A stretch of DNA of 62,869 nt, filler included, from Lenisia limosa (taxonomy: Eukaryota; Protista; Breviatea), in NCBI GenBank assembly GCA_001655205.1. It is 11 parts of 11 records of this genome, joined end to end, with 100 filler letters (N's around TTAATTAATTAA, not from the genome) between each part and the next. Parts side by side here need not be neighbours in the genome. Positions count along the whole stretch, not along the records: positions 24,057 to 27,210 come from LPNZ01000022.1; 10 more parts are not named here. One strand, 5' to 3'. Of this stretch, positions 1 to 62,869 are shown one piece after another. A model generated the notes under the pieces. It did no database searches. It worked only from the letters and a program-made list of their open reading frames with translations, and was not told the origin of the DNA. The first letter of the stretch is position 1. Each line of letters begins with the position of its first letter. The position numbers were made by a program, and so were the translations under genes.

Positions 1-118
1 GCTAGCTTACTAAATGTGTGTGTGCGGGATATTAGGTCAGTATATGGGGGTGGGGGTAAATTGAAAAGTTCAACGAAGGTGCAAAAGAGGAGTCAATGTA
101 AGTGCCACGCCTACTGAC

Positions 119-3100
119 CATCCATATTGCCCATGGCCTTGAGAGCGTCTTGATTCTCTTGCTCCGAGAAAAGCGTCGGGTTCTCTTGCTGGAGCGTTAA
201 CAGGATCAAAGAACATGTACCTAAAACCCAAAACAAGGACGCAAAACCGATACTGTCCATCCAGGGATAGATATGAAAATGATATGTAGTACCCGGTGTA
301 CTAGTGCAGCATTATGGACCACTCAAGTCGGGACTTCATACCTCCTTCAACATCTCCTCAACAGCCTTCTTCTGCATTTTCTCCTTGTCTCCAACTCTCG
401 CAAAGCCGTCGAAGATCTCATTCGAGTCCTTATACAGCTCCGCATCCATGGCGGCCATTGTGTCGGTAAGCGGCGCGTCTGGGGGAGGGGGTAAGGTACT
501 TTTGAATGGGGGGACAAATTAGAGAAACAAAACCCTAAATGACAAAAAATATCAGTTACGGATCTGTGAGAGAGGTGAAAGATAGACTTTGGAACAAAAA
601 CAACAAAAAAGAAACAACACATAACAAAAGCTTGAGAAAAATGCCTAATCGAAATGAATTTCGTCTTGGCAGAGCCACATGCCTATACAGCCAGCACCCC
701 ACCATCATCATCACTGTCGTCTTCGGCATCAGGAATTTCTGTCACGTTTGCGGCCATTTTGGTGGCTGAGTAAAGTTAGCCAACTCCACTCCCATGTATC
801 CATTTCACCGGAATCAGAGAAAGCCAAATTCATTATAAAAAAAACTGTTTTTGAAAATCAATTTTTTTAAAAGGAATCGAATGGGCAAAAAAGCAAGGTA
901 AGGCCCACTATGAGTTTGCGTAACAGGTCCTTTTGATCTGACTAGATGTGGTTAAGAAACACAAAGTCATTAGTTGAAAGTACGATTTCATATGAATATT
1001 TTCAGCACAATAGCTAATGTATTTATTACTATTATTTACACAGCAAATGTTGACACCCACTGCTGAAGTTGTGAAGGAGTCTCATCATTTCCATTTCTTC
1101 CTCATTGTCTTCATCGTACTTCTCGGGGCTACGGTTGGGTGAGTGCAATATCCACATTGGGCTTCACATCGGTTTAAAAAAAGACTGAATTTCTCGATAA
1201 ATCCTCGAAAACTATCGATATTTTACCGTTTTCGAACCGAAGTGAAGCCCTAAATATGGACCGAGCAACAGGATAAAAGTGGATACAAAAGGGAGGAAAC
1301 CTGAGAGAGGGCTATGTAGTATTATATATCATATTCCGTATTTCAAACACAAGATACACACTTGCCGCCAATCTCACTTTGCCTCAGCGCCCCTTAGGCC
1401 AGATTCAGTCTCCAAGAACATCTTCATTCGTTCCAGAAGATTCTTCGTGGCTCCAAGCTTTGTTGTTAGCACTACTTAGGGTTTTATTTTGGATATACAC
1501 ATATATAATACATGTATAGTATACATAGCTATATACACGTACATACCATATATACTACTATGTGTAACTATATGATAAAAATTATGATTACTTCATCATT
1601 GTCTTAAGTGATTAATTCTAACGAGGAAAAGAATCCCCCCACCCCGCCCTCGTCGTCATCCTTCACGCCGTCCTCCTCCATGGCCTTGCGCATTTGTTCG
1701 GCCTGAGCCTCCAACTGACTGTCCAGGTCGGCTGGGTTGACTTCTCGCCAATCTGGGGGGGAGGGGGTAAAGATGGAAAAATCATGAAAGAAAAAAAAAA
1801 GACAATATAAAGCAATCCAGCTCTCCCAAAAGAGATCAGACCTTCATTATCATCCTGTGTGCTGGGGGTGAAACGCGGCAGCTCCTGTGAGTACAGCGAC
1901 TTCCAGAGCGTTGATCTCAGGGATCTGGGGGTATGAGTAGGTTTCACTTCGGTTCAAAAAAGACTGCATTTTTCGATAAATCTCCGAAAACTATCGATAT
2001 TTTTGCGGTACTTTCAAATCGAAGTGGAACCCAAGGTATGAGAAAAAGATCCTATTCTACTATTAGCATTTGCATAAAATCCGAGATCTTGTCAACACTT
2101 ATTGCTAAGTGAGGATGTAGGAATGGTCTAACAAAGGTAGTGTTGGTTCACTTACGTGGTGGTGGTTTTTGACTCATTTGGAAGAGGTTCGTCAGGCTGG
2201 TGGAGTGAGACTGATATGTTCATCATGACAAAACCCAACAAAAGGTGATGGGAGAATGGGAGTTTTTTATTTCAGGTGAAAAAAAAAAAAAAAAATTAGG
2301 GAAGTAGATTTNNNNNNNNNNNNNNNNNNNNNNNNNNNNNNNNNNNNNNNNNNNNNNNNNNNNNNNNNNNNNNNNNNNNNNNNNNNNNNNNNNNNNCTTG
2401 GTGCCAAGGAGTTGACAAGCAAGCATTTCAAGGCCACATGCCTGGAGGTGAGTCGAAAGCTTAGTGCCCTAAGAAAAGGCGAATGGTAATGGTCATACTT
2501 AACGCTTCACTTCGGTTCGGGAAAAATTTCGATAGTTTTCGAGGATTTATCGAGAATTTCAGTCTTTTTTAGAACCGAAGTGAAGCCCTTGTCATACTAT
2601 TGTAAAGTGTTGTAAGAGTATTGGTGAGCGACAATAATAACTCCACACGCCCACCCCCCAACCCCCAAAGAGAACACAGCATTCAGCCCTGCCACCATTT
2701 TAATGCCCATGTCGTGGCTCTTGTGTTCGGGATAGCCGACGGGGGGTGCGCGGAGGGACTTATGCGGACTCGGGAAGTTCTAAGTGGATAAGAAACGCGA
2801 ATGGAGACAAAGGGCTAATAAAGAAAAACCACTGTTTCTGTTGAAGAGGATGGAGAAGAGAAGCCAGACGAAACCTTTGTAGGTTCCTTCGGATCACTCT
2901 GATAGTCTCACCCCTTCTCCAAACCTGAGCGATGGTCTGTGCGAACAGGAGGCGAGAGAGGCGAAGAGACACCTCTACCATTTCCACCGACTCATCATTG
3001 AGAACATGTTGAAGCTTACGACACCGCTGAGGTGGGGAGGTAAAGTTGGAAAATTGACGCAACAAAAAAAGCCCAAAATCATCTCTGTTGGCTAACAACT

Positions 3101-6100
3101 CACAGGGATTGAAAACAACAAACAAAGCCCATAAAAAGTTATCTCAAGCCATACCTTGACGTCATCTTGTGAACGTACATAGAACGCGCGAACTGCAGCG
3201 GCACATAACTGAGAAATGAATACTAAAAGAAACAACAGCAAAGAAGGTATTATCTGGCTGAAATAGTCAATCCTATTATTTCTTTGACAACGATATCATC
3301 ATCATGTTTACTATTTCTTTAATGGTATGGTCTTGTAAAATTGTCAGCCACCCTGCCACTTCAAGCTGACCCCCCCCCCCCCNNNNNNNNNNNNNNNNNN
3401 NNNNNNNNNNNNNNNNNNNNNNNNNNNNNNNNNNNNNNNNNNNNNNNNNNNNNNNNNNNNNNNNNTGGCAGTGCACTAGGTGCTTGTTGGCCTTGAAACC
3501 CTCGCTTTTGAATCTGGTGGTCAGGTCACTCGTCATCTTGGTTAAATCTCGAGAAATACAATCTGATTGCCTTATGGAACTTCCCCACCCCCCACTCTCT
3601 GATTGCCTTATGGAAGAAGGACTGCAAGTCCATGTCAGGCTGGGCAGCTCTATTATTGATAACCTGCGGGACATTATCAGAAATTTGGATAACAGTATCA
3701 TCATATCATATGATATCATATGGTGCAAAATCAAGGTGCTATCGTGAATGAAACCTCATCAACCTTGTACACCGTTTTGTGGAAAACGCCATGGCCCTCT
3801 TCCTAAACAGTGAGCAATTCATTCGAACATATCATCATAAAACTACAGTGACCGGGATAAGTCTTGACCTATTTTCCTTGGGAATTCACATAGCAAATCG
3901 GTCGATTTATCCGGTCGCTGTACATAAAACGATGCCTCAGTAGGAGACAGAACCCGGGTCATGAGAGCGTTCAAAATATGAGCCAAAACAACAAATGTTC
4001 CGCTAACCAGGTTCTTGGGGGGCACCATACAGAGCTTCCCTTTGTTGATAAACACCTAAATCAGTGAGATAAAGTAACAAAAGTTAAGAGAAAAATATGC
4101 GATTCACTTCGGCCAGAAAAAGATCTGTGGTTTTCAATGTTTGCCGCTGACAACTGAGACCAGTAAGAAGAAGCGTTTAACTCTGATTCTTGTTTTCTTG
4201 ATTTCTCACCAATTTAGAGCTCTTAAACTCTATCGAGTGGGAGACTTTCTGAAATCAGACCACAGCATCTTCGTTGATGAAGTTTGAAACGAGAGAGCAT
4301 GTTAACCTAATGTTCCATTATGATGTTAAAAGTTACCTACTTATTGATGCCCAGCACCACCACCACCTGCGCCAGACTCGTTCTTTTCATGGGTTGACTT
4401 TATTACCTTCTTGTTGTTTGAAAAACTTGGAGCCCTATTACCTCTTGAAAACACCAACAGGAGCTAGGGTCCCTGCTAAACAGGTAAGCTTACAGCATTA
4501 TTTGTCTCCCAACAAAGCGTTATTGGTTTTTCAGAGAAGTTGGTCCAGACCTTTAGGGCTACATTGGAAGCTCGCGAACTTTCCTCGCACCAGTCTCAAT
4601 TACCAATGTCTATAACATTGTAGAAGTAAGCAGGTGTTTAGATAGGGGCTCCTAACTATCACTTATCTTTGTAGACTGAAGACGGTGTCCCGGAAGTAGT
4701 CGTCAAAGGAGGTATGTAATCTCATCGTTGAATTCTTGTTACCTCCTAGTATCAGCTCAGACACAATAGAAGGCAGTGCACCTTACAGACCTGTCCCAGG
4801 TGCAGGAAGCCCCATCACCTTGCAGATTGCCCTTCATGAGAGCATGATGGATAAAACGTTCAATTTCTCCAATATTACGTCGTGTTTTTTTTTTTTCTTC
4901 TTCTTCATAATCTCATTTAGTAGATGTGAAACCTGTAAGGGACCACATCTCTCGCACCGCCATAAGAAGACCCCTATTAAGACGCTATATTTTGTATTGA
5001 ACATGATTATTAACATTCACAGGGAAGCTGCTTCCTAGTAATTTTTTCTTTATTTTCATTGGAAATATAATGACAATGGCTTTTAGTACTATTTTCATTT
5101 ACCTGGAGGAAGTTGATTTTGAAAAAACTTGCTCATCATTTCCAGAACAACATTTACACCTATGGAGCAGAGAGCACTGAGGCCATAACTACACCTCAAA
5201 GGCCTTCAATGATTTTGATTGTAAAGTTCTCTTTTTCTATAAACATTTGCAAGCCTGTTGACGAGATCCCTTGTGATCGCACTCCCAGCGCTTCGGCCGA
5301 GTCTGCCAAGGGAAGGCACCGCCGCCTGTTTGGTCGGTTCCATTGCAAGGAGTGTATCGACGCAGGTCGCCCCAAGTCTGTGGCCTGTTACACTCTGATA
5401 GATTGTCCTCTCGTGGTGTGTGCCTGCGGTGATCCCGGACACATCCGGGGGTACTGCTCCAAGTCCCATGCCCCCAAGTCCGCGAACGCAGTTTCATCAA
5501 GCCCCCACCTTCTAATTAAATCATCAAGCCCCCACCTTCTAATTAAATCATCAAGCCCCCACCTTCTAATTAAATCTATAATCCCTGCTGGACGTAAAGT
5601 CACGACTCCAAGAAAGTTTTTGGAAGCCTCCAGCTCTAAGCCAAGATCCCCATCTACCGCGTGGGACACATTCCAAACATTAACGCTTTAGTATCCGGGG
5701 AAAACTTTTAATACACGGACTAAGTCTAAGCTCACCTCTGAGCTCGGGATCCTTGACGCACAGTGCCAGCTCAGCCAGGGCCCCGTTGTGGAGCCTACGA
5801 GTATGTTCCGTTATACTGTATCGCCTATGTCCAGGCTGATGGAGCCAAGGCCTTCAAGGGACGACGATCATTCTTCCGTCTCTTATATTTTATGGTGAAA
5901 TTACTAGAAAAGCCTTAATAGTACCCCCCCCCCCACTCTGTTGTCCATAAGGTCAGGATCTACCCATCCTGGTATGAAGTCCGCACAGTGAGTCATAAGG
6001 AACTGATGATCTTGTTCGTAGACCCTAGGGGGGGGGGGGNNNNNNNNNNNNNNNNNNNNNNNNNNNNNNNNNNNNNNNNNNNNNNNNNNNNNNNNNNNNN

Positions 6101-7253
6101 NNNNNNNNNNNNNNNNNNNNNNNNNNNNNNNNNNNNNNNNNNNNNNNNNNNNNNNNNNTGAAGTTACTAATCACGAACCGAATAATCCAAAACTCCTAAC
6201 AAACAGGGGTGGGGTGAATGAAGAAATCCACTACACTAAACAAACAATATATAATCTATTTGGCAAATGAACCGGCTTAGAGTATATCATATAGCAATGA
6301 AAAAATATATATAGTATAATAATATTGCAATGAGAAATAAAAAATAAGGTTGTATCTGGCCGNNNNNNNNNNNNNNNNNNNNNNNNNNNNNNNNNNNNNN
6401 NNNNNNNNNNNNNNNNNNNNNNNNNNNNNNNNCACAGCTTTCTACGTGCCTCCCCACATACCAACAAACTGTTTCTGGCCAATTTTTTGAGATGTGGAAG
6501 AGGAGGAAAACAACAAACCACTCATCCTGTACTATCAGACCCCAACATAAGAACACGTGCGAAAAGAGCAATCCAGAAAAGCTGGTAGAAGTGAAAGGTT
6601 TTCCCCACCTTTACATCCTCTCCAAAAGCCAACTGTCCCTCCAGACAAGGCACACCGTCTGTACTGATTAGCCTCTGTATATATAGTGACTGGGATAAGG
6701 ACCGATTTGCTGTGATTTCCCAAGGAAAATCGGTCAAGACTCATCCCTATCAATCATATAGCAGTGAGAAATAAGAAAACAAGCCTCTGTATTGCTGTTG
6801 TTTACTGACTTGATTTCCAATACAAACTCTTCGCCCCCCCCCCCCCCCNNNNNNNNNNNNNNNNNNNNNNNNNNNNNNNNNNNNNNNNNNNNNNNNNNNN
6901 NNNNNNNNNNNNNNNNNNNNNNNNNNNNNNNNNNNNNNNNNNNNNNNNNNNNNNNNNNNNNNNNNNNNNNNNNNNNNNNNNNNNNNNNNNNNNNNNNNNN
7001 NNNNNNNNNNNNNNNNNNNNNNNNTAATTCCAGTCAATACTTGACAGTTATCACCTTCTAATCACTTTGTCAATAGTTCAAGAAAAGAACGCCAGATTAG
7101 TACCTCAACAACTATTGATGTTGGAATGGGCACAAAAGCAATTATCTTCAACCCCCTTACAGGATCAATTAGAACCATTCCAAAGGTGACGGTTTCGGCT
7201 GAGATTTCAAGGCCATGCTTGAGGCTGGCTTCCTTTCCATTAAAGAAGTCCAT
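119..7253 (-). CDS. ECD: Ecdysoneless (ECD/hSGT1-like) protein, multi-exon; 3' end runs off the window start
   Basis: Spliced exons give MDFFNGKEASLKHGLEISAETVTFGMVLIDP (7253), VPCLEGQLAFGEDV, QDEWFVVFLLFHISKNWPETV, VYEQDHQFLMTHCADFIPGWVDPDLMDNR|VFINKGKLCMVPP, LCAAAVRAFYVRSQDDVK|RCRKLQ...LSRLLFAQTIAQ, HDMGIKM|ACGLEML, WREVNPADLD, LLERMKMFLETESGLRGAE. These follow the ECD motif order I recall (DEWFIVY, DGEFLL..ADFLP.W, AFYLRD, ELGMKLA.GFE). Confidence 0.9.
4460..5691 (+). CDS. Putative nested antisense gene or element remnant with CCHC/zinc-binding motifs, inside an ECD intron
   Basis: Plus-strand GT donors (4484 gtaagc, 4627 gtaagc, 4712 gtatgt) and pyrimidine-AG acceptors. Motifs CETCKGPH (~4925) and CKEC...DCPLVVCACGDPGHIRGYC (ORF 5113-5691); CPRCRKPHHLADC (4792-4830) in another frame. 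Exon joining is ambiguous. Confidence 0.35.
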
Positions 7254-7541
7254 TTGGGCCTTTGGTCAATCGCACGCGGCGGAGACGGTTGAAGCAGCGT
7301 TTCAGGCCAACTTTTGGAATTTATAAACGCTGCAGCAGTTATTTAATACTATATAGGTAGAAAGAGGACAGTTTGGAAAAAAAGATGGGTGAAATTCAAA
7401 GCTCGGAAGCCGTACTTTTGATTCCCAGAAATCCAAAAAAATTGTTCACCTTTCTCAACCCTTTCCTCATACAAGCTTGGCATATTGAATATTAAAACGG
7501 TATTTAGAATTTGACTAACTTGAAACCTCTTTGTTGTTGAG

Positions 7542-9584
7542 ATGCCTGTCGATCCAAGCCTCCAAAAGGACTATTCTGCAGGTTATTGGGTTGCCACTTA
7601 TCATTGAAAGCTGATTAATAGGGTAACTAATGCGGCTGATCTTCCCCTTCCTTGAATCACACACCTTCATCCAAGATTTTACATTCCAGTCTTAGATGAG
7701 GCAATGAGAGCACCAGCAGAGCTCTGGATCGGCTTACCAGAGGTATGTTAGGGTCATGAGGAAATATGTTGTGACGGAGGTGTGTTGTTGGTTCTCTGCC
7801 GTTCTATTGGCACTCCTAATATTCTGTCACAATTTTGTGTAACCTTCCCTTAGTTGTACTTGCTTCAATTTATTACCTTATCTCTTAAATCTTGGTTGTT
7901 TTATTAGGTTCTTGGTTATGTTATTTTGTTTCAAACCCATGTAAACAGATTGGCTTTCTTCTGTTTGTTCGATAGCACAGATTGGCTTTCCTCTGTTTGT
8001 TCGATGAATAGTTTCAAAACTAGTTTTACACATACCTAAAATGCGACCTGGAATTCACAGTCAGTGCTGGGGACTATTCCCCCTCGTTTTCCCTATCTTT
8101 TCACTGTCACACATGGCATAATATCTTCGTTCACATTTTTGAGTGATATGCGGTGCTGCAGAAGCGACTGGGCTTTGTTTGTTTTGTTGTTTTCAACCTT
8201 CGTGTGTTTTCAGCCAACAGAGTTGATTTGGGGTTTTTTTTGTTTCATAAATTTCCCATTTTACTCCCCCCCCCCCCTCACTCNNNNNNNNNNNNNNNNN
8301 NNNNNNNNNNNNNNNNNNNNNNNNNNNNNNNNNNNNNNNNNNNNNNNNTTCTGGAGGGCTTGCTCATTAACGCGCCGGCAGTGTTTGCCACGCAGTTCGC
8401 AGCCATCTTGTCGCCGCTGTCATTTGCCTTCTTCAGCGCCGTGTCCATGGAGGATGAGGAGTGGGGGGGGGGGGNNNNNNNNNNNNNNNNNNNNNNNNNN
8501 NNNNNNNNNNNNNNNAATTTCCGCCATTGTCGGATCTTATTAAATAGTTTTTTTCTCCGCTGTCAGAGTCAATTTGGGACAATATCGATGTGTATAGAGG
8601 GCTTGTAAGTTGCTTTCTGTTTCCGGAAGGAATGCGAAGAAATGATTCCACTACCCCCCACCTCTCTTACGTGTTGTCAGCCAACAGAGTTGATTTTGGG
8701 CTTTTTGTTGAATAAATTTTCCAATTTAACATCCCAGAGTATTCCACGCCTTAGCAAGGATCCGATTGGGTCAGTTCCGCTCACCTGCCGTAGTGTGTTC
8801 GCAGGACAAGGTTCCAGAAAAGGTCAGGTTACCTTCAGCACAAATATTCTTATTTAGGGTTTCCCTACGGTCTCCAAAAAACTGACTTCCTCGATAAATC
8901 CTCGATAAATATTGATATTTCACCTGTCTTTTTCTGACCTTCGGGAAGTCCAACTTATAACGCTTCAGAGTCAACACAGTTTCGCTTATTGTTCAGGCAG
9001 TGTGCTCTTTAGTTTACCTTGACACCTTGACACGTTGATATATTGATTTTGTTCACATAAATATCCAGCCTCTGACCTGTTAGTTGTGTCGCAGCCGCCG
9101 CATGAACTTTGCTGTTGAAATGCTCAAAAAAGGTGACAGCTACTTCAGGTGAGGGAGGCAGGCTCGAACACCTGGTCAACAGAGATATTTACAAACTAAT
9201 TCATATTTTGATATAATTTGCCTTTCAGTGAAACGGAATGTCGTGAAAGACACCCCCTTTTGTGGGAGGCTTTGGTGGGCGCCTTCATCCCGGACTCTCA
9301 GAAGGAGGTGAGTGAAAGGGATTATGAAACCTGACAGAAACACCATGTTCAACAGGATTGATTATTTAAAGGGCCCTTTTTATTCGATTGCAATTGCCTC
9401 ACAACATCCACGATACGATAAAAATAACCGGGTTCTAACTAGCACCCAAAACCACCCTCTAACAGCGTAGACGGCCTTTAGTGCCAAGTTGCCGTTGAGT
9501 GAGCGTTTGGTGGCCTCCATAGACTGCGAAAACAGGACCACATTGCTGGCGTCGAAACAAAGCGAGCAGGAGGCCGAGGAAATG
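7542..9584 (+). CDS. CCDC97: CCDC97/DUF2052-like protein, multi-exon, 3' end lost in gap
   Basis: MPVDPSLQKDYSA|VLDEAMRAPAELWIGLPE ... VFHALARIRLG ... LCRSRRMNFAVEMLKKGDSYFS|ETECRERHPLLWEALVGAFIP ... LPLSERLVASID. Resembles the RNRRY..L....YFS.E.M..R.PLL.E..IG core of DUF2052 as I recall it. Confidence 0.7.
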
Positions 9585-10026
9585 GGTCTTTTCAGAGGCG
9601 AAAAGGGTGGGCAGTACCTTGGCTTTTTGGGCCTTTTTTGGCGTTTTGGACCGTTTTCTCAGATTTCTGTTTTGACTTCACTTAGGGATGGAAATTGGCA
9701 TGATAATGGAGATGGATGAGGTTAATGAGGAGGTGCGACGGGGGGTGTGACTTCTTTTCTCTTTGTTTCACACTGCACTTGCCAAACTATCTTTACGAAA
9801 TTATCTTTACGGAATAATGAGAAATCTCATTCGCTTTCTTCAGCAGCCGGTGTTGTCTCGAAACCCCTTATCTGCCCAAACTATTTAGTTGTTTTTGCGT
9901 TANNNNNNNNNNNNNNNNNNNNNNNNNNNNNNNNNNNNNNNNNNNNTTAATTAATTAANNNNNNNNNNNNNNNNNNNNNNNNNNNNNNNNNNNNNNNNNN
10001 NNCCTATTTTATCACTCAGACTGGAC

Positions 10027-13000
10027 ATGTACCTCACACCAGTACACCCCGAAGCACAGTTAGTACCTCAGAACCTTCCGCATCAAATACAAAACGAAGC
10101 CCCCCAATACGCCTCTCAAAACTATTCACCCAGCCAACCCCAGCCCCAACGTCATCAACCCCACCCTGTTAATCCCTTCTATCCGAGCCAACCAACTGCC
10201 CACCACCGTTATTCCGACCCGTACACCCAGGCCTACACAAGGTCTTCGGCCCCATGCAAACGTCTTGTTAAGAAGTCGCCGAAGCGTCTCGGAAGCGACA
10301 AGCGGCACCTAATCATGCCGCCGGCTAAGTCGATCTACTCCCCACAAGATGTCTGCTGCGTTTTCTTTTGCTTTTAAGCCACTTTCCAGAAGCTTACCAA
10401 TTTAGGAAGTTGACATTGAGCCTGTGCCAGTCATAAAGCCTAATATTGTGAAGTCCTCGCGCTTAAGGCAGCTCTCTCCGCCTCAAGAAGACCTTGTCCG
10501 ACAGTACCATAAGAACGATCAAGGCGCTCCGGTCAGAGCATTCACGCGGCCAGAAGTAGGGAGGAGGCATCGTTCAAGAGACATCACGACTGTAGTTTGT
10601 CATGTTAGTCCCACTCTTCGCCTAATTTTACATGAATATTATACTTGTACATCTATCATATCATATGTCATGTATTAAATTAGAATTTTCAGGAGATGGA
10701 CCAATTTGCATCCAACATAGTATTTGATGTTTTTTACTGTTCTGCTCTTTTTATTCGGCACAGGAGCATTTTGATTCGTTCACGCCGCCGCCTCTCCTTG
10801 GGCAAGCAATGACGTACAACCCCCAGCACAATGCCAGAAAAGAACACTTCCATCATACCACCCCTGTGCCGAATGTCGATCAGAAATCGTATTCCACTGA
10901 TCATAGATCTCAGTCTGTCCCCCTTCGTCATCGTCAAGAGCCGCAAACCTACGCAGCAGCCCACCAAAGCACATTTTCATATTGTCGGACTGGTGGTTCA
11001 GTGACGGAGGTTACTGATCTGACTGGAGCGCCAACCTGTCCTCGACTTGGTGACAGGATGAAGGGCAGCGCACGTGATGACGACGTTGATCTGACGGCAA
11101 AACACAGGCGCGGTGTGAGGGCAACATCCCCGATTCGGGCTTCTAGAAGAGACCCCCACGACACTGAATCAACGAATAAAAAGGTTAGTCTCACTTCATT
11201 TTTTTTTTTTTCGATGTTGTTCTTTTCAGTAACACTGTAGGGACCCGAATATCTGGAAAAGCTGAGACAGGATAACGGTATGTGTTGATCTGCTGTAATC
11301 GTAGTGGGACATAGAAATAAAATGTTGAATTGTCCAATTTTTAGTCCATTCATTATTTACTTCTTAGCATTGCTAAAAGCCGAAGTCAATAAAATGATAA
11401 ACGAAACGAATGAGGTGGAACCAGAGGTGTCTTATAAAACGGTCAAAAATAGGTACGTTTCGTGGTTGATCGTTTTTTCCAAATCGCTAATATGATTATG
11501 ATCATTGTCATTCACATTCTGTCAGGTCATCAACAGCCCTACCGCGAACGCCAAAAAACCCTATGGCTGCCCCGCAGAGACTGAAACAGTTGAGGTTGGA
11601 CGCTGCGTCACTTTCAATCTTTCCGATTGCTGATAAGTCCTATCCATTCTGAAACTTTCAGATCCCCCCATCGAGCACCGCCACCATCAAAGAAACCTGC
11701 TGTTGTTGACCCCCCTTCTCTTCCCCCTGTGAGAGCCAAAAACTCCCCACCTTCCCAAAGAGGCAAATCTGCTCCACAACCTTCCTCTTTTGGGATGCCT
11801 CTACCACAGATTACTTGTCAGCCGCACACCGAAGAGCCCCGAGCATCTCCAGCTACCGCGTCTCGGGAAGACCTTAGAAGGCTTCAAGTTTGTGGGGTTG
11901 AGGGCGAATCTTTAATCGTTGTTTTTTTCCCAACTGCTGCTTGGCAGTTTCGCCATATTCCACAAGTGTCAGCTGACTCTTTTAGGCAGTGTTTGATTTC
12001 GCACATGAAGAGCTTGAAGTGGCCCGCACTGAAAAACGAGGCCTTCAACAGCAGGCAACTGCCATGGTGGGTTCTCAAGAATGACCTGGTGAAGAAAAAA
12101 ATAAAGTCATATCCTACGTAGAAACACATAATACAGGTTCTACCTTTTCCAATTTCTTGTTGAACAAACAACGTTTGACTCACCCCCCCCCCCCTCCCCA
12201 GGAGTCCCAACTCACTAAATCCAATACGAGAGCACAATACGCTGAGACGGCTCTTGCTGAACACGTTTGTTGTTTGTCTTGATACAGCTTGTCACTTACA
12301 CCCAGGCCGGGCGAATGTCGGCATTAGAGGCGGCAGTGGCCATGACCCGCGAGTCAGACCGCGAATTGAGGCTCGACCTCCAGGTATTCAGACATTAATA
12401 GCAAACATGATAATGTGGATGGCTTGCCTTCTCGACAATGTTACAAAGAGCGCAATGTTGGTCGGCTCTTATAGTCCAGACCCTGTCACAAGACTTGGAG
12501 GAGTGTCATGAAGCGTTGAGGGTATCGGAATCTACCAAAATCGATGCACTAAACAAGCTCTCGGAACTTCAAGCATCTGCCGAAAATCAGCCCAAACAAA
12601 AGTCCACGCATGAGGCTTGTACTCAGAGTGACCCGCAGGTTGGTGTATTGTGGACAATAACTCAAGAATTTCGGTTTCGTTTTTGGTAACCATGTCAGGA
12701 AACTTGCTGCAGCTGCTTCATTGATTTGGAAGACGCGAGAAAGGAAGTGTTACAACTGCAGCAGTCGATTACAGAGGTGCGTTGACACAACGTTTTATCT
12801 TCATTTGCTTAAGTGTTGACCCCCCAAGGTTAAGGTTTCTTGGGCTGAGGAGGTCGCGTCACTTGAGGAAGACCTACTTCAAGCAGCAGAGAGGAGCTTC
12901 GGTGGGAATTGTACACCGTCTATAAATGTTCTAAATAGTGATTAATTATGGCCATGAGATAAGATACCCGTTTCCCTGTTGACAAAATCAGCTGTTCATC

Positions 13001-13569
13001 ATCACATGGAGAGAAGTGTGTCACCGCTACAAAAGTCTAATTCCAATCTCAGCTTACAGGTGTGTTTGGGTTATTTCGGGTGCTTCTTTATAGTGTAGCT
13101 GAGCAATAGTTTGGCTCTTTTTCGTTATTCATATCATTACAATCTCATCTTTGTAGTCTGTGTGATCCTCCCCCTTACTGTGCTTTTCCTTCAAGGTTTA
13201 TTTATTTCTATGATTGTAAAAATGTGGGTAATATTGGGATTATATTTTAGTTTATACTTAAATAAAGAAAATACAGTATTACGTTACATGGGGAAAATCA
13301 GAGATGGAAGGAAAATGACCCCCGTCAACGCTTTCTTTTCTGGCCGACTGCTTTGTTTGAAGGCTTCCTGTACAGTAAACACGAAAAAGGTAAAAAGAAT
13401 GGACATACTGTGTAAGGTCGAACTTCGGTCTCAGATCCAGGAGTGCCGTAGACTCATTTTGGATATTATAGTCCGCAACGGTGTGGGAGTTGTCAAGTTC
13501 TTGGCCCGCAAACAATATTCGTTGCTTTGCTATCGGGATGCCTTCCTAATTAATGTGACCACTCAATGA
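10027..13569 (+). CDS. Hypothetical multi-exon protein: P/Q/S-rich N-terminus, coiled-coil C-terminus
   Basis: Low-complexity ORFs 10027-10377, 10809-11182 and 11627-11880. Heptad-like exons LSQDLEECHEALRVSESTKIDALNKLSELQ, FIDLEDARKEVLQLQQSITE, WAEEVASLEEDLLQ, VELRSQIQECRRLILDII with GT/AG borders. No family recognised. Confidence 0.45.
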
Positions 13570-14327
13570 CATCTTTCTCTTCAGAGACCTTATATCATTG
13601 GCAAAATATGATAAAATCTGAGAATGGTAAAAGAGAGTTACTGTGACAGACCTGGCTTTGGATTTGGGCTTTCACTGATTCAATTGATTCAGTTCTAAAA
13701 TGTTATTGACATCAGAGAGATGATGAAAGGACTAAATATGCTTGAAGTTGATAGTTTTGTAAACGTCAAATTCAGAAAAAAAAATTGGATTTCAATTTAA
13801 GGTTGCAAAATTTGTGCTGCACTCCCTACCTCTCAACTCTGACACAAATAGTTTCTCCATGATATGTTTTGAAAAAGATCTAGAAGATAAATCTAAGACG
13901 CGGATTCAATGAAGAGCCCCCCCCCCTCTAAAAAAAAAAAAAACCAAGTGCATGAGGCAAATGCCCTCAAACAATCATGAATCAGCGAATCAGCTGAATG
14001 CATAAAGGCCACACAACTTAATCGTTGTTCTTCCGAAAGCTGGGTTCCTGAAAATTACAATTGGTGGTGTAAACTGAGGAGGGGCGGGGGTAGCGTGTGT
14101 GCAAATCCAGTGCAAATAATCAGAATTTGTCTATTATTAGTCTGGTGCAATGGTATGGTGGCAAGTATGGTGGTATTGTTGGCAATTTATGTGTTGCGAA
14201 GTTGGCAACCTATAGTGATCATCGATCCAGGTAATTTGGAGTAGCGTTGTTTTTCCAGTTTTCCCACAGGTTTTCCACTATTCTTTAAATATTGATTTTT
14301 TTGTATTGTTGAAATACATAAGACAGC

Positions 14328-15912
14328 ATGCCAGGCCTTAGACGTAGGCTATCTGTTCAAGACAGCGATGAAGATGACGTTTTTGAGGTACTGCTATCAC
14401 GTTAAACTTGTTTATTTACTTAATAAAGACAACTGAGGCAGGAATTGCACCAAAAGACGAAGTAGAAAGTCCATGGTGGGGAAGAATGAAGCTTGGAGGT
14501 GTTATCTTCATCGTCTTCTTCATTTTCTGGCTTCGCTATCAAGGAGTAGGCTGGTTTAGGGACACTATTGCCTTTTTTTCTATCTACCCTTTACATTAAC
14601 TTCAGATATTACTGACTTTCTTTCTGTCAGCTCTAGTCTTTAATATTTGAACTGAATACTTTTCATTATTGAATCCGTCCCAAACACTGCAACGTCTTCT
14701 TCATTGGGGAGTGACAAACAGACTTGCTTATTTTTTTTGATTATTTTTTTTTTTTTTTTTTTTTTNNNNNNNNNNNNNNNNNNNNNNNNNNNNNNNNNNN
14801 NNNNNNNNNNNNNNNNNNAAGGGAACTTGAAGCGTGATGTTTAATTGAGCCTTTGACGCACCCGTATTATTTGCTTTATTACACCATGTAGGCGTCTTGG
14901 GACCCTGACGAAGAACAAATCCAGCAATACTACGACATTCTCGGAGTCGACCAGGACGGTATGCATGAGTTATGGCATTGGGAAGTGCCGCCCAATATTC
15001 GGAGTTGTATTATCACTTGCTGATGGGCTTTCTTTTCATATACACACAGTGATCGTGATAAGTCTTGACCGATTCCTCGGGAAATCACACAGCAAATCAG
15101 TCAATACTTATCCCGGTCATTATCATATCTGATGTAATATATCATATATATTACTAGATATGCATATAATATGATATACTATATTATTTATTATTCTGAC
15201 ATACCAGTTTCTGAAGCGGATCTTAAACGAGCCCTTAAGAAGCAAACTAAAATCTGGTGAGGGGTCGGCAATGTGAGATACAGTGTAGGGGGCGTGGGGA
15301 TATCAAACTGTATTTGCTGAGATATTTTCTCTGATGTTTTTTTTTGCTCAAATATTGTGGCATAACTCTTTTTCGAAAGTGGGCCTTTATGGTCTTTCCC
15401 TCCTAAAAGATTGTCTAATACTCCATTACCTCTCTTTTTTTTACTTCATAAGAACGAACCCTCTCATGTGGTAAATGAATTAATATCAAATTAATTATCA
15501 TTTTCTCACTCCCAGGCATCCCGATCACAATGACTCCCCTGAGGCTGAAGAGATGTTTATCAAGATTCGTGACGCTTTTGACAGTAAGGATAGACTTAGT
15601 TCCATTTTCTCTTTGCCATAAAAATGTTACAGTGGCAGAAAGTTGCATTGATTTACCCTTTAGTTTTGACTGGCAAGGTGAATAAAATCCAAGACCAGCG
15701 GTTCAGCAAGAAACACATGACTAGACACGATTATAACAAGTGAGCAGATGCCATGATTCTCAACACCCATCTCTCTCTCTTATTAAGCAGTTTTGTTCCT
15801 TTATTCACCACCTAGGTATATGAAAGAGCAAAAGGAGAAGAGGAAGAAGGGAGATGAGTTTAAGTTCTCAGACTTCGATGAGCAGGAGGAAATACGGCGA
15901 CAAAACGCCTGA
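14328..15912 (+). CDS. DnaJ (Hsp40) J-domain protein with N-terminal transmembrane segment
   Basis: MPGLRRRLSVQDSDEDDVFE|AGIAP...GVIFIVFFIFWLRYQG|...YYDILGVDQD|VSEADLKRALKKQTKIW|HPDHNDSPEAEEMFIKIRDAFD ... IRRQNA*. HPD motif intact; exon phases consistent. Confidence 0.88.
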
Positions 15913-16122
15913 TACGTTTGTAGACCTATTGCATATTCGAGCCTGATTTAATTTTTAATATTTCCAATTCATGGTGACTTGGTTGTGAAAGTTTTCAATT
16001 TCAGTATCTCAGAAGATAAAACTTGGAATTTCTATAAGGTTTTTTTTGGCGGTCTGGAAGGAAGAGAGCAAAATCAGTACAATAATATCAAAAATAAAAA
16101 ATATTGCGATTAATCAGGTGAA

Positions 16123-17695
16123 TTACTGGGCAGGGTAACCAGCTGGGGGAGGCTGAATAGGTCAGTAACGTCACGATAGAGAAAGAATATCAAGACGCGC
16201 AAACATTTTGGTTGTAAGCTGGAGCACTGTTATATCCTTGTGGAGGGGCATTGTAGCCCTGTTGGGGTGGGACGGCATTGTATCCTGGCTAAACAGCGTG
16301 TGAGATGGCCTTAAACGGATGAATCATACCTGAGGTACACCCTGAGGTGGGACTCCTTGTTGGGGCTGAGGGGGAGCGTTATATTGCTAAAGAGGTTATT
16401 CCGATAGTCGATTGCAGAATCTGTACAAGAATGGTGATATCTCTGTCACACATAATGCACTTGCTCTAAGGGAAAGCCAAACTATCATACAGCAAAATAA
16501 TCATAATATATATAGCATATCTTTGTACTCACCTGAGGTGGAGTTCCATAAGGTTGTGTGGGGTACTGTTGAGAAGGCGAGTTTTGGTAAGGTGGTGGTG
16601 GGCCCTAATACCAAATGAAGAGGGTATTTGTGATCAGGACGGAGAGAACATGAAAAGGATGAAGAACACTAGCAGACCATCCCACCTGTGGGTAGTAACC
16701 TTGTTGCTGTGGAGGATATCCCTAAAGTAAAATCAGTTCTGTCATATAACTCAAGATTAGAAGACTACTATTTGATTAATTGAGTGAAAGAAGGATAAAA
16801 GGTGATGTGATGTCTTTGTCATGTTTTTTTTTTAAAAAAATTTCCCATATGATATGGCTTAAAAAATGCGTCTTAAAAGCAAACTTTTTGAGGGGGTCCC
16901 TGTGGATAACCTTGTTGGGGTGGCAGCGGCTGAAACAATCAGGGTGGGATGGGGGAGTGGTGCCATCATTAAAAAAGTAAATGAGAATATGCAGTACCTG
17001 TCCTTGAGGGGGACTGCCAATATATGGCTGCTGATTATGCCCTGGATGCACCCACGGTCTGGTATTGTCGTCAAATAAGAGGGAATTTGAAATTGACAAG
17101 TTCATAATGGGAGCTAATTAAAGCAGAATCTTTCAACGGCATTCTTCCTTATGTTATACAATCAACTCACTTTGCGTATTTGCGGTTGAACTGTCCGTTA
17201 CAGTGCGGGCACCTGGGAGGGCGTTAATGTGAAAAACACAGTTTGGAGTTAATACATCATTTAATGAAATGATACTAACACCAAAAAAATTCAACAGTCC
17301 CTTATAATGGTTCTTTCCTATATATGAGTAAGCTTAGAATGTCGGTAACCAAAGAGTTTATAAGGTTGAAAGGCTGCAGTAAACTAGTTGGAAACACTGT
17401 TGGAACCAACAGACTTGGTTTGAAGCTTCATGTCCCAGAGTGAATTCTTGTCTTGAACTGGTTGTCCGCACTGAGTAGGTGATTGAAAGATACTTATATC
17501 CACATCATAGTTCGATTAAACGTGAACCTTGACAAAAATAATTGAATGGGTTGTGAAAAAAGATTCAGGAAACTCTGAAAAGGAATTTTGATAAAACATT
17601 TATATTATAAATATGTGAATTCAAAGTAAGATTGACCGAGAGGAGAAACCTCTTACCTGGGGACAGGAAACATATCTTGCATATCCACCTCCCAT
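16123..17695 (-). CDS. Small protein: N-terminal CxxC...CxxC zinc ribbon followed by P/Q/G/Y-rich low-complexity tail
   Basis: MGGGYARYVSCPQ|CGQPVQDKNSLWDMKLQTK|CPHCNGQFNRKYAK|PWVHPGHNQQPYIGSPPQGQ ... PGYNAVPPQQGYNAPPQGYNSAPAYNQN ... PPPAGYPAQ*. Canonical splice sites at the first exons. Confidence 0.7.
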
Positions 17696-17932
17696 TTTCG
17701 AAAGCATAAAAAAAGTTATAAAGTTATAATTAAGATATTGCAATTTGTTAGAGTGCTTCGGCGAAATTGTTTTTTTGTTTTATAGTTACTACGCCGGCGT
17801 ACAAGAACCAAAAACACTAAAAATCCAAAAAATCCGGTATTTTATGCGAATAACGAGAAAAATATCTACGTGTAGTTGTATAAATAGTAAAGATTTTAAA
17901 ACTTTCATCCTAGTTTTTTCATATGGTTTGAC

Positions 17933-20900
17933 ATGGCTGACGATAAAGGTGCGCCTTCAGCGCCATTAAACCCAAATGATCAAACTGATTTCGTTTCCCG
18001 GGTGTACTCAACAGGTTTGTCAGGTTTTCTCTTTTTCTAATTCCTCCTTTACCCTCTTCGGTCTTTTTCTCACGAAATCATAGACAAATATTCGTGGTTA
18101 GGGCCGCCAGTGCCCTCAAACCCACTAACCAAGCCCGTGGACGATGATAACGTCCCAGTCTTTATTGGTGCCCATGGTATGTTGTGATCGGTATTCAAGG
18201 GCAATCATTCTGCTGTTAAATTTATGTTGTTATTTTTTTTGGAAGCATTACACTTGTAGACAGAGTGTTGTCTTTATTATTCCTCTTTTTTTTAATATAT
18301 ATATCAATATACATATGATACACTAATATAAAAAATAGTTTTGTTGTTGATTTTTCTTGATGAGTCCGCAAACTAACCTGCCAGGGGAACTGTTCGGTCT
18401 GGCTTACAATGAAATTCAGCCACGTGAGGCTGCGAAGGCTCTTAAATGTTGGCTTTGGATGCGATTATTAGCGTGCTACCGATATCTTAAGCTTATTGTA
18501 ACACTCCATAACACTAATGGATTCAGCAACCCCCCTGTTCCAGACTTTTGACGACACCACCGGACCACAGGTCGACGATTATATCCCCCTTCCTGGTGGG
18601 ATTGAGTGTCTAAGTATTACTCTGGGCTTCTGGCTGTCCTTTTGCTGAATGGAGGCTTTCTTTTGGTTTATGCTCACATCTTTTCCATAATCTTCCAGGT
18701 TCTTTGGTCGTGAATAGATTCCCAGAATTTGCTGATTTTGAGTCATTCCACGATTATGAGGTGTGTTGTTTCCCTATGGTTTTTACACCTTTACCTCTGT
18801 GTTTTATGGAATACACCTTTTCACCATCGAACTTGGTTTGAGTATTCACCCCCAGGTTGCGGTTTTAGATTGGCGGGAGCGAATGGAGAAGCAAGTTGGA
18901 TTCCTCCGACCACCACACACACTTGGACGTTCCCACCACAGACCCGCCATCGAGAACGGGGTTTGCTTTATCATGTTTCATGGTACAAGTGGCTGTTGCC
19001 ACCATTCATTTTCTCTTTAGCTTCATTCTTGAATTTCCTTTGTTGTTTACTTCCAAGGAAACGAAGCTTCCCACCCGAGCAAGCAGCGATGCAAGGTAAA
19101 AGGCACATGAGTCTTCTTTACTCCCCCACTTTCCATCAGCAGATACATCTTGGAAGCCGCGGAGGATAACCAGTGTAGCACTAGCAGCAACCCAGCCGCA
19201 CCAGCATTCAGCAAATCAGATGTGGAGGCTCTCACTGAAAAGGAGCACACAAAGGAAGAAGATGATCGTGGGGGGGGGGGGGANNNNNNNNNNNNNNNNN
19301 NNNNNNNNNNNNNNNNNNNNNNNNNNNNNNNNNNNNNNNNNNNNNNNNNNNNNNNNNNNNNNCACTCATTGTGTAGTTGGTCAAGGCATCGTGTGTCCTT
19401 ACTACTGGGACTCCATCCTGATGCCAGATGAGCCCGAACCTGAGTTCTACGCAACTTTCGAGGGTGAGACTTGTTATTAGGGCTTCCCTACGATCCCAAA
19501 AAAGAATGAATTTTTCGATAAATCCTTGATAAATATCGATATTTTACCGCTTTCTTGGACCATGGGGAAGCCGTACTTGGTATACAAGGGGTTTCAAGCC
19601 TTTTGTTCCCTTCTGGTTCAGCCTGACCCCTCAGATTATGAGGTGGCAATGTTGAGATGGTCACGTCTTGTTGCAGACTCTGAGTTTCTCCCACCCCACC
19701 CCTACCAATTCCAGGTTTGGTAGCGATATTTGCAACCCGGTGTTGTTTCACATTTTGTATGACCCCTAGCAAATAGTATTTTTATAGTGATTGGTTGTGT
19801 GTTATGTTGTTTTCAACCCTGTGCTTTTCTCAGTAGAGTTGATTCGTGGTTATTTTATTTATTTATTTTGTTTCAAAAAGTTTCCAATTTACCCCCCCCC
19901 CCCCNNNNNNNNNNNNNNNNNNNNNNNNNNNNNNNNNNNNNNNNNNNNNNNNNNNNNNNNNNNNNNNNNNNNNNNNNNNNNNNNNNNNNNNNNNNNNNNN
20001 NNNNNNNNNNNNNNNNNNNNNNNNNNNNNNNNNNNNNNNNNNNNNNNNNNNNNNNNNNNNNNNNNNNNNNNNNNNNNNNNNNNNNNNNNNNNNNNNNNNN
20101 NNNNNNNNNNNNTTCATCGAAATTTCCTTCGTTTCACTCCCCCCTCCCCCCTTTACTCTGGAGTGATGGGATGAGGTGCTGCAGAAGCGACTGGTTTGTG
20201 TTTTGATCTCCCCTCGTATTTGGGCTTTTTTTAAAATTGTCCAATTTTATTCTCCCCGCCCCCCTGTTACTGCACCAGAGCATGCTGGGCCTGCGAACCG
20301 TCCAGCCCGATGAAATCGGTACCATTGAAGATGACGTCATCGTAGAGAACGTAGGGGGGGGGGGCAGCATTCATCGAAGAGTGTTTTTTTTGATAGTTCA
20401 GCTTTTTGTACAAGCAAGCTAATGATTTCATTTTTGACAATATTTGACCATGTAGACGCCTGTTTTCCAGGAGGAGGCTCCGACGACTCAGAAGAAGACC
20501 ACCACCGTCACCCCCGGAATTGTGGACCTCCATAGCGCTGCTATATGGGATGACGGCCTCAATGAGGTGTGAAAACACAAAATCTGGTAACTCTTTGCTG
20601 GGAGCAGGTTTTAAATAGGAAAGCTGTCTTGGATAGCAGATTAATATCGAAGAAGAGGCTTCGGATATCCAAGACAACTTGCTTATTTGAAACCCTTTAA
20701 ATGTGACGGCTTTGATCAAGATCGCTCGATCAGGCACTGCAGTTGTTTCTCTTAACCTTGATTCAAGAGTAATTCTCCAGGTTCTTCCTGAGACTACTTA
20801 CGACTCCATCGAGTCCCGCGTCCAGGTGAGCAATGCTTCTTTTCATAACCTCTTTCTCACTGTTCTGGCACACTGCTCTGAGACGACTCTTTCTCACTGA

Positions 20901-21870
20901 TCTGCAGATGTACCCCCCACGCAGCGGCCACCCTTGGTACAGCACCGGAACTGTCACCGATTACAATGACCTTTCTGCAGTGAGGGGGGGGGGGCTTGGA
21001 GATAATAGAGTCTGACGTGCCTGGGTAGGTATGACTTTTCACAAAACTATGAGGTAACTTTTTGTTTATCAGTTTTGAATGTCTCTCCCTCCACCCCATA
21101 AAGTCAGTCGTTTACCACCCCAGGACACACAAGAGAATCTGTCACTCTTCATCGAGGGACTGGTGGATGTGGCAGACCAGCATTCCGGCATGGGCCAGGT
21201 CGACCCTGTGTGGCCCCTTTTGCCAAAGTGCGTCCAGGTCATACATAAATGCAACTATTCAAGGCCATTTTTAAATGCAACTTTTCAAGGCTATTTTAGA
21301 CTGTCCCCATGCAAATGACAAGGTTGTTGCCTGATTCTTTAGGATCCATGGCTGCTTTGCTCCTCCCAGTAGCAGCCCCCTCACGAGAATATACACGCAG
21401 ATGGCTGAGCGAGTGGGGGAGGAGGTCTAATCTCGTATATTTATGTGTGATTTTTCGAAAAAGACTTTTTTTGCTGCAGTTTGTGGGAGTCCTTCTGACC
21501 GTGTCAGGCTATTCGTCGCAAGGGGCTCACACAGCATCAAAGGGAAGAAAGCCAGATTGATGGTGATAAAATCCGANNNNNNNNNNNNNNNNNNNNNNNN
21601 NNNNNNNNNNNNNNNNNNNNNNNNNNNNNNNNNNNNNNNNNNNNNNNNNNNNNNNNNNNNNNNNNNNNNNNNNNNNNNNNNNNNNNNNNNNNNNNNNNNN
21701 NNNNNNNNNNNNNNNATCAGGCTGTACGGTACACCATGATTCCCATTGGACCGGACCGAAGGCAAGGTAACAGTCTTCTCGTTTTCCTGCTTATATTCCA
21801 GGCTTGCACCTGAAGAGAATGGGAGTGGACTCGTCCTATGTCCAACAGCTTAAAATGGAGGATAGGGTAT
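17933..21870 (+). CDS. Hypothetical large multi-exon protein, 3' incomplete
   Basis: MADDKGAPSAPLNPNDQTDFVSRVYST|GPPVPSNPL..., TFDDTTGPQVDDYIPLP, WTFPPQTRHRERGLLYHVSW, GIVCPYYWDSILMPDEPEPEFYATFE, PDPSDYEVAMLRWSRLV, GIVDLHSAAIWDDGLNE, VILQVLPETTYDSIESRVQ. Most exons phase-compatible; family not recognised. Confidence 0.6.
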
Positions 21871-22556
21871 GCCTTAATCTCACATATCCGTATTGGTTAT
21901 GTATACCCCCAATTAATATTATAGNNNNNNNNNNNNNNNNNNNNNNNNNNNNNNNNNNNNNNNNNNNNTTAATTAATTAANNNNNNNNNNNNNNNNNNNN
22001 NNNNNNNNNNNNNNNNNNNNNNNNTGAAACCTAACAGAGCCCCAAATCCATGAATTGTGCTGATTTTGACAAATCACCATAATTTGTATCTCAAATTCCT
22101 CACTCTGATATTTTATTCTGTCCGCAGCCTGCTTTTAAACGAGACACAGTATTCTAATATGATTTAGGTATATTTTCGTGATGGTGGGAGACTGTTGAAA
22201 AGTCAGATATGAGGAGTTGATATGAATCATATTCTATTATTGTCCTGTAGGTAGTAAAGAAACATGTAACTCCCTCATTTAAATTTTGCTTACCGATAAG
22301 AACGGAGTACGCTGTGCACATTCCAAGACAGAAGCAAAAGACAACAATTTCATTGATTACTCCAGCCTTCTTGCCGAAGCAGTGCACTGCTACTTCTTTG
22401 AAGGAATACAGACCTGGGGAAATTAGCTGAAATTATTAACGTAAAATGGTATTCGTAACCATAGCCAACACCCAATTTGCGCTTCCAAAGTGTACAGAAT
22501 GTGTCGTTACGCCTTAGATGATTTACGAAATGTTAGACTATGTTTGAATCGTTACT

Positions 22557-23339
22557 AGCCCCTATGCGGATGGAAAACATGATTATTGACACTATCAACA
22601 ACGGAATAGACTGTCTTGAGTTCAAACTCCATTTCAAAAGTGATCAACAAACCACCCACCCATACAAAAACTATCAACCCAGCGTACCCACCCTATCAAC
22701 CCAGCGTACCGCACTGATCAGCAGTTTTGATGAGGAAGACCATTGCGATGCTGGAGAAGATGCAGACACCCAGAACCGCCGCCACTCCACTCGCAACTCC
22801 CGTGCACATGAATGCTGGACCATTAATACACAACACACCTCAGCACACAGTTGGGTGATAAAAAAGGGGATCTCCATTTCTAGTTGATATGATGAAAAAA
22901 AGAGCTGTATCCTGTCCCCTCCCCAAGTATATCGAAAAGGTCTGGAACAATCGAGAAGAAGAGATTGTCCGCCAAGTAAGAAAGTCAATCACACGTCCTT
23001 CATCTATCTGGCTTGCAATATGATCGTAGCATGTGGAAAACAAATATAAATCCGTAAACCGAGGGACAGTCCCTTTGGGGTGCTTCATCCAAAACACACA
23101 CACAACACATGTCAGAGAGCCAGCATACCATAAGGAAGCGTCAATACACCCGCTCCAACTACAATGGTAACACAACAAAAGTAATGTTAAATCTTATATT
23201 GAATTTTCAGCTCACTGATAGAGTTAGCAATGTTGAAGACTGCACTGAAGAACGATGTGTTGTTCAAAGATGTGTCCTTGAGGCCAAGGAGTGGGTCATT
23301 GATGAGCGGCGTTTGCGGCCCTTGATCGTTGATACTTGA
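22557..23339 (+). CDS. C-terminal exons of a hypothetical protein
   Basis: ORF 22540-22887, DMMKKELYPVPSPKYIEKVWNNREEEIVRQ|gtaaga, ttttcag|LTDRVSNVEDCTEERC...RPLIVDT*. Confidence 0.35.
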
Positions 23340-24056
23340 CATGATTAACTGGCAAGAAAGGCGTCAAGATGCCTTTTTAGAGAATATGTTTCACAAGTTT
23401 CGAAGATCCTTCTGTTCAAATTTCAATAACCTGTTCAAATTGATGATAATTTACAATAAACCTAACAAATACACTTGTGTTAAAGGGTCATTTTTAGACA
23501 GAAATTTTCATATTTATGAACAATTCCATGCCGGGTTTTGCTCTTCACCAATTTTTTTTGTCCTATCCTTTCCGTCATAATAACACTACATTAGTATGTA
23601 GAACCACCATATGGTAATTGTTAGCGAAATTACGCAGTTGTCTTAATTGGGACTTTTGTCCCTTCTTGACTATCCACAATGCTCTTCGGTAGTAACAGTA
23701 TAAAGTTCCCCACTAACCCTTTCGGTACCCTCCCACAAGGACCGAGTAACATCGATGTTGTTTATATTACCAAACAAATCATTGTGGGTACCTTTTTTTT
23801 TTATTATTGCCATTCGTGTCTTTTTTTATTTTGTTCGCTTTTCATGATCGTAGCATGCTTTTTAAAAGATTACGAACATCAAAATAGGCGTAAAATAATG
23901 CTTTCAACAAGGAGCCTAATCACCATCTTAATACACCTTGGGAGGTGAATTGTAGANNNNNNNNNNNNNNNNNNNNNNNNNNNNNNNNNNNNNNNNNNNN
24001 TTAATTAATTAANNNNNNNNNNNNNNNNNNNNNNNNNNNNNNNNNNNNNNNNNNNN

Positions 24057-27000
24057 CCGACTTCAAGGAGTATGCGTCCCCTCAAATTCCCTTGAATGTT
24101 ACTCTTTCCCCACCAAAAAAGCGAAAAGCCCCTGCGAAAGAAGTGACAGTGGATGAAGAACCCCCCACTGTATATTTTGACGACAATGAGGATGATGGAA
24201 AGCAACAGTGTCCCTGTTGCCAAAAGTGGTATATTAAGTCGCACAACTGCCAGGTTTCTCGCCTGACCGGTGTTGGCCGCACTGTCTACCACTTGTCTGG
24301 TCTTGATCTTTACCTGGTTCGGCGGACATCGAACGGTATCGCGGACTTCGTTGTCTTGCGTAAGATTGGAGACGAGTACCACAAGTCAACAAGGGAGAAA
24401 GACCGCAGTGTGCCGGGTGAGACTGACCACCACGTGCAAGCTGCCCAGGCCGAGGAGGCAAACACCCTTTTGCCAATTGCTGCTTCTGGGTTTCAAAATA
24501 CCCTTTTTGAACGTGACCCTGCCCAAGCGCAATCTCTCCTGGAAGACATCCAGTCTGGTCATATCAAGCTGTTTAAGTTCCCTGCAAACGACCAAAACTC
24601 AACAACAGTTTTTGCTCTCCTTGCCCCAGCTCAATCACCTCAGTTCCCCCATTACCAACCTCACGGAATCATTCGCCTGATAGCGCAGAAAAACCGTTAT
24701 GGGTCCCTGGTTGTAACCTGCGCTTGTGGCTGGAGGTGTTGCCAGCACCGTACGTGTCTCTACGCTCTAGGACATGGTCACTTCCCCGTCGCCCACTCAA
24801 CAAAGTCGCAGTATGACGGTTTTTTGGAGTTTAGAGTTCGCCGCGAGTTCCATCAGCTTCCCTTGGTGCCGTTGCCCCCAACACTCATAAACAAGACGAA
24901 TAACCATCTCCTTCCAGTTTTTGCCTGCTGCCCAGTATGTGACGGCGGTCTCAAACACAGTCCTGCTCAGGTTACCCAGTTCCCATCCGCGAACGGGATC
25001 ATGAGCATCCAAGGGACTCTCAGCGTTGACATCGCCGTCTGCATTGACTGTAGACTCCCTCTCTACTGGCATGACCCCTCCTCTGGGTTTCTGTTAAACC
25101 ACAATGCGCTAGCTCCCACTGAGCTCCTCGATCAACTGATGCGAAAGGTGTTCAACCAAAGAATGCCATTCACCGCCGTCATTGAATTGTTTATGGGGGA
25201 CCTGAGAGCGCTGCACTCAAAAGCTAAGGGTGTCGTACCATTCCCAACAACCACGATAGACTCAAAAAAGCTGCTTGGATTGCTAAGACTCTACATTTCC
25301 CTAGTCAAGCTTCCCTCTGGTCTTCAGACAGTTTGCGCAAAGCATGGTAGAACCCCTCCGCTTGGCATCTCGGACGGCCTCTGGAAGCTCCGGACTGTTA
25401 TCCCTGCCCTGCCTCCTGCCCCATCCTCACTCTCACCGCGTGTTGCCTCGGTCGCTCAATCTAGCAACAACCCTTTCCCAGACACCTCAATCCGAGCACA
25501 GCTTGACCTTGGAAACACTGAGTCTAACATGTTCCAGTCCACTGATGTTTCCCAGTTACTGTCTGGATTCGGTATGGCCCAGCCTGGACTCCTCTCGGAT
25601 GAAGTTCCACCAGCACCATCATACGGCTTGTCATCCCAATGGATATCTGACTCGCTGTCTTCTGGTGTTGCTGTGTGCACCGAGGCTCATAAGTCCAGTA
25701 ACACGGAACTCAGTGTTGAGGATCTTTCGAAGCTCATCAAAAGAGCTGATATGGGAGACGAGGCTCTAGACATCCACCCAAGTATCCTTCCCGAAGCTCT
25801 CAAGGACCCGCGTCGGAAAAAGGCAATCACCTTGGCGCTTGATATGCCCATTACTTCCTCAAAGGCTGACATCAGATCCCGACTCAGCCTCCTTGACGGA
25901 AAGGACGTGTCACCTTCTGAGGTCAAGACATGTGGGTACTATATGGCATACTGCCCTTGTGGAGTCCCCCTTTGTGCCAAGTCGATGCTACGATCGGAAG
26001 GTGTTGGTGATGCGATTGATATGCAACTGTCCTTCAAGTCCCCTTTCTCTGTTTTAGTTACTGACCAGTCTGACCAAGTGATGTGCCACGGAAAACGGCG
26101 TAATGCTATTTTCTATGAAGACACTCCGGCTTTCCACTTGGATGGACATGCAGTCGAGGAGAGCGTCATCCTTGCTGCACGTGATGCCGGAAAAGCGGTC
26201 TCTGTTCTGGAACATGGGTTTGACATCTCCAGCTACCCAGCCAACCCCTTTCTGACAGGCCACCCGGTGACAGGGAAAACGGACACATTGGTCATTTCCG
26301 ACTATAAGCACCATACCACCCACATCACCAATGCCAAGAAGAAGGCCAAGGCAGCAGATTCCGACAATGCCGAAGAAGTCAGGCATCTAGCACTCAGGGA
26401 TCCGTCTTCATACGAAGGTATTGGCGGGCATCACAACCTTGCAAGAGGAGAATCAGGCCATCGGATCTTTGAGGACCACCACATTCCGAGATTCGAGTAC
26501 TGGGCTGGCTCTTTCATGGTCAACACCATAGCCATCGTAAAAGCTTGTGAACTCCGGGATGACGTTGGGCTGAAAGCGCAGAAGGCTGTTGATGATAATA
26601 ACCGTCGAAATCCTTTTGCTCTTCAAAAGGTTACAACCGATGCATTTGGGCGAATCATCATCAGTCCACGCGAATCTTCAGTTCCAGCCGACCGGTTCCT
26701 CCCTATTTGGAAGCAGTCCCCCTCGATGAACGCCTGCCAGTGCTGCAATGATCCTCTGACAAAGACCCCCAATGTCCTCATTTGCGGACATTTAATATGT
26801 CATGATTGCTACCAGCTTGGACGGCCTTGCACCCTCTGCATTGACCCAACCCTGCTGCTGATCAATTTTCGATCTTGCTCAGGCTCTTGTCAGCTCAATT
26901 GGGTTCACAATGGCTTGTCGGGTGTCATCACACCAACGGATGGCCTCATCTTCACCCAAGGTAACACAGACTATACGCTTGTCTATCTTAGTGAAGATCA

Positions 27001-27124
27001 GGTCTGGATGGTGGAATGGGACACCAAAAGGGCACTTCTTTTCCGAAACACTCCACGCCAGTGTGGCTGTTTGCAACTCACGTTGAAATCGGACCTTCCA
27101 CTACCGGCAACTAAGAACACATGA
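24057..27124 (+). mobile_element. Zisupton/KDZ-superfamily DDE transposase ORF (>1010 aa, intronless, open to contig edge) with C-terminal RING
   Basis: NLS PPKKRK; SWIM-like CACGWRCCQH; CCPVC...CIDC zinc cluster; CAKHGRTPPLGISDG (first Asp, 25373); SAP-like SSKADIRSRL; CPCGVPLCAKSMLRSEGVGD; VLVTD; GHPVTG..LVISDYKH; NLARGE; C3HC4 RING at 26735-26839. Motif order matches Zisupton/HMGXB3-type cores as I recall them. Confidence 0.8.
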
Positions 27125-27142
27125 TACCTCCGAAGCCTCCTT

Positions 27143-27210
27143 TTCTTCTTCTTCTTCTTCTCTTCTTCTTCTTCTTCTTCTTCTTCTTCTTCTTCTTCTT
27201 CTTCTTCTTC
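27143..27210. repeat. (CTT)n microsatellite
   Basis: Directly visible; runs into the gap about 20 nt after the transposase stop codon. Confidence 0.95.
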
Positions 27211-28335
27211 NNNNNNNNNNNNNNNNNNNNNNNNNNNNNNNNNNNNNNNNNNNNTTAATTAATTAANNNNNNNNNNNNNNNNNNNNNNNNNNNNNNNNNN
27301 NNNNNNNNNNACCAGTCGACTCCATTGACGGCGGTAATAACACGGGTACATGATAGTCGTATAGGTGCAAAATGCTGGATGGGTGAATGGGAATGCATGC
27401 GCGTGACCGGAACTGATTCTTTTTGTTTTTTGCAGTAAAGTCTCTATTGAAGCTAGGATCATAGAGATCCGGCGGTTGACTGTACACAAAGAAAAACACA
27501 GATCCAAGGCCTCAATTATCTTCTTTTTGCGAAGAAAAGCTCTCTCCCCCCCCCCCCCCCNNNNNNNNNNNNNNNNNNNNNNNNNNNNNNNNNNNNNNNN
27601 NNNNNNNNNNNNNNNNNNNNNNNNNNNNNNNNNNNNNNNNNNNNNNNNNNNNNNNNNNNNNNNNNNNNNNNNNNGAGGTTGAAGAAGAGGGCAAAAAGAG
27701 TCTAAAGGGAATTTGTTAATAAACAAGGGTTTGATTTGACATAATACATAATTTAAATGATGTCAACATTGAAAAAATATTGTCGAACTCATTCGCATAG
27801 CTTCATTTTCAATAAGTTCGACAGCGTCATATATCAATGATACAACTTGATATAATCTATGCTGTTCTAAACCCAAACAAAAATCAACACAACGCACTGA
27901 AGCAAAGAGGCATTTCATCAATGGTTAAATATTAGGGCTCCGTGCAATTAGTTGACAAATTTAAAAGTGGCTGAAATAGAGTTCCCGTAACAATATATTC
28001 CACTTCAAAATTTGAAACTAATTTGTCAATTTATTGCACGGGACACTTAAATATAAAAACAAATCAATGGTCTTACCTTAATGAGTGCATATCGGAAATC
28101 GAACCATGAGTCGGGTCGAGATAGCGGGGCGGATGATCGGGGGTCTGATTCAAAATAGCTGAAATCGTAAATTGCTTTGTTTTCTGAATAGGAAAATGGC
28201 GATTAGGGTTATTATTCAAAAGTTAAACGTCAAGTAGAATCTCTCCACACCATCACATTGATATATGAAGATATTGATATTTACCACAAGGACGCCCTCG
28301 ATACACTGACCCCAAACAGGCTTACAAAAGATTAA

Positions 28336-29232
28336 TGAGTAGTGCGAAGGGAATAAAGCACACCAAACTGATGATCGAGACAACTACACAGTAAAAAGTT
28401 ATACCTTAAAATTTTGAATATGTACAAATGGAAATCACACACGAGAAAAAAATATAATTTAATGGAAGACGGACATTATGTGCCCTTGTTAGAGATATAT
28501 TCCTGCTCTAAAATACTAAAAAATAAAAAATAGTGATACTATGTTTCGTGGATTTACCAAGAGCAATAACACCTACCAAAATAAGGCATGTATGTTGTGG
28601 ACAAGCAGTCCGTATTCGACAAGCCAATAGCCGAGGCACTAGAGTCAGGGTTCTGACAAGACAGAAATGTCATGAAGAGCTAAAAAAAATCACTTTTGGA
28701 TGTTTTGGCATTATTTGAAGGTATTGATTTTGACTATCAATTTTAATAGGATGTCTGAATTCACAAAACCAGTTACCGACATTTAAGATGGGAATATACA
28801 AGGACGTTGCAATGACGGAAGTGGCGACTCGAAGGAATCGAATGATCATAATCGGTGTCGACCCGTCATCCTTGATAGGTAAAGTACAGGCAGTATATAC
28901 AGTGACCGGGATAAGTCTTAACTGATTTGCTATGTGATTTCCCAAGGAAAATCGGTCAAGACTTATCCTGGTCACTGTATATGTACTCAAATTTTCCAGG
29001 AAAAGAGTACTGCCATCTCAAATTTTCATATTCTCCGAACCTTATTTCTTTTGACCTCATCTGTAAATACAAAATTTGTTTGACTGAACTGAATCAAGGG
29101 AAAAAGTCGTCATTTTCGGGGATGAGAAATCAACACCACAAACCTTCGCAATTGTCATCGCTGAAATATAGGCAAGCGCTATGGTGATTGCAATGAAGCC
29201 GACTGTGACCCAAAACACTGAGGACACCACCC
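28336..29232 (+). CDS. Possible hypothetical multi-exon gene
   Basis: MSSAKGIKHTKLMIETTT|gtaaaa; GCLNSQNQLPTFKMGIYKDVAMTEVATRRNRMIIIGVDPSSLI|gtaaag; GKEYCHLKFSYSPNLISFDLI. Linking uncertain. Confidence 0.3.
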
Positions 29233-29628
29233 TAAATAGTTGAGTTGGGGGATTGTGCACTCAGAAATAAGAACAGTGATATGACTATCAACGAGTTAGA
29301 TGAGTTTCAAGAACATCTGTCAAGCCCTTATGACTTTCCAACGGTAAGAAAAAGAACGGTAAAAATATCAATATTTATTGATATATGAACGGACAAACGA
29401 ACATAATGCTATGGTGGGGTGGGGGACGCGGTAAAAATGAAAAATTTATGANNNNNNNNNNNNNNNNNNNNNNNNNNNNNNNNNNNNNNNNNNNNNNNNN
29501 NNNNNNNNNNNNNNNNNNNNNNNNNNNNNNNNNNNNNNNNNNNNNNNNNNNNNNNNNNNNNNNNNNNAGCAAGATAGACAAAATCAGATCATGGATTGAA
29601 GGAGATGGATCATGGATTGAAGGAGATG

Positions 29629-29795
29629 GATGAAGCCCTGGTCTGTTTTGACCAATCAAGCTGTTGATAATTGGGACATTATTGTTTCTATAGTATAATA
29701 TACGAGCTAATACATTGTAATGCGGGTTATAATATAGAAACAATAATGTCCCAATTATCAACAGCTTGATTGGTCAAACAGACCAGGGCTTCATC
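29629..29795. repeat. Near-perfect inverted repeat, ~64-nt arms, ~40-nt loop
   Basis: gatgaagccctggtctgttttgacc...gtttctata (29629-29692) pairs with tatagaaac...cagggcttcatc (29733-29795), with one 1-nt indel. Confidence 0.95.
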
Positions 29796-29885
29796 ATATT
29801 TGGTAATCCAAAATTTTGAAAATCCAAGTTGGAACAAAAGAGAGGGCGGGTTCAGATATGTGCTCATTCCATTATGATCCAACTT

Positions 29886-30537
29886 ACGTTAAAGAGAGGC
29901 CAAGTTGCGATACAGGCGACGAAAACAGGTCGAAGAACTGCGTGACAATGCTGTAGCCACCGCCACATCCCAGACTAACGATGAAGGACAGAAGTTCTGG
30001 ATAATCAATTTGATCCCTGCGAAAATCTGCGAGCAGCCCATTTACAATTGAATGATCAAAGAAAAAAAACCAAAAAGAAGTGGAAGAGTCATGAGTGCAG
30101 TTGGAATGGCGGAATACAAGCGGCGGGATCGAGTGAAAAAGGGCAGCTGAAATACGGAGGGCCATTATCATAGCCACTAATATCCCACATCATATGTGTT
30201 ACGCAACTACTTTTGCAGTAAAATATGAAAAAAAACGGGGTAAAACAACCTCTGGCACTGCATCACCAGCCTACGGAATAGATCAACGAATAGAGTGGAA
30301 ATCTGAATCAGTTTATTACGTCTTTGCCCTGTTTTGTATTAGTAATAATGAGCAAAGTGCAGTCAGGAGCCAATGCTTACCAGCAACGAGGGTATGGAGA
30401 AGCTTGAAGAGGTTTTCCTCCCATTTCGACCTAACTTGAGAATCTAATGAATCAACCCAAGCAGTTGAAGGGGTCTGCGACATTCCGGACGAGAAGTTTC
30501 CCCCGCTTTGCAGATTACCGCCCGTAGATCCTGCCAT
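29886..30537 (-). CDS. Hypothetical multi-exon gene, 5' part
   Basis: MAGSTGGNLQSGG...KWEENLFKLLHTLVA|gtaagc and VNGLLADFRRDQIDYPELLSFIVSLGCGGGYSIVTQFFDLF...SLT|gtaagt. Confidence 0.4.
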
Positions 30538-31131
30538 TTTTGGGTTATATTCTCGGATTCCTATTCTAATAACATTGCACTACGTTATAAACCAAAGTCA
30601 CTTTGATTCACAAAAAAAAATTCCACATTATCCCTCAATAATGTGTTCGGGGGTGGCTATATGATACCCTTTTCCAAGTTCTTGGGGTTCTTCCGTTTCT
30701 TCCATGCTCCTCTGAATACGATAAATCAATACATATTATTACTAGAATCAAGAGGAATAATAGCCAACAATCTCAAGTTATCGCAGATCCGAGTCTATCC
30801 CAATGTCCCCATTGCACCTCTTCATTCTGTTAACAGTATGTGGATATGTCGATATTCGGTGCAATATATGTTGACAACTCATGTATCTCACGTTGATTTT
30901 TTCTCTCTCAACTATTTGGGGTCAATCGTGTTAACATGGATGATTAGTCTCAAGGTAGATTAGTCTGGTATATTAATGGGCTTTAATCTCGTGAAATGGT
31001 TGGTCTTGTTAACATATGTTGTTGCTCATGTGTGATGCTTAGTATTTTTTAACATGATTAGTCAAACTAACATGTACTCATACTGCCCAGAAGGCTGGCA
31101 ACAATGATCCATGTAGACATGTGTCTACTTC

Positions 31132-33688
31132 ATGACGGTCAACGGAGTGTCCTTGAATGCCGGAGGAGAAACCACCATTGTATGTAGCGTTTTAAAGCAA
31201 CGCTGTAATTATATATATTTTACATTTCAGAGTGGGGGTCTTATTGTCGATGGCCAAAACACAGATACCAGAATATCCAGGTTTGTGAAAGGGCAGGGTG
31301 CACTGATCAGAGGTTATCTTCTTTCAATGATATTTTCCAATGCGGGCCTTTTCTCGGTTATTATCGCACTTTCGGTTCCAAAAGACCGAAAAAATATCGA
31401 TATTTAATCGAGGATTCATCGAGATTGGGTATTTCTTTGGAACCGAAAGCGGAACTAAAACAAACGGAAAATATTGGTGCCTTCATGCTCAAAAAAAATG
31501 TCCCTCCCACCCCTCCCCCCCTAGCCCTTAATGAGTTGGAAGACTGTGAACCGAAACCTTTTTTTTTGAGGTTTACAAAATGCTACTGTTAAATTTTATT
31601 GACAAATGTGCTGTCCATTATATTGAACGTCTGTATTTGTATTCTCTGCCGAGTTCAAAAAGACTAGAAGAGAAAAATGTTCAATACATATCATATGCAC
31701 ATACGATATATGCTGGGGAGAGACGCAGAAAGCTATGCAAATGTTTAGGTGTATTAATACAATACTACATTCCGATGTCTCCGACCAGATACAACCTTTT
31801 TTATTTCTAATCTCTATGAAATTATATATTTTTTCCCCCATTCAATCTTTAACCCGATAGTTTGGAGTCGGACTTAGCCACAGCCACGGAAAATTTGGTG
31901 GCAGCGGAGACCAAAATCACCAACTTGGAAAATAGTCTTGCTGATCTGAAGGGGATGCAGCAGGTTGGAGGCTTTATTGATGGATTTGTGTTTCGATTTA
32001 GTCAAATGAAAGCATTGGTATTTAAAGAAACAGTGCAAACTGTTGGAACACTGTTTTGAATGCCTTTTTAGTACCCCCACTGGCAACCTCTCCTGCGCCT
32101 GATACTTCCTTTTGATTTCTCCTTAAAACCCTATGAATTTGTCACCTCATCTTTGTAGCTGACAAAAGTCAAGTAAGCCAGCGTTGAGGAATTGAGTGAT
32201 AGGCAATTCTCTTGCATAATTTCGGTCCTTGGATCGTTAGTAGACCTTCTGCAAGTTAGACTACAGTCTCAAGCTATATAATTTATTGTTTTTTGCTCTT
32301 CTATTCCATCAACCCCCCCCCCCTTTTTTTTTTTTTTNNNNNNNNNNNNNNNNNNNNNNNNNNNNNNNNNNNNNNNNNNNNNNNNNNNNNNNNNNNNNNN
32401 NNNNNNNNNNNNNTGTTCTTCTCAACCCTCGTGTGGACAGAGTTGATTTTGGGTTTTTCTGGCCCATTTTCCAGTTTTAACCCCGTCCCCAGTACGACGG
32501 CAGGAAATACGTTCTACGTTGGCCTCACCGATCCTATGACGTGGACTCAGGCGGACATCTTTTGCAAAGCCAAAGTAGGGCAAGTAGTGTGACTGAGATT
32601 GTTTTGGAGAAGGTTATCTTGTCTTAAGTATTGTTTCTCACTTTGTTTCACCTATTCAAATACAGTATCTTATTCCACCAGGGTCTTCGTCTTGCTATAA
32701 TCAGAACATTAGCAGACACTGTTGACATCCATACCTTCGTAACAGCCCAAAAAAAGCTGTGGCTTGACTTTAAGGCAGATTCTTCTTCTGTAAGTGGGGC
32801 AATTTTTCTCTCTTCAAGTCAATATCTGCAACTGAGTAGTTTTTAAGATTATTTTTATCGAACTAGTGGCCACATTATTTTTATGTTTGGCTAAATGTGA
32901 TATGTCACCTTTAGGGCTTTACTTGGGTTCTTGAAAATGTCGATTTTTCGAGGATTTATTGAGAAATTCAGTATTTTTGAACGGAAGTGAAGCCCTAGCC
33001 ACTTTGTGGTGGGGTGTATGCCCGTCCTGGAACCAAAGAATGAAATCANNNNNNNNNNNNNNNNNNNNNNNNNNNNNNNNNNNNNNNNNNNNNNNNNNNN
33101 NNNNNNNNNNNNNNNNNNNNNNNNNNNNNNNNNNNNNNNNNNNNNNNNNNNNNNNNNNNNNNNNNNNNNNNNNNNNNNNNNNNNNNNNNNNNNNNNNNNN
33201 NNNNNNNNNNNNNNNNNNAGTACAACTTCAAGGTTACGTTCACCGGTGAAACGTTCAGTACGGGAGGACCTGGGGCGAGTGCTGCTACTGTTGGCTCAGG
33301 ATTCGAATCCGGCCTGTATGATGGGAGATATCATTTGCTCCGATAAGAGAGAGAGAGAGTGGGTAAAGGTCACTCATATGCACTGAACACAGGTTAAGAT
33401 AGGACAAATATAACTTCAGTTTTTGTTTTCGACTTCACCCCCCCCCCCTTTTTTTTTTGGAAATCAGACTTATAATCAAGCTATTNNNNNNNNNNNNNNN
33501 NNNNNNNNNNNNNNNNNNNNNNNNNNNNNNNNNNNNNNNNNNNNNNNNNNNNNNNNNNNNNNNNNNNNNNNNNNNNNNNNNNNNNNNNNNNNNNNNTGGT
33601 GGTCTACCCAGCCAAATTGCCAGGGGTGTAATATCATGCTTCACTACGGCGCCTACGATAACCTGTTTACCGATGATGCCAATTCTGT
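31132..33688 (+). CDS. C-type lectin domain protein with coiled-coil neck
   Basis: TVNGVSLNAGGETTI|SGGLIVDGQNTDTRIS|LESDLATATENLVAAETKITNLENSLADLKGMQQ, then FYVGLTDPMTWTQADIFCKAK|GLRLAIIR...LWLDFK, WWSTQPNCQGC. Shows the W..A..FC....LA.I, LWL and W...QPN landmarks of CTLDs. Part lies in gaps. Confidence 0.6.
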
Positions 33689-36062
33689 GTAAGCGTTTGT
33701 CATATTCTGTGTTTGACTGGTGAAGCACTTAGAAAGCTGTGACGGTACTGCATGGGTGAATTATTAATAATATGAATGTGATGATGTGGAGGGCTAATAT
33801 AACTTTAATCCAGTTTCCTATAGCATTTTAGTAGAGTTTAGCATATTGTGATGTGAACACTCAGTCACGAATAGTTCCTTTGTGGCTTTTCTCATGGAAT
33901 GTAGCCTCGCAACACCTCTCTGTATGAAGTTTTAAGTGTTAACGTGACTCTTCTGTCTCTCTATGTGTGTGTGACTAATTCCATTATCTCCTATGCATGT
34001 TTGGCTTTCCAGATACAACTTATTATTTCATATCTCGACATAAATATGTATCGAAGTCTCGGATGCCTTTAACAATCATTCCTTGCTCTTCGGNNNNNNN
34101 NNNNNNNNNNNNNNNNNNNNNNNNNNNNNNNNNNNNNNNNNNNNNNNNNNNNNNNNNNNNNNNNNNNNNNNAAATCCAAGGAAGTACTAAACTTTGGCAG
34201 CGAGTAGACTTTGGTGTTTCTGGGCGGTAAACTTAATATTGTATACTGAAACCACAGCAAGAATGACCCCCTCCCTCCCCCTCCGTTTGTTTGTGACAAA
34301 ACTTTTGTGAGTGAAAATGTTCATGGGTTTCATGAAATATAGGAAGGGAGAAGGGACTAATTGTCCAAGAATATACCCGACGGCGTCCAGGGAAGTTCAT
34401 GATGCTTTTAGGGACCGTCAATTCCCCCAATACATTGCCCGTATTTGCGTCTAATATTATTTATGCGACATTTGTTGACCCCGACAATACATAGCAAAGC
34501 AAATGATAAGTCAAAGTCACCCCCCCCCCCTATAACATACGTTTGGTCTTGGGTCAATTTTTACATGCCTTTGCCTTTCATGATTCATGTCATGACTGAT
34601 CTTGTCCCATGTTACAGGCCAGTAGTTATTACTGCGTCTACTGCGCGAAGCTACGACACACGACGAGCTAGTTATCCTCTCTGGGGAGGCCTGGTAGAGC
34701 GGCCCTTTTTAGGGGCCCCTTTTGCCCCTTTTTGCTTGTGAACATCGGACCCCACTATTTTACCCGGGCCCGACCGGGCCGGGTCGATTGACACGGATAC
34801 GGAGTTACACGATGATACCCGGAGATTGGTTAGATAAAGATCCATAGTAAATACAGTTCTCAAGGCACGAATAATCGATGGAAAGTTGCGAGAGTATCAG
34901 AAATTTCACACAGGTAGGAGGGCTGCTCGTTATCCATGATAAAGGATATGGCATTACGAGAATTCCAGAGCCCTGATCCAGAGATCAAAAAGTGAGGGAA
35001 ATATTAGTTTCAGAGCAATTTCAGCAATTTATAGAAATCTATAAATTTTTGCCAAGTGAGTGAGAATGTGGGCAAAATAGGAGGCGTTGTGCCGGTTGGG
35101 GCGTGAAAAACAATTAACGTGAAATAACAACGTGAAAATAAATAACCAAATATGTTGTTGGTTGAACTATGTTTTGTTTTATTTTGTTTTCTTCACAAAC
35201 CAGGTTTCTTCTCACGTTGAGCCAATTGAGCCTGTTTCTTCAATGTCTACCAGTCCTGCTACATGAGAATCCTACCTTCTCAAACACCACTCTCAGCTGC
35301 CATGTTGCCAATGCCCCTCACCCATCTGACCATCACTGCCCTCCCACACCCACAACAACTGTCACTGCTATCACCATTATCACTAGTGAACCTTCGAGCA
35401 GCCTCCATTGACAAAGTCGAGAACCTCTTCTCCTTACTACACAGTCACCTTGGAACCTGTAATCTGCGCACGTTCCGCGAAAATATGCTGAAAATCCTTC
35501 GTGTATCAGGATTAGCCCAAACCCAGATTGGTTTTTTGTCACCTCCCAAAAGCGTATAACACTTCTTACGTAAATTTTTAAATTTATTTAGAAGCTCAGA
35601 AAATTGAAATTTTCCTAAATTGAAAATGAGAAATACACATCTACACGTGGAGAAATTCAAATAAGGGGCCCAATTTTTCCTTCAAAGCTGAGTGCGTCTC
35701 GTCATTCTAGGGATGTCAAAATTGGTCAAAGTTGACTGACACATTTAACGGTCCTAATCTGATTAACTTCGGGAAATCGGATTATGAAAGTTAAGGCCAT
35801 GAGCCCTATATCAAGTAAGCATATAACACAAATGGCGGATGCATATGTGTGAATAATATCCTCATATGATATGATATACATATCTATATATCATATGTAT
35901 GATATGTATGATATATTATATTATTATGTTATCACCAAAGACTCGAGACTGTAGCTCAAAAATTGCTAGAATTTTTAGCCCAAGATTGTGGAAGATTCTC
36001 AAGCTCTAAATCCATGTCGTTTTATTTGGTCTTGTCAAGAGGGTATTCACCCTTCAAACCAA

Positions 36063-39000
36063 ATCAGCTCCTGAACGAATAAGACCTTCTGCAATTGAAA
36101 GCGCCTGCTCTGGGGAGAGGTCCCCTCTGCACAGAATCTGTATGGGGGTTTCTCCGTCGATCTATCGTAATATTAGAGTCATACGACTTTGAGAACATAA
36201 ACTGTGTTTTAATGTATTGGCTTAATGCCCCACCAAAAAAAGAACATGATGGAATATGTCCAAATGTAAACACAAACACGAGAGAACAAGCGATCTTGTA
36301 TATAAAAGGATCTGTGTTGAAAAAACATCTGAATACCATGGACATGAGTTGCATAATATAAAATCACTCACATCAGTTGCATTAACATCTTCGTTGGCAC
36401 CATTGTCTAGAAGGTAGTTTAGCACCTCGGTGTAATCCTCAATTTTCAGCATTCCTGCACAGAGAACGTGGAGCGGGGAACCCTAGATTGTAAACAATTT
36501 CCTCTATTGTGGGAATAGGTGGGGTATTGCAGATAGTGTTTTCCTTAAAAAAAAACAATCAAAACATGATATGATAACGGCTTCGATCTGGGAACCCAAA
36601 CTCACACAGTCTGAAATATCCCGCGCTCCGAAAGCTTTTACTAACACATAAAGAAAAGGTATGGGATTTTCTGAGAGGAGTGCCGATTCCAAGAGGTCTG
36701 TGGGAGCGTCATCTTCATTGTTCTGGATGGATGAGATGTAGAAATGTTCTTATAATCACACATGGTATAATATCTTTGATAGTACTGAAAAACAGTACTT
36801 TTTGTTAATACTTAATCAAAGAATATCAGATAACCTTATTCAATTTAGCCATGTGTTTCCGCGTCTGAAAATAGGGCCATTTTTCAACCGCTTGAAATAT
36901 TAACAAAATACCCTCAAACATCCAGAATTCGTGTTGTACGTTCCGCACCATTTGCTATCAAAAGCTGAGTGGCTGATAATTTGTCATCATCAACCGCTCG
37001 ATGAAGAGCCTGTTTCTTGTAAGTTTCCAATACTTTTCATTTGACTTTAACCAGATAGTCGAGACAAAAACATTGAGGGGGTTGTTTCACATCTACACAT
37101 ATCGAGATCTAGATACATGTATCATATATATATATGATATCATATATATTTACATATATCGATATAGCTATATCACATATCGATATATAGTATATATATT
37201 ATATATAAAAAAAAATATAATTATATATTACATGCATATTACATATCATATATATATTACCCATAATATATACTATCTATATTATATTATAATATAATAA
37301 TGTCTTGACGGATTTGCAATAGTACTTCCCAAGGAAAATCAGTCAAGACTTATACCAGTCATTGTATATTATATGTACCTAATTATATGAATCACCTTGT
37401 TTTTAGCTTCTTGGCAAATCCCCTTTCCAAGAAGGAATTTGAGTTTCGATTGGTAGGTTTCAGAAAGAACTGCGTATTCTAAGGGGAAATATCCGCCTGC
37501 ATCAGCGTTGTCATATTCAGCACCAGCATCAACTAGCTTTTCAAGGACTTTGTAACAGCAAGAGTCGAGACAGCATTGATGAAATAGTGACATCTGTTCA
37601 ATAAGTGTTGTCATTATACCTAATAAAATACTGACTGTACATAAATCGAGAACTACTACCTCCATAATCAAAATAAGCACAACGCCCAGCTTATGGCACC
37701 AAGTTGAAGTACACGTATGCCAAGGGCTTCCCTACGGTTTGAAAAATTTAGTCTTTTTTTGGACTGTAGGGAAGCCCTACGTATGCCCCTCACCAGTCCA
37801 CTCCCCCATAGCCCTTATTCGGTTCCTGGATATTCACACATATAGTTCAAATATAAAAGGGTACTTGTACATATTTATTTTTTTCTGCAAGCATGGTTGT
37901 TGAAAGGAGAGTGAAAGCCAAAATGAATTATATTTCTTCGAAACCAACCTGGTCATTTTGCGCATTAACATCAGCTCCAGATTGGATTAGTTTATCAACA
38001 AGTTCAAGGTCACCTTGCTCACATGCGTAAAACAGGGCAGCTCGTCCCTGGAGAGAATTACATCATAGAAACGAATATATTTAATGACAGGGCCGACTAT
38101 GTCAAAGAATACTGCTTTTAACTCTTTATGACACAGTAAATTCAAACAATTCTAAATACAACTGAGAATTACAAATAAAACACTATACTGACCACTAAAC
38201 CTACATTAACAACTTTGTTGATGTATGTAGTTCCTTTAATCTTCTCAAGAATTATATTAATCATTTCACTTTTCTTGAGAACTATTGCCATGCCAAGTGG
38301 GGTGTAGTCCTAAAATTGTGAGATTAAAACCTGTGGCATACTATAGAAGTATTATAATATCCAAATATGTTAGACAAACGCAGATCTGAGAAATAAAACC
38401 CGTTGATATCTGGCTAAAATCTTTCGCATCATCCAGCTTATAGGAGATATTGGATGATACTATAGTTTGAACAAGCGTGTTATTGGAATTGTAAACCAAA
38501 CATACATAGTTTAATTTGAAGGCAAACGCACTTTTCATGTCGGATTCAGTTACCTCTTTTAGTTTTTTAAGGTTACTGTCCCGAAGAGCATTGAAAACCT
38601 CTTCAAAACTCTGAAATAGTAAGAGCATTATCTAATACTATGATGTTTCTAACAGTCAAAAAGCTACTGACTGAGAGTTTCCTATTGATGACAAAAGTTA
38701 AAACCCCCAATTTACTTTAACTCGCTTCACGGCACCTGCTTCAATCATTATACTGATTATATTGTATGAACAGTTCGAAAATGCATACTCCAACGGGCTC
38801 GTGTACTGAAAATGTCAGTTTTACTATGTGTCTCTGAACCAATAACAATTAATTTGAAATCACATTTTATTGTATTCACAGAAAAAAAGCAGTTTCATTA
38901 TCCAAGCTATCGATCTGTTATCCCTACAAGGGTAGTCATCACAAATATATATTATATTACTTTTTCAGTTGTTTTATAGGGGAGGATAATATTTACATAA

Positions 39001-39860
39001 TGGGGTAATGTGGTATGGGGGTATGGGGTCAAGGCTCAGAATTGAAGAATACTGTATATATTTGACGACCACCCCAAAGACCGCATTATCTTATTGACCA
39101 TTGTAATTTAGTGAAAACTTACCTGGTCATCAATGGGAGAATCTGTCGGGACGTACATTGGTCGATTCACATCAGCACCACTGTGAATGAGGTACTTTAA
39201 GATATCAACTTTGTTAAAGAGCAGAGCTTTGTGTAGAGGGGACGCCATCTGTTGGATGTGGGTTGGTGACGTGAAAGGTAAAGTTAAAAATAGGAAAAAT
39301 ATGATCATTATCTTCTGCATTGGTTCCTGTCTTCTCTTTGGTAATGTTACTATATTCTCAAATATTGCTCAAAAAAAAACAGCTGTTTTGTTTTGGGTTG
39401 GTAACTCTTTCTCCAGGAAAACTAATATGACACATTTCCCAACATACACTACCAGGAAAATTCTTGTTAACATCAGCATGCATCAGCTGCACAAGGTGCT
39501 CTACCAGAGCTAAATGCCCGTACTGGATAGCAAGCTGAAGTAACTTTATCACCTTGAGGGTTATGCCTAGGGCTTACCCAGTGTCCAAAAAGAACAGTAA
39601 AAAATCGAGGATTTACACAAGTGATATCATAAAGGAAATATGCTTCTCACTAATATGAATTGTATCCATGATAATTACAGTAAATATGTATCACTATTAT
39701 CAGACCAAAGTTTGGTTCGATTCCAAGCCGGAGGAAGCACAATCAATCCCAATCATTTTCACAGGAAAATCAAGACATTTCTTGATGAACTCTCCTTCTG
39801 ACCCTTGTATAACGACGTTTACTAAGTCGTCCATGGCTTTGCTGATCTGAAGCCGGTGAT
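36063..39860 (-). CDS. Ankyrin-repeat protein, multi-exon, ends uncertain
   Basis: LQLAIQYGHLALVEHLVQLMHADVN, SPLHKALLFNKVDILKYLIHSGADVN, GRAALFYACEQGDLELVDKLIQSGADVNAQ, FPLEYAVL, SPLHVLCAG...YLLDNGA, GETPIQILC...LIRSGADL. Confidence 0.85.
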
Positions 39861-40665
39861 TGAAAAAATAGTTTTTGATGGGTCATACATTGACTGGGAA
39901 AAGTCTTGACCGATTTTCCTTGGCAATCCTTTCTCAAATCGGTCAAGACTTATCCCGGTCACTGGAAATATATGACTACGGAAATTAATTAGTTATATTT
40001 ACACCCTTTGTTTATGATACGCGGTTTCAATCTTAAGGTAAGCATATCAACAAGTATTCCCTATTTCAATCATAACAAACTCATCACATCCTTTCAGATT
40101 ATCAGCTGCAAGTTTTACGTTAAGTATACTTGATATTTCCCAAGGCAAGACTTCTACTGGTCATTGTCGTCCACATTATTATATTTGACAGAAAACAAAA
40201 ACAAAAACAAGTCCATAAACAGAAGCTCTTCATAGAAAACGAGTAAAGATGGAATAGACGAGATTTAAGTGTTGTTATTGTAGATAAACCACTCCATTAC
40301 TAACTAACACACTCAAAAGCTCAACAACCCCCCCCCCCCNNNNNNNNNNNNNNNNNNNNNNNNNNNNNNNNNNNNNNNNNNNNNNNNNNNNNNNNNNNNN
40401 NNNNTTATTTAATGATGTCTGACCAACGTCTCCAGGTCTAAATGGTGTGAACTTGTTTGGTATATCCGCAACCCTCTGAGTCGCCCAGGTCTTACTACCC
40501 GACGGTCGCTCGCGCCAAGGTAGCCTCTGATTGCAGAGGGATCAGCAATCAGGTTTGAAAGTGGGACCGAACCAGAATTCGAAATAAGAACCCCAAAAAT
40601 TCCAACTAGGATTTTTTTAGGTTAATTTACAGTCATTTTAGGTTAATTTTTACGCCTCCTGCTGT

Positions 40666-40872
40666 AATTCTACTCCACTTACTTCAACCCTCCAAGAAAT
40701 AAATAGCAGTACGAATAATAAGGTGTACTTTCATGTTACAGTACTACTGAATAAGAAAGTACTACTTGTATTCGCCGCATACATGATGACAGACTTCTGT
40801 GCATGTTTCTCAGTCATTAAAAAAGATGTTGAAGCCTTGAGATTGGAGGGTTGAAGTAAGTGTGGTAGAATT
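40666..40872. mobile_element. MITE-like element with ~30-bp terminal inverted repeats (single copy here)
   Basis: aattctactccacttacttcaaccctccaa (40666-40695) versus the reverse complement of ttggagggttgaagtaagtgtggtagaatt (40843-40872), 2 mismatches. Confidence 0.5.
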
Positions 40873-43204
40873 TATCTAGCTTTAGTAGTANNNNNNNNNN
40901 NNNNNNNNNNNNNNNNNNNNNNNNNNNNNNNNNNTTAATTAATTAANNNNNNNNNNNNNNNNNNNNNNNNNNNNNNNNNNNNNNNNNNNNAGGTTGGTGT
41001 TCGCACTCAGGGGGTACGACTTACATATATCTCACTTTTGTAATTTTTCAAATAGACATGTTGAATTGGATACATTGTTATACATCTGACTCTCTAGGTA
41101 AGCGGTAATGGCTTCTGACTGCTGCCGTCAGTATGTTGTCAGAGATGCAACCTCTTAGTCACTGTATTTATTTCCTTTATTCAAAGTGGTATACTCATAG
41201 GTTGATGTTGTTTTAAACCATAATATGATTACCATAGACTGATTATTGGGAAATCGTGGCTGTGGAGGAGGGTCACAAGGCTAAATTTTACCAGTTCAGA
41301 AGCGCCACATTGGAAAATTGCAACTATGAATTATCGCTGGATGAGTCTTGCTGCACTGCTAGGGCTTCACTTCGGTTCGCAAAAAGACCGGTAAAATATG
41401 AATAGTTTTCGAGTATTTATCGAGAAATTCAGTCTATTTCCGAAATGAAGCCATATGTACTGCACTCCAACTACTCTTTGATGTATTTCAGCCGCCCATG
41501 TTCGTGGTTTATGTACCAGTGTGAATTTGAATGCCCTTGCATTAATAGGGGGAAACAATCGCAACGAATAATAACATAAATTGACAAATAGCTGGGGAAA
41601 GGTACATTAAGAGATACATTTGAAAATATGGAAATTTATTTTGAGAAAGATTATCGATATGAANNNNNNNNNNNNNNNNNNNNNNNNNNNNNNNNNNNNN
41701 NNNNNNNNNNNNNNNNNNNNNNNNNNNNNNNNNNNNNNNNNNNNNNNNNNNNNNNNNNNNNNNNNNNNNNNNNNNNNNNNNNNNNNNNNNNNNNNNNNNN
41801 NNNNNNNNNNNNNNNNNNNNNNNNNNNNNNNNNNNNNNNNNNNNNNNNNNNNNNNNNNNNNNNNNNNNNNNNNNNNNNNNNNNNNGAAAAAAAATCAAGT
41901 GTTTAGAATAATAGAGATATGTAGCGTATAGGCGCATATGCCCCTGCACATATAAATGAAGATATGTTCAACATGCTGATATGTGCATATGATATGATAT
42001 TCATGCAGCTAAGCACATACAGGTAGATTCATATCATATTGTAAATACCATTTACATCCTTCTATACCTTAATTTCGCCAGGGCTCAGGGTGCCCTGTGA
42101 GGGGTGGAAATGGAAAACTGACTCATTTGGCTTCTATTAAAAATGAAAAGTGAACAATCATCTGAAAGGTAACAATTATCCAAAACAAAAGTGAACAAAA
42201 CACGGCGTTCGTGACAAAAAGCAAAATGCTACATGAATAGAAAGGTTATTATCCCCCCCCCCCCACAAGGTCACAGGAGACGTTGAAGGTAACCGGTATG
42301 GGACTAACACTTCTNNNNNNNNNNNNNNNNNNNNNNNNNNNNNNNNNNNNNNNNNNNNNNNNNNNNNNNNNNNNNNNNNNNNNNNNNNNNNNNNNNNNNN
42401 NNNNNNNNNNNNNNNNGTACAAGGGGTGCTAAGCGCTGTGGGGGGGGGGGTAAAGAGGAAAATTTATGAAACAAAAAAAAAAGCCCAAATTAACTCTGTA
42501 GATCCTTTACAGCTCCCTGGTATCAAAGTAAAAAAAAACCGCACCTGCTCAGAAGGCGGGCAGATTCCGCAGTCCACGTCACGGTTAATGATATCGACAC
42601 ACGGCCCGTTGAAAGCCGTGAGAGAAAGACGGCCGAGAGGCACGCCGAAAACCGAGCGTAACCGCAGGAATCCTGTGATTTTCTGTGTTTGCTGCGGGGG
42701 GGGGGGGGGNNNNNNNNNNNNNNNNNNNNNNNNNNNNNNNNNNNNNNNNNNNNTTAATTAATTAANNNNNNNNNNNNNNNNNNNNNNNNNNNNNNNNNNN
42801 NNNNNNNNNGTGCGTGTGTGCGTGTGTGCGTGTGTGCGTGTGAATTACCCACGTAGAATACAGCCCTGAATTAACCATCCCTCACTTGCAATCAGTTGAA
42901 CAGGGATTGGCAGGGGTGGTGTACTTCAGGCATCTTGTGTTATAGGGGTCTCCGTACTGAAAAACGTAAAATTTAAAAAAAACGTGGAACTAATACAAAA
43001 AAAACACTTGGTGGTGCTAATAAATACCTGAAATTTAATGAAAATGTGGTTTCATCATATTAATAATAACAAGAATAAGAAAACGTGATAAAGTCAAATT
43101 TTGCTAAAAACAGAAATTAGGGTGAAACTGAGAAATTTTCAGATAAAAAATGAGTAAAATAATAAAATATAAAAAATGAGTGAAATGAAAAAATTGAATA
43201 CATC

Positions 43205-45105
43205 CCCCTGACGGTGCCAACAGGACACGTACACGTGTAAATGGAATCATGGTCGTTTTCACAGACCGCTCCGGNNNNNNNNNNNNNNNNNNNNNNNNNN
43301 NNNNNNNNNNNNNNNNNNNNNNNNNNNNNNNNNNNNNNNNNNNNNNNNNNNNNNNNNNNNNNNNAAACTCCAAACAAACAAAAAACAACCAATAACACAC
43401 ACGAGCAAGTTAAATTATGCATCGTAAAAAAGGACAATTTATGTGACTTCCAGACTGAGTTCGAGCTTGAGAGGCTTTCAGCTATTATCCAACGCAGGAG
43501 CACCCCCTCCATCCCTATCAAACTTTTAAATGTATTTATTGTCATTTATTGTCAACCCCCACATAACCACCACATATGTATTTATTTACTTCCTTAGATT
43601 TAATTACTATATTTTTCTCCTGCTCAAAAAAAAACCATAAACCGCCCATACGGTCATCAAGGCCGCAGTGATCTCTCATTTCGCACTTTCCGCCGTTTTG
43701 AACGTAGTGTGCTTCACACCCAAGTACAACTTCGCCGACACCTGTTGCGTGTTAACGACGAGCGTGTTAACGACGATGATGATGTTGTTGATGATGGTGA
43801 TAATACTACTCCTTTAAAAATATTAAAACAATAAAATAAAACCCTGGGGCTCCCCCCACCCTCATGACAGGTCAGGCCTGGGCGGAGGTCAGGGTTGAGG
43901 TAGCGATCACAGAGGTTTCGCGATTCGCAGTAGGAATAACCTAAAGGGGAGGTGGGGAGATTAACTTTTCCTTCGAATTTGTTGTGGAGGGAGGAATAAA
44001 TAATCTAGCGAATTTTTGAATTCTTGTGCGAGGGGGGACAAAATCAACTCTGTTGTACAATTGGAAAATTTATGAAATAAAAAAAGCCCAAAACCAACTC
44101 TGTTGGCTGACAACACAATAGGGCTGATAACAACAAAAACAAACAAAGCCCATCACTTTAGCGTACGACATGGATTGATAGGGGAGAAAATTTGGGATAT
44201 TGAGACGTACTCACGAAATCCCAACGAAAAGTCCTAGGAACCTACCATCACCAGTAGAACGAGGGGGACAAGAGCAACGGTAGGTCTGGTTCTCGTACTA
44301 GGGAAATTAACCTTAGTTTTGTAGAAATGTGAAACAGATAAAAAAAATGTGAGCATATATATCTGACATTTATAATATTCTAGTAATATCATTTGTTATT
44401 GATAAAATAAACTAAAAACAAACCAAAAAAAAAACAAGATTCCCCCACATCAGTGCAGGTGGCACCCTCTCCTTGGCAAGGGTTGGAGCTGCACCCAGAA
44501 AGAGGCAATTGGCACGTACCGTCCTTCAATAGAAGAGGGGGAGTGCAAACACCTGTGGAGTGTTAGAATTTTGTAATTGGAGCATCTGGTTGTAACTCCC
44601 ATGGTGGAATGTCAGAATATCACTCATAAACACTGTTAGATTGAATTATAGTTCACCCAATCATTTGCCTTACAACTCTGTGCACACAGCTTTCTGCGTG
44701 CCTCCCCAGCCCCCCTCCCCCCGCCCACAATAGTAGCTGCCAATGGTATTGACGCAAGTGGACTGGTCGGGGCAAGTGTAATTGCCAGTTTTGCATTCGT
44801 CAATATCAATGCAATCGTAGTCGTTTTCGTCCTTCTCGAAGCCTGGCTCACTGCATTGGCGGTAAAACGAAGGGAAAATACGGAAATTCATGACACAAAA
44901 TATGGGGTTGCTGATGGTGTATTTTTGATTCAGGGAGTTGCATGGAGCAATTAAGGGGGAGAGAGGGAACAAAATTTCGATGAAGAATATTGACGTAAAA
45001 GTACAATCACTAACCGAATAATCTGAACAAAGTTAAAAAATAAAAGGTCAATACTTGCAACCATAGACGTTTTTGTACACAATCGTTACAATACCGCCAC
45101 CTTCC
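43205..45105 (-). CDS. EGF-repeat (including calcium-binding EGF) extracellular protein, internal fragment
   Basis: [40 protein letters not shown]|CVC..., [16 protein letters not shown]|[17 protein letters not shown]|GYSYCE..., [23 protein letters not shown] and C.NTIGSY.C are the cbEGF consensus. Confidence 0.88.
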
Positions 45106-45328
45106 CGTCGTATGTGGAATTGAGAACCCCCCTCTCCCGTACGATCTGATTNNNNNNNNNNNNNNNNNNNNNNNNNNNNNNNNNNNNNNNNNNNNTTAAT
45201 TAATTAANNNNNNNNNNNNNNNNNNNNNNNNNNNNNNNNNNNNNNNNNNNNTACTAGCATACACGCAAAGGCATGGTATACCTTCAAGGAAAATTCATCT
45301 CATGTCATATGTTTTATTGTCCTTTCAG

Positions 45329-48300
45329 GAAAGTTGGAATTGAGACGATTCTCCCCGCCTCACTTGCACGTCGCTGCATGCCACCAACGTGGGTGATGAA
45401 TGGGTGTTTCAGTGGATGTTATTTTATGAGCATCAAATTAAAAGAAGTAGTAATTATTATCACATCGTTCAAATCCCCTTGCTCATCTAATATCATTATC
45501 AATTGAAAACGTGATTGTGAACCGCATTACGTCTCTGATCAGCCCCCCCCCCCCNNNNNNNNNNNNNNNNNNNNNNNNNNNNNNNNNNNNNNNNNNNNNN
45601 NNNNNNNNNNNNNNNNNNNNNNNNNNNNNNNNNNNNNNNNNNNNNNNNTGTAGATACTGGGAACGACTGATCTTTGAGGAGTACTCCCAGCACACCGGAA
45701 CTGACGTAAGCTCTTCGGTGATTTTGTGCTATCACGCAAAAATTTCTCATGCTTTTTCTCATTTTGCAAAGTCTTTTTTCGAACCAAAGTGAAGCCTATA
45801 AGTTATTGCATCCTCCAAACTTTACCTCAGCTTTATTGTTGCAGTTCACGCTTTATGGAGGGTTATATTATGATATCTCTTTTAGTGACGGCTTTAACCA
45901 GATACAGCTAGTTTTATTTCTACATACAGGGACCATGATAAGTCTTGAACGATTTTCCTTGGGGAATCAAAGAGGAAATCGGTCCAAGATTTATCACTGT
46001 CACTGTATATGTGATATTGTATCATTCATCAAACACTGGCCTGGGCTTTGTTTGTTTTGTTCTTCTCAACCCTCATGTGTTGTCAGCCAACAGAGTTGAT
46101 TTTGGGCTTTTTTTTTTGTTTCATAAATTATTCAATTTTACTCCCTCAATACCATTCCAACACCCCCTTACGAAATAGAAGCAATCGGCCGAGAGCCTCT
46201 TCATATCGGATGTGAAGTCCCTGCCATACTGCGGTTTAACCTGGTTCCCTGTTGAGATGGTGGGGGTGGGGGTAAAGGCGTGTTATTGGAGTGTCTGGCG
46301 TATTTGATTATTTTTATTTTTTTGCGTTAAACTGTCTGTCCGCCTGTGGGCAAAAATCGTATAAATGTGTCAAAAAAAACCAGCTTTAATCACCACAGTT
46401 GATTCATAGTGTTTTTTGTAAGAGAGCTGATTCATAGTTGTTTTTGTTTTTTTGTTGAGAGTTTTTATGAGAATTTCCATTTTTACATCGTAGGAGAACC
46501 ACGGCGAGGTACACGTGTCCATTTGTCCAACCGGAGTGGCTGTTTGCCTTGACGGCAAGACTCCTGAGGTGGGCGAGTGTTTTTTGTTTAGCAGTAAAGT
46601 CTCTATTGACACTTGGATCATTAAGATCCGTAAGTATACAATGTACAACAATAAGTCTGTTGTCTGGAAGAAACAATAATTTATTTTGCAGAAAACTTGA
46701 TACTGAAGCTAGATCCTTAAGATCCAATGCTTAGTCTACAACAAAAAAAAAACATCCAAAAGAGCACAACAGAAACAGGAGAACTTAGATAGACCGGTAA
46801 GTTTCCTGCAGATTGAAAAGAGAATAAATTTTGTGCCCGATAAAAATACGGGGAAATTTTCACAATTGTCATAAATCTCTGTCTAGTGTCGTCAATAAAA
46901 TTCATTCAGTTTTGTTTATCTAGCCTGGTTAGCTCAGCTGGTAGAGCGTGCGGCTTTTAACCGTACGGCCGTGGGTTCGAGNNNNNNNNNNNNNNNNNNN
47001 NNNNNNNNNNNNNNNNNNNNNNNNNNNNNNNNNNNNNNNNNNNNNNNNNNNNNNNNNNNNNNNNNNNNNNNNNNNNNTGTAAGTAATGACATTGATATCA
47101 ATACCAAATAATAGTATGAATATATCATCATGCAACATATAACAATAACATACTTTCTCTGTTAGCAGACGCATGTTCAATATCTTTGATTTCAACCCCA
47201 TCAAAGCGTTTCCCAAAGCATGTTCTTCCGTGATAGAATTTGGCGAGGTATAGGTCAAATGCTTTGCGGAAAGCTTCAGTTGCCCCGTTAGTTTTACTAG
47301 TAACTGTAAGAAAGTCTTCGAAGGACGAGTATCCACTTGTAACAACCGCAGCACCAAATGCTTCCTCGTAGGAATCAAGCTGTGCCTGTGTAAAGATCGC
47401 TTTTGGCGATGGGACAATTTCTTTAAGAACCATCGAACCAGCTTTGTTTCCAATGTCTGAAACAACTCCAACAGCCATACTACTTTCAAGAAAGAAGTTG
47501 GGCTGGACTGTAAATCCCAAATCCAGGTTTGATCTGTTTGTTTTTTTGGTTACAGACCAGAAATTTCATTCAAAGAAATGACACACTGAAACCACACTGA
47601 TAGTTTTTGAAATCAACCGATAACCCAACACATTATAATCTTTATAACCCCCTCCCACCTCAAAAGACGTAATACAAACCAAGGAATACAAACAGCCTAC
47701 TTTCCTCACAGCTTCGTTTCAACAAGTGGGACTGTGCCAACTGTGAGCCACAGTACAGCAAACTCCGCAGAATTTGCCCACCTGGACAAAGAGCCCAACT
47801 CCCTTCTTGATTACCATTTGTTCTTCATAATCTTCTACTATTGGTGCCTCAATAGCTTTATCTTTCAGAAGCTCTTTTTGTCCAATGAGCAAAGTGAACA
47901 CTGAAAAGGTCCCTTAGTGGCCTTGCCCAACACTTGCCTGATGGTTATTGATTTGTTTTATTTATTTCTCAAATTCCCTTTTTTGTATTTTTCCTTTTTC
48001 CTTTTGTTTTTCCCTAAATGTAGACATGAGAAATAAACAAGGGAGTGTCTGGTCGTTTATAAGAGATGGAATATAGTATTACTTCTCCACTCCACCACTG
48101 CCTTATAACTCTGTGCACACCTTTTTTGCCAATTCCTCATCAATAGCTAGTTGGTTCGGAACTGCTTGATAGTTTTTTTTTCTTTCTTATCTCTTAATTC
48201 TGTTTTATTTATAATTACTGTGCTTTTGTTTTGTTTTGTTTTGTTTTGTTCAGAAAATTTTCCATTTTTACTCTCTCTCTCCCCACTCAGCCGCTTTGTT

Positions 48301-48476
48301 TGTTTTGTTGTTCAACTCCTGTGTTATCTAGCCAGCAGAGTTGATTTGGGTTTTTTATTTTTGTTAGACTTTCCATTTTTACCCCCCCCCCCCAGATCTA
48401 TCCCATGGATGGCGTATCTTCCTGGCATTATGACGATTGTTCTCTCACCATTGGAGTGTCTGATCGGGCTTCTGAG
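45329..48476 (+). CDS. FERM-domain protein, internal fragment (F2-F3 lobes)
   Basis: ILPASLARRCMPPT|YWERLIFEEYSQHTGTD|KQSAESLFISDVKSLPYCGLTWFPVEM|ENHGEVHVSICPTGVAVCLDGKTPE|IYPMDGVSSWHYDDCSLTIGV. Matches the FERM pattern W...I...Y..H.G....AE..F...VK.LPY.G.T.F.V; phases consistent. Confidence 0.8.
46923..46981 (+). tRNA. tRNA-Lys(UUU), 3' end lost in gap
   Basis: GCCTGGTTAGCTCAGCTGGTAGAGCG-TGCGG-CT-TTT-AA-CCGTA-CGGCCGTGGGTTCGAG: A box, anticodon stem-loop with TTT, T-loop GTTCGA. Confidence 0.92.
47150..47900 (-). CDS. Putative spliced antisense coding sequence nested in a FERM intron, unknown product
   Basis: Exon after tttacag acceptor: QPNFFLESSMAVGVVSDIG...GYSSFEDFL...EAFRKAFDLYLAKFYHGRTCFGKRFDG...ANRE|gtatgt. 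A phase-compatible upstream exon ends LLKRSCEE|gtaggc. No family recognised. Confidence 0.4.
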
Positions 48477-48913
48477 GTTGGGTGTGTAATGAGTGTCTGA
48501 TCGGGCTTCTGAGGTTGGGTGTTTAATGCGTATGATATTAAGTATTTTTTTTTTCTATATAATATTATTATGGTATATTATATATATCATATAGTATGTG
48601 AGCCACAGTACAGCAAACTCCGCAGAATTTGCCCACCTGGACAAAGAGCCCAACTCNNNNNNNNNNNNNNNNNNNNNNNNNNNNNNNNNNNNNNNNNNNN
48701 TTAATTAATTAANNNNNNNNNNNNNNNNNNNNNNNNNNNNNNNNNNNNNNNNNNNNATATGTACACAGTGACCGGGATAGGTCTTGACCTATTTAATATG
48801 ATTTCCCAAGGAAAACAAGTCAAGACGTATCCCGGTCACTGTTTCTCTCACGCGATATCCTACCTCCCCCATGATTTAACGTCACCCCCTCCTTCTCTCT
48901 CTGTAACCACACC

Positions 48914-51006
48914 AGACTTGAAGCCGAATCCCGTCTTGACGCTCGAGTTGACGAGGTCACGGGTCTGATGGAGGCAAAACTTTCCAAAATCGTCAGTGAT
49001 TCTCAGCGGGCCTGGACCACTGATCATGATACTAAAAACGAGATCCTTAAGCAGGTTCGAGGGGGGGGGGGGATGTNNNNNNNNNNNNNNNNNNNNNNNN
49101 NNNNNNNNNNNNNNNNNNNNNNNNNNNNNNNNNNNNNNNNNNNNNNNNNNNNNNNNNNNNNNNNNNNNNNNNNNNNNNNNNNNNNNNNNNNNNNNNNNNN
49201 NNNNGTTTTGTTTTTGTTGTTGCTTATGTTTTGTTTTTTATGTTAGTATGCCTGTTTTATTCCCTATGAGATCCTTAAACAGGTTGGTATTGTTATTTCT
49301 TTGGTTTCCATCACACACACACACACACCAAAAAACAATATCAATTTCCGTAATCTTCTACCCCATTAGGACATCTTGCAGCAAGTGGAGACGGACGTGA
49401 GTGAACTCCTGACCCAGAGCCGACTTGAAGACTCTGAACGCCTCGAGGCCAGGTACGCGGCGGTATAATCTAATCTACTCGCAACACATATCGATATGTA
49501 CATACACTCACACACTCACCAGTGACCGGGATAAATCTGACCGATTTGCAAGACGATTTCGGTCACTGCTGATATCATAGTATTTGTATATATACATACT
49601 ATGATGCGGGGTAAATGATTGGGTGACTTAATATAATACTATATTCAATATCTCTTATCAGCGTGATAGTGTGGACGGCTTCGGCCAGATNNNNNNNNNN
49701 NNNNNNNNNNNNNNNNNNNNNNNNNNNNNNNNNNNNNNNNNNNNNNNNNNNNNNNNNNNNNNNNNNNNNNNNNNNNNNNNNNNNNNNNNNNNNNNNNNNN
49801 NNNNNNNNNNNNNNNNNNNNNNGCTCCTCAAATCGTTGAAAGTAAGTTCAACTCCCTCTCGCCCCAGCCAATTAAAGGAGAACTTTCTCACACACTCGCT
49901 CATACCTCGCAGTTTCAATTACCCTTTTCGCTCTGCTCACCTCAAATCATTACAAGTTCAATGACCAGGATAAGTCTTGACCGATATTCTCTATGATGAT
50001 TTTGCAAGGAAAATAGGTCAAGACTTATCCCGGCCAGTGTATGTTCAACTTCCCCCGCCCCCCGAGAGCACACACACCCTCAATTACCAACAGAGTTGAT
50101 TCTGGGGGTTTTTTGTTTGTTTGTTTAATATTTTCCGTTTTTACTCCCCCAGTTCCCACCACCACTGCATCCACAGTTCCGTCTCTGGTGTCACCGCCAC
50201 CGCCAGTACCGAAAAATGCCTCCAACGAGAACATTCAGGCGCTTCGCCAGCTCCAGGATCGAATCACGCTTGTTGAGAGAAGCACCAGAGGTTGGTAAAT
50301 GTAACTTTCCAGTAAATCTCTTCAAATTACTCAAATGTAACGTCGAAGTGAATTCTCCTATTTTAACCTTGCAGACGAACTCGCCGATTGGACCACTCGC
50401 TGGGAGTCTGAGGCTCGTAGGACGGGGGGGATAAGTACTATGGTGCATCGACTTGCGATTAAAATGAAGCTTTTGGGAATATCTTTAGATGACGTATAAT
50501 ATTATGAATATCTTTAGATTTCCGTATAATTGTAAGGACACCCCCCCCCCTCGCTGTATCCCTAGTGTTTCTGCAGTAGGGCTATATCCTCGAATACCCT
50601 GATTCGACTCATCAATAATAAAAAAATAAGTGAGGATCTTGATCCGTGCAGACCCTGGGGATCTGACATGCCCGGTCTACAACCAGGGCTGTTGGAGTTA
50701 TTTTTTTGAAGAAATTGTCAAAAATTGAAAAAAATTATTGTCTCAAATTGAGTTAACGTTGCAATGTGTCGCTTCAAATTTTCAAAAAAAAGCAATTCAT
50801 CAGACGAACACCTACAGTTAACATAACCGTAGCGCTTTTAGGTTCGAAAAAGACTGAATTTCCCAATAAATCATCGAAAATCATCTATATTTTTCCGGTA
50901 TTTTTCGAACCAATGTGAAGCCCTACACATAACCCCCTTTAGACCGAAGAGAACAAATGGAAATGTCCCTTGTCGTCATTGAAAACGACCTTACTAAGTC
51001 GAAAAT
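48914..51006 (+). CDS. Coiled-coil protein, internal fragment
   Basis: RLEAESRLDARVDEVTGLMEAKLSKIV...EILKQ|DILQQVETDVSELL...ERLEAR; NENIQALRQLQDRITLVERSTR|DELADWTTRWESEA; REQMEMSLVVIENDL. Confidence 0.55.
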
Positions 51007-51717
51007 NNNNNNNNNNNNNNNNNNNNNNNNNNNNNNNNNNNNNNNNNNNNTTAATTAATTAANNNNNNNNNNNNNNNNNNNNNNNNNNNNNNNNNNNNNN
51101 NNNNNNGCGGAGTGACTGTCAATTGGTTGGAACGCTGTAAAACTAGTTCACGTCTCTGGGTCAGGTGGAAGTTGGTTTGGAACAGAGATTGACTGAAGAG
51201 CTAACAAGATCCAAATAACAGAAACTTTAAATCCAAAATTCAATCTACGATCCATCATATTTTGATCCACATTGCTGGTCCAAATGGCGTAAACCTGCCA
51301 TGGCATATTGTCAAGGGTCGGCTTCAGCACTGCAAAGGTTACCGGTGCAAAAGGGTGGGTTTAAAGAGGTGAACCAATTTGAACTGAAATGAACTGGACC
51401 TAACGGTCAGGCTATTTTGACTAACTGTCGTTGAAACGAACTAAGGTCAATATACTGCTGATTGTTGCAAGCTGTAATGGGACTGACCTAGTCCCCTGCA
51501 AAGTTAATATACGCAGGCGTTTGAATAACGTGAGAAATTCACAAGGGGAATTGTAACTGTTGGGGTACANNNNNNNNNNNNNNNNNNNNNNNNNNNNNNN
51601 NNNNNNNNNNNNNNNNNNNNNNNNNNNNNNNNNNNNNNNNNNNNNNNNNNNNNNNNNNNNNNNNNNNNNNNNNNNNNNNNNTAGAAGTACTCTGCATATT
51701 TACACCTTTACTATACA

Positions 51718-52508
51718 CTATGCAACAAGTCCTGCAGGGCCGGTGGTGGTAACAGATGGAAGCGGGTTAAAGGCAACTTCTGACAACGGAATTCCAAATT
51801 CAGTAAGTTTGGCTTCAAATGTTCGAACAGCATCATTATGTTGCTAGAGATTTGAGTTTCTGAAGATGTTTTGAAAAAAGGGAGATAATATAATTCAGAC
51901 AACACCTCACCTTGGTTGCCTTATGAACCTCATAAGTAAGGTCTCTAATTTGAGCATTCTTCGCTGCAAGAATTCCATCAAGCTTGGTGGTTACCTAAAT
52001 TGTTATAAGTGTAGATTTGAAGAGTCAAAGAAAATCCATCTCAGCCCGCCTGCCTGTCCAAGAGCCTGGGGATCCAAATTGGCAGCTGCCAAAACTTCCT
52101 CCAAATGGGCCTCCTTTTTCTCAAGGTCTTCAGATAACGCTGCAGCCTTTTTCTCCAAAAGCGCAGTCTAAAAATCGTGAGATGAGGTTACATAGTCGGA
52201 AAACTACTCATAATTAGGAAGTCCCCCCTCCCCACCTTCAGCCCGGTCTTTTGACGAACATTCAAAACAGCTTCCTCAAATTTGTTGTAAAGATCATCTC
52301 TTTCGGCCTCAACCTTGAAAACGTGACAGGCTGAAATAAAACGAGAGAATCAAATCGAGTGGCGCCAAAACTCAAAATAAAAGAACAGAGCAAACCTTTG
52401 CAAATCTCTGGAGAGAAACTTCGTGCTCCCACTCCAGTCCAAGATTGGCTTCTTCCAACGCCTTGTTCCTTGCCTTTGTGTGCGCTAATGTCATCTTGTC
52501 CTGGGGGA
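51718..52508 (-). CDS. GAS8: Dynein regulatory complex subunit 4 (GAS8), C-terminal exons
   Basis: LQRFAK|VEAERDDLYNKFEEAVLNVRQKTGLK|TALLEKK...KKEAHLEEVLAAANLDPQALGQ|VTTKLDGILAAKNAQIRDLTYEVHKATK|QHNDAVRTFEAKLTEFGIP...AGLVA*. Colinear with the GAS8 C-terminus. Confidence 0.93.
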
Positions 52509-52762
52509 NNNNNNNNNNNNNNNNNNNNNNNNNNNNNNNNNNNNNNNNNNNNTTAATTAATTAANNNNNNNNNNNNNNNNNNNNNNNNNNNNNNNNNNNN
52601 NNNNNNNNTACACAGCCACCCGCCCCCCTACATGCATGTTATTACACAGCCACCCGTCACCCTACATGCATGTTATGGACCAGCTGCGATGCCAATTGTT
52701 CAGATCTGCACAGGTCTGGAGAGTGTCAATTTATGACAAACAGAGAACGAATTGCAAAAGAC

Positions 52763-55700
52763 CCCACCTGAGTTGTCAAAGTTGATCTTTTCCATTTTAG
52801 TCCATTCGGTCCAGAGACGCTCTGTGATGTCAGTATTTATGCACTATCAGACAGGTTGACTCCCCCCCCCCCCCNNNNNNNNNNNNNNNNNNNNNNNNNN
52901 NNNNNNNNNNNNNNNNNNNNNNNNNNNNNNNNNNNNNNNNNNNNNNNNNNNNNNNNNNNNNNNNNNNNNNNNNNNNNNNNNNNNNNNNNNNNNNNTGAGA
53001 CGGTCAGGGGACTAACAAACGATAAAATTGTGTTCGAGGAAGTAAATCACCCCATCCACCCTTGCCATCCTCAGTCAGGTCCACTTGGATGTGGAAGGTC
53101 GCAAAGTCAAAGTTTGTACGGCCACCTGCGGTGAGACTTGAACTCCAGCCTGAGGGGTGGAGGGGTGTAAATTTGGAAAATGCAAGAGATATCAAATTGA
53201 ATTATAATGCAAGAAAAACACTTCATCCACAACAGCATTGAGGGCATGGTGAATGACCATAGCAGAGCACACTCTTTTCCTTGAGATAGGCCAGAATAGA
53301 TCCCTCAGCTTCATGGCCAATTAAACTGAAGAGTCAAGGGAATATGATATCTCTGCAGGTACATGAAAGGCAAAATAATTGGATTATTTCAAAGCCACTA
53401 AACAAAGGAAAACATAACAGAGAAACTATTCCCCAATTATTTAAAAATCCGTGCGCAACACCTCCTGTATTACACTGCCTTTGCACCTTTAAGGTAGGTT
53501 TAAATTGAATCCCACTTATTTGCGCGAGGAAATGAAGAGCAAACAACAGCAATTGAAAAGATAAAACAGGAAGAAATAAGCCCATCCCTCCAACTGAGAA
53601 AAGAACTGGCTCGGGTTGGTTTTGTATGCTGTGCAGTGAGGAGGAGTGACAAAGACCAGGTCTATCGCACGCGTGTCTATAACAGGAATGGCAGTGTAAC
53701 GCTTCTGAAAATGTCAGGTCGCTCTGATAAGACATGCTTGAGCAGCCCAATAGATTAATTATGCTAAACGAGTAAATCATAAAAACTGCATGACAACGTT
53801 CAAAACAAAGAAAGCCCCACTCTGAAGGAATCGTCAGTGTACACAAGGGGGTCAATTGTCGGTCGTGAAGAGACCCTGTTCGGGATTGACGAGAAACACT
53901 CAATAGCAATAGCCCGCAGCTCTTCAATGGACTCTGCATTGTTGGATCCAAGCATACCCATAGAAAAGGAGCCCTTCCAAACATACTTCATATAGTATAT
54001 AGCTCTTGTTGTTTTTAATAATGAAGCTTTGTTTCAATTACATATTATAGCATTCTCAAGAAAAAACCTCAAAACCCTGTCTTCTTCAGAGCTATGTTCA
54101 TTAATACCCCTCACGAGGTCCGACCAAACACAGTGTCATGCGATTCGAGACATAGTGTTGCGCATGGAAGTCTAAAAGAGCCTTACGTACGTCCACTCCT
54201 GGCTCATAAGACGAAAAAAGAGCAATTAAGCGATAGTGGGATGGAACCGCCGTAATAGGTCGTGATCACTAAAATCGCCAGAGTATCAATCATTACTTTG
54301 TATAATACTAGTCCAACCTCACCCTTTCTCTCAGGGTTAGCCTTGAGCGTGTTCAAGTTGCCTAAGGTGTAAGAATAAGCGAGATGGAATAAAACTATAA
54401 AATGGAATGTTAAAAAAGAAGGATATCTCAGCTCTTGGTACTACCAGGGACAAGCATACCAACAAAGAACTTAGATGCGGGGTGGTTCTGGTCCATGATA
54501 GCTCGACTAACGCTGTTGGACCTGAAGCCGTCGGACTGCAGAGCCTTGCGGTACTCTAATAAGGGTCATAAGCTTGAATACCCTCGCCAATCCCCTTATT
54601 ACGGTTACTTACTCTCGATAATCGATATTTTTGCCTCTTTTGTTTGACCAAAGTGAAGCCTTAACTATCATTGACCCACCATCATCAACAGCATGAAGCC
54701 TTAATTATCACTGACCCACCATCATCAACAGCATGGAGTTCTCGTTCTGTTGCTGATTCGGACATTAGAGGGGCAATGAAGAACTGAGCAAATCTACCAA
54801 AGTAAGGAAGAGGTACAGTAATGGGACAAAATGTAAACAATTTTACTTATTATACTCTTCAGTATATACCTGTCAGCAGCCTGGGCAAGAAAAGGAGCCA
54901 GTACGTTGAAGTGGTAAGAGGTTTCTTCAACTGCCCAGTTAAATGAGTACCATTTTTGGTTCCGTTTGGTAACTTAGAACCAGACTTACTCAGAACAGAA
55001 TATACGATACCACAGAAACTAACAAGGACGCATCCAAGAGAAACAGTGTCAAAAGCCCCTCACAGGAAGTGTAGGCGTTAGCACCACCACCATGATTGGA
55101 GAGAAACTCGTGGTATTCATTCTCCTTTGGGTACTTCTCTGTTCCAAGGAAAAGCATGTGCTGGGGGAGGGGTGAGATGACAATAGCAATCACACAGGGG
55201 GATTGAGCCTGTAAAATAACATCAAGCCCAGGTAAGTCAATGATGTTGCCTCCAACGTAACAAAAACTAAAAGCTCACATCACAGTATTAAACACAGCCA
55301 GCAATTCAGGTGTATTGGGTAAACTCACCTCCAGGAAGTGAGGCAACCCTTCAAGTCCTAAATTGTCACTATTGTATCAAAATCAGCAAAGGCAATCACT
55401 CTACTGACAAGATAAATATTCGCAAAGTGACAACAGCCTGTACCTTCGGGGGAGTGAAAATGCCCAACATCAACATTCAACGCTGCCGCACCCTGAACAG
55501 TGAGTTTTGGGGAAGTTCACAATCCTTCAAGCGTGAAATGTGAGGATTGGGGAAATACAATCAAACAAAAACAAGATCATTCAAGAGACCCATAACATGA
55601 AAAGCAAAATCCTTTCTACTAGAAGGACCGTCACTTTGTCTTCACTATCCAAGTAGAGGGCCCCATACCAGCTCGGCATCCGGGTCGCGGACAAGGGTGC

Positions 55701-56098
55701 ACTTCAGGCCATTTTCAAGCTCAAAATACGCAAAGTCGCGCGTGTCGTAGAGCGGCTTGATTGGGAAGAGTAGATCCTCTGGTCCCTAAAACTGGGGTAA
55801 TTGCTCTTGAATAATGTGGAAATGACATGAGTCTAATGGCGTTGGTAGACATTATCCAAGCTATGTAGACTTCTCTCTTCAAACAAACAAACAGGGCCTC
55901 AATGCGCTCTGTCAATACCAGAAGGTTTTCGGGAATGGACTGAATTGCAGAAAAAAAGCCCTTGGGATCGACAAATAAGGTGCTTTAAATAAGAGGAGGG
56001 GATACCAAAAAAACTCTGATGATATCCATCCAAAGGGAAGCGCATGAAACTCCCAAACCCACACATACATTATCGCTTGGCGCTGTCATTTGGGTCAT
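52763..56098 (-). CDS. IDE: Insulin-degrading enzyme / pitrilysin (peptidase M16A), N-terminal half
   Basis: [34 protein letters not shown]|LEGLPHFLE|[16 protein letters not shown] (inverted zinc motif HxxEH), FAQFFIAPL...[46 protein letters not shown]. Confidence 0.93.
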
Positions 56099-56408
56099 AA
56101 GCAGCAAGTTGGAGGAAATAAGAGCCCCAAATAGAACGAAAAAGGAAGCAAACAATGATGCTTGATATTCTGCCAGATTGGTATTTCGTGAAGCTTTCGT
56201 TTTTTTCCCGTTTGTTTACGTTTCGTTTGTGGTTGATTAATTTTTGATAAGCCGTAGATTATAAATACCCCAGGTTTAGCTTCTTCACCAAAAAATCCGT
56301 TCTCATCGCCCTCTTTTACGTTGTTTAATTGCATTATTACATTTAATTGTATATTAATATAAGTTCAAATAAAATCCAAGATGAACAAACCAATGGATAA
56401 TCAACAAA

Positions 56409-58119
56409 ATGTCTTCAAAAACGTTTGCTCCCCTTTCTACTATTTGGAGTCTTATTATTTTAGTATATGTGGGATAGTGAGAGGCCCCAAGGCGAAAAAA
56501 CCGAGTGGGAAGACATTCTTGTCAAGCATGGCATCAGAGACTCCACTCGCGAAATTGTAAGCATTCGTTTTGGTTATCTTGAAATAAAATATACATGTAA
56601 ATTAGTGTAAAAAGCTAAGAAGCTCACCCCCCTCAGCTGACTGAAGATCAAAAGGAGCTGATCGGAGAGATGATGGACGAAGCCGTTTTCCGCGGAACTG
56701 AAGAAGGACAGAGACAGACTGTGTTTGTTGGGGAGCTTGGAACCCATGTTTGAATGGCCGCTCTCAAATGTTAATGTGGCATAATATATTGTATATTGAC
56801 CATTCCTCCAACCGTTCACCTTGCACTATTGAAGTTTCCTTCATTACTCTGCCAGTTACGAGAAGGGTACGCTCGAGGAAATTGATGAGCTTGAGGATGA
56901 TGATGATGAGGCTGTTTTCGAACAATTCAGGTAAGGTAGCCTTTTCTGTGAATCATCTCTCAATCATACTGTTGCAGCATTATCACCCGTTTTGTACCCT
57001 AAGCTGACGCCTTAGGGCCCAGAGAGTTCTGCAGCTCCAAGCCCAGGCTGCAAGGGAGCGTTATGGTTGGGTGCATTGCTTTCTTGAGTTAATGATCTTT
57101 TTTGGACCGTAGTCATTAGAATCTGTTTCTTCCTTACCCCGCGCAGGAACTGTTCGTCAGATTTCTGAGCCTGAATTTGTTTCAGAAGTTGCTAAGGCTG
57201 CAGACTGCTGGGTTGTTTGTCTTTTGTTTAAGGACGGGTAAGCGGTGGTGGCCTGAATTGCTTTTTTGTGTTATTGTTTCTTCCAGCGTTTAATAAATTC
57301 CGACAGAGTTGGTGTTTTATTATCCATTTCAGTGTTATGGATTGCGACATTATCAATGCGCGGTTCCAATTTCTTGCTAAGAAGGTTTGGGGCTGTGAGA
57401 TTGGGGATATGGCCCAAATTTGAGTTTGCTTCGCGTTACCCTTTTATACTGATTTTGCAAAACCGGGCTTGGGCACTTCATTTCGGATAATATTTGTTAG
57501 CCATATAATCCTGCTGGAGCACTTGCCCCAATAGAGTTATTGTGGATTTGCCTGCTTTCACCTCCTAGTTCAAGGCAACTAAGTTCGTGAAAATTATCTC
57601 GAACGAGTGCATCCACAACTACCCCGACCGAAACCTCCCAACCGTTCTCATCTATCACGACGGCAAAATGAAGGCCCAGCTGGTCGGCATGAGCCAGCTG
57701 GGCGGCAAGTCCCCCAGTGTCTTGGGTGGGGGGCTTAACCACTGAGCCGCAAATCTACAATTTTGGTTTTGGTAAAAAAAAGCAAAACAATTTTAGACAA
57801 GTGCTCACAGTCCGAGGTTTCATTTTGGTTTTCTGCTATCAAAAAGGATTCGTATGCAATGCCTCCTGCTGTAGTATAACCAAGGGAGCCCCTCTTTTAA
57901 CGTTGTAGATGTGGAGTGGGTGTTGAAGCGTCATGGAGCGGTTGAGAGTAATCTTGAGCATGACCCGAAGGTATGCTGCTTATGGCTGTTGATTGCTGTC
58001 CATTACGTTTATGATTGTTAAATCCCTTCCAATTCTCACGAATTTAGGGCGCAACAACAGTGAGGAGAGGATTCAAGCTTGACAAGAATAAGTCTGAGTG
58101 GGACTCAGACTCAGACTAA
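56409..58119 (+). CDS. PDCL3: Phosducin-like protein 2/3 (PhLP2, CCT co-chaperone)
   Basis: KTEWEDILVKHGI; TLEEIDELEDDDDEAVFEQFR; RYGTVRQISEPEFVSEV; FKATKFVKI...CIHNYPDRNLPTVLIY; VEWVLKRHGAVESNLEHDP; acidic end DSDSD*. Confidence 0.92.
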
Positions 58120-58324
58120 CTGCCCTCTCCGCTTGTACAATAGTAAATATATCCATGGTCTTTCTAGGAAAGGGCTGCGGATAACAGAGAGAGAGAGAGT
58201 TGTCAGTAAAAAGCTACTATAAAGACAAAGATTCTAATCAAATCAATATTATCACAAAGTGACAATCTGGTCACATCCTAAAACTATTTTGCATATCAAT
58301 GTAATAAATGTAATAAGGAGTAGA

Positions 58325-61300
58325 TTAGTTGAGGAGAGAGGGCTCATAGTTGGCGGGGGCCTCGAAACCGAGAAGGTTCATGAAAGTGGCGGNNNNNNNN
58401 NNNNNNNNNNNNNNNNNNNNNNNNNNNNNNNNNNNNNNNNNNNNNNNNNNNNNGCCAGGCCGGCAGAGGGAAGGTCTTCGCGGAGGCTGAAGGATGAGGG
58501 ATAGTATTCAAAAGGTTGGTGGTGGCAATCAAAGGTGCCTAAACGGCTTACGACGCGGTTGCCGGAACCGAGGGACCTCCGATGATGCATGGGACGGGCG
58601 AGAGGGTGTGCGAGGTGCAGGGCACGGGAGTACCGTCAGGGTTGAAGGTGGGCTTGCCCTGGCGGATCAGTGACAGTTACAAAGATACAAAAACTGAAAT
58701 TTTTTCAAACCTTCTTCTTAATGACCATTTCGTCGGCATTGCCGTGGTCTGCGCAAATCACAAACGCTCCTCCGGCCTGGAATGTTATATCGAATTATGG
58801 CCATGGCTTGATTCGCCATTCAAAGTGCAAACCTTGTTAACGGCTTCCACAACACGTGACATGGCTTTGTCAGTCGCTTCAACAGCACGCACAGTGGCCT
58901 TCATGTCGCCTGAATACTGTGAGTTTGACTCATACAGCGTTTTTTTTTAGTTGGAATGCTATTCCGAGAAACTGGGCTGGTATGCCGGCCAGACCCCCCC
59001 ACCAGTATGTCCGACCATATCGGGACCTGGGAAGTTGAGGCGAATGAAGTCATATTTGCCTGACTCGATAGTCGCAACAGTCATGTCAGCAATCTCCTTG
59101 GCCTTCATCTCAGGCTTCTCGTTGAAGATCACCTGTAATGTCAATGCTGACGCATGGGGCAAAAGGATATCATGGGGAAACAATGACCGACCTTGTCGGA
59201 GGGAATTTCAACGTACTCTTCCAATGACTCGTTGAAATAACCAGAACTGTGGAGTGAGCACTTACAAAAGCTTAACCACAACAAAAAGTCATTTAAAAAG
59301 ACAGTCGTATTCTGGAAAAAGAAATGAAAAGCAAATCAATATTGGGTGTTGATTTAACTTGAACACTTGTATCCTGTTGTTAATCCCACCGATTGCCGGC
59401 GAAGAAGTAGGTAACATGGCCATACTTCTGGGTCTCGGACACGGCATAGCACTTGACATCATTTTTAACCTGAAAAGTCAGAATCCAGGGAACGTACAAA
59501 AAAAAGACAGGGTCTTAGAAAATTTTTAAATAATTCGCAACTTATAGAGGCCGGGAGAATGAAACAAATGCCCCACAAGGTACTCTCCAGAAGTTTTCTC
59601 GATAGCTGGGGGGTTGACCAGGGTGTGAGCGGGGAGGTTGAGGTCTCCGTCGTAGGTCATGATTCCAGCATAGTGGATCTGTGCTGTCATTTCCGTACCA
59701 CGTTGCAAAAAGATAGGTTGGTCAGCCCCCCCCCCCNNNNNNNNNNNNNNNNNNNNNNNNNNNNNNNNNNNNNNNNNNNNNNNNNNNGAGCCATGGCCAA
59801 TTCAACCATGCTGTAAAATGTAAAGGGAAAAAATAAAAACAAACCATCAAACAATAAGTAAAACATCCCCCCCACCGGTCACCACGGAAGTTGAAGGTCA
59901 GAACAGAGTCGCCATCAACAATCGGTCCGACGGCCTTGTTATCCGAGCCGACGACGGTGAAACTTGGAAGAAATTGGTCCGAGACATTGGGGTCCGCAAT
60001 CCTGGGGGTGAAAAATAAAACAATAAAAAGAATTGATTGGAAAGAAAAAAAAAAGCTAGCTTTGAAAAAATAACATGACTCTCATCATCAAGGGTATAAT
60101 CATAAGAGTGATAGGAATTTTTAAAACCCTTACCTGGCGGATTTGAGAGCCTCCTCAGCTGAGTTGAAGGGGGTGGCCTTGCCTAAATCGTAAATCTGCT
60201 GGCTAACTGATAAATCCCATAAACACAACCACCTACCAAGAACATGGGCTTCCCATCCACGCTTCACAATATTCCAGTCAGCCCTAAGGAATAAGCTTAA
60301 AAATGTTGAAATGTGATTCAGTTACATTCAAAAAGCCGCCCACATGTATCTGTCCATGCTGGTGATCATTCGACCGCCGCCAGAAGCGACCAACACGTCA
60401 CCGCCATCTTGATTGAGCTCAGTGCAGATCTAGGACATCAACAAAGCCTAGAATTCTCATTTCTAACAATACTCAAAATGACCCATCAACACGAGCCCCA
60501 AAATGGGTGGCTTCACCTTTTCAAGCTGGGCAAGATAGTCGACAGAAGAGCCGTCAGGAACATCACGGCCGTCAAAGAGCACGTGCATGCGAACGCTGGC
60601 GCCTTCCTTGGCGGCAGCGCGAATCATGGCTTCCATCTGGGGTGGGGGGTGAACAATAAGAAATATCTGGCCGAAGATGTCCACACCATCACGCTTAAAA
60701 GGATATTGATTAATCCACCTCATCATTTGTCCTCCTCAAGGTAATAGGGAAAACAACCAGGTCAAGCCAGTACATCATACTAAATACATAATATGCCATA
60801 TCATAGTGTATATCTATATATATGATCTCTGATATGCTGACAACGGACAATTTTATGTTTAAAACAAATGACATCAGCCCCCATACTCTTGATAGCGCAA
60901 AGACCCACCCCCATACCTGGTCAAACCTGGAATGTACACCTCCGTCAGAAAGCAGTCCGATCATGTGCAGCTTTCCAGTGCGGCCGTTCGTGCAGTTCTC
61001 CTGGGGGGGGGGGNNNNNNNNNNNNNNNNNNNNNNNNNNNNNNNNNNNNNNNNNNNNNNNNNNNNNNNNNNNNNNNNNNNNNNNNNNNNNNNNNNNNNNN
61101 AAATGGGATTCTATCAGGAGACATTCGGGGTGCTGAATTTGGTGGCGTAAAAAAATCAAGAACCGCCTCCCAACCATGATGTACTTCCAGCTCTCAGACT
61201 TGAACATCTCGCCGGTTTGGAGGGCATTATCAACAAGACTGGCGCCTTGCATGACAACCTAAATATGGTGTAAGAATGGCAGAATTCCTGAAATACAATG

Positions 61301-61856
61301 CCAGCTTATTGAAGCCTTCGATCATCGCTTTGATATTACTTGACAGCAGCCACAAGAAAGCCGGCTAACCTGACCGCAACCGAGGGCGTTGTGTCCAACT
61401 TCACTGTTACCCATGTCACTGGATCGTCATGGATTGAATTTCCAATTCCAACCGAACGTGAGAGAACGGAAGTGAATAGTAGCAACGGAAGACAATTAAA
61501 CTATTATCAAAGCTTAGGAAAGGGAAAAAGAGGGACGAAGCTTACTTATCTGAGGGAAGGCCGACAGCCTTGCCATGTGCCTTGATGGTTCTGAACAATT
61601 AAGCGTCAAAAAACGGAAATTAACATTGGAATTGGTCTGTAACAGCCTTCAGTGAGCAGTCAATCACACTTCAAGATCGAAGGCCTCACCTGAAAAGGCA
61701 GTTCTTCTTCAGCTCGTCGTAGCAAGGAGTATTAGCAACGTGAATAGCATTGTACTCATCAGGGGTATTCTCTCCTTGACCGTCGAGGACACAGAGGACA
61801 ACAGGCTTACCAGCCTTAATGGTGGGGTGCTTCTTCAAAGTCCATTCGCCAGCCAT
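58325..61856 (-). CDS. 2,3-bisphosphoglycerate-independent phosphoglycerate mutase
   Basis: [52 protein letters not shown] (phosphoserine motif), [79 protein letters not shown]. Confidence 0.96.
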
Positions 61857-62461
61857 TTTGTTGTACTACAATAACGGTTGTTGTTTTTTGAATAAGATTC
61901 TCAAATTCCCTGGACGCCGGCGGGTATATTCTCGGAAAATTAATCCCTTCCTTATTTCATGAGACCCGGGGCGCCCCGGGAAATCTCAAAACCCAATAAA
62001 AAAGTGGAGTATGGTAGAAGTTTTATCTGGGGATACATGGACTCTGGAGGTGACCGTTCTTCTTTCTTCGCTTCAGGATTTGAGGATTTGAGGTGTGAGG
62101 AGAGAGTGTTGAGAGTACCACAGGGAGTTAGATAGATAGATATTGGTGGTTAGATATTTTTGAAATTTCCCATTCCAGGCCGTCTCTAGTCTTTCAAAGA
62201 GACTGCCTTTGATTTGGTGGCTGTGGTAGGCGGTGGGTAGGCGGCAAGAGATTCAGGGGACAGAGGGCTATCAGAGATTTCAATCAAACCATACATAATA
62301 CCAAATACCCCCCACACAATACAACACACAACCCCAAGGTACCACGCCAAGACGACGGATTGTTTTNNNNNNNNNNNNNNNNNNNNNNNNNNNNNNNNNN
62401 NNNNNNNNNNNNNNNNNNNNNGAGGACACCTCAGTTACTTCCGTGTTAACCTGTCCAGACC

Positions 62462-62869
62462 ATGAGCGACAGTGCGGTTCTGGCACCTTCAATGAAGGAG
62501 CTGCTTTCCGCTGTTCCTCGAAAGTCGCCAGAAAAACAGCAGGTAATCTGTTGTTATGGCTTTGGTGAGACCAGATCTGCATTGTTCCACATTTCCAAAC
62601 ACTGCCATCACCAGTCTCAATTTCCTTCACGCCAATATTGATTTTTGCTTTCATTCAAAGTGGTTCTTCTTTTCTATCACTCTCTCGCTTGCACTACTTT
62701 TGCTCAGCATCAGTATGGTCTGGAATAGTCATGCTTGTTTTTTTGTGTTTGTGTTTTTTTCGCCAATATTATCATTAACAGCAGCTAGATGGACCCAGCC
62801 TCCCTCGTTATGGCGGCTGAAAAAGGCAATGTCAAGATAGTCCGAATGCTCCTTGATGCTGGGTGTGGC
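62462..62869 (+). CDS. Ankyrin-repeat protein, 5' part (runs off the window)
   Basis: MSDSAVLAP...PEKQQ|gtaatc; later exon MDPASLVMAAEKGNVKIVRMLLDAG. Confidence 0.7.

Follow-up and report, generated by a model that had tools for sequence, protein, structure and literature searches.

The question raised by this locus is whether a single long open reading frame encodes a DNA transposase that carries its own candidate ubiquitin ligase. The window, a stretch of 62,869 nucleotides joined from parts of 11 records of the Lenisia limosa assembly GCA_001655205.1, holds at positions 24,057 to 27,210 a piece of record LPNZ01000022.1, which the initial annotation had read as an intact, intronless ORF of more than 1010 residues encoding a Zisupton/KDZ-type transposase with a C-terminal RING finger. 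On the + strand the frame stays open from where the piece begins to a TGA at 27122-27124, and its start could be read on a 5029 bp contig of a metagenome assembly (ENA ERZ3820729 NODE_3508, hereafter L001), where the ATG lies 25 nt to the left of the piece edge and is preceded, 10 codons upstream, by an in-frame stop. The reported ORF is thus intact and free of introns, with a full-length product (P0001) of 1030 aa whose ATG falls just outside the piece. An open frame of 1030 codons at ~52% GC cannot be a product of chance. All of the motif strings quoted in the initial annotation are present in the sequence, and their positions are collected in Table 1 together with the other features of the locus. 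The basic patch near the N terminus bears what we take to be a resemblance to the classical monopartite NLS of the SV40 type, and the low-complexity stretch in the middle of the protein is probably disordered.

Table 1. Features of the locus, in window coordinates; residue numbers refer to the 1030-aa protein.
Feature	Residues	Position	Strand	Basis
Coding sequence, left end cut by the piece edge		24057..27124	+	ORF and L001 contig
Part of ~310-bp 5' unit, tandemly duplicated in L003		24057..24223	+	junction at 24223
Basic patch PPKKRKAP	26-33	24107..24130	+	sequence
N-terminal Cys/His knuckle C-x-CC-x7-H-x-C (CPCC..H.C)	60-73	24209..24250	+	motif
SWIM-like C-x-C-x4-C-x-H (CACGWRCCQH)	230-239	24719..24748	+	motif
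Second cysteine cluster CC-x2-C ... C-x2-C	299-340	24926..25051	+	motif
SGLQTVCAKHGRTPPLGISD, strongest local hit against the KDZ core profile	429-448	25316..25375	+	hhalign, marginal significance
CAKHGRTPPLGISDG, the CxxHGxxP...SDG string of the initial annotation		25334-25378	+	sequence
Pro/Ser/Gly/Gln-rich low-complexity stretch	455-550	25394..25681	+	composition
SAP-like helix-turn-helix string RRKKAITLALDMPITSSKADIRSRL	594-622	25811..25897	+	motif resemblance
Candidate catalytic region: CGYYMAYCPCGVPLC, VTD (D678), PAFHLDGH, GHPVTG, DYKHHTTH, GESGHRIF (E807)		25931..26461	+	motifs
Match to poly(A) metatranscriptome contig		26445..26692	+	248 nt, at least 99% alike
C3HC4 RING finger	902-936	26735..26839	+	pattern
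Beta-rich C-terminal tail	937-1030	26840..27121	+	zero detectable family
20-nt 3' trailer, ending where L002-fragment homology ends		27125..27144	+	
(TTC)n microsatellite, inside which the L001 contig ends		27146..27210	.	

The cysteines near the C terminus follow the pattern C-x2-C-x12-C-x-H-x2-C-x2-C-x6-C-x2-C, the loops measuring 12 and 6 residues and the core reading CGH, at exactly the position given by the initial annotation, and they keep the canonical ligand spacing of RING domains, C-x2-C-x(9-39)-C-x(1-3)-H-x(2-3)-C-x2-C-x(4-48)-C-x2-C. This spacing arose in only 1 of 200,000 shuffles of the whole protein (5e-6); confining the shuffling to the Cys-rich last 150 residues raised this to 10 in 200,000 (5e-5). 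Every Pfam match of an isolated 61-aa piece belonged to the RING clan (zf-RING_5, zf-RING_UBOX, zf-C3HC4 and zf-C3HC4_2 at E 0.016-0.055), all of them sub-threshold, the best (zf-RING_5) reaching 15.6 bits against a curated cut-off of 27.9. A sequence search of the PDB likewise returned RING domains only (E 0.11-9.2, all below threshold). RING clusters also made up most of the tail's language-model neighbours, which scored 0.69-0.73. The AlphaFold model of aa 885-1030 was unusable (pLDDT 40.8). Together, the pattern and its matches support the assignment of the tail finger as a RING. The segment behind it, described in the initial annotation as beta-rich, is indeed predicted as strands, although at a pLDDT of only ~40.

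Across the rest of the protein, no family could be assigned by alignment. The whole protein matched no Pfam family at E<=1, and 12 pieces searched at E<=10 yielded only weak RING matches, with no KDZ, CxC, SWIM or SAP model among them; NCBIfam and PHROGs gave zero matches. A word-indexed homology search with the whole protein and with aa 200-860 (E<=10) recovered only the query itself, an exhaustive phmmer search of 1.84 billion representatives returned the query and two fragments from the same sample but no outside relative, and no relatives turned up in JGI metagenomes, in IMG/VR or among GTDB genomes. The AlphaFold model of the whole protein was unusable (pLDDT 31.7). The locus thus presents a complete 1030-aa protein that alignment-based methods cannot place among 1.8 billion sequences. 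The SWIM-like, CxC and SAP-like labels of the initial annotation come down to pattern resemblance, as no Pfam model for them matched at E<=10. The CACGWRCCQH string has the SWIM ligand order with a 4-residue spacer, the usual SWIM spacer being longer, and gave no Pfam match at E<=10; the knuckle at aa 60-73 had zero Pfam matches; and neither aa 555-640 nor aa 585-630 matched Pfam, including SAP, at E<=10. Cysteine clusters exist, and several C-x2-C and H-x3-H motifs occur in the protein, yet none of the CxC1-CxC7 models matches at E<=10.

For the KDZ question, a reference set was assembled by pulling KDZ genes from soil metagenomes with the motif DGEAPERGW as bait and verifying them with Pfam (PF18758, 3e-63). 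This gave 120 proteins, and 107 verified KDZ sequences went into a profile that covers the CxC2 fungal subfamily only and so provides no test against Zisupton proper. The query was compared with it by hmmsearch --max, hhalign, block PSSMs and a gapped profile aligner, with shuffled, locally shuffled, reversed and unrelated-ORF sequences as controls. PF18758 did not match the whole protein at E<=1 or pieces covering aa 200-900 at E<=10; a true soil-metagenome KDZ protein, the positive control, scored 3e-63 in the same Pfam search. With filters off, hmmsearch found zero matches to the 107-sequence profile (CxC2 fungal subfamily only). Scans with the D, D, H..H and E blocks performed no better than shuffles (p = 0.32, 0.12, 0.45 and 0.79, respectively) and did not select D448, D678 or E807, and the D/D/E residues aligned to the KDZ core only as a patchwork, under very cheap gaps. 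The candidate catalytic region in Table 1 stands without profile support. The initial annotation had named a failure of profile searches to align the D/D/E residues with KDZ as grounds for refuting its reading, and on this point PF18758, the CxC models, our own profile (CxC2 fungal subfamily only) and the block scans all speak against KDZ membership.

The best local hhalign match placed aa 429-448 on the KDZ block tGvGtVdCaRH.mKrP.gVGD (P 0.013-0.02), hitting the G, C, H, P and D of G-x5-C-x2-H-x4-P-x4-D in register, with one gap. Located between the family's first two acidic motifs, this block is better conserved than any other in KDZ (H 100%, C 98%, G 97% and D 96% among 106 sequences). The ungapped match of the aa 429-448 motif had p = 0.13, gapped profile alignment beat shuffles at p 0.006-0.07, and 1 of 10 unrelated real ORFs obtained a higher z-score at a permissive setting. 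The CxxHGxxP...SDG string singled out in the initial annotation thus coincides with a KDZ signature, but the apparent match is of marginal significance. Language-model comparison points in the same direction: the neighbours of the whole protein were KDZ/CxC4/SWIM clusters (0.85-0.87, with 180-183 of 256 features shared), and the ten best named matches all fell in one clan, although a recognition value of 1827, below 2300, makes such high scores weak evidence. For aa 625-900 alone, 68 of 100 neighbours lay in the KDZ set, and the top neighbour was a 'SAP domain fragment' cluster. What the initial annotation proposed as a KDZ transposase with a RING is hence borne out for the RING and agrees with the language-model neighbours, but profiles do not show KDZ/Zisupton membership.

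The reading that we prefer, at a probability of about 40%, is that of a very divergent KDZ-like (Zisupton-like) cut-and-paste transposase that has gained, at its C terminus, a C3HC4 RING followed by a small beta-rich domain. Its homology to KDZ, its catalytic residues, its mobility and any E3 activity are all things that we infer, and the idea of a Zisupton/KDZ transposase equipped with a ubiquitin ligase is plausible but unproven. Next to it stands a lineage-specific host family, that is, a nuclear RING-type E3 with extra zinc modules that has been duplicated and has left pseudogene fragments, and is not a transposase. The search results above suit such a family, in that the RING is the sole family signal from any alignment-based tool and no transposase profile matched; the language-model neighbours of the non-RING parts, which are KDZ transposases and not E3 ligases, and the best profile match, on the KDZ signature block, speak against it.

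The genomic context bears on both. The gene body has a depth of 345-381 and L001 a coverage of 295, compared with 27-34 for two other contigs of the same assembly (~10x). Truncated pieces of the gene, 96.6-96.7% identical, lie between unrelated flanks on those two gene-poor contigs (L002 and L003), and two further junctions fall at window positions 24223 and 24737. The gene looks multi-copy, on evidence that is depth in a metagenome and not copy number, with no second full-length copy seen. A single-copy syntenic gene, the finding that the initial annotation had named as pointing to domestication, does not agree with these depths and flanks. Unrelated flanks, ~3% divergence and a depth raised ~10x are seen more typically in mobile DNA. 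Evidence in the other direction comes from the fragments themselves: the L002 copy differs by 5 synonymous and 7 non-synonymous changes, as expected of a decaying duplicate, and in L003 the 5' unit, made up of 118 bp of upstream sequence and codons 1-64, has been duplicated locally in tandem, which does not involve transposition. The Zisupton superfamily has TIRs and 8-bp TSDs (PMC12730594). No TIRs were found between the homology limits (L001 1728 and 4958) or across the whole 5-kb contig, the points where homology stops in L002 and L003 show no inverted-repeat relationship, and no TSD was found, which again would fit a host family; however, the L001 contig does not hold the two element ends together and terminates in low-complexity DNA, so the ends of the element may lie outside it. 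On balance, we consider the host family unlikely, although it is the best of the alternatives. The presence of the sequence in poly(A) RNA is weakly indicated by a contig (depth 8) in the poly(A) metatranscriptome of the same study.

A mobile element of another or undescribed superfamily, with a CMC/Chapaev/Transib-like DDE core or a non-DDE enzyme, would draw on the same multi-copy evidence as the KDZ-like reading and would sit well with the marginal KDZ similarity. A RING alongside a complex zinc module is documented in some Chapaev transposases and in RAG1 (PMC4411706), and P0001 has several C-x2-C and H-x3-H motifs, but in those proteins the RING is N-terminal. Moreover, no RAG1- or Transib-related match was found in Pfam or the PDB at E<=10, and no CMC or Transib family appears among the language-model neighbours listed, making this alternative improbable. 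More doubtful still is a viral gene, from a giant virus or an endogenised element, with the high depth reflecting an abundant virus. The sequence is an orphan, L001 is ~10x deeper than two other contigs, and the weak neighbours of the RING tail include several RING proteins of Nucleocytoviricota, but at scores of just 0.69-0.73; IMG/VR holds no relative, the diverged fragments lie within contigs of low depth that are poor in genes and, in L001, the gene is preceded by a 1.8 kb stretch of AT-rich, microsatellite-bearing non-coding sequence and has zero neighbouring genes, unlike the densely packed genomes of viruses. We regard this origin as very improbable. Two further candidates were rejected: a LINE-like element, hinted at by a 3' fragment truncated at its 5' side and by the microsatellite tail, as no reverse transcriptase or endonuclease is detectable and the ORF lies at the 3' end, and a prokaryotic or phage origin, in view of flanks without ORFs, microsatellites, the NLS-like patch, poly(A) RNA and the lack of any NCBIfam or PHROG match.

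If the locus does encode a KDZ-like transposase, its product would be a nuclear, zinc-rich protein of a eukaryote, in which the SAP-like motif and the Cys/His clusters of the N-terminal region may contact DNA or chromatin, and a long disordered insert would split the RNase-H-like catalytic core formed by the middle of the protein. An E2 enzyme would then be recruited by the RING to ubiquitinate either the transposase itself, so limiting its level, or targets at the site of insertion, whether chromatin or host factors, in the manner of the RAG1 RING. Somewhat more tentatively than the assignment itself, the protein could stand for an unseen, highly divergent KDZ-like branch, with a single intron-free transposase carrying its own RING E3 and a second, independent origin of the transposase and RING combination. 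As RAG1 and Chapaev already provide examples of transposases with a RING, the element would extend a known type and not found a new one. With a KDZ-type core, RING ligase fingers would have been recruited by DNA transposons more than once, and the locus would give a simple model, with one ORF, in which to ask how a ligase serves a transposase (by limiting it, marking chromatin or countering host silencing), a question that bears on why RAG1 keeps its RING. With a core that is not a transposase, the locus would represent an orphan family of RING proteins, and its interest would be no more than local.

Compared with known systems, the finger itself is closest to C3HC4 RINGs of the IAP/TRIM type, with cIAP2/BIRC3, ML-IAP/BIRC7, TRIM21, TRIM23 and PML being the sole PDB chains matched. 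The ligand order and short loops are alike, but P0001 lacks the BIR, B-box or coiled-coil context of these proteins. It also has Q and C between C1 and C2, where a hydrophobic residue is expected in RING fingers, and is without the Pro that is common after C7. With KDZ proteins (Kyakuja, Dileera, Zisupton; PF18758 plus CxC1-7), P0001 shares its character as a large eukaryotic protein with N-terminal Cys/His clusters, and differs in the ~100-aa disordered stretch that follows the G-x5-C-x2-H-x4-P-x4-D motif. Zisuptons are described as multi-exonic (PMC9297572), unlike the intron-free gene here. No report of a RING in KDZ proteins was found in the literature searched. A platyfish Zisupton isoform carries an F-box, and fish have F-box::CxC7 genes (PMC12062965), so that the joining of a ubiquitin-system module to a KDZ-type protein has a parallel; the F-box, however, is a substrate adaptor of cullin ligases and not a ligase finger, whereas the domain in P0001 is a putative RING and no CxC7 match accompanies it. 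A further comparison is with RAG1 and Chapaev (CMC/Transib), in which a DDE-type recombinase or transposase is fused to a C3HC4 RING. The RING occurs in RAG1 and two Chapaev subgroups and was then known in no other TEs (Kapitonov and Koonin 2015, PMC4411706), and that of RAG1 acts as an E3 ligase (PMC4411706; PMC10799480). In those proteins the finger follows the Chapa zinc domain at the N terminus, whereas in P0001 it lies at the opposite, C-terminal end.

The frame of interest is the single long one on the plus strand of its piece, open from the left edge, and its full extent was recovered by protein identity from an ENA metagenome assembly (ERZ3820729), on the 5029-bp contig L001 (NODE_3508, coverage 294.7). 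Here it encodes P0001, a protein of 1030 aa; the ATG lies 25 nt left of the piece, with an in-frame stop 10 codons upstream. Downstream, a (TTC)n microsatellite begins 20–21 bases past the stop codon, and L001 ends inside it. The 1.8 kb upstream of the gene is AT-rich with many short repeats, and no convincing ORF was found there; five repeats of a G-rich motif (GTGGGGGTGGGG-like) lie in this region, and proline-run ORFs on L002, another contig of the assembly, suggest similar G/C-run repeats there. The intact ORF is real and probably multi-copy.

Coordinates of the features discussed (L001 position = window position − 22186)
Feature	Window	Contig position	P0001 residues or alignment columns
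Piece carrying the P0001 frame (+)	24057-27210
Stop codon (TGA)	27122-27124
RING pattern	26735-26839		aa 902-936
Motif matched to KDZ core			aa 429-448
Most conserved KDZ block			core alignment columns 89-113
G-rich repeats		L001 853-1216
3′ limit of repeated unit, into (TTC)n microsatellite	27144-27210	L001 4958-5029
3′ fragment		L002 4210-4597	aa 909-1030
tRNA gene (−)		L002 5217-5288
Duplicated 5′ unit	24057-24223 (part)	L003 1-562
X1 junctions	24223; 24737
Metatranscriptome match	26445-26692
Reference KDZ ORF		L004 2820-4118
694-aa ORF (+)		L019 608-2689

The initial annotation proposed that P0001 is a Zisupton/KDZ-type transposase with a C-terminal RING E3-ligase-like finger. The finger's pattern, C-x2-C-x12-C-x-H-x2-C-x2-C-x6-C-x2-C, is present exactly as claimed and arose in 1 of 200,000 shuffles of the whole protein (10 of 200,000 for the Cys-rich last 150 residues alone). 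It is the only family signal given by alignment-based tools: with an isolated 61-aa piece, Pfam returned zf-RING_5 (E 0.016), zf-RING_UBOX (0.02), zf-C3HC4 (0.05) and zf-C3HC4_2 (0.055), all under curated cut-offs, and the five PDB chains matched at E<=10 are all RING domains (TRIM23, TRIM21, cIAP2, ML-IAP and PML). For aa 885-1030, the ten best named language-model neighbours include nine RING families, with weak scores (0.69–0.73). A CGH..C..C core with loops of 12 and 6 residues is what IAP- and TRIM-type C3HC4 fingers typically show; a hydrophobic residue between C1 and C2 and a proline after C7, both usual, are missing from P0001. The RING finger is very probably real, and we infer E3 activity for it. 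The 90-residue tail that follows has predicted beta strands (pLDDT ~40) and no family detectable in Pfam searches of pieces.

Pieces of the gene occur on two further contigs of the assembly. L002 (coverage 27) carries a 3′ fragment at 96.6% nucleotide identity, which begins inside the RING and stops 20 bp past the stop codon, where L001 enters (TTC)n; its codon differences (5 synonymous, 7 non-synonymous) show no clear constraint. The 3′ limit so shared by the repeated unit is without an inverted counterpart at the 5′ limit, and a tRNA gene (Rfam RF00005, 58 bits) lies ~600 bp from the fragment in otherwise ORF-poor DNA. L003 (coverage 34) carries 118 bp of upstream sequence and the first 64–90 codons; identity is 96.7%, and small indels and a frameshift are present. 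Here a 5′ unit of ~310 bp, made up of the 118 upstream bp and 64 codons, is duplicated head-to-tail, with ...TGTTGCCAA joined to GTTTGTGAGG. In X1, the run containing the sequence, contigs reach 178 kb and the run is therefore DNA; the L003-type 5′ variant has a depth of 581, the gene body 345–381 and other 3′ variants 6–32. As its depth exceeds that of the gene body, the L003-type variant may form a small satellite-like array from the gene's 5′ end. The data fit a genome at ~30-fold depth that has some ten near-identical copies alongside decayed fragments, metagenome depth not being copy number. No second full-length copy was seen, and no inverted repeat joins the L001 ends or the homology limits. 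That the gene is single-copy and syntenic, the outcome named beforehand as pointing away from a transposon, is unlikely. A 248-nt poly(A) metatranscriptome contig from the same study matches the gene, a faint indication that it is transcribed. An amplified host RING-protein family, favoured by the finger as sole alignment-based signal and disfavoured by the language-model neighbours of the remaining protein, is unlikely, though the most probable of the alternatives.

Regarding the proposed transposase core, every motif string quoted in the initial annotation lies at its implied place in P0001. The SWIM, CxC and SAP labels proved to be resemblance only: neither a Pfam model of those families nor PF18758 matched P0001, whole (E<=1) or as 12 pieces (E<=10). 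Language-model neighbours of the whole protein are clusters with PF18758 and CxC4 (score 0.85, 180–183 of 256 shared features), including one named SWIM-type, and the ten best named matches all fall in one clan, at a recognition value (1827) below the level where such scores are strong evidence. With aa 625-900 as the sole query, the KDZ set accounts for 68 of 100 neighbours, the top cluster being a chordate 'SAP domain fragment'. The best hhalign match to the KDZ core places SGLQTV-CAKHGRTPPLGISD on tGvGtVdCaRH.mKrP.gVGD (P 0.013–0.02); this is the annotated 'CxxHGxxP...SDG', on the family's most conserved block (H 100%, C 98%, G 97% and D 96% in 106 sequences). Its significance is marginal (ungapped p 0.13; gapped p 0.006–0.07, by gap costs and null model). 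Reversed P0001 falls far lower in gapped profile alignment. Of 10 real but unrelated ORFs, all stay below the P0001 z-score in the stricter setting; in the permissive setting one surpasses it, and the full-length alignment there is a patchwork, unusable for naming catalytic residues. Across the 106 CxC2-type proteins the block reads G-x5-C-x2-H-x9-D-L-Q-x-G-E, between DANF and YDIACQ; since its conservation exceeds that of the presumed catalytic aspartates, the block may bind metal or belong to the active site.

The KDZ reference set was obtained by searching JGI metagenomes with back-translated DGEAPERGW, a motif of fungal KDZ proteins; more than 120 contigs matched. The ORF on one of them, L004 (PF18758 3e-63, CxC2 6.5e-42), retrieved 120 CxC2-type KDZ proteins as query, and a profile was built from 107. 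More than 120 soil contigs (L004–L123) carry CxC2-type KDZ genes with the exact motif, mostly as exons of 150–280 aa, which shows that this fungal transposon family is abundant in soil metagenomes; a 694-aa ORF on the 122-kb contig L019 has the DGEAPERGW-coding pattern but matches no Pfam family at E<=0.01, and represents a chance match or else a relative that went unrecognised. Against P0001, the 107-sequence profile gave no match in hmmsearch with all filters off and only a spurious cysteine alignment, RING against CxC2, in hhalign. Position-specific scans (2000 shuffles) returned p = 0.32 for DANFRLKR, 0.12 for SYDIACQW, 0.45 for FHLPAH and 0.79 for DGEAPERGW, with p = 0.55 for the ordered chain of four blocks. 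These scans never selected D448, D678 or E807, the residues of the initial annotation, and no profile search brought the D/D/E residues into alignment with KDZ, the check that the annotation had set itself. This negative result is weaker than it looks because the profile covers only the fungal CxC2 subfamily; Zisupton, Dileera and CxC4-type proteins, the nearest ones by the language model, lie outside it.

Exhaustive phmmer against 1.84 billion cluster representatives (E<=0.001) found, besides P0001, two same-sample fragments and nothing outside the sample; a word-indexed collection of 5.8 billion gave no relatives up to E<=10. A transposase from some other superfamily, known or not, is less probable still than a host family. 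JGI metagenomes, IMG/VR and GTDB genomes held no relatives either, and a viral gene is highly improbable. The KDZ assignment failed the standard membership tests and kept language-model similarity and one marginal signature-motif match; it is a reasonable hypothesis, relatedness to KDZ standing somewhat short of even odds. The favoured reading, for which our estimate is about 0.4, would make P0001 a KDZ-like transposase that is very divergent and has a RING at its C-terminus.

Zisupton elements feature TIRs and 8-bp TSDs (PMC12730594); they are multi-exonic and encode PF18758-recognised proteins of up to 1400 aa (PMC9297572), and one platyfish isoform has an F-box (PMC12062965). The literature searched contained no report tying KDZ or Zisupton to a RING finger. 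In RAG1 the RING sits at the N-terminus and acts as an E3 (PMC4411706; PMC10799480), and in two Chapaev subgroups a RING follows the Chapa domain; a 2015 paper described these as the sole RING-bearing transposable elements (PMC4411706). As RING-bearing transposases are already known, a KDZ-like core with its RING at the C-terminus, rather than at the N-terminus as in RAG1 or after the Chapa domain as in Chapaev, would vary a known design.
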